DNA of 64,000 bases from Octopus bimaculoides (Eukaryota): the NCBI RefSeq assembly GCF_001194135.2, contig NC_069004.1, forward strand, positions 19,689,263 to 19,753,262. The letters run 5' to 3'. The first letter of the stretch is position 1. Every line of letters begins with the position of its first letter. Made by a program: the position numbers and the translations under genes. The notes under the pieces are model-generated. The model was given only the letters and a program-made list of their open reading frames with translations, was not told the origin of the DNA and did no database searches. Below are positions 1 through 64,000 of the stretch, one piece after another.

Positions 1-1592
1 ATAGGGACAGCAATTTTGGGGGAGGGGATGAGTTGATTACATCGACCTCAGTGTTCAACTGGTACTTATTTTATCGACCCCAAAAGGATGACATGCAAAG
101 TTGACCTTGGAAGAATTTAAACTCAGGACATATAAACAGACAAAATACTACTAAGCATTCCATGTGGCATGCTAACAATTCTACCAGCTCACCGCCTTAA
201 TAATAATGACGATAATAATAATAATAATAATAATCTTTTCTGTAATTGGCACAAGGTCTGAAGTTTGTGGGGAATGTGTAAGTTGATCATATCAAACCCC
301 AGTACTTGACTGTACTTAATTTATATGGCAGAAATAGTAGTGAAGTGGCCAGAATGCCTTTGCAGTATGATGTTTTGTGCCCTGGCTTCTTTCAGCTCCC
401 ACAAGTCGATGATAAAATAAAGTACCAGTCTAATTAATACTGAGTGGAAGCAGGGTCAGTTTTAATTGACTCCATCTTGTCCTCAAAACTTCTGGCCTTG
501 TTATGGAGACCCCCTTCGGTCATGAATGACCATGGGATTACACCTAGAAAGTTGCCCTCCAAGGCACAAGTCCAGGCAAAATTGTTAGTGGAAGACCAGT
601 AGTCGCCCATGCACACTGCTGATGTTATCCAAAGGAAAAGCAAAGGCCGATACAGCTTGGCACCTGTGACGTCGCAACTCATTTCTACAGCTGAGTGGAC
701 TGGAGCAACGTGAAATAAAATGTCTTGCTCAAGAACACAACATGCAGCCCGGTCCGGGAATCAAACTCACAAACTCACGATCGTAAGCTTGACGCTCTAA
801 CCACTGAGCCTTGTTATAGAAATCATTATCATAATCGTTATGATTAAGCTCTGATTTCAAGTTCTGCTAGGATTGACTGCTTTTTTACTCTTCTGGGATT
901 AATAAAACAAAGCAAGTATTCAACTGCTAATACATGTCTCCTGTAGAGATCTATATGATCTCAGTGTGCATTAATGATTTTCTACTGGCCTTATGTACCA
1001 AGCTGATGTTTTATTATTCGTGTTGTATTATACTTCTGGTGAAAACACAGAAACTGTTTTTATTCATGATCTAAATTCTGTATTGGATGAGAGGTGAGTT
1101 GGTGTGATGCCACAGATATTTTGAGGTGTGTGTATGTGTTATACAAGAAGGTTGTTGACAGTGACTTCAAAGTTTCAGCCAGCTAAGCTATTGTTGGACT
1201 GCCTTTGAAATCACTGTCAACAACATTCTTGTGAAAGAATGATAAATTCATACTCTACAATATATATATATGTATGTGTGTGTGACAGCACATGGCTCAG
1301 TGGTTAGAGCATCAGGCTCACAATAACGAGGTACTAAGTTCGATTCCTGGACTGGGCTGTGTGTTGTGTTCTTGAGCAAGACCCTTTATTAAGAGTTGCA
1401 ACATCACTGATGCCAAGCTGTATCAACCTTTGCCTCTCCTTTGAATAACATCGGTGGTGCGGAGAGGTGGGAGCTGGTATGCATGGGCAAATGCTGATCT
1501 TCCATAAACAACCTTGCCTGGATTTGTGCCTTGGAGGGGAACTTTGTAGGTGCAATCTCATTGTCATTCATGACCAAGGAGAGTCTTTTCCC

Positions 1593-1645
<53 letters not shown>

Positions 1646-2524
1646 CATACATACATACNNNNNNNNNNNNNNNNNNNNNNNNNNNNNNNNNNNNNNNNNN
1701 NNNNNNNNNNNNNNNNNNNNNNNNNNNNNNNNNNNNNNNNNNNNNNNNNNNNNNNNNNNNNNNNNNNNNNNNNNNNNNNNNNNNNNNNNNNNNNNNNNNN
1801 NNNNNNNNNNNNNNNNNNNNNNNNNNNNNNNNNNNNNNNNNNNNNNNNNNNNNNNNNNNNNNNNNNNNNNNNNNNNNNNNNNNNNNNNNNNNNNNNNNNN
1901 NNNNNNNNNNNNNNNNNNNNNNNNNNNNNNNNNNNNNNNNNNNNNNNNNNNNNNNNNNNNNNNNNNNNNNNNNNNNNNNNNNNNNNNNNNNNNNNNNNNN
2001 NNNNNNNNNNNNNNNNNNNNNNNNNNNNNNNNNNNNNNNNNNNNNNNNNNNNNNNNNNNNNNNNNNNNNNNNNNNNNNNNNNNNNNNNNNNNNNNNNNNN
2101 NNNNNNNNNNNNNNNNNNNNNNNNNNNNNNNNNNNNNNNNNNNNNNNNNNNNNNNNNNNNNNNNNNNNNNNNNNNNNNNNNNNNNNNNNNNNNNNNNNNN
2201 NNNNNNNNNNNNNNNNNNNNNNNNNNNNNNNNNNNNNNNNNNNNNNNNNNNNNNNNNNNNNNNNNNNNNNNNNNNNNNNNNNNNNNNNNNNNNNNNNNNN
2301 NNNNNNNNNNNNNNNNNNNNNNNNNNNNNNNNNNNNNNNNNNNNNNNNNNNNNNNNNNNNNNNNNNNNNNNNNNNNNNNNNNNNNNNNNNNNNNNNNNNN
2401 NNNNNNNNNNNNNNNNNNNNNNNNNNNNNNNNNNNNNNNNNNNNNNNNNNNNNNNNNNNNNNNNNNNNNNNNNNNNNNNNNNNNNNNNNNNNNNNNNNNN
2501 NNNNNNNNNNNNNNNNNNNNNNNN

Positions 2525-2974
2525 TCTTGAGGTCGTCATTAAGCTCTGCAGTAATTTTGGGAACTGTACTTTTGTGATCCTTTCTAACAATTTGTGTAAG
2601 AGTCTGACGGTCCCTATCTGAAAGTTTTGCTTTCTCTGAGTTTCGTTTCTACGAGGTTTTTCCCTCTTTCTCAAAGGCTGTCATTTCTTTCGAGACAGTA
2701 CTTCTTGATACACCAAACATTTTGGCCGTTTTCGTTACGTTAGCACCTGCCGTACAAGTACCAACAATTTAACCTCTTTGAAAGTCCGATAGATGTGTCA
2801 TTTTAATGAATTTTAATTACCTTTTTCTTATGATATCTGAAAAGAAACAGCAATTTTAGCTAAACATATTAAGCATCACTAATAATAAATCAAAAAATAA
2901 ACAAGCTTTTGACAGTTTTATAGATATTTCAAAGTTATGATGCTAGGTGTTTCCATTATTTTGTCCAACCCCTG
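2525..2974 (-). mobile_element. Tc1-family DNA transposon, 5' part (rest in gap); degenerate transposase N-terminus 2801 to 2525
   Basis: Minus strand reads TA-CAGGGGTTGGACAAAATAATGGAAACACC (TIR), then MTHLSDFQRG*IVGTCTAGANVTKTAKMFGVSRSTVSK...LSDRDRQTLTQIVRKDHKSTVPKITAELND, a Tc1 HTH region with an in-frame stop. Confidence 0.85.
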
Positions 2975-4000
2975 TAAATATAAGGCTCTGTAATCATTTA
3001 GATTTTGAAGTGGCATATATTTAATGAGTGAGGGGCCAGAACTGTAACTTCTATGTTAGTTATCATTTTATCTGCCTGTGTGGCAACAAGCTTTTCTCCA
3101 CTATCTTAAAAAGTGCAATTACAATCATAACCCCAAACTTTGACATCAATATAAAGATCTGGTGGTCATAGCTTAACAGTGGCCTCAGCACTAAACTCTC
3201 ACCTATTGGATGCCTCACCTTTCACCTGTCCTCAGCACACCTTTCTAATACACAAACATTCAAAAATGAGTTACACCTCATATATACCAGTTATGGTATT
3301 ATTTTTTAATTATTGTTTAAGCACAGGCGTGGTTGTGTGGTTAAGAAGTTTGCTTCAAAACCACATGGTTTCGGGTTCAGTCCCACTGCATTGCACCTTG
3401 GTCAAGTGTCTTCTACTATATCTCTGGGTTGACCAAAACCTTGTGAGTGAATTTGGTATGTGGAAACTGAAGTGTATGTGTGTTTTGTTGTTTTGACATT
3501 GTGTAGTTATTGTAAATAAACATCATTCATTTCCAAACATGTCTGGCCATGGGGAAATATTAACTTACTTGGAAACAGTTATGGCAACAGGAATGGTATT
3601 TGACTGTAGAAAATCTGCCTTAACGAACTTTGTTCAACCCATGCAAGCATGGAAAAGTAGACATTAAAATAGTGATGATGTAATTTTTTATCTTCCCGTC
3701 AGTTTTTCTATTCTTGCATAAGTAAGTTACATGTTGGGTCAGTTGCCTTTACAGCTGCCATGCTCTTTCTACTATCAACCTACTCAGCTTTTTTAAAGTA
3801 GGTATTGAAAGAACTTTTTGATGTTTTAGGCCAAGCCATTCATCAAAGATAGAAAACAATTCTTTTTCCCCCTGCTACAGCTACCCATGTCTGTCAATAT
3901 TATTGTTATTGATAAAGAAATTTTCTATTCCCATGACTTGTCTATAATGATTTTATTTATGCCTCTCTCTCAAGAAGCGTTCATAAATTTTATTTTTCAG

Positions 4001-4079
4001 ATGTTTATTGATTACAATCTTTATGGTATGAATTTGCTGAATGTTAACCATGTCAAATTTCGGCGGCGCCAAACTAAAG
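4001..4079 (+). CDS. REV3L: REV3L exon, N-terminal domain (MFIDYNLYGMNLLNVNHVKFRRRQTK); phase 0 to 1
   Basis: Acceptor TATTTTTCAG and donor G|GTAAGC. The peptide matches the recalled human REV3L LFIDYNLYGMNLINLAAVKFRK. Confidence 0.95.
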
Positions 4080-5226
4080 GTAAGCTGAAACTTCATGTTC
4101 TGGTTTTGGAGTATAAACTTACATTGCAGGAAAGCTTCAGGACCTTTTGAACTCACAGTAACACATTCACCATCACAACCTGTTACTGGAAATTACCTGT
4201 GATGCCTCCAATTTCATGCACTATTGCTCTCAGTGCAATATTTCATAATTAAATTTAATATTTAGCACCATGTAATTTGATATTTAATATTTGTTAGTAC
4301 TCATGTTATTTAAATATCCTTGAAGCCATGTCAAAGACACAGAATAAAATATTTTCTCAAATTATGAAAATGTGTGCTGATGTCATGTAAAAGGCACCCA
4401 GTACACTACGTAAAGTGGTTGGCATTAGGAAGAGCATCCAGCCTGTAAAAACCAAGCCATAACATGACTGGAATCTGGTGCTGCTTGCCAGCTCTAACTA
4501 AACTGTCCAACCCATGCCAGCATGGAAAACGGACATTCAACGATGATGGGCCCCCTCCCCTGCTTGAACAACGAGTGAGAGTTGGGAGCAGCAGTAACAT
4601 CCAGTTGTAAAGTCCTGTTGCAGATATATCCCAGTCCAGTGCTGGCATCATTGAAAAATATTTAGGCAACAGAACTCAGCTGTGCAGTGTATATATGCTA
4701 TATCAATAAGACTACTGGAACAACTATAATAATACTAATGGTTTCAAATTTTGGCACAAGGCCAGCAATTTTAGTGAGAGGGAGCTAATTGATTACATCA
4801 ACCCCAGTGTTCAACTGGTATTTTATCAACCCCAAATGGATTAAAGACAAAGTCAACTGTGGCAGTATTTGAACTCAGGATATAACGATGGACGAAATGA
4901 TGCTAAGCATTTTGCCCAGTGTGCTAACGATTCTGCCAGCTCACTGCCTTAATAATAATAATGATTATCGTTTCTGCTATATGGGTGGGGCAAATTCAGT
5001 GACACTGACCCCAAAATAATGAAAGGCAAAGTAGACAGTGGAATTTGAACTCAGAAGACATGAAATACCACTAAGCATTTTGCTCAGCATGCTAACAATT
5101 CTGCTAGCTCATCACCTTAATAATAATAATAATAAACATTAATGGGAAAACTGAAAAATAAGTATCAACTCCTTTGGGAATATGATTGTATTTGTTTATG
5201 ATTACATTATAGTTTGTTCGTAATGT

Positions 5227-5261
<35 letters not shown>

Positions 5262-6309
5262 NNNNNNNNNNNNNNNNNNNNNNNNNNNNNNNNNNNNNNN
5301 NNNNNNNNNNNNNNNNNNNNNNNNNNNNNNNNNNNNNNNNNNNNNNNNNNNNNNNNNNNNNNNNNNNNNNNNNNNNNNNNNNNNNNNNNNNNNNNNNNNN
5401 NNNNNNNNNNNNNNNNNNNNNNNNNNNNNNNNNNNNNNNNNNNNNNNNNNNNNNNNNNNNNNNNNNNNNNNNNNNNNNNNNNNNNNNNNNNNNNNNNNNN
5501 NNNNNNNNNNNNNNNNNNNNNNNNNNNNNNNNNNNNNNNNNNNNNNNNNNNNNNNNNNNNNNNNNNNNNNNNNNNNNNNNNNNNNNNNNNNNNNNNNNNN
5601 NNNNNNNNNNNNNNNNNNNNNNNNNNNNNNNNNNNNNNNNNNNNNNNNNNNNNNNNNNNNNNNNNNNNNNNNNNNNNNNNNNNNNNNNNNNNNNNNNNNN
5701 NNNNNNNNNNNNNNNNNNNNNNNNCCCCACCACCACCACATACACTTGTTATCTTCCTATCTATGTTTCATTCTCATATTAAACTCCTGTTACTCTCATG
5801 CTTTACATAAGGACTTTCTATCTGTGCTATTCGGTTTTGTTTTTATAGCTTATAAGGAAGTATGATAAAAGTGCAGTAAGAGCGTTGGTGTCTTCTGCTT
5901 ACATTAGGGAAGCAGAAGTCAGCATATTGGGTGGAACTGAAACTGTTGTGGCTTTTAGGGAGAAGGAGAGAGACAGAAGGGGCAGGAGGAGGTATATAGC
6001 CAACAGATGAGCTAGTCATGTAAAGGTGCATGGCTTAGTGTTTAGGGTGCTCAGCTCACGATTGTAAGATTGTGAGTTTGATTCCTGGCAGTACGTTGTG
6101 TCCTGAACAAGACACTTTACTTCACGTTGCTCCACTCCACTCAGCTGACAAAAATGAACTGTACTTTGTCACATTTGGTGTGTCATGCTGAATCTCCCTG
6201 AGAACTACATTAAGGGTATGTGTTTCTGTGGAGTGTTCAGCCACTTCCACATTAATTTCATGGATCAACTGAAACACTCATTGTCATAACTGACCGAGTA
6301 AAAGTCTAT

Positions 6310-6670
6310 CTCATCTGCACATACCACAACTACAGATGGTAACAGTTGTTTACTGACTGAACTCAGTGCTGGCCATTGACAGTTTGTTTTCTGTTCATCT
6401 ACTCAGTATCAAAATGATATTTGCCATTGATTCAATAAGTTCATCTGTCAAAATTGTTCAGATCCACCATGCTGCATCCTATGATTTCAGTGTACCTTGA
6501 CTTAGGTGGTTACATGCTATTCAAACCATAGCTGGGATCCTGACAAGTACTACTACTGCAGGTGAGAATAGAACTGGGATCAATAGTAGCTAATATGTGG
6601 TTCCACACTCCTCAAACACTGGATCTCCTAAACCAGGGCCACACTACCAAATAGAGTTTAAAGTCATACC
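6310..6670 (+). repeat. Old dispersed repeat of unknown class; second copy at ~51835-52195
   Basis: The two regions are colinear (CACAACTACAG...GACAGTTTG...TTCATCTG...CCACCATGCTGCA...GTGGTTCCACACTCCTCAAA). Confidence 0.7.
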
Positions 6671-6889
6671 TAATATTACGTGGATATTTTTCCCCTCTTT
6701 ATCGTATCATTGGTATGGTAATGTTTTTAATTATTACTTTCCATAGGTTTTTTTTTTTACTCATTAAACAAAAAGAAAGCTAAAACTAAATGAGTAAAAT
6801 TGTTATGCTATTGTGATTTATGTATTTTGTACTTATTGAATTATTAACTTTTTTTTTTTCTTCATGAACTGCCCTTTGTTATTTTCCAG

Positions 6890-6987
6890 TGAAATGTTAT
6901 TAGATGAAGATCTTGAGAGAATGAGTACTTGTGAACTAGAGGTGGATATCGTAGCTGCTGATATATTGAATAGACTTGATGTTAATG
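6890..6987 (+). CDS. REV3L: REV3L exon (EMLLDEDLERMSTCELEVDIVAADILNRLDVN); phase 2 to 1
   Basis: Acceptor TTTTCCAG and donor G|GTAAGT. Matches the recalled human STCELEVDAVAADILNRLDI. Confidence 0.96.
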
Positions 6988-7556
6988 GTAAGTCAGATCA
7001 GTTTGCAGTTTACTACTACTACTTATCTGGAAATATTGTTGGTCTCTGTTGATCAAGCAAGCATATGATCAAAGCTGGTTCAACCATGGCCATCCTGTCT
7101 TATATTTTTAAGACATGATTTAGGACAATATTTATCCAATGAGAGAGATTTGGCTGTTATTTGTAGCCTGTTGTAGCAACCTCATAGATGTTCCTTTGTT
7201 GGCTTCATCTGAAAAATTAATTAGATTTTTTTTTTTTTTTAAATTCTTTTTTTTTAAATCTTGAAATTACATGATTATTGCATGATTAATTCAAAGCAGT
7301 GTGAATAAATAAGAATTACATTTGACAAAGTAATCTGAATGCTAAAGGGTTAAGCTGAAATGTCTACTGGATTATTGTTGACCTGGGGCTAAGCAATATC
7401 TTTCATCACTGTTTAGGGCTGATTACATGTGTACTGTTATTAGGATTATAAAGAATAGATTGTTTAGTGTTAATTACATAACAATGAGGGAAAGGTTGGG
7501 AATTGGTATTTTTAAAAATTTATTTATTTATTCATATATTGAAATATATATTTCAG

Positions 7557-7661
7557 ATAACATTGGTGTTAATCCAGGTTTAACTGCGCTGTGGAACGAT
7601 GAAAAAGAACGGCGGCGACTGAAAGGTTTATCTTCTCAGTGTGGGCTAAGTCAGTCCCAAG
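7557..7661 (+). CDS. REV3L: REV3L exon (NIGVNPGLTALWNDEKERRRLKGLSSQCGLSQSQ); phase 1 to 1
   Basis: Acceptor TTTCAG and donor G|GTAAGA. Matches the recalled human QIGGNPGLQAIWEDEKQRRR. Confidence 0.95.
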
Positions 7662-9126
7662 GTAAGAAGCAGAAGCAAATTGAATATGTATATATATCCC
7701 CGAGTAAGCACATAAATGTGAAACAAGGTGGAAAAAAATAGTACTCGAATACTGGAGATAGAGTAATATGCTTTATTGTTAAAACATCACAAAAGCATCA
7801 CAAAAAAACTGCTACTCAAAGCTTCACATTCCCGTTCATCGGGCAGTTGTGGTGAAGAATGGAATAAAAATTGAGGTTGTACATATAATAGAGTGTGTGT
7901 GTGTAGATATATATATATATATTTATACACACACATACATGCATACATACACATGTGCAATATATGGATTCATGGTATTGTGTAGCTATCACAGAAAGGA
8001 CCTCTAGTGGACTCGGCTAACAGACCACATAATAATTCAATATGGAGGAGCATAATGCAGAGTTTTATGCAGCTGAAATCCAGATCTGATTGATGAGATT
8101 ATTTCATCAGGAATATATAAGCCATAAAAAGTCAGGAGGTCTGAAAGGTGAATATATATATATTTAACCACTTCATCTCCTTGATATTACAACCATTTTC
8201 ACAGCCTTCATATAATTTCAGTGTATTATAATGTTTACATGTCTGCACTAAATATGCATGCTATATCATTATCATCACCAACATTTAATGTCCATTTTCC
8301 ATGCTGGTATGGTTGCATGGCTTGACAGGAGCTGGCATGGCCAGGGACCACACCAGGTTCCATAGGCTGTTTGGGCTTGGTTTCTAGAGTTGGATGCCCC
8401 TCCTAATGCCAACCACTTTACAGAGTGTGCCAAGTTCTTTTTACAAGGCACCAGTGTTTTTTCCATGGTTCCTTGGTTTTAGGATATCAATTCTGTTGTG
8501 GTGGCTGAATCTTCTTGAGTACAACAATGCTCTACATATCTTGGTCCTCTGTTATCTCCTTATACAATACAATTTTATAATTGCAAATCAAATGCAGGTA
8601 AAAAAAAAAGCTAGCTCATCAAATCACCAGAACATCATGGTTACACCTATGTTTCAACTCTCAGTGTTGTAATCAAGATGTTCCGGTGATCTGATAAGCT
8701 AGCTTTCTTTATCAGCATTGATTTGTATATTTACAATTGTATTGTATTATGTGTAGCATGCATAATAGTGCAGACATGTAAACATAATTCATTATTCACT
8801 GAAATTATTATTACATGATGGAGGCTGTGAAATGGTTGTAATCCTATGGATGACAAGTGGTTATATCTCCTGCCTTTTTATGATTGATATATACATATAT
8901 AATATTTTTTGTGGAGTAACCGTTTTCAAAGCACACCACTTACAGCTATAAAGAATAACATTTAAATATTAGTTTGAAAAACTTTTGATATCCAATATTT
9001 ACAAGGTATTCTTTGGAGCTTGATGTGCTTCAAGAACAATTATTCCCAAAAAGAATTAGTGTATAAAATTTGGACATCAACAGTTTATCTATCTATCTAT
9101 CTACAATATATATATATTTTTTTTTT

Positions 9127-9447
9127 TGAGACCCCCTTCGGTCATGACTGACCATGGGATTGCACCTAGAAAGTTACTCACTGAGGCACAAGTCCGGGCA
9201 AGGTTGTTTATGGAAGACCAGCAGTCGCCTATGCATATCGGCCTCCCCTCTCCATGCCACCAGTGTTACCCAAGGGAAAGGCAAAGGGGCCGATACAGCT
9301 TGGCACCTGTGACGTCACAATTCATTTCGGAGCAACGTGAAATAAAGTGTCTTGCTCAAGAACACAACACATAGCTCAGTCCGGGATTCGAATTCACAAC
9401 CTCACAATCGTAAGCTTGACGGTCTAACCACTGAGCCATGCACCTTC
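9127..9447 (-). mobile_element. SINE family C (others at ~505-810 minus; 1288-1595, 6027-6300 and 10666-10980 plus)
   Basis: CATGGCTCAGTGGTTAGA...GTTGTGAATTCGAATCCCGGAC tRNA-like head. Near-identical body to 505-810. Confidence 0.8.
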
Positions 9448-10597
9448 ATATATATGTATGTATGTATAAGAGAGAGGAGAAGTGATACAGATAAATGTAA
9501 TTAGGCTTCACACGAATATATCATCATCAACATCATTTAAAGCTACGTTTCATGCTGGCATGGGTTGGACAGTTTTACACAAACTAGCCAACTGGAGAAC
9601 TACTAAGTTCTGTTTGTCTGCTGTGGCATGGTTTTCACAGCTGTAAATCCTTCATAATGCCAACTACTTCACAAAGTGTAGTGGGTGTTTGTTACATGGC
9701 ACCAGCATGGGTATTTTTATTTAGCACTGATACGGGTGCTTCCACGTGGTTGTAGCTCTCTGAACTTAGCCCAGCCTTTTCTTATTCTAGCAACTACACT
9801 CACAGAACTTCCTTCACTGCTAATTTGGTTGCCTTGGTAACAAGCTGTCTACTACTTCTAAGGATCCCCACTGGACATCTGGGAAAGTCTATTCATTATA
9901 CCTTCTTAGTGTTTATTGTACCTACACATCTGCTACACACAAAGACTACTTTCTCTGTCAACTTTCTTATGACACCACTGCACCTCTTATGTGTCCATAG
10001 CTTGTACTGGGTACACTGTATGGAGTTTCTGCCAACACTCATTCTACATATTGAACAGGGCCATCTCCTGAAAGGATTTGAGATTTGTCAGTTTTCCTAC
10101 TTTGGTCTTCGTTAAATTAACTCTAAGGCCCTAAATTCTGGACCTTGCTTCCCCACCTGAAATTTCCTCTCCAGTTCAGGTAGTGATTCATCTATAACAA
10201 GCTCAGCAGCATAGAAGAGCTCCCAACGGCAGCCAGTCTTAAAAATTTCTCTGTTGTTGTTTGGAGGACTAAGATAGACAAGAGAGGGCTAAGAACCGAT
10301 CTTTGGTGGACTCCTACTTGTACACTAAATTCACATTCATACATATATAAAAGGATAAAATTATTATAAAATAGCGATAATATCAGTGGCCAGCATGTAA
10401 TTAGAAACCATACAGATAAAAATTATATAGATTTATAATTATATACACACACACACACACACACACACAAATATATTTACGTAGAGCATATATATATATA
10501 TATATATGGGAGAATATACAAAAAATAACAACAGACGAGGACAGGTGGTGTAAATAACAAAAGTATATATTAGTATGACGCTCGGGAATACGGAAAG

Positions 10598-10634
10598 TCT
10601 TTGACGTTTCGAGCTACGCTCTTCAACAGAAAGA
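10598..10634 (-). ncRNA. Degenerate minimal hammerhead ribozyme motif (PLE-type repeat fragment)
   Basis: TCTTT-CTGTTGA-A-GAGC-GTA-GCTC-GAA-ACGT-C-AAAGA: stems I and II pair, stem III is a palindrome and the site is GUC, but core A6 is changed to U. Confidence 0.5.
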
Positions 10635-11000
10635 ATACGGAGACATATAATGTGTGTGTGTGAAGGCACATGGCTCAGTGGTTAGAGCATCAAGCTCACA
10701 ATCATGGGGTAGTGAGTTCAATTACTGAACTGGGCTCTGGGTTGTGTTCTTGAGCAAGACACTTTAGTTCACATTGCTCCAGTTCGCTCAGCTGTAAAAA
10801 TGAGTTGCGACTTCACTGTTGCCAAGCTGTATTAGCATTTGACTTTCCCTTGGATAACGTTGGTGGCATGGAGAGGAGAGGCTGGTATGCATGGGTGACT
10901 GCTGGCCTTCCATAAAACCATGGAGGGAAACTTTCTCGGTGCAATCCCATGGTTATTCGTAACCAAAGGGGGTATTTACCTTTTTATATATATATGTATA

Positions 11001-11649
11001 TTGGGTCATCCCGTAAATAATATGGTTTTTTCAATTGCATGAACTAAAAGTCAGGTGGAGATGGGGTAAACTATCTGCATCAACTTGCTATAAAAGCAGG
11101 TAGTAATTTTACCTTGTCCTTATTCTTAGTGCAAGTTCTGAAGAGTGCAGTTCGATTTTAACAGTTATTTTTTCAAAGCTATAATGGAAATGGCAAAGGA
11201 ACATATTTTGCTTTATGAGTTCAATAAAAGCAATAATGCAACGGAAAGTGCAAGGAATATCAATACAGTATATGGGGATCGGACAATAAGCGTAAGCCTG
11301 TGCCAACGGTGTTCCAGAAATTCGGAGCTGGAAACTACAGCCTAGAAGACGAACCATGTCCTGAAAGATCTGTAGAGCTCAATGAGGATTGCAAACCCTG
11401 ATGGAACAAAATCATTTAGATGGAAAAAATGTGAATTCTTTAGACGAGGTCAGAATAGTACTAAAGGAGTATTTTTTGTTATAGACAAGTGAATTTTGGA
11501 AGAGGGTCTTGCAAGACTACCGGATAGATAGAAGAGCATTGTAGAAAATGAAGGAGAGTATATTTTCGATTAAAAAAGAACTTTAATCTTAATTTTAAAA
11601 AGTGAAAGAAATATTTAAAATAAACCGCATTATTTATGGGATGACCCAA
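11001..11649 (+). mobile_element. Internally deleted mariner element with TA target-site duplication
   Basis: TIRs TTGGGTCATCCCGTAAATAAT and ATTATTTATGGGATGACCCAA flanked by TA. Frameshifted mariner HTH: MEMAKEHILLYEFNKSNNATESARNINTVYGDRTISV...KFGAGNYSLEDEP. Confidence 0.9.
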
Positions 11650-12667
11650 TATATAAAAATCACGTTTCACTTGTATGGAGTTTAGGACATTTATAATAAT
11701 ATTACCATGAGAACCAGAAAGAAAAGCATGAGCTTTGAAGCAGACGTTTTTGCATGTGTTGATCACAAAGGTTTTTAAACAAAAAAACCATAAGGATAAG
11801 AGTTCTCTTCAAACTTCCACTCCTGGTGAATTAACAGATATATAGCAAACAAAGAATGGAGTGTTATGTTTTTATATAACTTTATTCACTGTTACAAACG
11901 TTTCAAATGGCCTTAGGAATTGTTTCCTTGCTATAGAATGGCTTCAATGCAAAATTAGTTAATTAATGGAAGAGTTAACCCCTCCACCATTCTCTTCAGA
12001 TCCTGAAGTTATATTGCAATGAAGTGCTGACTGAGGTATTCACTAGAATTTCTTCAATCCCTTCACTATATGTTTGTTTATCTTTTAGCTTTTACTTGTT
12101 TTAGTCATTAGGAAGCTGGGTCTTGCCTTCAATTTTTAGTCAAACGAATCGACTCAAGCCTGGTACTTATTCTATCAGAATCTTTTTGCTGAACTGCTTA
12201 GTTACAGGGATGTAAGCAAACACTCATTAGTTGTCAAACAGCAGTGGGAGACAAACACACACACACACACACACAGTGGGCTTCTTTCAGTTTCTGCTTA
12301 CCAGATCCACACTCAAGGCTTTTGTCAGCTCAAAGTTATAGTAGAAGAAACTTGCCTAAGATGCCATGTTGTGCAAGTAAACCTGGAACCATGTGGTTGA
12401 GAAGCAAACTTCTTACCACACAGCCATGCTTGCACCTGTCTTTTTTTTTTTTCTTTGTTCCCATGCTGGCAGGGGTCTGACTGAAGCATGAAACAGTATA
12501 ACACCATTTTGCACAGATCAGACAATGTTTATAGCTTTGCTATAAATAACATAAAACCCTACCTTTATTTATTCAATGAGTATGTGCATATTAAATAATT
12601 ATGTCACTGAATTATTCATTTATTCATACGTTAATAATTCATGTTTTTTGGGGGTTTTTTTTGACAG

Positions 12668-12752
12668 AAAGGGAAAATCTCATCTCCTCACCTTGTGAAG
12701 AAGCACTCAAGAACCGTTTACAGAAAATTATACAATTCCATCAAATGTATGG
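12668..12752 (+). CDS. REV3L: REV3L exon (RENLISSPCEEALKNRLQKIIQFHQMY); phase 1 to 2
   Basis: T-rich acceptor ending GACAG and donor GG|GTAAGT. Phase-compatible with both neighbours. Resembles the recalled human ESEKKFQKRLQEIL. Confidence 0.85.
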
Positions 12753-13048
12753 GTAAGTTGTTTGTTGCTATACATCCTGCATGTTTACTTGTACATCCTG
12801 ACCTAATCAGAGGAGGAAAGACTGTACCTATGACCTTTTTTTAGGGATTCTGAAACAGTTTGCTGGGAAGATGAGAATTATCCTCAAGTGCAGATATGGC
12901 TGTGTGGTAAGAAGCTCGCTTCCCAACTACATGGTTTCAGGTTCACTCCCACTGCATGCCACCTTGGGCAAGTGTCTTCTATAGCCTTGGGCTGACTAAA
13001 ACCTTGTAAGTGGATTTAGTTGACAGAAACTGAAAGAAGACCATTGTG

Positions 13049-13191
<143 letters not shown>

Positions 13192-14119
13192 TTGTATCCC
13201 CGTAACTTAGCAGTTTGGCCAAAGAGACTGATAAAGTATGAGGCTTAAAAAATAAGTTCTGGGGCCGATTCATTTGACTAAAACTTCGAGGGAGTATCCC
13301 AGTATGGCTGCAGTCTAATGAGTGAAACAAGTAAAAGATAAAAGATCAGAGACTGGTTCGAATGCTCACAGTGCAGGGGCCTTTGCAAGAGGCACCCAAG
13401 GACCAGATGGTGGGGTCAAGCCAAGTGGCTGATTATATTTACTTCTCAGGAACAGTCCTTCAGACTGGCTTCAAATTTCACCAATCAAATTTTAACTCCT
13501 GTGGTTTTGGCTAACACAAGGCAATGGTAGATAGCTGTCCAGGGTGCTGGGCAATGGGATTGAACTGAAAATTGTGTGGTTGTGAAGCAAACTTCTTACC
13601 CCTGCATCATCAATGCCTGCCCACCAAAGCTCGCTTATTTAATCATATACCTTTTACCTTCTACACTTTACTTGTTTCAGTCATTAAGCTGTGGCCATAC
13701 TGGAGCATTACCTTGAATTTTTTTTGTAGTCAAATGCATCAGTCCCAGTACTTACTTAAGTCTGGTACTTATTATATCAGTCTCTTTTGCCGAACCACTG
13801 AGTTACAGGGATGTAAACATACCAATAATGTTTATCAAGCGATAGTGGGGACAAACAAACACATATACATGCACACACACAATGGGATTCTTCCAGTTTA
13901 CGTCTACCAAATCTGGTCAAGACTTTGGTTAGCCTGAGGCTATAGTAGAAGACACCTACCTAAGGTGCCACATGGTGGACTGAACCCAGAACCATGTGGT
14001 TGAGAAGCAAGCTTCTTACCACACGGCCATGCATGTGCCTATATACACAGTAGTTTTTTTCCATCAGTGTTGTTTTATTTATTTATCTATTTATACGTAT
14101 TTCTGTTTTATTCCCCCAG

Positions 14120-14214
14120 TCAACACACGACACATTCTCAGGATGGAGCCAAATCTAGTCTAGACTCTGTATATCCAGCTTCTCTTGTGGAGTCTCATTC
14201 TTTCACTGATGACA
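14120..14214 (+). CDS. REV3L: REV3L exon (QHTTHSQDGAKSSLDSVYPASLVESHSFTDD); phase 2 to 1
   Basis: Acceptor TTCCCCCAG, donor A|GTAAGT, open frame and compatible phases. PASLVESH resembles the recalled human PANMVEVH. Confidence 0.8.
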
Positions 14215-16628
14215 GTAAGTTTTTGTCTTCTTTTTAATCATTATTCTCTTCTTTGCAAGAATTACATAGTTTTATTGACAGTTTTGTGAGCTACACATTT
14301 GGTAGAATGGTGAGAAGTTCCAACTTTAATACCAGTATTGTATAAAGTCTTACTGAAATGAAACACAAATAGACACCATGTCCACTTCAAAGCTAGCTGA
14401 TAACTATTTGGAAGTACAAGGTACTTGATTCAGCTTTCATTCTATGGCAATTTGTCTTAACACACACCTCATTTTCTATCAGAATGTGGCATCTCGACCA
14501 CATCCATTCCTTCTCTATATATATTGTCTTTTACTTGTTTCAGTCATCCAAATGCAGCCATGCTGGGGCACCACCTTGAAGAACTTAACTGTTTTTCTGT
14601 TAAGCCTGGTACTTATTCTATCGGTCTCATTTTGTCAAAGTGCTAAGTTACAGAGATGTAAATAAACCAACACCAGTTGTCAAGTATTGGTGGTGGGCAA
14701 NNNNNNNNNNNNNNNNNNNNNNNNNNNNNNNNNNNNNNNNNNNNNNNNNNNNNNNNNNNNNNNNNNNNNNNNNNNNNNNNNNNNNNNNNNNNNNNNNNNN
14801 NNNNNNNNNNNNNNNNNNNNNNNNNNNNNNNNNNNNNNNNNNNNNNNNNNNNNNNNNNNNNNNNNNNNNNNNNNNNNNNNNNNNNNNNNNNNNNNNNNNN
14901 NNNNNNNNNNNNNNNAACAACTCACAATTGGCTTCTTTCAGTTTCCATCTACCATATTTACTCACAAGGTTTTGGTTAGCAGGAAGGTATAGTAGAAGAC
15001 ACTTGTTCAGGGTGCCACACAGTTGGACTGAACCGAAAACCATGTGGTTGGGAAGCAAAGTTCTTAACCACACAACCACCCTTGTGCCCTTATGATGATA
15101 ATAAATACCATGCAGAAACCTATCACACCGTTTTAATGTTCTCATCAGTTATGATCAGAACATGTTCTGCAAATGTAATATCCATTAGAATTTTTTTTCT
15201 GTACCGACGCCTGTAATCATTTATATCTTTGAAACATTGAGGATAAAATTATTGCCCTTAGCATCAACAATACCTTTACCAAGAATGTGGAGCACAGCTT
15301 AGTGGTTAGGGTATTAGGCTCATGATGGTATGGTCATGACTTTGATTCCCGGCATTGCATTCTGTCCTTGAGCAAGCCACTTTGTTTTATGTTGTTCTAG
15401 TTCACTCAGCTGTCAAAAATGTGTGGTACCTATATTTCAAAGGGCCAGCCTTGTGACACTTAGTGTGACGCTGAATCTCCTTGAGAACTACGTTAGGGGT
15501 CCACGTGTCTGTGGATTGCTCAGTCACTTGCTCGTTAATTTCACAAGTGAGCTGTTCCGTTGATCGGATCAACCGGAACCCTTGTCATTATAAGCAAAGG
15601 AGTGCCAGAATTTCTTACAAACTTACTACTTAAACTAAAGGCATTCTCACATTTAGTTTCATTATATGTTAATGATTCATCATCATCATCATTATCATTT
15701 AACGTCCGCTTTCCATGCTAGCATGGGTTGGACGATTTGACTGGACACTGGCGAACCATATGGCTACACCAGACTCCAATCTGATCTGGCAGAGTTTCTA
15801 CAGCTGGATGCCCTTCCTGACGCCAACCACTCCGAGAGTGTAGTGGGTGCTTTTTACGTGCCACCACTCATGTGTACATGTCAGTAGCTAGCTATCATGC
15901 TGACTTTCATTGCCCACTACATTTGCAACTTACTTTTAATGATAGTCAACTAACAACATGCATGTCCTCTTCTCTCATGCACATAATTCATGTGCACTCA
16001 CGTCACATCACTTGTGTGATGGCAATCAGTCTACATTCATTAATTTCAGCATACAGCTTTTTGTCAATCTGTGACGCCTGCGCTTGTTGTCATGTCTATA
16101 CTTCTTGAATGATGTGATTGAGTGTGATTGTTTGGATGCTGTCAATTTGGCACAGCATGACTGGATATTAAACCTGTTTTGGCACAGGAGGGAAATACAT
16201 ACACAAACATGTGTGGCATGAAGCTTGCTTCCTAACCACATGGTTCCACATACAATTCCATTGCATGGCACCTTGGTCAAGTGGATTTGCTTGACAGAAA
16301 CTGAAGGAAGCCCATCGTATTTATGTGTGTGTTTGTCCTTTACCACCACTTGACAACTGGTGTTGGTTTGTTATGTCCCTGTAACTTAGCAGTTTGGCTA
16401 AAGAGACTGATACATTAAGTACCAGGCTTTAAAAAATAAGTCCTGGAGTTGATTTGTCTGACTGAAAATTCTTCATGGTGGTGCCCCAGCATGGCTGCAG
16501 TCTAAAGACCCGAAACATGTAAAAGAATAAAAGAATACAGAGAGAGGGAGAGCGAGAGAAAGACATTACAATTTATTAATCAAACATTATTGACGTGAAC
16601 ACGTTCCCTCTTCTCACACAAATAAACG

Positions 16629-16852
16629 AAGGAGGTGAGCTGGCAGAATCGTTAGCACGCTGGGCGAAATGCTTAGTGGTATTTCGTCTGTCTTTACGTT
16701 CTGAGTTCAAATTCCGCCAAGGTCAACTTCGCCTTTCATCCTTTCGGGGTCAATAAATTAAGTACCAGTTACGCACTGGGGTCGATGTAATTGACTTAAT
16801 CCCTTTGTCTGTCCTCTCTATGTTTAGCCCCTTGTGGGCAATAAAGAAATAA
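16629..16852 (+). mobile_element. SINE family B (minus copies at ~1-200, 4730-4950, 21845-22285, 54450-54668, 62840-63490)
   Basis: AAGGAGGTGAGCTGGCAGAATCGTTAGCAC...GAGTTCAAATTCCGCC head, repeated through the window and often flanked by (AAT)n. Confidence 0.8.
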
Positions 16853-17025
16853 CAAATAAACGGAGAGGGGAGTTGAGAATGAAGGAAACATTAAAAGTTC
16901 TGATGTCAAACAAGTCAGTATTGAATCAGTAATGCCAGAATGGCTGTGCCAAAACATTTCATACCCCTCTACTACATCATTGAACAGATGCTTAGGAAAC
17001 CTTCAACCACTCACATTCTGCTGCA

Positions 17026-17422
17026 TTAACCCTTTAGCATTCATATTTCTTTGTTCACAGTTTTGAATTAATCATGCAATGCATTGTAGCTTTGAGATTT
17101 TGATGATGTGGTTCCTTTATTTTTGGAATAATATTGTAGGATAGGTGTGAGAGGCCTGTGTTAACATAAAACCAGTAGAATATTTGAGCCAAATAAAAAG
17201 CCGGCTTAAATGATAAAGGGTTAAACTACAGACCCAATATTATTTAACCCATTTGAATTAATCGTGCATTATCTTGTAGCTTTGTAATTTTGATGAGGTA
17301 GCTATTAATTTTTTAGAATGACATTGTAGGGTTGGTGTGACAGGCTAGATCTGACCAGTTTCAACATAAAGCAGGTAGAATATTTTGGCTGCATATGGCC
17401 AGTTTAAATGGTAAAGGGTTAA
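17026..17422. mobile_element. Two tandem piggyBac-like MITEs (17026-17224 and 17244-17422)
   Basis: TTAA-CCC...AAAGGG-TTAA ends. Internal sequence is shared with copies at ~7270-7352, 19730-19933, 25040-25200, 42780-42970 and 50515-50726. Confidence 0.75.
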
Positions 17423-18926
17423 AACCTGTACTGTTACTACATCCATTTTACTCATGATCATGACTCAGAACCCAAACTATCATATTTCCTGAAGCAGTGG
17501 CTCAATCTGCTAAAAAGAGTAGCTAAATCATATCAATCATCTTAAAATTTAAAGGACATATGTGATAGTGAAGTCTTAGAAATACTGCTTGAAAATAGAG
17601 ACAGTCGTGGTTGGAATGCTTTTGGTCATTGATCTGCTTGACTGGAGACAGTCAGGGCTAAGCAACAAGAACCGTATTTCCTAAATGGTCCATCCTTCTC
17701 TTTTATGGCAATCTGACATTCTTCACACAAACCAAAGATGCATTTCAAAAGCTGGATTTCTATTTCAGTTACATAATAATTATGTTAACTCTGAGCAACT
17801 GATCGGTTTTTTACCAATCAATAAATCAATAAGTAAACAGTGAAAAATTCATCTACACCTATTTCTATTATCACCCGTTCCAGTCATAGGACTGAGTCAC
17901 ATCGTGAAGCAGTGGATGTGAGACCTAAAACTACAGTCATCCTTGTAACACTGTCCAGGGAGCCCCCCCCCCCCNNNNNNNNNNNNNNNNNNNNNNNNNN
18001 NNNNNNNNNNNNNNNNNNNNNNNNNNNNNNNNNNNNNNNNNNNNNNNNNNNNNNNNNNNNNNNNNNNNNNNNNNNNNNNNNNNNNNNNNNNNNNNNNNNN
18101 NNNNNNNNNNNNNNNNNNNNNNNNNNNNNNNNNNNNNNNNNNNNNNNNNNNNNNNNNNNNNNNNNNNNNNNNNNNNNNNNNNNNNNNNNNNNNNNNNNNN
18201 NNNNNNNNNNNNNNNNNNNNNNNNNNNNNNNNNNNNNNNNNNNNNNNNNNNNNNNNNNNNNNNNNNNNNNNNNNNNNNNNNNNNNNNNNNNNNNNNNNNN
18301 NNNNNNNNNNNNNNNNNNNNNNNNNNNNNNNNNNNNNNNNNNNNNNNNNNNNNNNNNNNNNNNNNNNNNNNNNNNNNNNNNNNNNNNNNNNNNNNNNNNN
18401 NNNNNNNNNNNNNNNNNNNNNNNNNNNNNNNNNNNNNNNNNNNNNNNNNNNNNNNNNNNNNNNNNNNNNNNNNNNNNNNNNNNNNNNNNNNNNNNNNNNN
18501 NNNNNNNNNNNNNNNNNNNNNNNNNNNNNNNNNNNNNNNNNNNNNNNNNNNNNNNNNNNNNNNNNNNNNNNNNNNNNNNNNNNNNNNNNNNNNNNNNNNN
18601 NNNNNNNNNNNNNNNNNNNNNNNNNNNNNNNNNNNNNNNNNNNNNNNNNNNNNNNNNNNNNNNNNNNNNNNNNNNNNNNNNNNNNNNNNNNNNNNNNNNN
18701 NNNNNNNNNNNNNNNNNNNNNNNNNNNNNNNNNNNNNNNNNNNNNNNNNNNNNNNNNNNNNNNNNNNNNNNNNNNNNNNNNNNNNNNNNNNNNNNNNNNN
18801 NNNNNNNNNNNNNNNNNNNNNNNNNNNNNNNNNNNNNNNNNNNNNNNNNNNNNNNNNNNNNNNNNNNNNNNNNNNNNNNNNNNNNNNNNNNNNNNNNNNN
18901 NNNNNNNNNNNNNNNNNNNNNNNNNN

Positions 18927-18993
<67 letters not shown>

Positions 18994-20800
18994 AGGTATC
19001 TATGTACTTCCTCTGTAGTAAGACATCTGTTTCTCTATCTCACTTTAATCTTTTATCATCTGACACAAGATGCCCCTCCTCTCTCAAAATTGCTTGTCTT
19101 GCAGTTACTTAGTGACCCTGCCAGTGCTGATGCCATGTAAAAGGCATCCACTCCACATTGTGAAGTGGTTGGCATTTGGAAGGACATCCAGCTGTAAAAA
19201 ACATGCAAAAATTGACCTTGCCTATGCTGGTGCCACATAAAAAGCCCTGAGTCCTCTCTGCAGAATGGTTGGTGTCAGGAAGGGCATCCAGCTGTAAAAA
19301 GCATGCCAAAACAGACACAGTAGCCTGGTGTGATCTTGTCAAACCGTCCAACCCATGCCTGCATGGAAGACAGACATTTGATGGTATATATACATATCTA
19401 TATATATACACACACACACAAACTGAAAGGCTTCAATTTTCAGAACTCAGTTATTCATTTCCAAAGGTGCCAGTTGAAACTTCCAGGGTTCTTGGCCCCA
19501 CCAGACCGTATCCCTGCTTGCTGCTATTAAGGCATTAATTGCTGTCTGCAAGTGCAAGCCCTGTGAGTTGAGAGTGGTAGTTCTAGCACATCTCCCTTTT
19601 AGGGCAACAACCTTTTCCATTTTGTCTGCTGGTGCCATGAGAAATGTTTCTATATTTTGAGAGGCAAGATTCTCCATATTCATATAATCATTGCAATTGG
19701 ATGAAGCTCATCAGTTGGTAAACTAAGCCTGCTCAAATGTGATGCTTATATATTCACGTTGTTTTTAATTACTTTTGCATTGTCTTGTAGCTTTGAAGCT
19801 TCAGCTTCAGCGATGTGATTGTTTATTTTTAGAATAACATTGTTGGTGTAGGAGGCCAGATCTGGCTTGGAAATACTTAAAATGGGTAGAATATTTGAGC
19901 CTGATACGGCCAGTTTAAATGCTGAAGGGTTAAAGGAATTTGTGGAAGCATATAAAACTGTTTCAGTGTTTCTTAGAAAATCTTGATTAGGTCACCTGTA
20001 AAGCTAATCCAGTTTTTGTTGTTTTTTTTCTTAATTTTAACAGGTACATAGGTAGAATTAGTTTTTATTTTACAATATCTGCACTTGTTACATGCATATC
20101 ATCTTCATCTTCATCATCATTTTACATTTGTTTTTCCATGCTGGCATCTAAACTGCTCTGCTCTCACTCTCACTTTGACAACAGCCACAGTCTTTCATGT
20201 TGTGTGGCCTTTTGTTTTGTTATCCACTGTGACTGTCTGTCATCTGACACACACAACAAGAGAATAAACTGGCTGACTCCATTATGTCTAGCATGATTTT
20301 TGGTCTGGATTTTTTAGAATTGGATGTTTTTCCTAATATGGACCACTTAACAGCATATATATGTATGTACATATTTGTAGAGTGTATAAAGGTCATGTTT
20401 TGCAATCCTTATAAGTGTCCAGTTTCTCAAACACAGAGGATATAAAACCCTACTGTCTGTCTTTTATTTTTTAATAATTTCCTCTCCTGTCTACTTTACC
20501 TTGAAGATGGACTTTGTCCAAAACCTTGGCTTTTCCATGCTCACCAGCAATTTTGCTGCACCCTTTCTGTTGATCTCACACACACACACTGATGTGTATG
20601 TTTGTAAGAAGCTTTTGTACTGGGTAACAAAACCAGGAAATGATTCAGTACAAGTATAAAGTGTAAATATTTTATTTGTTTGAATATATGTATATGTTAA
20701 ATTCAAATTACGACAAACGTAAATAAACAAACGGAGTTTGCTTTTAGAAGCGTTGAGATGTCTTAGAAAGTTAAAGTGATTTTAAATTCTCAATCGCAGA

Positions 20801-20965
20801 ATAATGCTAATAATATAGCCTGAACAGGATAAACTATCCCTGTTTGGCAGAGAAAAGTGTAGGTGGCTCACGGGGATGTGAGTTTGAGTCCACAGCTAGC
20901 CACCTACACTTTTCTCTGCAAAATAGGGATAGTTTATCCTGTTCAGGCTATATTATTAGCATTAT
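20801..20965. repeat. Foldback hairpin / MITE (~68-bp arms)
   Basis: ATAATGCTAATAATATAGCCTGAACAGGATAAACTATCCCTG...GTAGGTGGCT is mirrored at 20898-20965 with very few mismatches. Confidence 0.85.
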
Positions 20966-21259
20966 ATGTATATGATTCTTATACAAGAATGTTGTTGACA
21001 GTGACTTTTGATACCAGCCCACCTGAAACCAACCTTAGTTTTATGATGTGAATTCTCAATTTTAAAGTGATCTAAATTCAAAAATTTCAAAGTTTCGTGT
21101 TAATTTATGTTTCAAACGCCAACTTAAAAGAATGACAGGTATTTTAATAAATTCTTCATTATTTCTAAAATTAATCCAGACAAAGGTTGTGTATTTCAAC
21201 AGAAATACGATAACAAAAGGGTTAATGTATATATAATTGATATTTCTTTCCATTTTTAG

Positions 21260-21461
21260 GTACTGATTTGACAAAATTACTAGCATCTATGTTGGCTAGT
21301 CAAGGAGAAAAACTATCTCAAGATAGAACTGTAAATGACAGTGACAGCATTCTTTCAAGTCAGCCTTTAGAAGATCCAGAAGAAGATGAACGTGAAAGTG
21401 TAACAATGTCCCAAATTTTTAAGGACGAAGATTTTCCTTTGGAATCTGATGCAGAAAGGCA
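21260..21461 (+). CDS. REV3L: REV3L exon (TDLTKLLASMLASQ...EDERESVTMSQIFKDEDFPLESDAER); phase 1 to 2
   Basis: Acceptor TTTTTAG and donor CA|GTAAGT. Resembles the recalled human ALVHLLAGL and EMELSLVMSQ. Confidence 0.88.
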
Positions 21462-24025
21462 GTAAGTTGTGATGCAAAGGAATCTTTTTGTTCATGCTGT
21501 TTTGTTTTGTTTGAAATGGAGGTGTTTGCTGGTAGATCAAACAGGTTATAGAATATATTTTAGGGCAAGGTCGCCTCTGGTATTAAAACTTTGATTATAT
21601 TAAGTATGTATTTAAGATGCTGCTACCAACGAAAGGAGTGTATAGGCATGGCAGCTATGCTGAGATGAATGGGTGATATATGTGATGTATGAGGTAAACT
21701 ACTTATGTATGGCTAGATATTAATTAAGATAGATGATTTGTTGTAGAGCCATCCAACAACTAACATTAGCAAAGAAAACATAATTATGACTTTTAAAAAG
21801 GATACATTTATTAGATTTGCTTTTTAGTTATTGTGTTCAGGGTGTTGGTTTCAAATTTTTGGCACAAGACCAGTAAGTTTGGGGGTGGGGTTAAGTCATT
21901 TACATCAACCTCAGAGCTCAACTGGTATTTGTTTTATCAACCCTGAAAAGGTGAAAGGCAAATTTGAACTCCGAACATAAAAACTGACAAAATGCTGCTA
22001 AGCATTTTGCCTAGCATGCTAATGATTCTGCCAGCTCACTGCCTTAAATAAAAATAATGATAATAATACTAATAATAGCAATAATAATAATCCTTTCTAC
22101 TATAAGCACAAAAGGCTGAAAATTTGGGGCAGAGGGCTTGTTGATTACATTTACCCCAGTGTGTAACTGGTACTTATTTCATCAACCCTTAAAGGATGAA
22201 AAGCAAAATCGACCTCAGCAGAATTTGAACTCAGAACGTAAAGATGGATGAAATGCTAAGCATTTTGCCTTAGTCCACCGCCTTATTGTGGTCAGAGTAT
22301 TATATACAGATTTAGTTTTATTATTACTGCTGTATTTACTGTTTGTTGATAAATTCCCAGTTATTTTCAATTTTGTTTTCATTTAAGATGTTTGGTAACT
22401 AGGATTACAAACCTGCACAGTGGGGGGGGGGGGGGTGCTGAAAAGTTCTTAGCTTTAAGAGTATTGTAGAAAGCCTGGTTGGAGGCCCAACCTAATGAGT
22501 TCTTTTACAGGGTTTAGGAAAACTGAAGGACCACTGCAATAAGTGTGTGAATCTAAGAGGGAAATATATTGAATGAAATCATAATTAACTGATTCTCCTG
22601 TATTTTCTTTTACCCAAAGCCAAGAACTTTTCAGCACCCCTTTGTCTATGAAAAAGATTTCATACAGCCAGCTTTGTCTGGACCATTGTATTCTCCAAGG
22701 AGTGAAAGTGGATTTAATTAATCATCATCATCATCGTTTAACGTCCGCTTTCCATGCTAGCATGGGTTGGACGATTTGACTGAGGACTGTTGAACCGGAT
22801 GGCTGCACCAGGCTCCAATCTGATCTGGCAGAGTTTCTACAGCTGGATGCCCTTCCTAATGCCAAACACTCCGAATGACAGTTAAAAAATTTTCCCAGTC
22901 TTATGATTTATGATGCAAAGTGTTGTTTACATTACTTCACAAGTAACTATAATTTCTACCAATTATTCAATAAGAGTGAGCTTCGGTAACTGTCCCCAAG
23001 TGTCTGGCATCCCTTAAAAGTCCCAATACAGGGTATATGAAGAACAGACCAAGAAACTAATGACCCTTGAACTAACTTGGCAGCTGTATTATCTATTGTG
23101 TTGATGTCACACCATGATAATACCTCAACCTGATAAACGAGGTCTTAGAAAATGTCTGTTCCAAAATAGTTTGCATCAATGCAACTTATTCCATCATGGT
23201 CATCTAGAGAACAGGGTAGAGTGGAATTAAAGTTTAGAAACTAAGAAAAACGATGGGGGAATACAAAGATGACCACTTATGAACAGAGTATCACTGTCCA
23301 TAGACATTTAAGGCACTGTGTCTGCTGTCTCACAGAAATATTCTGTTTTATTTGTTACCCTGCCTTAACTCATTAGCATTCAGATTATTCTGCCAAATGT
23401 ATTTTATTTATTTATTTATTTATGTGTTTCAGCCAAGTGGCTGCGGTCATGCTGGTGCACCGTTTATTTTTTTACTTGGGTATGTAGGAATTAAAGGAAA
23501 AGCAAATAGGGAGTCGTAGTGTCTATGACTTCCCCCATCACATAACTGAGACAGACTGTTCAAGCTAAGAACTGATTTAGACTTATGGACTTAATGTCAG
23601 AATATTTCATAAACTTCATGACAATACAGGCATGGCTGTGTGATAAAAAGCTTGCTTCTCGACCACATGGTACCAAGTTCAGTCTCACTACATGTCACCT
23701 TGGGAAAATGTTTTCTACTGTAGCCTTGTGAATGGATTTGGTAGACAGAAACTGAAAGAAGCCCATTGTATATAATATATATATATGTTTATGTTTGTTT
23801 GTCCCCACCACTGCTCTGTAAATTAGTGTTTCAGTAAAAGCAGCTGAAAGAATAAGTACTAGACTTAAAAAAAAAAATCCTGGGGTCAATTTGTTCAACT
23901 AAAACCCGTCAAAGCAGTGCCCCAGCATGGCCGCAGTCAAATGACTGAAACCAGTATATGATACAATCTCCTAATGCACTGAAAAATTATTTTCTGCACA
24001 TTATTGATTTGTTTTGTCTTTACAG

Positions 24026-24156
24026 CAATTACATCAAATCAGATGATTTTTCTCAATCATTGGATGAAGAAATGGTTAGTGATGACATTTTGGATGTCGA
24101 ATCTGATGAAGAAACTATCCCTCAGTTTGATGGGCCAATTGATGAAAAACCTGCTG
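24026..24156 (+). CDS. REV3L: REV3L exon (NYIKSDDFSQSLDEEMVSDDILDVESDEETIPQFDGPIDEKPA); phase 2 to 1
   Basis: Acceptor CTTTACAG and donor G|GTAATT. IPQFDGPIDE matches the conserved REV3 motif IPQLDGTADE. Confidence 0.92.
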
Positions 24157-24268
24157 GTAATTAATTAGATTTTAACCATTTCATTATTATAATTCTGTTT
24201 TGATTAAATTCTAAAACCAATATGAATGCAGACTGGTTTGGCAAAACAACTATAACTTTTTAAATGTA

Positions 24269-24494
24269 TTGGGTTGTCTGGAAAGTTTGTGCCGATTTCT
24301 AAAGAAAAGAAAAAGGTCAATAAATACTTGCCATTTAATTTTTAATCAACCACATATGAACCATTTTGTTGCACAATACGTCTCTATCTTTCCTTTAACT
24401 AGAAAATACCCTTCCCAGAACTGAGGTGGTTTCATGGCAAATAAGTCGGAAGGTAAGCTACTGCAAATCTGCACAAACTTTCTGGACAACCCAA
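24269..24494. mobile_element. Mariner-derived MITE
   Basis: TA-TTGGGTTGTCTGGAAAGTTTGTGC...GCACAAACTTTCTGGACAACCCAA-TA terminal inverted repeats. Confidence 0.8.
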
Positions 24495-25259
24495 TATTTC
24501 AGGAATTGGATATAAGGTGCAGGCATAGCTCTGGTTGAGAAGTTTGCTTGTCAATCATATCGTCTTTAGTTCAGTCCTACTTTGAGGCACTTGGGGCATG
24601 TGTCTTCTACTATAGCCCTGGAGAAACCAAAGTCTTCTGAGTGAATTTGGTAGACAAAAACTGAAAGAAGCCTGTCATGTGTGTCTTTTTGCCTGTTCCC
24701 TCCCCCACTCACATAGGCTTGACAACCAGTTAAGAGTTAGTGTGTTTACGCCCCTGTAACGTAGCATGGCCACAGTCCAATGACTGAAATGAGAACATTT
24801 TAGATGAAGGAAAGTAAAAGATTTGGAATAAAATTGCAAAGAAAAATTCCAAGATCACAGAATTCATGCCATAATGATGCTGAATGGTTGTTGATGTTTA
24901 GCACCAAATCAACCCGATGGAGCAGACCTTTGATTGAAGGCATTCCAGCAGTGACCATCCTGTCTTATCACTTATTCACTGTGAACCTAAAACTACGTTA
25001 TCTAATGTGTCTTTTAGTAAGATGGAGGAATGTGATTTAACCCTTTAGCTTTCAGATTATTCTGTCAAATGTAATACTTATTTATTCATGTTTTGGAGTA
25101 ATCATGCATTATCTCATGGCTGCAAGGATGTCATTGTATTTTTTTTTTTTAGAATGACATTGTAGGTTAAAAGTGAAAGGCCAGATATGGCTGGTTTAAG
25201 TGCTTTTACTGGTTTCAGTCATTAGACTGACCATGCTGGGGCACCACCTTGAATTTTTA

Positions 25260-25650
25260 GCAGGAGTGGCTGTGTGGTAAGTAGCTTACTTACCAACCAC
25301 ATGGTTCTGGGTTCAGTCCCATTGCGTGGCACCTTGGGCAAGTGTCTTCTACTATAGCCTCGGGCCGACCAAAGTCTTGTGAGTGGATTTGGTAGACGGA
25401 AACTGAAAGAAGCCCGTCGTATATATGTATATATATATATATATATATATTGTGTGTGTGTTTGTTCCCCCAACATCACTTGACAACCGATGCTGGTGTG
25501 CTTATGTCCCCGTAACTTAGTGGTTCGGCAAAAGAGACTGATAGAATAAGTACTAGGATTACAAAGAATAAGTCCTGGGGTCGATTTACTTGACTAAAGG
25601 CGGTGCTCCAGCATGGCCGCAGTCAAATGACTGAAACAAGTAAAAGAGTA
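25260..25650 (+). mobile_element. tRNA-headed SINE family A, full copy (others at ~3324, 12890, 23630, 24515, 40880, 63805; minus-strand copies too)
   Basis: CAGGAGTGGCTGTGTGGTAAG...GGTTCAGTCCC head with A/B-box-like motifs, internal (TA)n/(TG)n, and a GACTGAAACAAGTAAAAGAG tail. Many dispersed copies. Confidence 0.85.
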
Positions 25651-26205
25651 AATGTATCAACCCCAGTACTTATTTTTTAAAGCCTGGTACTTATTCTATC
25701 AATCTCTCTTACTGAACCACTAAGTTATGGAGGCATAAATTCCACCAGCACCAGTTGTCAAGCAGTGTGGCAGGGGACAAAGATGCACACACGCATAGAT
25801 GTATACATATATACAACGAGCTTCTTTCAGTTTTTATCTACCAAATTCACTCTCAACGCTTTGATCATCCCAAGACTATAGTAGAAGACACGTTCCCAAG
25901 ATATCACACAGTGGGACCGAACCCAGAACCATGTGGTTGGAAAGCAAGCTTCATACCACACAGCCAAGGAGATTGAGTTATTTTTCCTTCCCTATTTGGT
26001 TATTGTTTCTTACATAAAGGCTCCTTTGTTGCCTCAGAGTGATTACCATTGTGAAATCCCATTATCACTAACGTTGAGGTGTGCAACTGCTTCCAAAAGG
26101 GTTTTAAACTATTAGTATCTCCATTGCTGGTATTTTATTCTTTAATTCTTTAATTATGCACATGTATACATCTTTATTTATAAAATATCTCTTTTATCTT
26201 TACAG

Positions 26206-29200
26206 ATGAACAACCAAAGATCCGCAAACGAATGGGTCCTCGTGGCCCTGTAATCAGCTCTGCCAACAATCCCTCCCCAGTAAGTTCTGAGGGACAGGCT
26301 TCAAGTTTTTCGAATTATGGCCCTATTTTCCAAAATGACCCTGGATTCCTTGGCTCCGGTTCCAACATGCAGGCCTACCAAAGTCCAACAAATTATCAGG
26401 ATTATGATCGCCGATGGGATACTCATGCATTTCGTGAGGATATGTCCAGTGGTGTCCCTAGCGTCGATCAGCAATCATCTCACTGGAACCCTGCATGGTC
26501 ACGCTCTTTACACTCAGCACGTGCTGATCCTTCCAGTTACGCTGGGGCCGGTAATGTGCATGGTAACAATGGCAGCTACATGACAGAAGGCTTCTCCCGT
26601 CCATATGCCAATCAGCAACCCCAAAATCATCCCTCACAAGCTGCTACATTAAGTGAATCCAGCACTGATCAATACCCTGCTTCATTTCCTTATGACATGA
26701 CGAACATATATAGTCCGGATTCCTATTCACGCTCACGGACATCTGACAGTGGGCACACTTCAGATCCACACAACAGCCCCTTCGCTGGCCATTTATCCCC
26801 GTCCCCCGGTTATTCTCGTGATGGATTCGAATCAAGCCGATCTCCCGTTCCACTCTCTGGAAATGTCGGAATACAAGGATCAGGTAGTTCTATGTATAAC
26901 CAGACCCCTTCGTTGCCTCCTCCCGAGGAAAGCCAGGGTAGTTTCCACAAATTGTTAACTTGTAACGACAGCCCAAAGCAATCCATTCCAGCCGATCTTT
27001 CAACCCATCAGTCATTGCAGCGAAGTATCAGCCGATGCTCCACACATTCTAGTGAATCAATAAGTATGGGTGCCAGTACTACACCTGACCCTTTTAAGAG
27101 TCTTCCAAAACCTGTTTCTTCAGAAGATACTACAATGGAGACTTTTGAAAAGATGTCAAGCATAGAAAAGTTAGATGAGACAACCGAAGGTCGTTCGAGT
27201 GTTGATTCTTCAAATCATCCCCCATCGGAAACTGGAAATGCTTCACTGACTCCATTAGATGGTAGTAACTCACAAAAGAAACATATGTCCTCAATTAACA
27301 TAAGCCATGAAGATTTATTTGGAACCCCTTCTCTTAATTCTTGTGCTGATCTTTCCTCTGATTCTTTCACCTCTGCTGAAGGTAGCCGGCACCAGAGTGT
27401 TGTTGACCAATCAAATCAGGGCTCCTTCATTTCTTCAGGATACTCAAACAAGAATACGTCACACCCACAACGTTGTAGTTCTGTCACGAGTGAAGAAGAG
27501 GCACCCAGTTACCAGTCGCTGACTATGTCGTTCCCCGGTAACCAAAGCGGTAACCGCAGTCACTCGGCGATAGCCAGCCTGGAACAGATGGTGTCTAGTG
27601 TCGGAGGCTATGATATCGGTTATGACTATGCAGCTTTTCCGAACAGAGCATGGCAATGTGCTGGTACTCAACCATCTCACAATGTTACCCCTCTGCACAA
27701 CATATCTGCTGGTCCAACTATGCCCCCTGGTGGGAATTTGCCAGCCAACACCAGTATGCCATCTGGTACAAGTATGTCGACTGGTTCAAATATGCCTTCT
27801 GCTCCAAGCATATCATCTGGCCCAAACATGCCCCCCAATCAAACGTTAACGTCTGGACAGAATATGACGAGATCAAATATGCCTCCTGTTTCAAACATGA
27901 CATTAGGTTCAGGCATGCCCTCTGGATCAAACTTACACTCCGCTCCTAACATGACACCTGGACACAATATACAAAACCGTAACCTGTCATCTTCTGGACA
28001 CAATATGCCAGCAATATCACCTGGTCCTTCTCTCACTCCTACAAATATGCCCCCACATAGCATCCCTACTAACCACAATATGCCATCGAGGCCGAATGTC
28101 GCTCCTGTGAACATGTCTCAAAGCCAGCACGTGACTCAAGTGCGTGCTTTGACACCAAATATGTCAACGAGCCTTCATGGAGGTCACACTATGGGCCGGA
28201 GTGTCACTCCTCATGGGCATGGCCATGCAATGCACCCACAAGTCCACAACATATCTCAGGGTCACTCTGTTCATCCCTCTCACAACTTAGCCGCTGCACC
28301 TCAACTTCCGCCACCAGGTCACAGTCCAGCTACTTCTCCTCCCAGTGCTCATGGTCACAATATGTCCGGTCATAGCATATCTTCTGGTCATAACATGATG
28401 CAAACTCACAATCTTCCTCAGGGCCATCATGTTACACAGGGGCATGAAAGGTCCCACTCATACAACATATCTGAACCAAATTACACCACACAGGATGTCA
28501 TGATGCCTAAACAGGGCCGTATGGCTTTAAAAAAGAAGCGAGGTGAAGCGGATAACTGGTCATATGGTAAATCATATTATCAACAAGGTAGATCTTGGAA
28601 TCAGCACCCTGGACCTCCAGGTCAAAATTATAGGAACACCACTTATTGGAGGTATATGGATACTTACCAAACTTACCAAGGCTATGTTCAGAATCCCAAG
28701 GTGGAACCAGGAACTATTTCACAAACTCCAAAACTACAGCCTGTTCTGCCTCCTGGAGCACCACCTGAAAAGAGCAAGCGTGGAAGGAAAAGGTCTTCTT
28801 TTACTATGGCTAAATCTATGTCAGCTATGCCTGTGGATTCCCAACTATCGCAGTATACTTACACTTTCCATGTGCCAACCCCGATCTACAAACGGCTTAA
28901 ACTTCTCCAAAAATCAATGATTCCTGAAGAGAATGCTGTTTGCATTGTTCGCATGCACCCAATGGACGCTCGCCGCTATAGTTTGCTTAAAATTGGTCGA
29001 GAGCTGGTAAAGATTCCAAAGCTGGAGGAACGAGATATCAAAAGAATTCAGAAGGAAATTAAAGAGACAGGTTATTATCCTGGAGCGTGTTCACGTTTTG
29101 GTTATATGGTTCCATCTGATCAGCCAAGTATATCGACTAAAATTGGTTTATTGCCAGGTTTGTTGAATGAGCCAAAACCAGTTTCTTCTTATGAACCTGG

Positions 29201-32200
29201 TATTAAGTATGTTACAGTGGATAGGAAATTGCTTCCTATGAGTGCTAAAGGAATGGGTAAAAATGCTCCATCGGGATTTCAATTAGAATATGAACGAATG
29301 TTATCCCAGAATCCTCGGAACCGTGCAAGGTCTAACGTCAAGATTAAATTGACTAAAGCAAAAGAAAAACGTCGGCGAAGGAAAGTACGTGTGACTAACA
29401 GGAGGAAGGGCTCTTGTGATTTGCTGTCCGACTCTTCGTTATACACAGACTGCTCCCTTGTTTCTCAGTTACCTTACAACAAGAATTTACCCAGCACCAC
29501 TCCTCATAACCAGTATTTACTCCCATCCTCTGCATCAGAAATAACAAGTCATAGCAAGACTCCTGTGTTAATAGAAACTCTGCATTCGCCGCCTATAGCC
29601 AATATCCAGTCTTCCAATGCAACTGAAAACACGTTACCGCCTGTGAAAACCACGCATGTTAGGCGTTCGACTCGCCCGTTTCCCAAACACAATGTTGTGC
29701 CACCCCTCCCAGGAGCAAGACCTCGCATCATCACTGACAACAAGTACCGTAGTAGTAACAATAATAATTTTAATACACAAAATAGCCAGCTCCCTACCTC
29801 ACATGCAACAAATATCACTCCTCCAGTAAAACTGTGTCCAGGTCAATGCCCTGAGCAACCCACTAATCTGACTATGAGTCTCCCTCAACAAACTGCTGAT
29901 ACTACTTTTGACGCTCACCCCAAAATTGATAACATAACAGAACTTGAAGTCAGGCCAAGTTCCTCCAACAATTCTTCACCTAGTCCATTGAGTTCCTGTA
30001 AAGATAATCAGTCTCCTTTTCCAACTAACATTGGTTCACCTCATGATCCCCCACCAACATCTGGTTCATCCCTGTGGCAACCCAGTAATACACCAACTGG
30101 ACAAAGTTTCACTGTTAACTCTTCTATTCAATCCTCCTCAAACAGCCAAGATTCCCAGCAGGTGCGCAAGCGAAAACTGGGTTCTGATAACGGAAGCCAA
30201 GATGGTTCAAAACGCACCATGAATTTTTCCACAATGGATTTCACAGATATCTATGATCCTCACTCAGAGGGCTATGATGATGATGATGTTGACGCAGATG
30301 ACGATGACGATGGTGACGATGACGACGACGACGATGACAGCCATGATAACTTTGATCATAAAGCCTCTTCCGGAAATGTTTGTTGTCTTGTTGTCAACAA
30401 AAGAGCACACCAGAGGTCTCTAGTGGTGAAGTTGGAGAAGTTAAAGCTGCCAAGTAAAACGGTGAAGGCCAGTGAATTCCTTGCTACCCGTGATGGTATT
30501 CCACATCGTAGTTGTGTTGGTAACAAAATACCTGGCCGTGTTGAGAATATTGGATGGGAAAGAATTAAACTAGCTGATAAAAATAAATATCGTGGTGGAG
30601 TACCTCTAATGAGTTATTCAAGTCCAATAAGTGATGATAATGGACGTCTTTCTCTGTTCACTCAGCATTCTGGTAGCATGTTCTATGACCGACCAGCTAG
30701 TGACTATTTTCAAGATGAATATTTGGGAGTGGCTATTGCAGGATCTCTTGATGAGTCCAATGACACTGGTTTGCTTATGTCGATTGACGACGATGGCTAC
30801 TCCCAAATGATAAATACAGATTCTAGTTCAGGGGAAGATGCAACCATAAGCTACGAAGAAGAATTCGAAATAAAGTCCCGAGGCAAGAACAAACGTAAAA
30901 GAAACCTCACTCCTAACCAACGTCTAGGTGTTGCTTTCTTGACTACGAGGCATCGCAGAAAACGTGCAGTTGCAATGAACCATGGAAAACTGATGAACAG
31001 TTTGTCTTTGTTGCATCAAGCGACATTGGCTAAATTATCAACGCTCTCCACATACACAGATTCTTCTGATGATTTTAAGAAAACCTACAATGATGTTATG
31101 TCAAAGTTAGCATTATTTTCTCCTCCTGTTTCTGAAAAAGGTGATACATCTCCGCCCCAGCCACTATCCCCTGAAGAAAATGCACCTCTGCCAGTAGTTG
31201 ACGGGAATCCTGATGACGTCTCGCTCGATTCGACTGACGGCGTTTTGTCTCAGCCTAACTTCCTGTCTCAAACTTCTCTAGATTCGATCTACGAGACCCC
31301 TCTGTCTAGTGTAGAGACACAGCGCTCCTGTGAATCAGCCAAGTCCCCTAGTCTTACATCGTTGGGTGGTTCTGAAACAGAGCCAACCAGTGATATAATA
31401 GTACCAGTTGTGAAGCAAGATGAAGCTGCAGAAAACAAGTCTCCGCCCATTCCAACATTGTTGTCTTGGAAAAATGAAACTCCTACCGAGAAATCACCCT
31501 ATGCTGTAAAAACAGCTGTTGTGAAGCTCATTCCACGTGCAAGATCTGGTAGTAAATCTAAAGTTGATTGCAAACCTGAGAATAATAATAATGATTTGGA
31601 AGTTGCTGTTCCTCTTAACTCCACTATTCGAAATTTCTCCATCATTAATTCCAACCAACAAAAAGAATCAAGTGAAATTGAAGGTTTCCCTAATGTACAG
31701 TTTCGTATTGAATGCAAGCAAAAGGCATCTGTTGATCAACTAGAAACTTCTCAAGCTCATAGTAAGCTTGTAGTGAGCAATCAGTCATCAAATTGCACTG
31801 AAGATGAAATTAGTCGAGCTGAAGAACAAACTAATACTTCACCTGGTCCCTACCAGACTGGCATTTATTCACTTAATTGCCCAGAAGAAACCAGTAGTGA
31901 CAGATTAAATAGTTATTCCAATTGTGATGCAGCTGATACGGATGTAGGATATCTCATGGATAAAATAGACAACGAAGAAACACAAAATACTCTGATTGAA
32001 GAGAGAGAAACAGTATCAGAGGTTTGTCACAAAGACACAACTGAGAAGTCAGAAGTTGAGCTTAAAAATATTGCAAATAAGCTACCAGCTAGTCCTGGAA
32101 TTGAGTTGGGTGGGAATTTAGAGGAGACAGAGAAATCAACTGAACATCAAGTTTTGCAGACTACACAATTGATCTGTGAATTGAACAAAGAAACGGAAGA

Positions 32201-32917
32201 AACTACTGCAAAGCAGACAGGTGTTACATGTGACAGTGAAATGGTAGAATCTGCACAACGAAAGGAAACTGTGAAGAAAATATCCGAAACTGCAGATCAG
32301 GAAAATGGGGTTTCTAAAGCAGCTTCAGAATCAATTAAGAACACAACTGAGTCTCATTTGCATATTGGATCTCAAAATACCATTTGTGAAGAAGGTCCGC
32401 TCAATGATGTTAGTTCGCAAAAAGAGGTGAATGGTGGGCAATGTATCACCACTTCTAAGCAAGGAGAAATCAGTAGATCTGGTGAAGAAGTAGAACAGAG
32501 TAAGAAAGCATTAGCAGCTGAAGATGATGTCTTTAACTCCGACATAACAACATTGGATTTATCCGTGAGCCCTAAAACAGGTGTTTTACAATCAAGCAAA
32601 TCATCTGGAAATTCATCAAAAGAAAAGGAGTCGGCTGACACTAGTGAACCCAACCAGACTAACCAAGCAGCTCCAAAGAAATCTCAAAAAGTTAATGTGG
32701 GTAGCAATGAAAGTATAGGCTCTGAGAGACAGGACGATCACTTCAAAAATGCCAGTCCTCAGCCAGTCGCTGGCAAAGAGTCTCTGGTATTAACACCACG
32801 CGATCGTCCACCTAGCAAAGACTTAATCTGTCATACAGCAACAAAATATGGTCTCAGTATACCTAAGGTCACTGAACCTTTCTGTGGCAAACCTGAAGAC
32901 ATCACAGAAACACCCAG
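26206..32917 (+). CDS. REV3L: Giant REV3L insert exon (6712 nt, ~2237 codons), mostly low-complexity; phase 1 to 2, or reads through to a stop at 32939
   Basis: Acceptor CTTTACAG is in frame with the 2235-aa ORF. TYNDVMSKLALFS (31083-31121) resembles human YSDVMSKLGFLS. LVLTPRDRPPSK...EPFCGKPEDI resembles human ILKPLMSPPSR...EPFCSNPSDV. Candidate donor AG|GTATTA at 32918. Confidence 0.9.
32784..32816 (+). other. REV7 (MAD2L2)-binding motif RBM1 within REV3L (LVLTPRDRPPS)
   Basis: Fits hydrophobic-hydrophobic-x-P-x-x-x-P-P, at the same position before EPFC as human RBM1 (ILKPLMSPPS). Confidence 0.8.
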
Positions 32918-32939
32918 GTATTACAAACTATTGTTTTGA

Positions 32940-35865
32940 TATCATCTTGATCTTCTTTTAAAACTTTTTATCATTTTTTTTTCTGCCATTTCTGATCAAT
33001 CAGCATTAGGGTGACTGGTGGAGAATAATTTTGATTGGGATGTGAAAGCAGTTTATTTTATTTTATTTAAAACTTTTTTTTTTTAAACTCCTTTTCTTTC
33101 CAAAATTCTCTGACCAAGAAAAGAGCAGAAACACCCTTCTATAGTCCATGCCAGCTATTTTCTTTTAAATTGGTCCCTACACTTGGCACCAACAAACCAA
33201 ATGTGTATACTCTCTTTTGGGGCTTAACTGACATTGCTCATTGAAAGAAAGTCTGCCAGCTGATTCTAGAAGCTGATTGGATATTAGACAATCCCTCCAG
33301 ATCCCTTGGAGATATTCACACTTTATTGTCCAACCCATAACACACCACCCTCAGGCATCACAACTTATAATATTGCTACCCTCAGGCATCACAAACAGTT
33401 TATGATAATAGGTTTAGTTCAATTTCAAATGATTTAAAAAAAAAAAAAAGAGGAGACCCTTACACACCCATATGAAGCATTAATTATTACTCATACATAC
33501 ATCATACACACATAACATTTTTACTCCATACATACAGATGCATACCTCAAGCAATACAAAGTACAGTTTAGACAATACCTGGCAGACAGTCAGATACTTC
33601 TAACACTTTGTATTGTAATCATTGCATATTTTGTAGAAATGGTTCGCTTTTGATTCCCCGTTTGCAAACCATTTCATTTATGTCACCTATGCCTCAGGGA
33701 AAGGCATGAATATCACAAATTTCCCTTCCTCTATAAAATGAGGCTCCATGCCAGTGTCAAAGTTATTATTATGATTTCATTTAAAAAAGGATTTTTTTTT
33801 TTTGTCATTTTTCTCTGTTAGATCCTTCCAGAGATGTTTTTGTTCACTTTGGAAGTCATCTTGACCCTTACTTAATGGCTAGCTGCTTTCTTTGTCCCTT
33901 TGGAGAGGGTTTTGCTGTGTTGTTGTTTGCCCACCAGAAACAATGGATTCAGTTGACTTGTCTGTTTAAGCAGACTGCTGTTGTAGAAAGAAGGATCACC
34001 TTTGTAGAAATAGTAGTTTAGGGGTGTGGCACATGTCCTCCAGTCAGCTCAAAGTTGGTCGATAATGTACACTTTTGGGATATCTAGTATCTTTTTGCCT
34101 GCAAATATTGTGTGTGTGTGTATGCATGTATGTATCCCTCTGTCTATCCATCTATGTGTATATATATATATATATCATCTATATATATATATGTATGTGT
34201 GTAGGAGAAATTACGATAAACACAAGTTTATATCATTTGTTCCCCTGTACATTTTACACTTGTGGTTGTTTGGAACCCCTGCATTTGATGTTCCAGTTGC
34301 AGTTGAATGCTCAATCACAACAGCTCATCGAGGGAACACTTTATTGCATCATGTTTCAGAGAGCTAAAGTCACGCGTGCGCGTTTGTGTATGTGCATATA
34401 TATATTATATATATGTATATATAAAATGTCTGATATTTGGCACAATTTAGGTAGCTATCTTATGTATGTATATATAATATGTATATAATCTGGCCATACC
34501 CTGACTGTGAGTGGTGAAGAATATATATATATATATAGTATTTTGAAGACTCAGTTGTTTCATAGGTATGTGGTTGTGTTCCTGTTTTTCTTTCTCTGTA
34601 AAAGACAGATACTTTGTTATAAAAACAAGCCTTTGCTATAAGGGTCAAGTTGAAAATTTCTCTCTCTCTCTCTCTCTCTCTCTTCGCGTACTACATTCTA
34701 GATGATTATGGGATTAGTTGTGACTCAATCGAATGGATTATTTTTCATGGATATCTCTCTTAGCTTGTTTGTTATGTATGTGCGAGTATTTTTTTGGTTT
34801 GCTTGATGTGAACATGCCTCATTCTGTCAAAGTATTTCTCTCCATCTCTCACAATCTTTTTAATTTTAAAAAAAAACATTTTTTTTTTCTTCCTATCGCT
34901 ATCTTCATTATTCTTCTGCCTCATTGAAATGGCCAAAGTGTTCTGTGAAACTAGGAAAAAAAATAAAAAGCCAAAAAGAAAAAAAAAACAACAAAAAAAC
35001 AAACAAACAAACAAAAATATGGAAAGAAATAAAGCGAGAAAAACAAAAAAAAAGATATGAAACAAACAAACAAACAAACAAACAAATAATTCCTCATCAC
35101 AAAGACGAAAAGAAAATGAATTGAAAGAACAAAATAAAACAAAGAAACCAAGCAACATTGAAACTTCCAAACTGTATCCATTGTTTTTCATCCGATAGAT
35201 TGGCCTATTTATTTGTTTACCAGTCACTCTCCTTGACTCAAATTTCAAAAACTAAACCCTCAGCCCTGAAACCTTTTTTTTTTTTTTTTTTTTTTTTTCC
35301 CCCTCCCCCCATTTCTGTTGAAAATTTGTCTGTCATTATGTACCTGTCTTGTCAATCTCTCTTTGGTCATTAAACTTGTTTTTCCCCCCTCCCCTCCTCC
35401 TCCACCACTCGTCTACCTATTTGGACAAATTATTAACTGGTCTGTTCCTTCTTGCCCCATCCCACACTCTGCTCCCCCACTCCCCTTACATCACAGATAA
35501 TCAGGCTGCACAACTATTCGATATATCAATACATTAAGCTTTTTTTTTTTCTTCCCCTATTGACAAGAGGATAAAAAAAAATGAAAACCCAACTAAACAA
35601 ATAAAGAGACATTTCAAAAAACAAAATTCAAACAAGAACCCTTTCTGTGAAGCCCATAGCGCCATGGATTGTCTTCATCAATATGGTATAACATATATAT
35701 ATATATATATGAATTTATGAATATATGAATATATATATAGTTTCTTCCTTCCCATTCTCATCATTATCACTACTACAATAGAGCTCTTCCCCCCATCTAA
35801 TCTTTCTTTCTGTGTCACTATACCTCTCTGCATTACCCATTCCTAACAATGCACAACATTTTTAT

Positions 35866-35898
<33 letters not shown>

Positions 35899-36230
35899 AG
35901 GCTTAAACATAGATACATACACATGCATGCGCACACGCACGCACACACACACACAAGTGTTGTGAAGAGAGATAAGGTGTGTGTGTGTGTGTGTGTGTGT
36001 TAAAGGAACACCCAACCCCCAACAAGAACCATATTTCATGTGTCAATGCATTGTGAAAGTTGGACTATAAACATCTGTATTTGAAGATGTCAGAGTTTTT
36101 TCTCTCTCTCCCCCTTTCCCCTCCTCCCCCTTACCCCCTCGATCTTGAAACACTTTACAAAAGCATTGAAGGAGAAAGAAAAAAAAAGTCATAATTAAAA
36201 CGTTTAAATAAAAACCAAACATCATCTTAT
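32940..36230 (+). other. Putative 3' UTR of a short REV3L transcript
   Basis: Follows the in-frame TGA. No SINE copy was recognised over ~3.3 kb, in contrast to the flanking introns. Ends near AATAAA at 36207. Confidence 0.5.
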
Positions 36231-36250
36231 TTTTTGTGCGTATGTTATTA
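36207..36250 (+). promoter_or_regulatory. Candidate polyadenylation signal with U/GU-rich downstream element
   Basis: AATAAA at 36207-36212, followed ~17 nt later by TTTTTTGTGCGTATGTTATTATGTC. A second AATAAA lies at 35600-35605. Confidence 0.45.
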
Positions 36251-38620
36251 TGTCAGAGTGCATGTGTGTGTATGTGCACACATATATATATACGTATATA
36301 TATTCACATGCACGCATATGTGTGCATATTTTGTGTGTGTCTATTTGCAATTGTGTAGTTGTAGTCCATTGATTGTTAACATACCTCTTTACACATTTCA
36401 GATTCGTGGATTTTTCATCTAATGTTGATATAAGATTTTAAAGTGTGTGTGTGTATGTATGTTAGTACATGTGTGTTTTTACTTCTGTGGTCATTTATTG
36501 TTTCGTTTGGGACTTGTCTCCTTTCTATAACTTCTACCCCATAAGAAAATGTTTTGCTTTTTCTTTATCCCCCCTGTACTTTCTCAGCACTAGACATTTT
36601 ACTGGCAACACGTTTAGACACGACTCGTCCTTAGTGGAGCAGACCTGTGACCAGTCCAGCATTCCAGTTGTGACTTTCACATCTTTTTAGACGTATCTAG
36701 GACTACATCACCTGATATATCCTTTCCTTGTTTTATTAACGTAATAAGGATGACTTTGAGGGAGGTTTGACTGCTATGTTAGACAATTTCAGGACAACTG
36801 TGTTGAGGCTCCCTCATTGCTTTTAGATTTATCAGGTAAGGAAACTTGGTCACTTATGGTGTGAAATGGTTCCCTTTCTGTAAAGTGAAGCTTAGCAACC
36901 AGTAGTTGTACATCAATTTATCTTCTTCTAAAGAGTATTGGAGCCAAAGAAGTCACCTTGCTAAAAATAAGCAGTAAGTTCTCATAAATCATAGCCTGCC
37001 ATCTTTAATATAAAAATAACACATTTGATTAGTCATTTATACTCTTAAAAAGATGATGTGACAGTTACAATTAGCATGTTATTGATCATAGACCTGTTTG
37101 TTCCAAATTGACCGGGGGTTAAAGAACACCAAAATACTTTATCCTTTGCATTGTAATGATAATCTTAAAAAATATAGTTGGTTATGTTTAAAGGAGAAAT
37201 TCCATAAGCTGTCCTGTGCTGCACCACATACCAAACTCTCTCATATCCACCTTGTCTGCCTCTGGACCACAAAGGTTTCTTTGGTTTTAATTTTTGGGGT
37301 GGTTTCTGAAGAAAGCTAGTTTCATGGCAGTAAGTTCCCAGCTCAAGCTTAAGCCTTCTCTTTTACTGGGTGTGGGAACCAACTGAGATTCTCATTTAAA
37401 GGATAATAACCAAAGAGAGAACAACCAATACTGAGAGGGAGAATTGATGTTAGTACTTGAATACTTTTAGTTTATCGACCTTAGAAAGATGAAAGGCACA
37501 GAGTGACCTTGGCCGTAATTGAACTCAGATCACAGACCCAGAACCAGTGTCACGTGGTATTTGTCCAGTGTTCTTATGATTCTGCTAGTTCACCAGGCAA
37601 GCTCTTGGCAGAAGCATCATCTTCACCATCAAAATTTCTATGTTTGGGTTTTCCATGCTGGCATGTGTTGGACGAATCTCATTGAGGTAGTATTTTATGA
37701 TCAAATATCCTTCCTGGTGCCAACTTTTGTTTTCAGGTAAGGTGCTTTTTATTTCACATCTTTGCAATGCTGATGAAGGGATTAAAATCTCTGTTAGTTG
37801 AAAAACCGGTAAGGGTTAGCTAACAGAAAGGGAATCCAGATTGTAAACAATATTTCAATATGTGTTCACTGTTCCCCGTAAAATGCATCCAGTCGAACAC
37901 TGGAGAGGGCATCCAGCTGTAAAAATCCAAACCAAAACTGACCTTACCTGTGCTGGTCCCACATAAAAAGCACTTGGTCCACTGTTGAGTGGTTGATGTT
38001 AGGAAGATCATCCAGCCGTAAATACCCTGCCAAAACAGACGCAGTAGCCTGGGGTAGTCTTCCACCTGGTTAGCTCTTGTCAGACTGTCCAACCCATGCC
38101 TGCATGGAAGGCAGACGTTAAACAGTTATGATGATGATGATGATTCAGCTAACCCATGCTAGTAAGGGAAACTCAATGTCAGCCAAGTGAGTATGTCTGT
38201 AGTGGAACTGTTCAGTTATACAAAATAGTGTTTGTGTCTCACCCAAAGAAAAAGTCTGGCAAATCATCAGCAGTTGTGGAATCATAGAATTCTAGGTACA
38301 CAAATGCCTAAGAAAAAAAAAAAATGGCTAGTCAGGGTTGGCCTCAGAAAGAATAACTAACACACCACCACCATGTGCTTTGGCCTGGATTACATCAAAA
38401 TGCTTTCGGTGAATTTCATCTCAATGAACAATCGAAGTAGTGTTCAGTTGGCATTATCATCATCACTTTTACTGTCTACCTTTTATGCTTGCATGGGTGA
38501 GATGAGTCTTTTTAAGGCAGATTTTCCACTGGCTAGTTGCTCTTCTTGATGTGCAAATAGTTGTGATAATAACCCCACATGCTTTCATGAATGTCTATTA
38601 ACAAAGGACACTGTTAACAT

Positions 38621-39377
38621 CAGTGGTTCTCAACTGGGGTCCATATGGCCCCTGAGGGTCTGTATAAGATTTCTGGGGATCCACACAATAAAATAGTAAA
38701 TTGGAGATCCACAATAGTACTTTAAGGGCCCCCCGCAAAAATGTTACTTTTGATGTATGTATTGCAAGAAAACAGCTAGATTTCTTTGTGTAACGTTTTA
38801 CATAGTACCATCTGAGCAGGATCACTGCCAGAGCAGCGGTCTGGTTTCCATGCCGGTGGCACATAAAAAGCACCATTTGAGCGTGATCGTTACCAGCGTC
38901 GCCTTACTGGCACTTGTGCCGGTGGCATGTGAACAAAACATTCGAGCGAGGTCATTGCCAGTGCCGCTGGACTGGCTCTTGTGCAGATGTCACATAAAAA
39001 ACACCTTTTTGAGTGTGGCCGTTGTCAGTACCGCCTGACTGGCACGTAAAAGCATCCACTACACTCTCGGAGTGGTTGGCATTAGGAAGGTCATCCAGCT
39101 GTAGAAACTCTGCCAGATCAGATTGGAGTCTGGTGCAGCCATCTGGTTCGCCAGTCCTCAGTCAAATCGTCCAACCCATGCTAGCATGGAAAGCAGATGT
39201 TAAACAATAATGATGATGATGATGAACCTACACAAGTGAATGTGTCAAAAACAAAATAGGAATTTTGAAAGAAGTTATGTATAAAACTAGTTTTTAAACA
39301 TAGAATGGCTCTGGGGGTCCACCAGAATAAAATAGTAATCAAGGGATCCACTGATGAAAAATGGTTGAGAACCTCTA
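38621..39377. mobile_element. hAT-like MITE interrupted by a SINE (~38800-39225)
   Basis: Ends CAGTGGTTCTCAAC and GTTGAGAACCTCTA. A related reverse fragment lies at ~45995-46255. Confidence 0.65.
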
Positions 39378-42300
39378 GCTTATGTGAATGCAGGTGGTTT
39401 AGTGGTCAGGGTACTTGGCTTGCAATTGTAAGGTCATGAGTTCGATTCCTGGCAGCATGTTGGTGCTTGAGCAAGACACTTCATTTCACTTTTCTCCAAT
39501 CCACTCAGCTGGCAAAAAATGGTTGTATCTGTATTTCAAAGAGCCAGCCTTGTCACATTCTATTTATCACTGAGTCTCCCCGAGAACTACATTAATGATA
39601 CACATGTCTGTGGAGTGCTCAGCCACTTGCATGTTAATTTCATGAGCAGGCTGTTCTGTTGGTTAAATCAACCGGAACCTTTGTTGTCGTAGCCAACAAA
39701 GTACCAGGATCATACTTCTCAACACTACCTAAACTCACCATCCTCTTAGTTTTGGGGTTTCTTTACCCCAGCAAGTTACTAGATGACCTCACTAGTGTTA
39801 ATGCCATAAAAAGATGCAGCATCCAGTAGACTCTGTGAAATAGCTGGCATTGGGAAGGGCATCTAGCCATAGAAACCATACCAAAACTGAGATATTAAAG
39901 CAAGTTGTGGGACTCTGAGCTGTTAGATCCTGTTGAACTGTACAACCTGTATTTGTATGGAGAGAACATGTAAAATGACGATATCTTTTGAACTGGTGCA
40001 TTTGATTTATTACATGGTGCCATTTTTAGGAAAATGAATATTATCTCATGTCTTAATTGATACGTGTGTGTGTTTATTTCACACACAGACACCTATATGG
40101 CTATAGACACAAGCAAGGCTTTGTGGCAAGCAGTTTGCTTCCCATTTGGATGGTTCCAAGTTCAGCCCCGCTGTGTGGCACCTTGGGCAGGTGTCTTCTA
40201 CTATAGCTTCAGGCCAACCAAAGTCTTGTGAATAGATTTGGTAGACAGATACTGAAAGAATGCTATTTGTGTATATTTTTATTTGCTTCAGTCATTTCAC
40301 TGTGGCCATGCTGGAGCACCAGCTTTAGTCGAACAAATCAACCCCAGGACTTTGTAAGCCTAGTATTTATTCTATCAGTCTCTTGTTGAACCGCTAAGTT
40401 ATGGGGACAAACGCAGACGCACAAACATATACACATACATACGTTTCTATATATATATAACAGGCTTCTTTTAGTTTCCGTCTACCAAATCCACTCACTA
40501 GGCTTTGGTGTTCCCGAGGCTATAGTAGAAGACACTTGCACAAAGTGCCACGCAGTGGGATTGAACCTGGAATCATGTGGTTCCAAGCTACTTACCACAC
40601 TGCCACTCCTGTTGTAGGTGAGTGTGTGTATGGTTGTCACTGTTATACTAGCAGTGTCATTCATTTCCAATATTCTGTGAGAGCATATCTGGCCATGGGG
40701 AAACATTGCCTTGTTTGGAAACAGATGAGAGATAGCAACAGAAAGGGCAACTAGCAGTGGGAAATCTGCCTCAGTAAACTCCACCTGACCCATGAAAGCA
40801 TGGAAAAACAGATGTTAAAACGATGGTGATATATATGAATCTATTTAAAATTATGAAAACCAGAATAAGGTTTTTATCACTGGCATGGCTGTGTGGTAAG
40901 AAGATTGCTTCCCAGCTACATTATTCCAGGTTCAGGTTCACTACATGACACTTTGGACAGGTGTCTTCTACTATAGCCCTGGGCTGACCAAAGTCTTTTG
41001 AGTGGATTTGGTAGATGGAAACTGAAAGAAGCCCGTCCTCTATCACTGCATCACAACTGGTGTTGGTTTGTTTATATCACTAACTTGCCAGTTAGACATA
41101 AGAGAAAGACAAAATAATTACTAGAGTCAATTCATTTGACTAAAAAGCCTTCAAAGTGGTGCTCCAGCATGGCCACCATGCAATGATTGAAGTGAATAAA
41201 AGTATAATAAATATCATCTGAATGTTGGACTTCTGAATCGTCCTGTATTTTGACATATGTGTCATTTATATCTGGTTGAATTTCAACTTTCACAAGTGAC
41301 ACACACGCAACAACGTAGATAAAAAAAGATAAATGGAATGAAATAAAATAAACATTAATACCAAAACTCATGCTTGGCAATTTGGTTTATTGCATTTAAT
41401 TTTCTGCTGTTTGTAATTCCAGCATCTGTCAACACACTGTCAAGGCTACAGCAACAAAATTATCTGCTGAAATTTATATATACATATATATATATTGCTT
41501 ATCAAGCCAATGCAGATTTTTCCCATTTCATATCTAGATTTTAAGCTGCATTTCGGCCCTGATCAAGCAGCCGCATGATCAAAGGCATTCCAAGCATGAC
41601 TATCCTGGCAGTTTTCCCAGGCACATCTCACTCAGGCCTTCATTTATTTATTTTTTTTTGATGATGGTGGAATTTGAGGCAGATTTAGCTGCAAGTTATT
41701 TGTAGACTATCTTCTTATTTATCACTTGTTTCGGTCATTGGTCTGTAGCCATACTGGAGCACAGCCTTGAAGGTTTTTTTAGTTAGACATAAATTCCAGT
41801 ACTTATTCTGTAGTTTCTTTTGTTGAACTGCTAAGTGATGGGAGAACAACCACAAAGATATGCACACTTTGCATGCGTGTATAATGATATCTTTCTTTTA
41901 CTTCTTTTCTGTCATTAGACTACGGCCATGCTTGAACACCACCTTGAAGAGTTTTTAGTCCAACGAATTCATCATCATCGTTTAACGTCCGCTTTCCATG
42001 TTAGCATGGGCTGGATGATTTGACTGAGGACTGGTGAACCAGAAGGTTGCACCAGGCTCTGATCTGGCAGAGTTTCTACAGCTGGATGCCCTTCCTAACA
42101 CCAACTACTCCGAGAGTGTAGTGGGTGCTTTTTATGTGCCACCAGCACAAGGGCCAGTCACATGGTACTGGCAACAGCCACGCTCAAAAAGGTGTTTTTT
42201 TACGTTCCACCTGCACGGTTGCCAGTCCAGCGGCACTGGCAACAACCTCACTCGAATGTTTTTTCACGTGCCAGTAAGGCAAAGCTGGACCCCAGATATT

Positions 42301-43669
42301 TTTTTCTTTTTAAGCCTTACTCTATTTGTCTCTTTTGCCAAACTGCTAGGTTACAGGGACATAAACAAACAAACAGCAGTTGTCAAGCAGTGGTGGTGGA
42401 CAAACAAAGACACAAATAAATAGATGTGTGTGACAGGCTTCTTTCAGTTTCCATTTACCAAATCCACCCATAAAGCTTTTGTTGACCTGAGGCTATAGAA
42501 GAAGACACTTGCCCATGGGGCCACACAGTGGGATAGAAATACCTTATTTGAAAAACAGGTAAGATTTGGCAGCAAGTAGGGTATCTAGGTTTAGAATAGT
42601 GCTTTAATAAGTCTCATCCAAATCATGTTAGCATGGCAAATACTGGTTTAGAAGCAATGATAATGATGAAGGTACTTTAACTATTCATACATTTGTCTGT
42701 AGATTTATTCTGCTACTTACCCATCTCCAATTATGACAGAGACAAATTGTTACGAATTAATTTTTTTGAGTCTTCTTAACTCTTTAACATTCAGATTACT
42801 GTGTCAAATATAATGCTTATTCATATTGCTTTGAAATGATCAGGTATTATATTATAGCTTTGGGATTTCAATGATATGATTGTTTACTTTTAAAATAACA
42901 TTGTAGAGTAGGTGTGAGAGTCTTGATCTGGCTGGTTTCAACATAAAACTGGTAGAATATTTGGGCCAGATAACTGACACTCTGTCAACTATGACAATGA
43001 TGGTTCCAGTTGACCCAATCAACAGAACAGCCTGTTCGTTAAATTAACACAAAAATGGCTGAGCACTTAACAGACACTCATACCCTTGACATAGTTTTCA
43101 GGGAGATTAAACATGACACAGAATGTGACAAGGCCAGCTCTTTGAATAGCAGTATTGTTTGTATTCCGGTATTATATTCTAAATTCAAATTTTGCCAGAG
43201 TCAACTTAGGGTCTATAAAATGAGTACGAGTTGAGCACCGGGGTCAATGTAATCAATCTAGCCCCTTCCCCAAAATTGCTGACTTTGTTCCAAAATTTCA
43301 GCCCATTATTATTATTATGGATTGACTGAATCATCAGTGCCGCAGACAGCATGATTTGCAGTGTTCTGTTTATTCGAGCTCTTTTATATTCTTAATTCAA
43401 ATCCTACCAATGTTAACTTGGCATTTCACTCTTCTGGGGTTCATGAAGTAAAGTACCAGTTAAGCACTAAATTGATTTCAACTACTAACACTTCCCCCAA
43501 ATTTCTGGCCTTGGGCCTATGTCAAAAACATTAGTATCGTTCTTCATTGACATTTAATGTCTCTTTATGCTGGCATGGCTTTGATGGATTTGCTGTACAA
43601 CAAACATATCACTCATTCATTTTACATCCATTTCTTCCATGCTAGAATGAGTTAGACACACGCTTAAGA

Positions 43670-43797
43670 AAGAAAGATGACAAAGGAAAAATACTATTAT
43701 GAACTTCATTAGCTTACAGCTGTCTTTGCTGTAAGTTGCAGTGATCTCATGGAAACAGCTGTAAGCTAATGAAGTTTATTCCTTTGTCATCTCTCTT
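43670..43797. repeat. Foldback hairpin with ACAGCTGT palindromes
   Basis: AACTTCATTAGCTTACAGCTGT pairs with ACAGCTGTAAGCTAATGAAGTT, with outer arms GATGACAAAGGAA and TTCCTTTGTCATC. Confidence 0.8.
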
Positions 43798-44566
43798 TGC
43801 TTTTACCGCTCTATACTTTTCTAACACTTTGTTCTGAAACACACATATATTGAGTTCTACATTAGATTATTAGCCTTGCAATGCCTAAATGATATATATA
43901 TATATATATATATAGGGTGTGGGTCTCATGATCATAAGATAGTGGTTTTGATTCCTGACCTAGGTGACGTGATGTGTTCCTGCACAAAACATTTCATTTC
44001 ATGTTGCTCTAGTCCACTCAGCTGGTGAAAATGAGTAAGCTGGCATCCTGTCCAAGAATTGGGAGGAATGTATACACCACAGAAACCAAGAAACCAGCTA
44101 TATGAGTCTATACGATTCCAGAAGGATATATATATATATATACAGAGAGAGAGGCAATTATGTACATAAAACAAAAGTATGTATACATGCAAAAGGTGGA
44201 AACTTTCAGGTGATGAATTTTTATATATAAATATATAGATAAGTCCAACTTACACAGAGTAGAAGTAACATCCCTTTAATTCTGTCATTTGTATTCTGTG
44301 TAAGTTGGACCAATTAATATAAAAATCTATATATTTATACTTAAAAATTCATCTCTTGAAAGTTTCCATCATTTGCTTTCTCTCGTTCTGCATGTATACA
44401 TATTTTGTATTTAATGTTTAATATATTTAATGCATCTAATTTGTTTATCCACGTAATTGCCTCTACACCTGCTCGACATGATCCCCTGTCGAGACATCAG
44501 AGTCTAAGTTTGAATCTTTTGAACACTACTGTCTTCTATACAGAGAATCTCTGGATCTCATCTGTG

Positions 44567-44610
<44 letters not shown>

Positions 44611-44809
44611 CTGAAGGATTAAAATTAATCAAAGGACATAGTAAGTATGTCTACCTGCTGGAAATAACAGTCAAAACTCTTATTTAAATCGCCTATATTA
44701 TTGATTCTGTTATTATCATTTTTAAATTGTTACACTAGATAATAACAGAGTCAATGTCTTCGCAAATTATTATTTTCGTGAATCATTTTTTTCTCATGAA
44801 TTATTTGCT

Positions 44810-44843
<34 letters not shown>

Positions 44844-44849
44844 TCATAA

Positions 44850-45345
44850 TCATCATCGTTTAACGTCCGCTTTCCATGCTAGCATGGGTTGGACGATTTG
44901 ACTGAGGGCTGGTGAAACCAGATGGCTACACCAGGCTCCAATCTGATTTGGCAGAGTTTCTACAGCTGGATGCCCTTCCTAACGCCAACCACTCCGAGAG
45001 TGTAGTGGGTGCTTTTACGTGCCACTGGGACGAAGGCCAGTCAGGAGGTACTGGCAACGGCCATGCTCGAAATGATGTATTTTACATGCCATCTGCACAG
45101 GAACCAGTCCAGCGGTACTGGCAATGAACTCGCTCGAATGTCTTTTCACGCTCAAATGGTGCTATTTACGTGCCACCAGCACGAAAGCCAGACAGTTGGT
45201 GCTCTGGCAACGATCACGCTCAGACGGTGCTCTTAGTGATTTACTGGTACTGGTGCCATCATGATTTCGCTTTCGCTTGCTCCAACAGGCCTTCGCAAGC
45301 CAAGTTTAGTGTTCAATGAAGACGTTGTCATGGGTGCCAGTCTAC
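44850..45345 (+). mobile_element. SINE-like family D with (CAT)n end and internal repeat modules (others at ~15690, 22725, 41970 plus; 38800 and 47590 minus)
   Basis: CATCATCGTTTAACGTCCGCTTTCCATGCTAGCATGGGTTGGACG...CAGCTGGATGCCCTTCCTAACGCCAACC is nearly identical between copies. Confidence 0.8.
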
Positions 45346-47599
45346 AAATTTAGTTCGATTTTGATTTCACTTGCCTCAACAGATATGATTAGGGCATTGT
45401 TTTACAGCCAGATTCTCTTCCTGTTGCGAGTCTCTTATTTCCACATGTGTTCAAATCTACAAAGTAACAACAGCACTACTTGTAGTGTTGAGTGACTTTC
45501 ATTGAGCACAAATGTATACAAACTATTGTATGTACACACACACACACATGACAAGTGTCTTTCAGTTTCCATCTACCCAATTCACTCATAAAGCTTTGGT
45601 TGCCCTGGGTACTGCTCAGTGAGACTGATACCATTATCAGAATTTTTATTATCTCATTCTTAAGTGGAGGCGCATAGCTTAGTGATTAAGGTATTGGTCT
45701 CAGGATTGTAAGATTATGGTTTCGATTCTTCAGCTGGGTGACGTGTTGTGTTCTAAAGCAAATCACTCCATATCACATTGCTCCAGTCCCAGCAAAAGTG
45801 AATAATCCTGCGGCGAACTGGCATCCCATCCAGTTGGAAATAAATACACCACACAAAGCAGGAAACTGCACCTATGAGTCTATGTGATTCTGGAAGAATC
45901 TTTGTCCTTTATTCTATCCATTCTTTAGTAGCGTTACATGCTGAGATTTAACTTAATCCCTTGTCATGTCCTTGTACTATCTCAGTCTGGTGAGGAGGTT
46001 CTCAACCATTTTTTATCTTTGAACCCCTTTGATTTCTATTTTATTCTGGTGGACCTCCTTAGCCATTCACTGTTTGAAAACTAGTTTTGTAGAAACATCT
46101 TTCAAAATTCCTATTTGCTATTCACACATTAACTTGTGTAGGCTGAACTAAGTAAAATGTTAGAAAAAGAAACCTCGCTGTTTCTTTTAATACCAATATA
46201 TACATCTGAAGCAAAAATTTTTCAGGGCCCTTAAAATATTATTGCAGATCCCTAATTTACTATTCCAATCTGGAAATTTAGTGAAGGTAAACTGCAGAAA
46301 CTCATTATATATGTACATAATATACTAATTTTCATTGTATATCAGTGATAGATATAAACATAGCAAGAAATCTCCAAAAGAAACGGTCTTTTATGAACAA
46401 TATTCCAAGCATGGTTATGTGGTTAAGAAGTTTACTTAACAGCTATGTGATTTAGAGTTCTTTCCCACTGCATGGCACCTTGAACTCCTTGTTGACAAAA
46501 GCCGTGGAAATGGATTTCAAATAGAAATTGAAAGAAGCTTTTCATATATATTTGTGTGTGTATATTTGCTTACATTCTGGGCTTCTCTGAAAATAGCTGA
46601 ACTACAAGTGGTGACTTCAATTTCCTCTGTCAACAAGTCATTCATTGACTTTATGCTTTCTGAAATGTGTGGAGTAAAAAGATTCCTTACTTGAAAACAA
46701 ATTAAGGTTAGCATTCAGCACTGTAAAACAATGCTTCAATAATATATTTATCTGACATGCTTTGGTGGAGAAATGAGCATAAAAAATGAACAAACATCAA
46801 GTTATAGTCATTCTTTTCCCCTGTTGCTGTAAGAAATATGATTGTCTAGTTGAGCTAGTTTTGTTTCTGAGGAGACTAGCAGTACATTATACTAATTACT
46901 TTTATCCAAGAACACAAACCAGAGAGCATCTTCAAGGTGTGCTTGACCTGCTAAAAATCATATCCAATTCCACGTTATAAGAAAGAAAAAAAGACTGAGA
47001 AAAATGTGATTTAAAAACTGGTTCCCACAGATTTTTAAAGACTTAAAATTAGAAAATCCCATATTTATGCTTTTTATGCCAACCTGTCTAAGACTACCCT
47101 TGGTTCTATGATAAAGAAAAAAAAAACTTCTTGACTTGTAAAGTGATCAAAAGTTTAAACCATTGAAATTCCATGTTAACTAATGTTACAAATACCAGTT
47201 TAATAATTAGTTATTCTAAATTCTTCAAGATTTTCGAAATTACTTGAAACAAAAACAGTGATTTCACCAGAAATATAGTAATAAAATAGTTAATACTTGA
47301 GCAGGATGAAAAATAAGTTTTTCCATAATTTACATGAGGTAAATAATAATAATAAACTTTTTTTCATATTTAGCTTAAAACATACAGTCTTGGTAATACA
47401 AACAGGAAAATAGACCTCAAAACACACAAGTATGTATATGTATATATAAACATATGCAGAGTGGTTGGTGTTAGGAGGAACATCCAGCTGTAAAAACTCT
47501 GCCAAAACACAGTTGCTTGGGGGTAGTCTTCTATCTGGCTGGCTCCTGCCAAGCCGTCCAACACATGCCTGCAGGGAAAGCAGATGTTAAACGATGATG

Positions 47600-47630
<31 letters not shown>

Positions 47631-49034
47631 CATCGCCTTACTGGCACTTGTGCCGGTGGCACGTGAAAAAGCATTCGAGCGAGGTCGTTGCCAGTGCCGC
47701 TGGACTGGCTCCTGTGCAGGTGGCACGTAAAATACACCATTTTGAGCATGGCTGTTGCCAGTACTGCCCGACTGGCCTTTGTGCCGGTGGCACGTAAAGG
47801 CACCCAATACACTCTCAGAGAGGTTGGTGTTAGGAAGGGCATCCAGCTGTAGAAACTCTGCCAAATCAGATTGGAGCCTTGCCAGTCTTCAGTCAATTCT
47901 TCCAACCCATGCTAGCATGGAAGGCAGACGTTAAATGATGTTCATGATATATGTGTGTGCCATGTGAGAAGCACCCAATAAAGTGGTTGGCATTAGAAAA
48001 CACAACCAGCTATAGAAACTAATCTGAAAGACAGTGGAACCCGGTACAGTATCTGGCCTTACTAGTTCCTGTCAAGCCATCCAACCCATGCCAGCATGGA
48101 AAATAGACATTAAGTGTTGATGATGATGATGCATATTTATTCACCTGTATTGGGAACACCTTGAAAAAAAGTTGTATAAGAATGTCAGTCTTTGGATAGG
48201 AATTGGTATTATAATTGATTTAACATGAATTAATTAGATGCACAGAACCATCTGAGGACCCTGAGACACACGTATTGGAATTTTATATGTTGGAAAATTT
48301 TAATTGAAGTTGTATAACTCTCCAGTCTTTATTATGTCTTTCTAATATACTCTGGAATTTTACACAAAATCTTTCTAAGCTAACTCTGGATTTCCCAATG
48401 AAAAAGAGTACAATTGTAATTGTTTATTCCACACAATTCCCAATTAGTATCGTCGTTATGAATATTTAATGTCTTTTTTTTCTATGATGGTATGGATTGG
48501 TTGGACAGCTAGACAGGCACTGGCAAGGCTAGTTGTTGCACCAGGTTCCATAGTCTGTTTTTGGCTTGGTTTCTACAGTTGGATGCCCTTCCTGACACCA
48601 ACGACTTTACAGACTGTACTGATTGCTTTTTACGTGGAACCAGTGCTTTTTTACATGGCACCTTGGTTTAAGGATCTCAATTGTGTTGGGGTACGGCAAT
48701 GCACCACATATCACAAAATCTTCTGTCAACTCCATAAAGCTTAGCATTTTGAGATCAGCCTTCACTACTTCATCCCATGTCTTCCTGGGTCTCCCTTTTC
48801 TGTAACTTCCCTCCTCAATATGGTTAGCAAAGTCTAGATTTAAAATCCTTATTCCTTTGTGCTAAATATTATTTTATCTAATCAGCAGGAATTAGAAAGT
48901 AACTCAAGGGCTGAGAGTTTTGTATATTAGGACTTATCAAATCTGGTTTCAAATCTGCTGATTAAATTAAAAAACAACTTAAAACATTAAAAAAAAAAAA
49001 CTTTTCATGTGAAGTGTCACAAAGTCAAAATCAT

Positions 49035-49424
49035 TACTCTTACTTGATTCAGTCATTTGACTACGGCCATGCTGGAGCACCGCCTTTAGTTGAGCAAATC
49101 AACCCCAGGACTTATTCTTTGGAAGCCTAGTACTTATTCTATCGGTCTCTTTTGCCGAACCACTAGGTTACGGGGACGTAAACACACCAGCATCGGTTGT
49201 CAAGCGATGTGGGGGCACAAACGCAGACACAAACATACACACACATACATATACATATATACGACGGGCTTCTTTCAGTTTCTGTCTACCAAATCCACTC
49301 ACAAGGCTTTGGTCAGCCCGAGGCTATAGTAGAAGACGCTTGCCCAAGGTGCCACGCAGTGGGAATGAACCCAGAACCATGTGGTTGGTAAGCAAGCTAC
49401 TTAACACACAGCCACTCCTGCGCC
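49035..49424 (-). mobile_element. SINE family A, full copy
   Basis: Close reverse complement of 25260-25650. Confidence 0.85.
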
Positions 49425-50514
49425 TATTGAGAACTATTTTTGTCGACTTTTTTTTGACAAAAGATAGGATGGCCATGGTCGAAATATTTTTCGTCATTGG
49501 TCTCCTCAGTTAGGATTGAACCAGGGTGAAACGACAATCAGCAAATAAAGAAGTGAGGTATTTTACAAAATCCCTCTAAACTTTTCTTCGTTTTCAAAAT
49601 CATTTGAAATGCATGATGTTGGGTATTTCATTAGGAATATGATCGTTAATGAGTTAAGTATTAACATGGGTGCACAGGTATGTGTGTATTATGCTAGGTG
49701 CAGGTATGGTCGTTAAAAAGTTTGTTTTGCAACTACGTAGTTTAAGGTTCAGTCCTACCACACAGTATCTTTAGTAAGTTTCTTCTACTATGGTCCCAGG
49801 CAGATGACTGTCATGCAAGGGAATTTGGTAAATGGAAACTAGTGGCAGCCTTCGTAAGTGTGTGTGCATGCACAGAAGTATATGTCGGTGTTTTATTTTT
49901 TTCCATGCCCATCACTGCTTGAGCAAACTGGTACTGATGTTGACATTATGACCACTCTACTCTGTCAAAGACCTGTCGACTAAAGATATCTTTTATTTGA
50001 AAAATGGTAAGAGTTGGTGGCAGGAAGAGCATCCAGCTGTGAAATCTTGTCTCAAAAGTCACCATCCAAATCTTTGTTAGCATGAGGGAAAAAAAAATCA
50101 ATGTTAGATGAATGTACACACACATATGCATAGATTCAACTAGTTGTAGCAAAACTGTCCCTGCTGAAATTCATCACATCATGATCCTATGTGCCACACC
50201 CATCAACAACCCCTTATCGTCTTGCATTTGCAAGATTTTCCAGCTTATAATCTACGTGGCATGACTCGATATCAGATGCAGATGCGACTCATTTTCAGCT
50301 GAGTAGACTGAATGAAGGAAGGGGAAAAATGTTGTCTAGTACAGGAATTGAACCCTCAATTTTACAATGTAGAATCCAACAGCTGAACCACCAGGCCAAG
50401 TACCTCCACATCATTAGGTTTTATTTAACCCCAATGTTTTGTTTTCTTATATTTTCAAACTAAAAAAAATAAGTAAATTTTAGATTAATAATTTATTTCT
50501 TCAAAATAACTTGT

Positions 50515-50726
50515 TTAACCCTTTAGCTTTCAGATTCCTCTGTCAAATATAATGCTTATTTATTCACATTGTTTAGAATTAATCGTACATTATCTTGTAG
50601 CTATGAGAAACTGTTAATTTTTAGAATGTTATTGTAGGGTTGATGTGAGAGGCCAGATCTGACCAGTTTGAATATAAAACAGAATATTTTGGCCAGATAC
50701 GAGTAGTTTAAATGTTAAAGGGTTAA
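50515..50726. mobile_element. piggyBac-like MITE, full-length copy
   Basis: TTAA-CCCTTTAGC...GTTAAAGGG-TTAA, ~210 bp. Confidence 0.8.
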
Positions 50727-53700
50727 ACATTTACATATTTTCTTTGAAGCATATTTTACTCTACTCCTGTTTTTGATTATTACATATATATGTGTGTATA
50801 TATATATATATTCACATACACAGACATCTCAGACAGAATAAGTTTTGAAAGATTTATTTCTAGAAGCAAAATAATGTAATTTGAGGCATTTAAATACTTC
50901 ATCTAGTATTTAGTAGACATGCCTTGTGCAGTTTTTAGTGGTTTTAGCTCACTTGAGCATTGTACTAATGAGTGGCATTTGTACAGATGAAACAATATAA
51001 TGAGAGGTGTCTACTTACTTTTAAGATGTCTATGTGTGTGCATACTATATATATATATATATATATACATGTCTTTGTATATGTTTGTGTTTTGTTATAT
51101 AAGGAGTGCAGCAGCCAAAACCAAATCATTCTCAGTTATCTGTATGTATTCCTAAATTGGACTACATATCACTTTTTTTTGTGTGTGTGTGTTTAAGGTT
51201 GGAGGGAGCACTTAATCCTTCCTTGCTTTTCAACTAGTAGCCTTTTCATATTGAACTTCACTTTGGTATGGGGGTGGGGTATAATACAAGAGATGTTAGA
51301 ATAAATCTCTGGTCCAAATTCTATTATGGACCCTAGCTGTGATACTCTTGGGAGAACTCAAACTTAGGCTAGCAGAACGTTTTTTTTCTTCCAACCATAT
51401 TGTATCTAAGATTACATGATCTAATGCCACTTACTGTTTTGTAAGACATGATGGTTTGATGTCAGAAGCTTTAGCTGATTGAGCAACTAAATAGAAGCTC
51501 CCCTTGTTGGCTTGTTTACAACGGTTTGGACACTTGATTTTGTAGTACAGAGATAAATGGCTTCTTTCTGAAATTGCCAACATCTGATCATTTCTCACAT
51601 TTGCCAGTAGCCCACATGTATTATATCGTAGACGTAAAAATATCCCTACTTGTCCCTCCCATTTCCATTACTTAAAATTAAACGAGTTCTCACTCGATCA
51701 GCATCATCTGGTTGAACTGCCTTGCCTGGATCAATGCAACTCCTCCATGCCAGCTGCCCTTGATCAAGAGATGTGTTATAAACCTCTACCTTGGGTTTTA
51801 GTTACATTATTTTTTCACTAGCTGAAATTTCTCCTTTGTACACCTCACAACTACAGTTGATAGTGGTAGTTTGGTAACTGAACTGGTTGATCCTGGCAGT
51901 TGACAGTTTGTTGTCTGTTCACTTGCTCAGCATCAAAGTGATATTAGCTATCTGTCAAATGATATTAGTTCATCTGCCAAAACAGTTCACATCCACCATG
52001 CTGCAATCCATGATTTCAACCTATCCTAGCTCAGATGGTTATATACTATTCATAACCCATAGTTAGGGCCCTAACAGGTGCTACTTGTCCAAGTCAGAGT
52101 AGACATGGTAACAACAGTAGTTAAGAGGTGGTTCCACACTCCTCAAAATCCTCAACAAGAGACCCACTACTGGACTCAATTTAAATTCATACCCAGAACA
52201 AAAGTCTAAAAGCCAGCAACTGCTTCAATAGCCTACAAATACATAAAATTGGAAAAATTCTTAGAAAAGGACCAAGATCCAGAGAACACCTAAATGACCC
52301 AGCTACTGCTTCCAACTCTTGCTATAGAGTGTTGGGTGAGCTACTTGTAAAGAGTTGAAATCTGCAGTTAATTTTTATGTTACGTCTTCAGTTCATCTGA
52401 CAGGAATAGATAGCAAGACATTACCTGTGGTAGACTGTGGCCCTATCCAGGAGATAAATCTATCACTCATCTCTCACTATGGCACTAAAATAATAATACA
52501 GCAATTCTACTTCCTAACTATGGTACCCATTTACATCTAGATGGACTGAGCTAAACAATCATTGACTTTTGCTGGGGCTTATTACAGCACACAAGTAAAA
52601 GTGAATGAGAGAATTTACATGATTGTTTGAACTGCTAGAAATAGCTGCCAAATCTCCTTCAAATGAAACTTTACAAGGATACATTGGACGGCGTAGTCCC
52701 AGATAGTTATTCTTTTTTTGTTTTTCTTTTAGCCAGACCATTTGCAGAGTCTCCAAGTGTGGTGGGTGGAAGGGAGGGAAGGAAGGAAGGAAGATGTTAT
52801 CTTCCAGCCAGAAATTTGACCTGAATGCTTACAACAGAGTGGGAATCTGCTAAAAGTATACAACATCCCCAGTGGAGGTGTTGAATCAGGAAATATATTC
52901 AGTCCACCACTGAAGTCTAAATATGGCTCAAATGTCTTTAATCGTCAGGTTGGTCAATGAAGGTGTGGCCATGGACCATTTCAGGGACTCTAAGACTGGT
53001 GAGAAGTTAATATCCTGACAGGAGACCTAGGTTGAATAACTTTACTAGAGCGAACTTCACTAAGGGTGGAGTAATCAAGCTAACCCTACTCCCAAAATGA
53101 ACTGGCAGAGGTGGTAGGTATAATCCACTGTATCAACTCTCAATATTTATTTTACCAAACCCAGAAGGATGAAGGATAAAATGGCCTCTTTAAGATGATC
53201 ACTGTTTTACGTTCACTTTTCCTGTGCTAGTCTGGCTTGGGTGAGACTTAAAAGCAGCATTTTGTGGCTACTTATTCTTCCTACCACCAACTTTTGCCTG
53301 TTTTTCAAGAAAGGTATTTTTATTCCTTTATCATACTCTTGCTTCTCAACACCTGGCATAAGCCACCTCACTCAATACTACACTCCACTCAATCAAGGAG
53401 TCTTATCTTGTGAGCTTCTGGGTGATCCCACCAGTGCTGGTGACACAAAACAGCACCCAGTACACTTTGTAAAGTGGTTGGTGTTAGGAAGAGCATCCGA
53501 CCATAGAAACCAGGCTAAGACAGATGTTGGAGCTCAACACAGTCTTCTGCTTTGTTGGATTCTTTCAAACTCTCCAACCCATGCCAGCATGGAATATGGA
53601 AGCTAAATGATGATGATCATCATCATTTTCACACATAGAAACTATAAAACAAGAGGATATACTGTTTGCAAATGTGAACATGACATTGCTGTCACCGAAA

Positions 53701-54667
53701 CAATGTGTCAGTGTGAAGACTTGGGGAAATAAACACACATACATATATATAGAAAGAGAGGGGTACACAATGAGCTTCCATATTTCACTCCCAAGGCTTT
53801 GGTCAACCCAAAGTCATAGCAAAATACACTTACCCATGGTGACACACAGTGTGATGGAACCTGAAACAATGTGGTTACTAAGTGAATGTTATACCACACA
53901 GCCATACCTGCATCTAGTTGTATTTATATCTAAACAGCACCAGACATTTTATTCGGCATGCTACGATTTCTGCCAGTGTTAATATTTCTTTTTAATTCTG
54001 GTACAAGGCCAGCACTTTCAAAGTGAGTGGGAAGCTGATTACATCAGTCCCACTGCTCAATTGTTACCTTATTTTATTGACCCTGTATTGATGAAAGACA
54101 ATGTCAACTTTGGGAGCACTCTTTGGGTGATAGCGATATTATGTTTGCATCTGCAAGCAACATATCCACTTGTTTGGTAGTTTTTATGTGTTAAAATAAT
54201 CATCATCATCATTTAGCTTCCATATTCTATGCTGCCATGGCTTGAACAGTTTGAAAGGATCTGACAAAGCAGAGGACTGTGTTGAGCTCCAAACTGTCTG
54301 TTTTGGTAAAATTTTTACGGTTGGATGCCCTTCCTAACACCAATCACTTTATAGCATGTACTGGGTGTTGTTTTGTGTCACCAGCACTGGTGGAATCACC
54401 CAGTAGCGGACAAGATTGCATTTGAACTCATAACATAAAGAGCCAGAAAATAATGGTTTAAAATTTTGGCAGAAGGCCAGCAATTTCAGGAGTGGGGAGT
54501 AAGTCAATTATATCAACCCTAGTTCTCAACTGGTACTTGTTTTATTAATCCTGAAAGGATGAAAAGCAAAGTCAACCTCGGCGGAATCTGAACTCAGAAT
54601 GCAAAGACAGATGAAATGCCACTCAGCATTTTGCCCACCGTGCTAACCGTTCTGCCAGCTTGTCACC

Positions 54668-54895
54668 TTAACCCTTTCGTTACCGTATTTATTTTGTGAT
54701 GCTCTGTGTTTCTTTCAATTACTTTAAATATAACAAAGAATTTAGTAATATAATTTAGTTATTACTCAGCTAGTGTTAGGAACATAAATTGTGACTAAGG
54801 TTTGGTGGAAGATTTTAATTCAAAGTTTATGAAAACAAGACATTTATACTCAGAGGCAGAGCCGGTTTCAGCGGGGTTGGTAGTGAAAGGGTTAA
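54668..54895. mobile_element. piggyBac-like MITE, second family
   Basis: TTAA-CCCTTTCGTTACC...GGTAGTGAAAGGG-TTAA. A related reverse fragment lies at ~21062-21225. Confidence 0.75.
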
Positions 54896-56234
54896 AGAGC
54901 CAGAAAAAATTGCCACTAGCTATTTTGTGCAATGGGCTAATGATTCTGCCAGTTGGTTGCCTTAATGCTTTCAAATTCTGCACAAGGCCAGCAGTTTTAA
55001 AGGATAAAGGCAAGTTCATTACTTTAACCCCTTTTCCTAACCAATAATTATTTTATTGACCTTAAAAGAATGAAAAGTGAAGCTAAACTCGGAACGTAAA
55101 AGAGACAGAAGAAATGCTGCCAAGCATTTTGTCTGGCACGGAAAAGATTATACCAGTCTTAATACCTGGTTTTACTCCAGGAGCAGATAACTTTTTACTC
55201 ACCTGAACTGACATTGAATCTTCTGATAAGAGATCAAAGCAGTAAAACACACTGAAGCTCAGATTTTGCTTTGTGAAGCTTTGTTGTTATTGTTATTAGT
55301 AGTGGTGTTTAACCCCAGTCCAGTTCTGGTCAAACAAATCTATGATCAGCTGCATTCCAGTAATCTTTTATCTTTTACTTGTTTCAGTCATTAGCCTAGG
55401 GCTCTGCCTTGAAGAATTTTTAGTTGAATGAATCGACCCAGTATTTTTTTTTTCCTTTAAGCCTCATACTTATTCTATCAGTCACTTTTGCTGAACTGTT
55501 AAGTTACAGGGATATAAACACACCAACACTGGTTATCAAATGGTGGTGGGGGATAAACACACACGCACACACATAATGGGCTGCTTTCAGTTTCTGTTTG
55601 CCCAAGGCTATGGTAGAAAATATTTGCCCAAGGTGCTGCGCAATGGAACTGAACCCAGAACCACATGGTTGGGAAGCAAACTTTTTACCACACAGCCAAA
55701 CTTGGTCATTTTTTTGTATAGCCACAACTGCTTCTATATCTGCAAATGGTAAGGTTTGATTTGACATTTGGCTGCTATTTTTAGCAAGTTAAGTAATCAC
55801 AAAGAGACCCATGTAATAGCTAAAAATCTATATTAGTTGTTACTGTTTATACCCTGGTTAACTCCTTCCATGCAGACTTTTGGTCNNNNNNNNNNNNNNN
55901 NNNNNNNNNNNNNNNNNNNNNNNNNNNNNNNNNNNNNNNNNNNNNNNNNNNNNNNNNNNNNNNNNNNNNNNNNNNNNNNNNNNNNTTATATCTACATATA
56001 CTTGGACTGTTTGGTGTTGGCTGCTATTCTTCAGAACACTGTGCTCTGTAACATACCGTAAAGTGCATGCTTGCTGTTTTGTAGGGAACATGGGGGAAGA
56101 ATCTTGAGGCTTCAGTGTAACTTGGTGAGCTGTTCTACTTTATATCTTTATTCCTTGCTTCATAACCATGCACGTAGAAGTTTGAATTGTTTACTTGATA
56201 ACAACACCCTGCTTCTCTCATTTCATATTATATA

Positions 56235-56455
56235 TAAAGAACAGAACAAATAGAGTCAAAAGAAGAAGGAGTACAATTCAACAGCTGTTTAATGACCACC
56301 ACATGTTTCAATACAACATAGATCCACATGTATAGATCCACATCTTAGATCCACATGTATATGTGGATCTATGTTGTATTGATACATGTGTAGTGGTCAT
56401 GAAACAGCTGTCGAATCATATTCCCTCTTCCTTTTGACTCTATTTATTCTTTCCT
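56235..56455. repeat. Imperfect foldback hairpin with an internal TAGATCCACAT triplication
   Basis: AATAGAGTCAAAAG...ACAGCTGTT...CAATACAACATAGATCCACAT is mirrored by ATGTGGATCTATGTTGTATTG...AACAGCTGT...CTTTTGACTCTATT. Confidence 0.8.
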
Positions 56456-56590
56456 TTTTATTTTTCACACTTGAGGAATGCCTAAGCCTAGAATTGGTAG
56501 TATATCATAATACTGCCGGCTATCTGGTAATTCTAAGGGCAAATGAGCTCTATTTTGTATTCTGATATGTTCTTAATGGAATATACCTCA

Positions 56591-56630
<40 letters not shown>

Positions 56631-56944
56631 CAAAAAGGAAGAATTCAATTGTCACTAACCATGACTGAGGGTGCATTGTAGCACCTACATTGCTAGAAGT
56701 AAGAGTCAAACACCCTTATAGCCACAAACATAGTACAAGTCTACACACTGACAGGGTAGTTAACCACCCCATTGCAAGTGAGGGTACTAAATTGGCAAGC
56801 CAGTTTCGCTTGAAATTAAAACTCATCAGTAGTACTGCTTCATTTCTTATAGTTAAGTCAAATCCAACCTGTCAGTATATAGATTTTACCATAAGAATCA
56901 GCCCATTTTCACATTACTATATACACACACACATATATATCATC

Positions 56945-56986
<42 letters not shown>

Positions 56987-57588
56987 TTATAGAAAAAAAA
57001 AGGTTAACGACTCAACATATCACACTCCCTCAATGATCATACATAAGAAATACAACATAATCCACCAAACATAGGAATAAAAAGATATAAAAATAACATA
57101 AGAAAAATAAAAGAATAAGAAATATATAAGAAGTAAGATGCAAGATATAGAACGTATAATATAAAAATTTATGCACAAATATATTATTTCAACTGATAAC
57201 ATACTAATAAATTAAGAATAATAAATTTGAGTTAAAGGTATAACACAATATACATATATATCATTTCATAAAAGTTCCAAATCAAGTTAAAGTTAAAATT
57301 AATATGATTAAAAATCCAAATATATAATATAGATTAAAATAAAATAAAATAAAGAAATGAGGTAAAACAAAATAGTCTATCGGTTAAANNNNNNNNNNGT
57401 TAAGGTGAATACAGGCACCCAGTAGGTATCAGCATGTAAAATCCAATTCTACTCACTGTGTCCAAAAGTTCACAAAACACATGGGTCAAAAGACAAATAC
57501 AGCACCCAGCAGGTACCAATCGGTACAATCCATTTCAACCACCATATATAAGAGTTCACAAAAAACATGGGTCAAAAAACAAATACAG

Positions 57589-57673
57589 CACCTATGGCCA
57601 TTTCAGGGGTACACCACTGTATTCTAAACACAATAGAGTGCAAAATGGTGATGCCCCCCCCCTCGTCAGGGTA
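57589..57673 (-). ncRNA. Type I hammerhead ribozyme motif in the Penelope element
   Basis: Minus strand: TACC-CTGACGA-G(9)...CACCA...TGGTG...CCCCT-GAA-ATGGCCAT-A-GGTG. Intact core, palindromic stem III and an AUA cleavage triplet. Confidence 0.65.
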
Positions 57674-57873
57674 AAATTACACACAAATGTCAAGCCATGC
57701 ACAAAAGGAAAAATTGTTTTTTATGAAGAGCAAGTTTATATAGTCAATATGGACCAGCCTATGCAAATAATGGTGGGGGAAAAAAACTACTTTAGAATAG
57801 TCAAACAGGCTGCAGTATCTAACTCAATCTTCCAGGTTTCAAATCACCCTAACGTAAACTATTGTACTTGTTA

Positions 57874-58260
57874 CTATCTATTGTTTTTATATTTATTTTT
57901 ATTTCTATATAGTTTCAAGAAGGTGGAGGAAAACTTATGCTTGCAGAAGGGGATTACTTCGGTGAACTTATTTAAGGCTTTTGGTCCAAAGGACCTGGGT
58001 ATTGCAAGGGATTCCCTAATACACAATGAGCATTTACTAATGTTTGCCTTAAAGTAGGGGGTTCTCGCTATAATCGACCATTCAAGAGAGTACTTTATAT
58101 TCTTCTTCTTGAGGTCGTGCAAATAAGAGGCAAGTGTAGTAGAGTTACCGTATTTTTCATTTGAAAACGAACTCATATGCACTCTATACCTAGCCTTAAA
58201 ATCCATCGTGCTTCTTATATAAAACTTATCTAGTTTTGTCCTCGTCTCTGATAATGCATT
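57874..58260 (-). mobile_element. Penelope-like element GIY-YIG endonuclease remnant (no RT visible)
   Basis: KFYIRSTMDFKARYRVHMSSF...TTLASYLHDLK...WSIIARTPYF...CSLCIRESLAI...LNKFTEVIPFCKHK follows the PLE endonuclease pattern. YIG is mutated to YIR. Confidence 0.85.
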
Positions 58261-59778
58261 TATATACAATGCATTATCAGAGACGAGGACAAAACTAGAT
58301 AAGTTTTATATAAGAAGCNNNNNNNNNNNNNNNNNNNNNNNNNNNNNNNNNNNNNNNNNNNNNNNNNNNNNNNNNNNNNNNNNNNNNNNNNNNNNNNNNN
58401 NNNNNNNNNNNNNNNNNNNNNNNNNNNNNNNNNNNNNNNNNNNNNNNNNNNNNNNNNNNNNNNNNNNNNNNNNNNNNNNNNNNNNNNNNNNNNNNNNNNN
58501 NNNNNNNNNNNNNNNNNNNNNNNNNNNNNNNNNNNNNNNNNNNNNNNNNNNNNNNNNNNNNNNNNNNNNNNNNNNNNNNNNNNNNNNNNNNNNNNNNNNN
58601 NNNNNNNNNNNNNNNNNNNNNNNNNNNNNNNNNNNNNNNNNNNNNNNNNNNNNNNNNNNNNNNNNNNNNNNNNNNNNNNNNNNNNNNNNNNNNNNNNNNN
58701 NNNNNNNNNNNNNNNNNNNNNNNNNNNNNNNNNNNNNNNNNNNNNNNNNNNNNNNNNNNNNNNNNNNNNNNNNNNNNNNNNNNNNNNNNNNNNNNNNNNN
58801 NNNNNNNNNNNNNNNNNNNNNNNNNNNNNNNNNNNNNNNNNNNNNNNNNNNNNNNNNNNNNNNNNNNNNNNNNNNNNNNNNNNNNNNNNNNNNNNNNNNN
58901 NNNNNNNNNNNNNNNNNNNNNNNNNNNNNNNNNNNNNNNNNNNNNNNNNNNNNNNNNNNNNNNNNNNNNNNNNNNNNNNNNNNNNNNNNNNNNNNNNNNN
59001 NNNNNNNNNNNNNNNNNNNNNNNNNNNNNNNNNNNNNNNNNNNNNNNNNNNNNNNNNNNNNNNNNNNNNNNNNNNNNNNNNNNNNNNNNNNNNNNNNNNN
59101 NNNNNNNNNNNNNNNNNNNNNNNNNNNNNNNNNNNNNNNNNNNNNNNNNNNNNNNNNNNNNNNNNNNNNNNNNNNNNNNNNNNNNNNNNNNNNNNNNNNN
59201 NNNNNNNNNNNNNNNNNNNNNNNNNNNNNNNNNNNNNNNNNNNNNNNNNNNNNNNNNNNNNNNNNNNNNNNNNNNNNNNNNNNTCTTTATTTTATTTTAT
59301 TTTATATCGATCTATATTATATATTTGAATTTTTAATCGTATTAATTTTAACTTTAACTTGATTTGGAACTTTTATGAAATGATATATATGTATATTGTG
59401 TTATACCTTTAACTCAAATTTATTATTCTTAATTTATTTGTATGTTATCAGTTGAAATAATATATTTGTGCATAAATTTTTATATTATACGTTCTATATC
59501 TTGCATCTTACTTCTTATATATTTCTTACTCTTTTATTTATTTTATTTTTCTTACGTTATTTTTATATCTTTTTATTCCTATGTTTGGTGGATTATGTTG
59601 TATTTCTTATGTATGATCATTAAGCGAGTGTGATATGTTGAGTCGTTAACCTAACGTTTTTATTCTGTAACTAATATTTTACTCTTGTCTCAATTATTCT
59701 GATCACTTCTCCTTGCAGCCCTGTATAAAATCTATTAGTTTCCTAAAAAGAAACTATTAATATTACACACACACACAC

Positions 59779-59811
<33 letters not shown>

Positions 59812-60040
59812 TAGATAGATAGATATACAGAGCAGGGAATCGTCAATTAGTAATAAAATTAATAATTAACAATTATGCCGGGTAGCTCAATATGAAAAAA
59901 CCTGTATGAAAGAACCAGTATGGTATACCATGAATATCACTATCAATTAGAGAAAAATTTGTAGTTTTTAGAATGCTGTTTCTGAATTTCTCAGTATGTT
60001 GGAGAAGCAGGTTTTCTGCTAATCCCTATATATTTATGAT

Positions 60041-60072
<32 letters not shown>

Positions 60073-60699
60073 TAATTTTTCATGTCTGGCCGTATAGCCT
60101 TTTTCGTTTGTTTTCCTGTCTTGTTTTCTTTTCCGTTTGTTTTCCTATCTTGTTTTCTGTCCGCCACTACATTCCTCCATGGTACAAATTTAATTTGTGT
60201 ATACAAATTCAATTTGTGGTCCGTGGGAAGAGCCATTTTAACGATGCGTCCTGCCCTAACTCTTCAAAACGCCTGTGTTAGAATGGGGGCAGCTGATGAA
60301 GGAAAATGTTCTCTATGTGGCCTGTGTGTTTTCTGTACTCTAGTTATTATTATTTTTTTGTCTACGTTTTGTGTGCAATGTCCTGGACCCAGATATGCAC
60401 CTATATATACAGGTAGACGTAGTTATGCACATACCTGTACGTATATATGCATATACTCATTTATTATTTGTTTCATATATATATACATATATATATATAT
60501 ATAATCAGCAGCATTGTTTTGACATCCACTTTTCCATGCATGCATGGTGTCAGGCAATTTACTGAGGCAGATTTTCTAAGGGTGGATGTTTTTCTTCTTT
60601 CCATACAAGGTAATTATTCCCTATCACATCATTTAGGATTCATTCCCACTGCATGGCACCTACTTTGGTGGGTTTGGCTGATGAAAACTGAAAGAAGTG

Positions 60700-60742
<43 letters not shown>

Positions 60743-61634
60743 TGTATATGTATAATTTTATATACACATGTGTGTATGAAAGTGCAAGAAGTGGTGTTGT
60801 CAGTTTCGCCTATCAAAAAACCAGCGGGGCACTTTGTGCCATCAAAGTCATGTGGAATTGGTGATCACTTACTTGAAAAACAGGTATGGATTAGCATCAG
60901 AAAGACCATGCAACTGTAAGACAAGGCCTCAAATATCATATTTGACCAACCTGTGCAAACATAAAAACAAACAGGCATAAATGAGTGAATGATATATATG
61001 TATCTCGATGAGATGACAAAGGACTGAGATACCTGGTGCTTTGCTGTACTCAAGAAGGCCTGTACTCCACAGCAGAAGTGTTAAGTCTTGTCTCCCTGGT
61101 GAAGAGGATTGGACTGCAAAAGTACCCAGCACGCTCTGTAAGGTGTTTGGTGTTAGGAAGAGCATCTAGCCATAGAAACCAAGCCAGATCAGACTGGAAC
61201 TTGGTGCAGCTCTGGTCAAACTATTCAACCCATGCCAGTATGGGCAACAGACATTAAATGATGATGATGATATATATAGATCAACGACAGAAAATAGAAT
61301 TTATGAGATTCTTTATTCAAAGTCACTACAATTGTTTTGATACATTCTCTCACCTGTAGTTCAGAGGCGAGATGATATGCGGTCAATTATCTTACATGAC
61401 AAATGTAGAATGCACCTCCTCAGGTGACTGTTTAAACAAGTTCCATGCCTATATCCATCGGGTAGCCAATAACTGGACAAGCTTTGCACAGCATTTGCCA
61501 ACATTTTTACCTCACCCTCACTTAACTATACATATATATGTGTGTGTGTGTGTTCCCTCCTATCTGTCAAAGGAGGCATATATATGTGTGTGTGTGTGTG
61601 TTCCCTCTTATCTATCAAAGGAGGCATATATAAA

Positions 61635-61665
<31 letters not shown>

Positions 61666-62648
61666 AGTGTCTGGAATAAAATAGCTACAATAGTTTTTGA
61701 AATGTATAAAAACAAAATTCTGATAATATAAAAAAAGTCTTTTATACAATGCTAAAGGGACTTTTGAATCATGCCTGTACATACTCTTTATTTCTTTCTC
61801 TCTCACACACACATATCAAATGAGGAGCTAAATATGCATTGAGAATTCATTTAACTCGCTTAAATTTCCACACTGCTTGCTTCAGATTGTTGGCACCACT
61901 CACACGCAATGATTTATATTTCACCTNNNNNNNNNNNNNNNNNNNNNNNNNNNNNNNNNNNNNNNNNNNNNNNNNNNNNNNNNNNNNNNNNNNNNNNNNN
62001 NNNNNNNNNNNNNNNNNNNNNNNNNNNNNNNNNNNNNNNNNNNNNNNNNNNNNNNNNNNNNNNNNNNNNNNNNNNNNNNNNNNNNNNNNNNNNNNNNNNN
62101 NNNNNNNNNNNNNNNNNNNNNNNNNNNNNNNNNNNNNNNNNNNNNNNNNNNNNNNNNNNNNNNNNNNNNNNNNNNNNNNNNNNNNNNNNNNNNNNNNNNN
62201 NNNNNNNNNNNNNNNNNNNNNNNNNNNNNNNNNNNNNNNNNNNNNNNNNNNNNNNNNNNNNNNNNNNNNNNNNNNNNNNNNNNNNNNNNNNNNNNNNNNN
62301 NNNNNNNNNNNNNNNNNNNNNNNNNNNNNNNNNNNNNNNNNNNNNNNNNNNNNNNNNNNNNNNNNNNNNNNNNNNNNNNNNNNNNNNNNNNNNNNNNNNN
62401 NNNNNNNNNNNNNNNNNNNNNNNNNNNNNNNNNNNNNNNNNNNNNNNNNNNNNNNNNNNNNNNNNNNNNNNNNNNNNNNNNNNNNNNNNNNNNNNNNNNN
62501 NNNNNNNNNNNNNNNNNNNNNNNNNNNNNNNNNNNNNNNNNNNNNNNNNNNNNNNNNNNNNNNNNNNNNNNNNNNATATATATGCATACATAAGAATGAG
62601 TAGACAAATGCAAAAGGCATTCAACATATTCAGTTGGAGTTACATCTA

Positions 62649-62820
62649 TTATTATTTAAAACAGTTTGATTCGACTCCAAGTGACTTAAAGTTTTATGAT
62701 TTTCTGACAGAAACCCATCTCTTTCAGGCTTAAATTACAGAATTCAGTAATCTAAACCTAAATGAGATGGGTTTCTGTCAGAAGCCTGTGAAACTTTAAC
62801 CAAATTGTTTTAAATAATAA
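62649..62820. repeat. Foldback hairpin / MITE
   Basis: Outer arms TTATTATTTAAAACA and TGTTTTAAATAATAA; inner arms TTCTGACAGAAACCCATCTC and GAGATGGGTTTCTGTCAGAA. Confidence 0.75.
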
Positions 62821-64000
62821 TAATGATAATAATAATAATAATGATCCTTTCTATTAAAGGCACAAGGCCTGAAATTTGGGGAGAGGGGACTAGTTGTAAA
62901 TGATTCTGCCAGCTCACTGCCTTAACAATAATAATAATAATGATGATTTCAAATTTTGCTACAAGGGCAGCAAGGGGAGGAGATGAATTGATTACATCGA
63001 CCCCAGTGTTCAACTGGTACTTATTTTATTGACCTTGGTGGAATTTGAACTCAGAATGTAAAGACAAGCGAAATACCCGCTAAGCATTTCGTCCGGCATG
63101 CTAATGATTCTGCCAGCTCGCCACCTTATAATAATGATAATAGTAATAATATTAAACAACCAAGTATCAAAACCTATAATGTGTGGAAAGAGACCCTGTG
63201 AGACCTCTGACAACAGGCTGCTGTCCTCTCTCACAGAATCTACCAGAACAAACAAGACCAAGCATTCTGAGAAATAAAAAAACAAATAATAATAGTAATA
63301 ATGATAATCCTTTCTACTAAAAACACAAGGCCTGAAATTTTGGGGGAGAGGTATAGTTGATTAACATCGACTCTGGTGTTTCACTGGTACTTAATTTATT
63401 GACCCTGAAAGGATGAAAGGCAAAGTTGATCTCAGTAGAATTTGAACTCAGGACATAAAGAAAGATGAAATACCACTAAGCATTTCAACTGGTAATAATA
63501 ATAATAATAATGATATATAGTAATTGCCACTTTTTTACAGATGAAGACCATCTCTTCAATTAGTAAATGTTATCATGAAATCTTGTATGACTAGCTAGTC
63601 TGGCTTTGGACAAACAGACCCTTCTGCAGATGTTATAAGCTTTTTCAGACAAAAACGGGAAATGTGTCAGGAATTGATGTCTAATACACTTTATAAAGGG
63701 TTCATTTCATTTATATATGTATATTTACATACATATAATGGCGGTGCCCCAGCATGGCAAAAGCCTCAAGGCTGGAACATATAAAAGAATATATATATTT
63801 ACATATATAGGCACAGGTTTGGCTGTGTGGTAAGAAGTTTGCTTCCCAACCGCATGGTTCCAGGTTCAGTTCCACTGTGTAGTACCTTGGGCAAGTATCA
63901 TGCTCACCAAAGCCTTGTGAGTGGCTTTGGTAGACGGAAACTGAAAAAAGCCCATTGTATGTATGTATGTATGTATGTGTATATATATATATATATATAT

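Follow-up and report, generated by a model that had tools for sequence, protein, structure and literature searches.

Stop codon behind the giant REV3L exon of Octopus bimaculoides: very probably an unspliced 23-kb intron, at its beginning, of a complete gene

In vertebrate REV3L (human, 3130 aa), exons for the N-terminal domain precede one ultra-long, mostly disordered exon (human exon 13, 4161 nt), a REV7-binding motif and then ...PFC..P.D.P..PR stand at the end of that exon, a second REV7-binding-type motif lies in a later exon, and exonuclease, B-family polymerase (polB) and C4 zinc-finger domains form the C-terminal part. The human ultra-long exon presumably also ends exactly at ...PFC..P.D.P..PR. 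The octopus locus analysed here has the same plan, with putative REV7-binding motifs. Unlike vertebrate REV3L, however, it has a larger exon (6712 nt), a donor (GTATTA) that is not consensus and a DUF4683 match that is sub-threshold, and the gene is long (~200 kb in O. sinensis, with 23- and 28-kb introns in O. bimaculoides). Ultra-long exons, including human REV3L exon 13, reportedly need RBMX for correct processing (bioRxiv 10.1101/2020.10.09.333039). Pol zeta's activity as a polymerase is described as essential in mammals in the title of PMC4699697; therefore, an animal without catalytic Pol zeta would be remarkable.

The window, i.e. the whole 64-kb stretch of DNA analysed, is identical to GCA_001194135.2 chromosome CM046624.1 (Octopus bimaculoides) and lies inside REV3L. 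Annotated as it is, this REV3L is complete, and its introns are very long. Three N-terminal exons (4001-4079, 6890-6988 and 7557-7661) are 100% identical to 'DNA polymerase zeta catalytic subunit [O. bimaculoides]', and a 205-aa gene just upstream matches PF24065 and PF24055, the REV3_N and POL3_N domains. An Rfam scan of the window recovered no RNA family, and a literature search found the locus identifiers mentioned in no paper.

The giant exon occupies 26206-32917 (6712 nt, ~2237 codons; this and the features given below are on the + strand) between the acceptor ctttacAG/AT and the donor CCCAG/GTATTA, within an open frame spanning 26184-32939. Its identity is 100% with residues 102-2339 of XP_052832126.1 and 96.8% with residues 581-2805 of O. 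sinensis REV3L, and the exon boundary ...PR/ is common to the ORFs of five other taxa. A candidate REV7-binding motif had been predicted near the exon end and is indeed present there: VLTPRDRPP (32787-32813), followed by the conserved EPFCGKPEDITETPR, fits by sequence match the consensus phi-phi-x-P-x-x-x-p-P quoted in PMC4333420. Its Sepia counterpart is VVLRPRDNPP, and the motif is kept in all five other-taxon ORFs reaching the exon end. A second putative motif of this type, VWVPCLPPP in the exon at 84398-85543, fits the published consensus in the same manner.

A Pfam search with the whole giant exon returned 0 families at E <= 0.01, and neither Pfam nor PDB searches, run with the giant exon and with its final 100 aa, produced a usable match. 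The original prediction had likened the insert to NEXMIF and AHDC1, which have in common with the REV3L insert the segment PF15735 (DUF4683). A 551-aa octopus segment does match this profile (E 0.0016), with a score of 18.7 bits that is below the cut-off of 27 and over profile positions 332-410 only; however, an other-taxon ORF aligning to the same octopus segment passes the PF15735 gathering score. Therefore, judging from these alignments, distant homology of the octopus insert to DUF4683 is likely.

From the donor at 32917, the frame leads exactly into a 40-nt exon at 56085-56124 with good splice sites (acceptor tgttttgtAG/G, donor TTG/GTGAGC), which the original prediction had missed. This exon reads G plus EHGGRILRLQCNL, completing the split Arg codon (AG/G), and is identical to residues 2339-2352 of XP_052832126.1, which runs on past residue 2339 as EHGGRILRLQCNL IKDL...; its O. 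sinensis counterpart is EHGGRNLRLQCNL (residues 2806-2818). Two RefSeq models, the 2925-aa XP_052832126.1 and the 4068-aa XP_029650343.2 of O. sinensis, splice at donor 32917, and across this junction the O. sinensis protein reads ...ETPREHGGRNLRLQ. By protein mapping, the annotated intron covers 32918-56084 (23,167 nt, with a 100-N gap at 55886-55985), and a second intron of 28 kb follows the 40-nt exon. XP_052832126.1 itself was found by exhaustive HMMER search, while one word-indexed protein search gave only a 133-aa fragment. In continued window numbering, used here for coordinates above 64000, its mapping places the exon with the second REV7-binding-type motif at 84398-85543 and the exonuclease-domain exons (PF03104) at about 89.6-92.1 kb; the exonuclease exons lie 20-28 kb beyond the window end. 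A 685-aa model accounts for the polymerase and zinc-finger exons, which begin near 96 kb. It is the next same-strand gene, 3.1 kb past the XP_052832126.1 gene, and contains DNA_pol_B, aligned over profile positions 2-451 of 453 (E 4.3e-104), as well as zf-C4pol (E 2.3e-14). Polymerase motif A VVVLDFQSLYPSIMIAYNYCFSTCLG lies at 87994-88239 of L002, the downstream sequence. The 2925-aa and 685-aa models are separated by an N gap (93581-94354), and O. sinensis residues 3383-3410 are unmatched on both sides of it. The O. sinensis protein has POL3_N, REV3_N, exonuclease, polB and zinc-finger domains and is collinear with the octopus locus; a single mRNA joining all parts is seen only in the O. sinensis model, with a gene range of ~200 kb.

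The original prediction held that this REV3L might be polymerase-less or split. Its observation that 33-64 kb contains no exonuclease or polB exon was borne out by protein mapping and by a tblastn search with a human REV3L C-terminus, which gave no match in the window. This is the only point in favour of an O. bimaculoides REV3L that truly lacks, or is physically apart from, its polymerase domain. The same human query matched the downstream locus with up to 69.5% identity, a hit taken as a lead only. Exonuclease, polymerase and zinc-finger exons do follow beyond 64 kb in the genome, where the original prediction had said that they would speak against it; they lie 52-70 kb past the donor, share its chromosome and strand, and are collinear with the complete O. 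sinensis protein. Such a REV3L is therefore rejected as exceedingly improbable. The gene seemed truncated because the 64-kb window ends before these exons and the 40-nt exon is easily missed. Nothing counts against the completeness of the gene.

The predicted passage of the reading frame over the donor is correct. Behind the non-consensus 5' splice site GTATTA, the sequence at 32918-32939 continues the frame as AG/G TAT TAC AAA CTA TTG TTT TGA, i.e. RYYKLLF and a stop (TGA at 32937-32939). To meet a stop within seven codons is ordinary in an AT-rich intron and no more than expected by chance. An older model, XP_014783418.1 / UniProt A0A0L8G7B5 (2345 aa, 'uncharacterized protein LOC106878651'), is this read-through product; it starts MLASQGEKL..., ends ...ETPRYYKLLF and is exactly the product that the original prediction envisaged. 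It is a truncated model built on the unspliced in-frame stop, and in the current annotation it has been replaced by XP_052832126.1, spliced at 32917. Since the donor starts with GTAT, a U12-type intron was considered. The U12 consensus consists of the donor /GTATCCTT and a branch site TCCTTAAC near the acceptor. The donor GTATTACA, together with the lack of TCCTTAAC upstream of the acceptor at 56084, ruled this type out. An AU-rich hairpin containing the donor is predicted but weak (-7.85 kcal/mol), and the two sequences compared, from Octopus and Sepia, are identical there and so can show no covariation.

Pairwise and MAFFT alignments revealed a conserved intron start at 32918-33014, in which the first 24 nt, made up of the donor GTATTA and 18 further bases, are the same in Octopus and Sepia and a second patch, CCATTTCTGATCAATCAGCATTAGGGTGA, follows at ~32986-33014. 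Only 37% of the four-fold degenerate sites of the giant exon are identical between the two animals, i.e. synonymous sites are saturated, and at this rate 24 of 24 identical intron bases have a P of about 5e-11. The second patch ends in GGGTGA and is a good donor in Sepia (GGG/GTGAGC). The read-through stop is conserved in Sepia, and similarity ends ~100 nt into the intron. In addition, a contig from poly(A)-selected RNA of Sepia esculenta runs unbroken through the homologous donor, with an ORF ending ...DTPRYYKLLF and a stop, and includes at least 541 nt of intron. Seven Logan contigs of 5.0-5.1 kb with the homologous ORF were reported for seven Sepia esculenta samples, and one of these contigs was read; this one starts inside the exon and ends in a microsatellite, without a poly(A) end. 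Because its start is within the exon, the contig is indistinguishable from unspliced pre-mRNA. No contig was recovered by exact-product look-ups of octopus ORFs, either the read-through ORF or two small ones within the putative UTR. Taken with the unusual conservation, the cuttlefish RNA suggests that the donor may be passed unspliced in some transcripts.

The SINE-free stretch that had been noted behind the exon is real and extends beyond the ~3.3 kb first given, to 37466. By self-BLAST of 105 kb (the window with L001 and L002), 32918-37466 is a zone of 4549 nt that is free of interspersed repeats and contains microsatellites and A-rich tracts only. It is the largest intronic run of this kind (the next is 2216 nt; P about 5e-5 under random placement) and, across about 85 kb of intron, no other long stretch is without repeats. 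With relaxed BLAST, 7% of the zone matches elsewhere, compared with 29-73% in five control intron stretches, and on the acceptor side of the 23-kb intron repeats come within 240 nt. The predicted AATAAA at 36207-36212 before a GU-rich tract was also verified; together with ATTAAA (36194) and a T/GT-rich tract at ~36230-36290, it makes up a candidate poly(A) signal at 36194-36290, the last such hexamer pair in the zone. AATAAA occurs at 1.5 per kb in 32940-36250 and at 1.0-1.2 per kb in other introns, which is near chance. Hexamers with a GU-rich downstream tract are found at only 3 sites on the + strand of the window, including 36194/36207.

Generally, these data are best explained if the stop and the apparent UTR past the giant exon are the start of the 23-kb intron of a complete REV3L with normal splicing from 32917 to 56085, and we consider this very probable. 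The junction is that of the RefSeq model. Splicing would join 32917 to the 40-nt exon, and the path would then cross the 28-kb intron to the second REV7-binding-type exon and on to the exonuclease, polymerase and zinc-finger exons; any unspliced reading runs into the in-frame stop, which lies 22 nt past the donor. Control of a weak donor after an ultra-long exon, at the RNA level, may be what lies behind both the conservation of the intron start and the repeat-free 4.5 kb, and some transcripts may fail to be spliced at 32917. A reading as intron and nothing else is strained by the Sepia RNA contigs, the conserved intron start and the repeat-free zone. One account of such transcripts, doubtful though tenable, is that the read-through RNA is unproductive, either a slowly spliced or detained pre-mRNA or a form targeted for decay. 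The donor-adjacent block would then be a splicing control element, e.g. a U-rich enhancer for the weak 5' splice site or, alternatively, a decoy donor AGG/GTGACT (about 33011), and the REV3L level would be set without a functional short protein. Consistent with this, conservation spans the donor, the stop, the following U-rich sequence and the second patch ending in GGGTGA, a weak AU-rich hairpin is predicted around the donor, and ultra-long exons reportedly need special processing factors (RBMX). However, an unproductive RNA leaves unexplained that the repeat-free zone measures 4.5 kb and not ~100 nt, and the unbroken assembly in poly(A)+ data suggests, judging from assembler behaviour, that read-through reads are not rare.

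It is rather unlikely, in our estimation, that cephalopods, in addition to full-length REV3L, produce a read-through transcript that is polyadenylated and encodes a non-catalytic protein of ~2,350-2,800 aa. For such an isoform, GTATTA would be skipped, translation would stop after RYYKLLF and cleavage would take place in the repeat-free 4.5 kb, e.g. after the AATAAA at 36207; the protein would keep the N-terminal part and the insert together with the first REV7-binding motif. An isoform of this sort is compatible with a complete gene. The Sepia esculenta contig through the donor argues for it, as do the identity of GTATTA and the next 18 nt despite saturated synonymous sites, the uniqueness of the repeat-free 4.5 kb past the donor compared with the acceptor side, and the place of 36194/36207 among the three GU-rich-flanked hexamer sites; moreover, the 2345-aa product occurs in two annotation sources (UniProt, in its entry for the genome as first annotated, and the earlier RefSeq model). 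However, the older models may merely reflect the missing of a 40-nt exon 23 kb off, the octopus ORF look-ups found no contig, and the Sepia contig, with its start in the exon and its end in a microsatellite, may be pre-mRNA. A-rich tracts at 33446-33460 and 34957-35086 could also permit oligo-dT capture of pre-mRNA. In addition, the conservation is at the nucleotide level and runs on beyond the stop codon, a pattern more in keeping with an RNA element than with a coding tail, and the Sepia similarity is lost ~100 nt into the intron. In a literature search, no paper tied REV3L to such an intronic-polyadenylation isoform. More speculative still, and decidedly unlikely, is that cephalopods have kept a regulated choice between splicing and read-through since the octopus-cuttlefish split, with polyadenylation in the repeat-free 3-4.5 kb yielding a polymerase-less RYYKLLF protein that retains the N-terminal region, the disordered insert and one REV7-binding motif and could compete for REV7.

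If a regulated short isoform were true, it would be a new way to control the availability of Pol zeta or REV7; a splicing element only would be a useful example of how an ultra-long exon is handled. Within the preferred reading of an intron in a complete gene, a donor is still notable that lies in sequence unchanged between octopus and cuttlefish, with read-through in cuttlefish poly(A)+ RNA and, behind it, the one long stretch of the gene's introns that is free of repeats. Two described types of RNA processing resemble this arrangement. In long introns with weak 5' splice sites, U1 snRNP normally suppresses premature cleavage and polyadenylation. Like systems with intronic polyadenylation, the octopus gene combines a weak donor and a very long intron with a canonical-looking AATAAA plus GU-rich site 3.3 kb downstream, and read-through would likewise yield a C-terminally truncated protein; in contrast to those systems, read-through is seen here in an assembled cuttlefish contig without a poly(A) end. 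Meanwhile, the unspliced intron start in Sepia poly(A)-selected RNA and the conserved intron sequence next to the splice site resemble detained or retained introns. Detained introns as described are usually short, whereas the octopus intron measures 23 kb.

The giant open frame on the forward strand of the window (26184-32939) contains a giant exon at 26206-32917, with the acceptor ctttacAG|AT and the donor CCCAG|GTATTA, which ends in ...LVLTPRDRPPSKDLICHTATKYGLSIPKVTEPFCGKPEDITETPR with its final codon split (AG|). Translated unspliced past the donor, the frame reads R-Y-Y-K-L-L-F and meets a stop at 32937-32939. The frame, the donor, the RYYKLLF* stop and the AATAAA at 36207 with its GU-rich tract are all present as described in the original prediction, and the observation itself is real. 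It had been read as a sign that REV3L at this locus may be polymerase-less through intronic polyadenylation, or may be split. When the final 1193 residues of the giant exon were put through an exhaustive HMMER search, they matched, at 100% identity over residues 1146-2338, the 2925-aa O. bimaculoides protein XP_052832126.1 (P0007), which continues past ...ETPR with EHGGRILRLQCNL IKDLTPF.... The bases coding for EHGGRILRLQCNL lie at 56086-56124, in a 40-nt forward-strand REV3L exon (56085-56124; acceptor tgttttgtAG|G, donor TTG|GTGAGC) whose first G fills in the split Arg codon. Since the P0007 reading resumes there, 32918-56084 is an intron of 23,167 nt.

Both O. bimaculoides loci overlapping the window, L001 and L002, are identical to it base for base in the overlaps (window coordinate = L001 coordinate - 3107 = L002 coordinate + 11288). 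With the window numbering carried on into L002 beyond 64000, later P0007 exons map to the same strand at 84398-85543, 89649-89768, 90937-91236 and 91988-92149, and the gene has a Pfam DNA_pol_B_exo1 match. The 1146-nt exon at 84398-85543 (L002 73110-74255) carries VWVPCLPPP, a second putative REV7-binding motif in keeping with the consensus phi-phi-x-P-x-x-x-p-P (PMC4333420); a long Ser/Pro-rich low-complexity stretch also lies within this exon. On the same strand, 3.1 kb beyond P0007, a 685-aa model (XP_052832491.1, P0015) has DNA_pol_B (E 4.3e-104, almost the full profile) and zf-C4pol (E 2.3e-14) domains, with polymerase motif A (VVVLDFQSLYPSIMIAYNYCFSTCLG) at L002 87994-88239. The break between these two models coincides with an assembly gap of 774 N (L002 82293-83066), and 28 O. 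sinensis residues find no match in either flank. This gap probably accounts for the annotation of one O. bimaculoides REV3L as four models, of 205 (REV3_N/POL3_N), 133, 2925 and 685 aa, over window 1-64000 and L002 52713-90864. The O. sinensis REV3L is a single 4068-aa model (XP_029650343.2) spanning ~200 kb, with POL3_N, REV3_N, exonuclease, polB and zinc-finger domains; it is collinear with the whole region, and its junction reads ...ETPREHGGRNLRLQCNLIKDL. Judged from these alignments, REV3L is neither polymerase-less nor split, because the exonuclease, DNA_pol_B and zf-C4pol exons lie further along the same strand and the O. sinensis protein spans them all. What follows the donor is the beginning of an intron, and the REV3L to which it belongs is annotated and complete, so the headline interpretation was wrong; no polymerase exons had been found within 33-64 kb because introns of 23 and 28 kb intervene.

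Upstream, a composite of three short exons (4001-4079, 6890-6988 and 7557-7661) matches at 100% a 133-aa protein named 'DNA polymerase zeta catalytic subunit [Octopus bimaculoides]', whose gene is on chromosome CM046624.1 of assembly GCA_001194135.2. The phases of 4001-4079 and 6890-6988 are incompatible, so at least one exon is absent between 4079 and 6890, possibly located in the N gap 5262-5724; the window has 8 runs of N. The truncated product at which the original prediction arrived by eye is an earlier gene model, since replaced in the current annotation. A 2345-aa protein in the P0007 cluster (P0018) corresponds to XP_014783418.1 and UniProt A0A0L8G7B5, both 'uncharacterized protein LOC106878651', and has the identical C-terminus ...ETPRYYKLLF; counted from the splice sites, 2338 complete codons, the split Arg and six read-through residues likewise make 2345.

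What is left of the prediction is a conserved, possibly regulated read-through at the donor, to which the evidence lends indirect support and which is cheaply testable in public cephalopod RNA data. The GTATTA donor may be called weak because it has no A at +4 and no G at +5; the argument is soft, since other donors of the gene (GTAATT, GTAATG, GTTTGT) also lack G at +5. The sole other cephalopod match, P0008, is a 1300-aa protein of a Sepia read-through frame, 54-56% identical and ending ...DPFCGRPEDITDTPRYYKLLF, encoded by contigs of 5.0-5.1 kb from seven Logan samples. The contig examined, L003, is from one of the seven, run SRR19578101, which is cited for Sepia esculenta transcriptome work in four papers; the methods section of PMC9538352 describes juvenile S. 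esculenta RNA-seq with mRNA purified by poly-T oligo beads. L003 begins within the giant exon and runs unbroken across the homologous donor, then for 541 nt to a microsatellite. Read-through RNA is present in Sepia poly(A)+ material and, if de Bruijn assemblers behave as we infer, would be abundant enough for no assembly fork to form at the donor. L003 spans no second intron position and reaches no poly(A) end, so it fits an intronic-polyadenylation isoform or a slowly spliced pre-mRNA alike. For octopus, look-ups of the read-through product and of two small ORFs within the putative UTR matched no contig. A-rich tracts within the putative UTR, at 33446-33460 (an A14 run) and 34957-35086 ((AAAC)n / (AAAAAAAC)n), could give oligo-dT capture of pre-mRNA, and could also prime oligo-dT internally, so that RNA data would show spurious poly(A) sites. 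AATAAA by itself is not unusual here: it occurs five times in 32940-36250, a density of 1.5 per kb where the other introns have 1.0-1.2 per kb. Only three + strand positions in the window pair a hexamer with a GU-rich tract downstream. One of them is ATTAAA 36194 with AATAAA 36207, followed by a T/GT-rich tract, and this pair is the last AATAAA/ATTAAA of the repeat-free zone behind the giant exon.

At four-fold degenerate sites of the giant exon, Octopus and Sepia agree in only 37% of cases, a level that amounts to saturation. The intron nevertheless opens with 24 bases (GTATTACAAACTATTGTTTTGAT...) that do not differ between them, for which the synonymous rate gives P about 5e-11. Similarity extends to about +97 and includes a second patch ending in GGGTGA; further into the intron the two sequences show none. 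As this nucleotide-level conservation continues past the stop codon, it would be better explained by an RNA element controlling the donor than by selection for a tail of seven residues. The end of the second patch is donor-like (window 33003-33016, AGG|GTGACT in Octopus; L003 about 4680-4695, GGG|GTGAGC in Sepia) and could be a decoy or unproductive splice site; its use would lengthen the exon by ~100 nt, including the in-frame stop. For both species, a weak AU-rich hairpin that includes the GU of the donor is predicted at window 32916-32945 (GGUAUUACAAAC UAUU GUUUUGAUAUC), where the two sequences are identical. In frames from five other taxa, the ...PR boundary likewise closes the homologous exon. 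In the two other taxa whose DNA was read, the donor is CCCAG|GTAAGT or GCCAG|GTAGGG, so that a stop comes straight after the Arg codon (L004 6440-6520, L005 1850-1930; Logan contigs of genomic type, since neighbouring introns are unspliced). GTATTA is common to the cephalopods compared (Octopus and Sepia), and it alone allows the six extra codons.

When 105 kb was compared with itself, interspersed repeats made up 36% of the non-N sequence, and the repeat-free runs had a median length of 178 nt. Behind the giant exon, the run at 32918-37466 is 4549 nt long (P about 5e-5 under random placement; runner-up, 2216 nt). At relaxed settings 7% of it matches elsewhere, nearly all microsatellite, against 29-73% of five control stretches, and on the acceptor side repeats come to within 240 nt of the exon. 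The one stretch of the zone with non-microsatellite similarity elsewhere in the 105 kb is 36637-36777, which matches 91368-91504 inside another REV3L intron (71.5% over 144 nt) and may be an old repeat copy. A repeat-free zone of 4.5 kb is more than a splicing element of 100 nt would account for. The zone is the best argument for selection there beyond the splice site.

In the literature, we found no description of a REV3L isoform ending after the large exon, and nothing on this octopus locus. Octopus REV3L is like that of vertebrates in having an ultra-long exon with a putative REV7-binding motif that fits the same consensus and a second such motif in a later exon, ahead of the exonuclease, polymerase and zinc-finger domains. 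In human REV3L, exon 13 is 4161 nt long and is reported to need RBMX to be processed correctly (bioRxiv 10.1101/2020.10.09.333039). The match of the octopus insert to NEXMIF/AHDC1 (Pfam DUF4683) was sub-threshold. The abstract of PMC13408197 describes the large REV3L insertion as 'vertebrate-specific', whereas octopus and cuttlefish have an even larger single exon in the same place, which in octopus reaches 6.7 kb.
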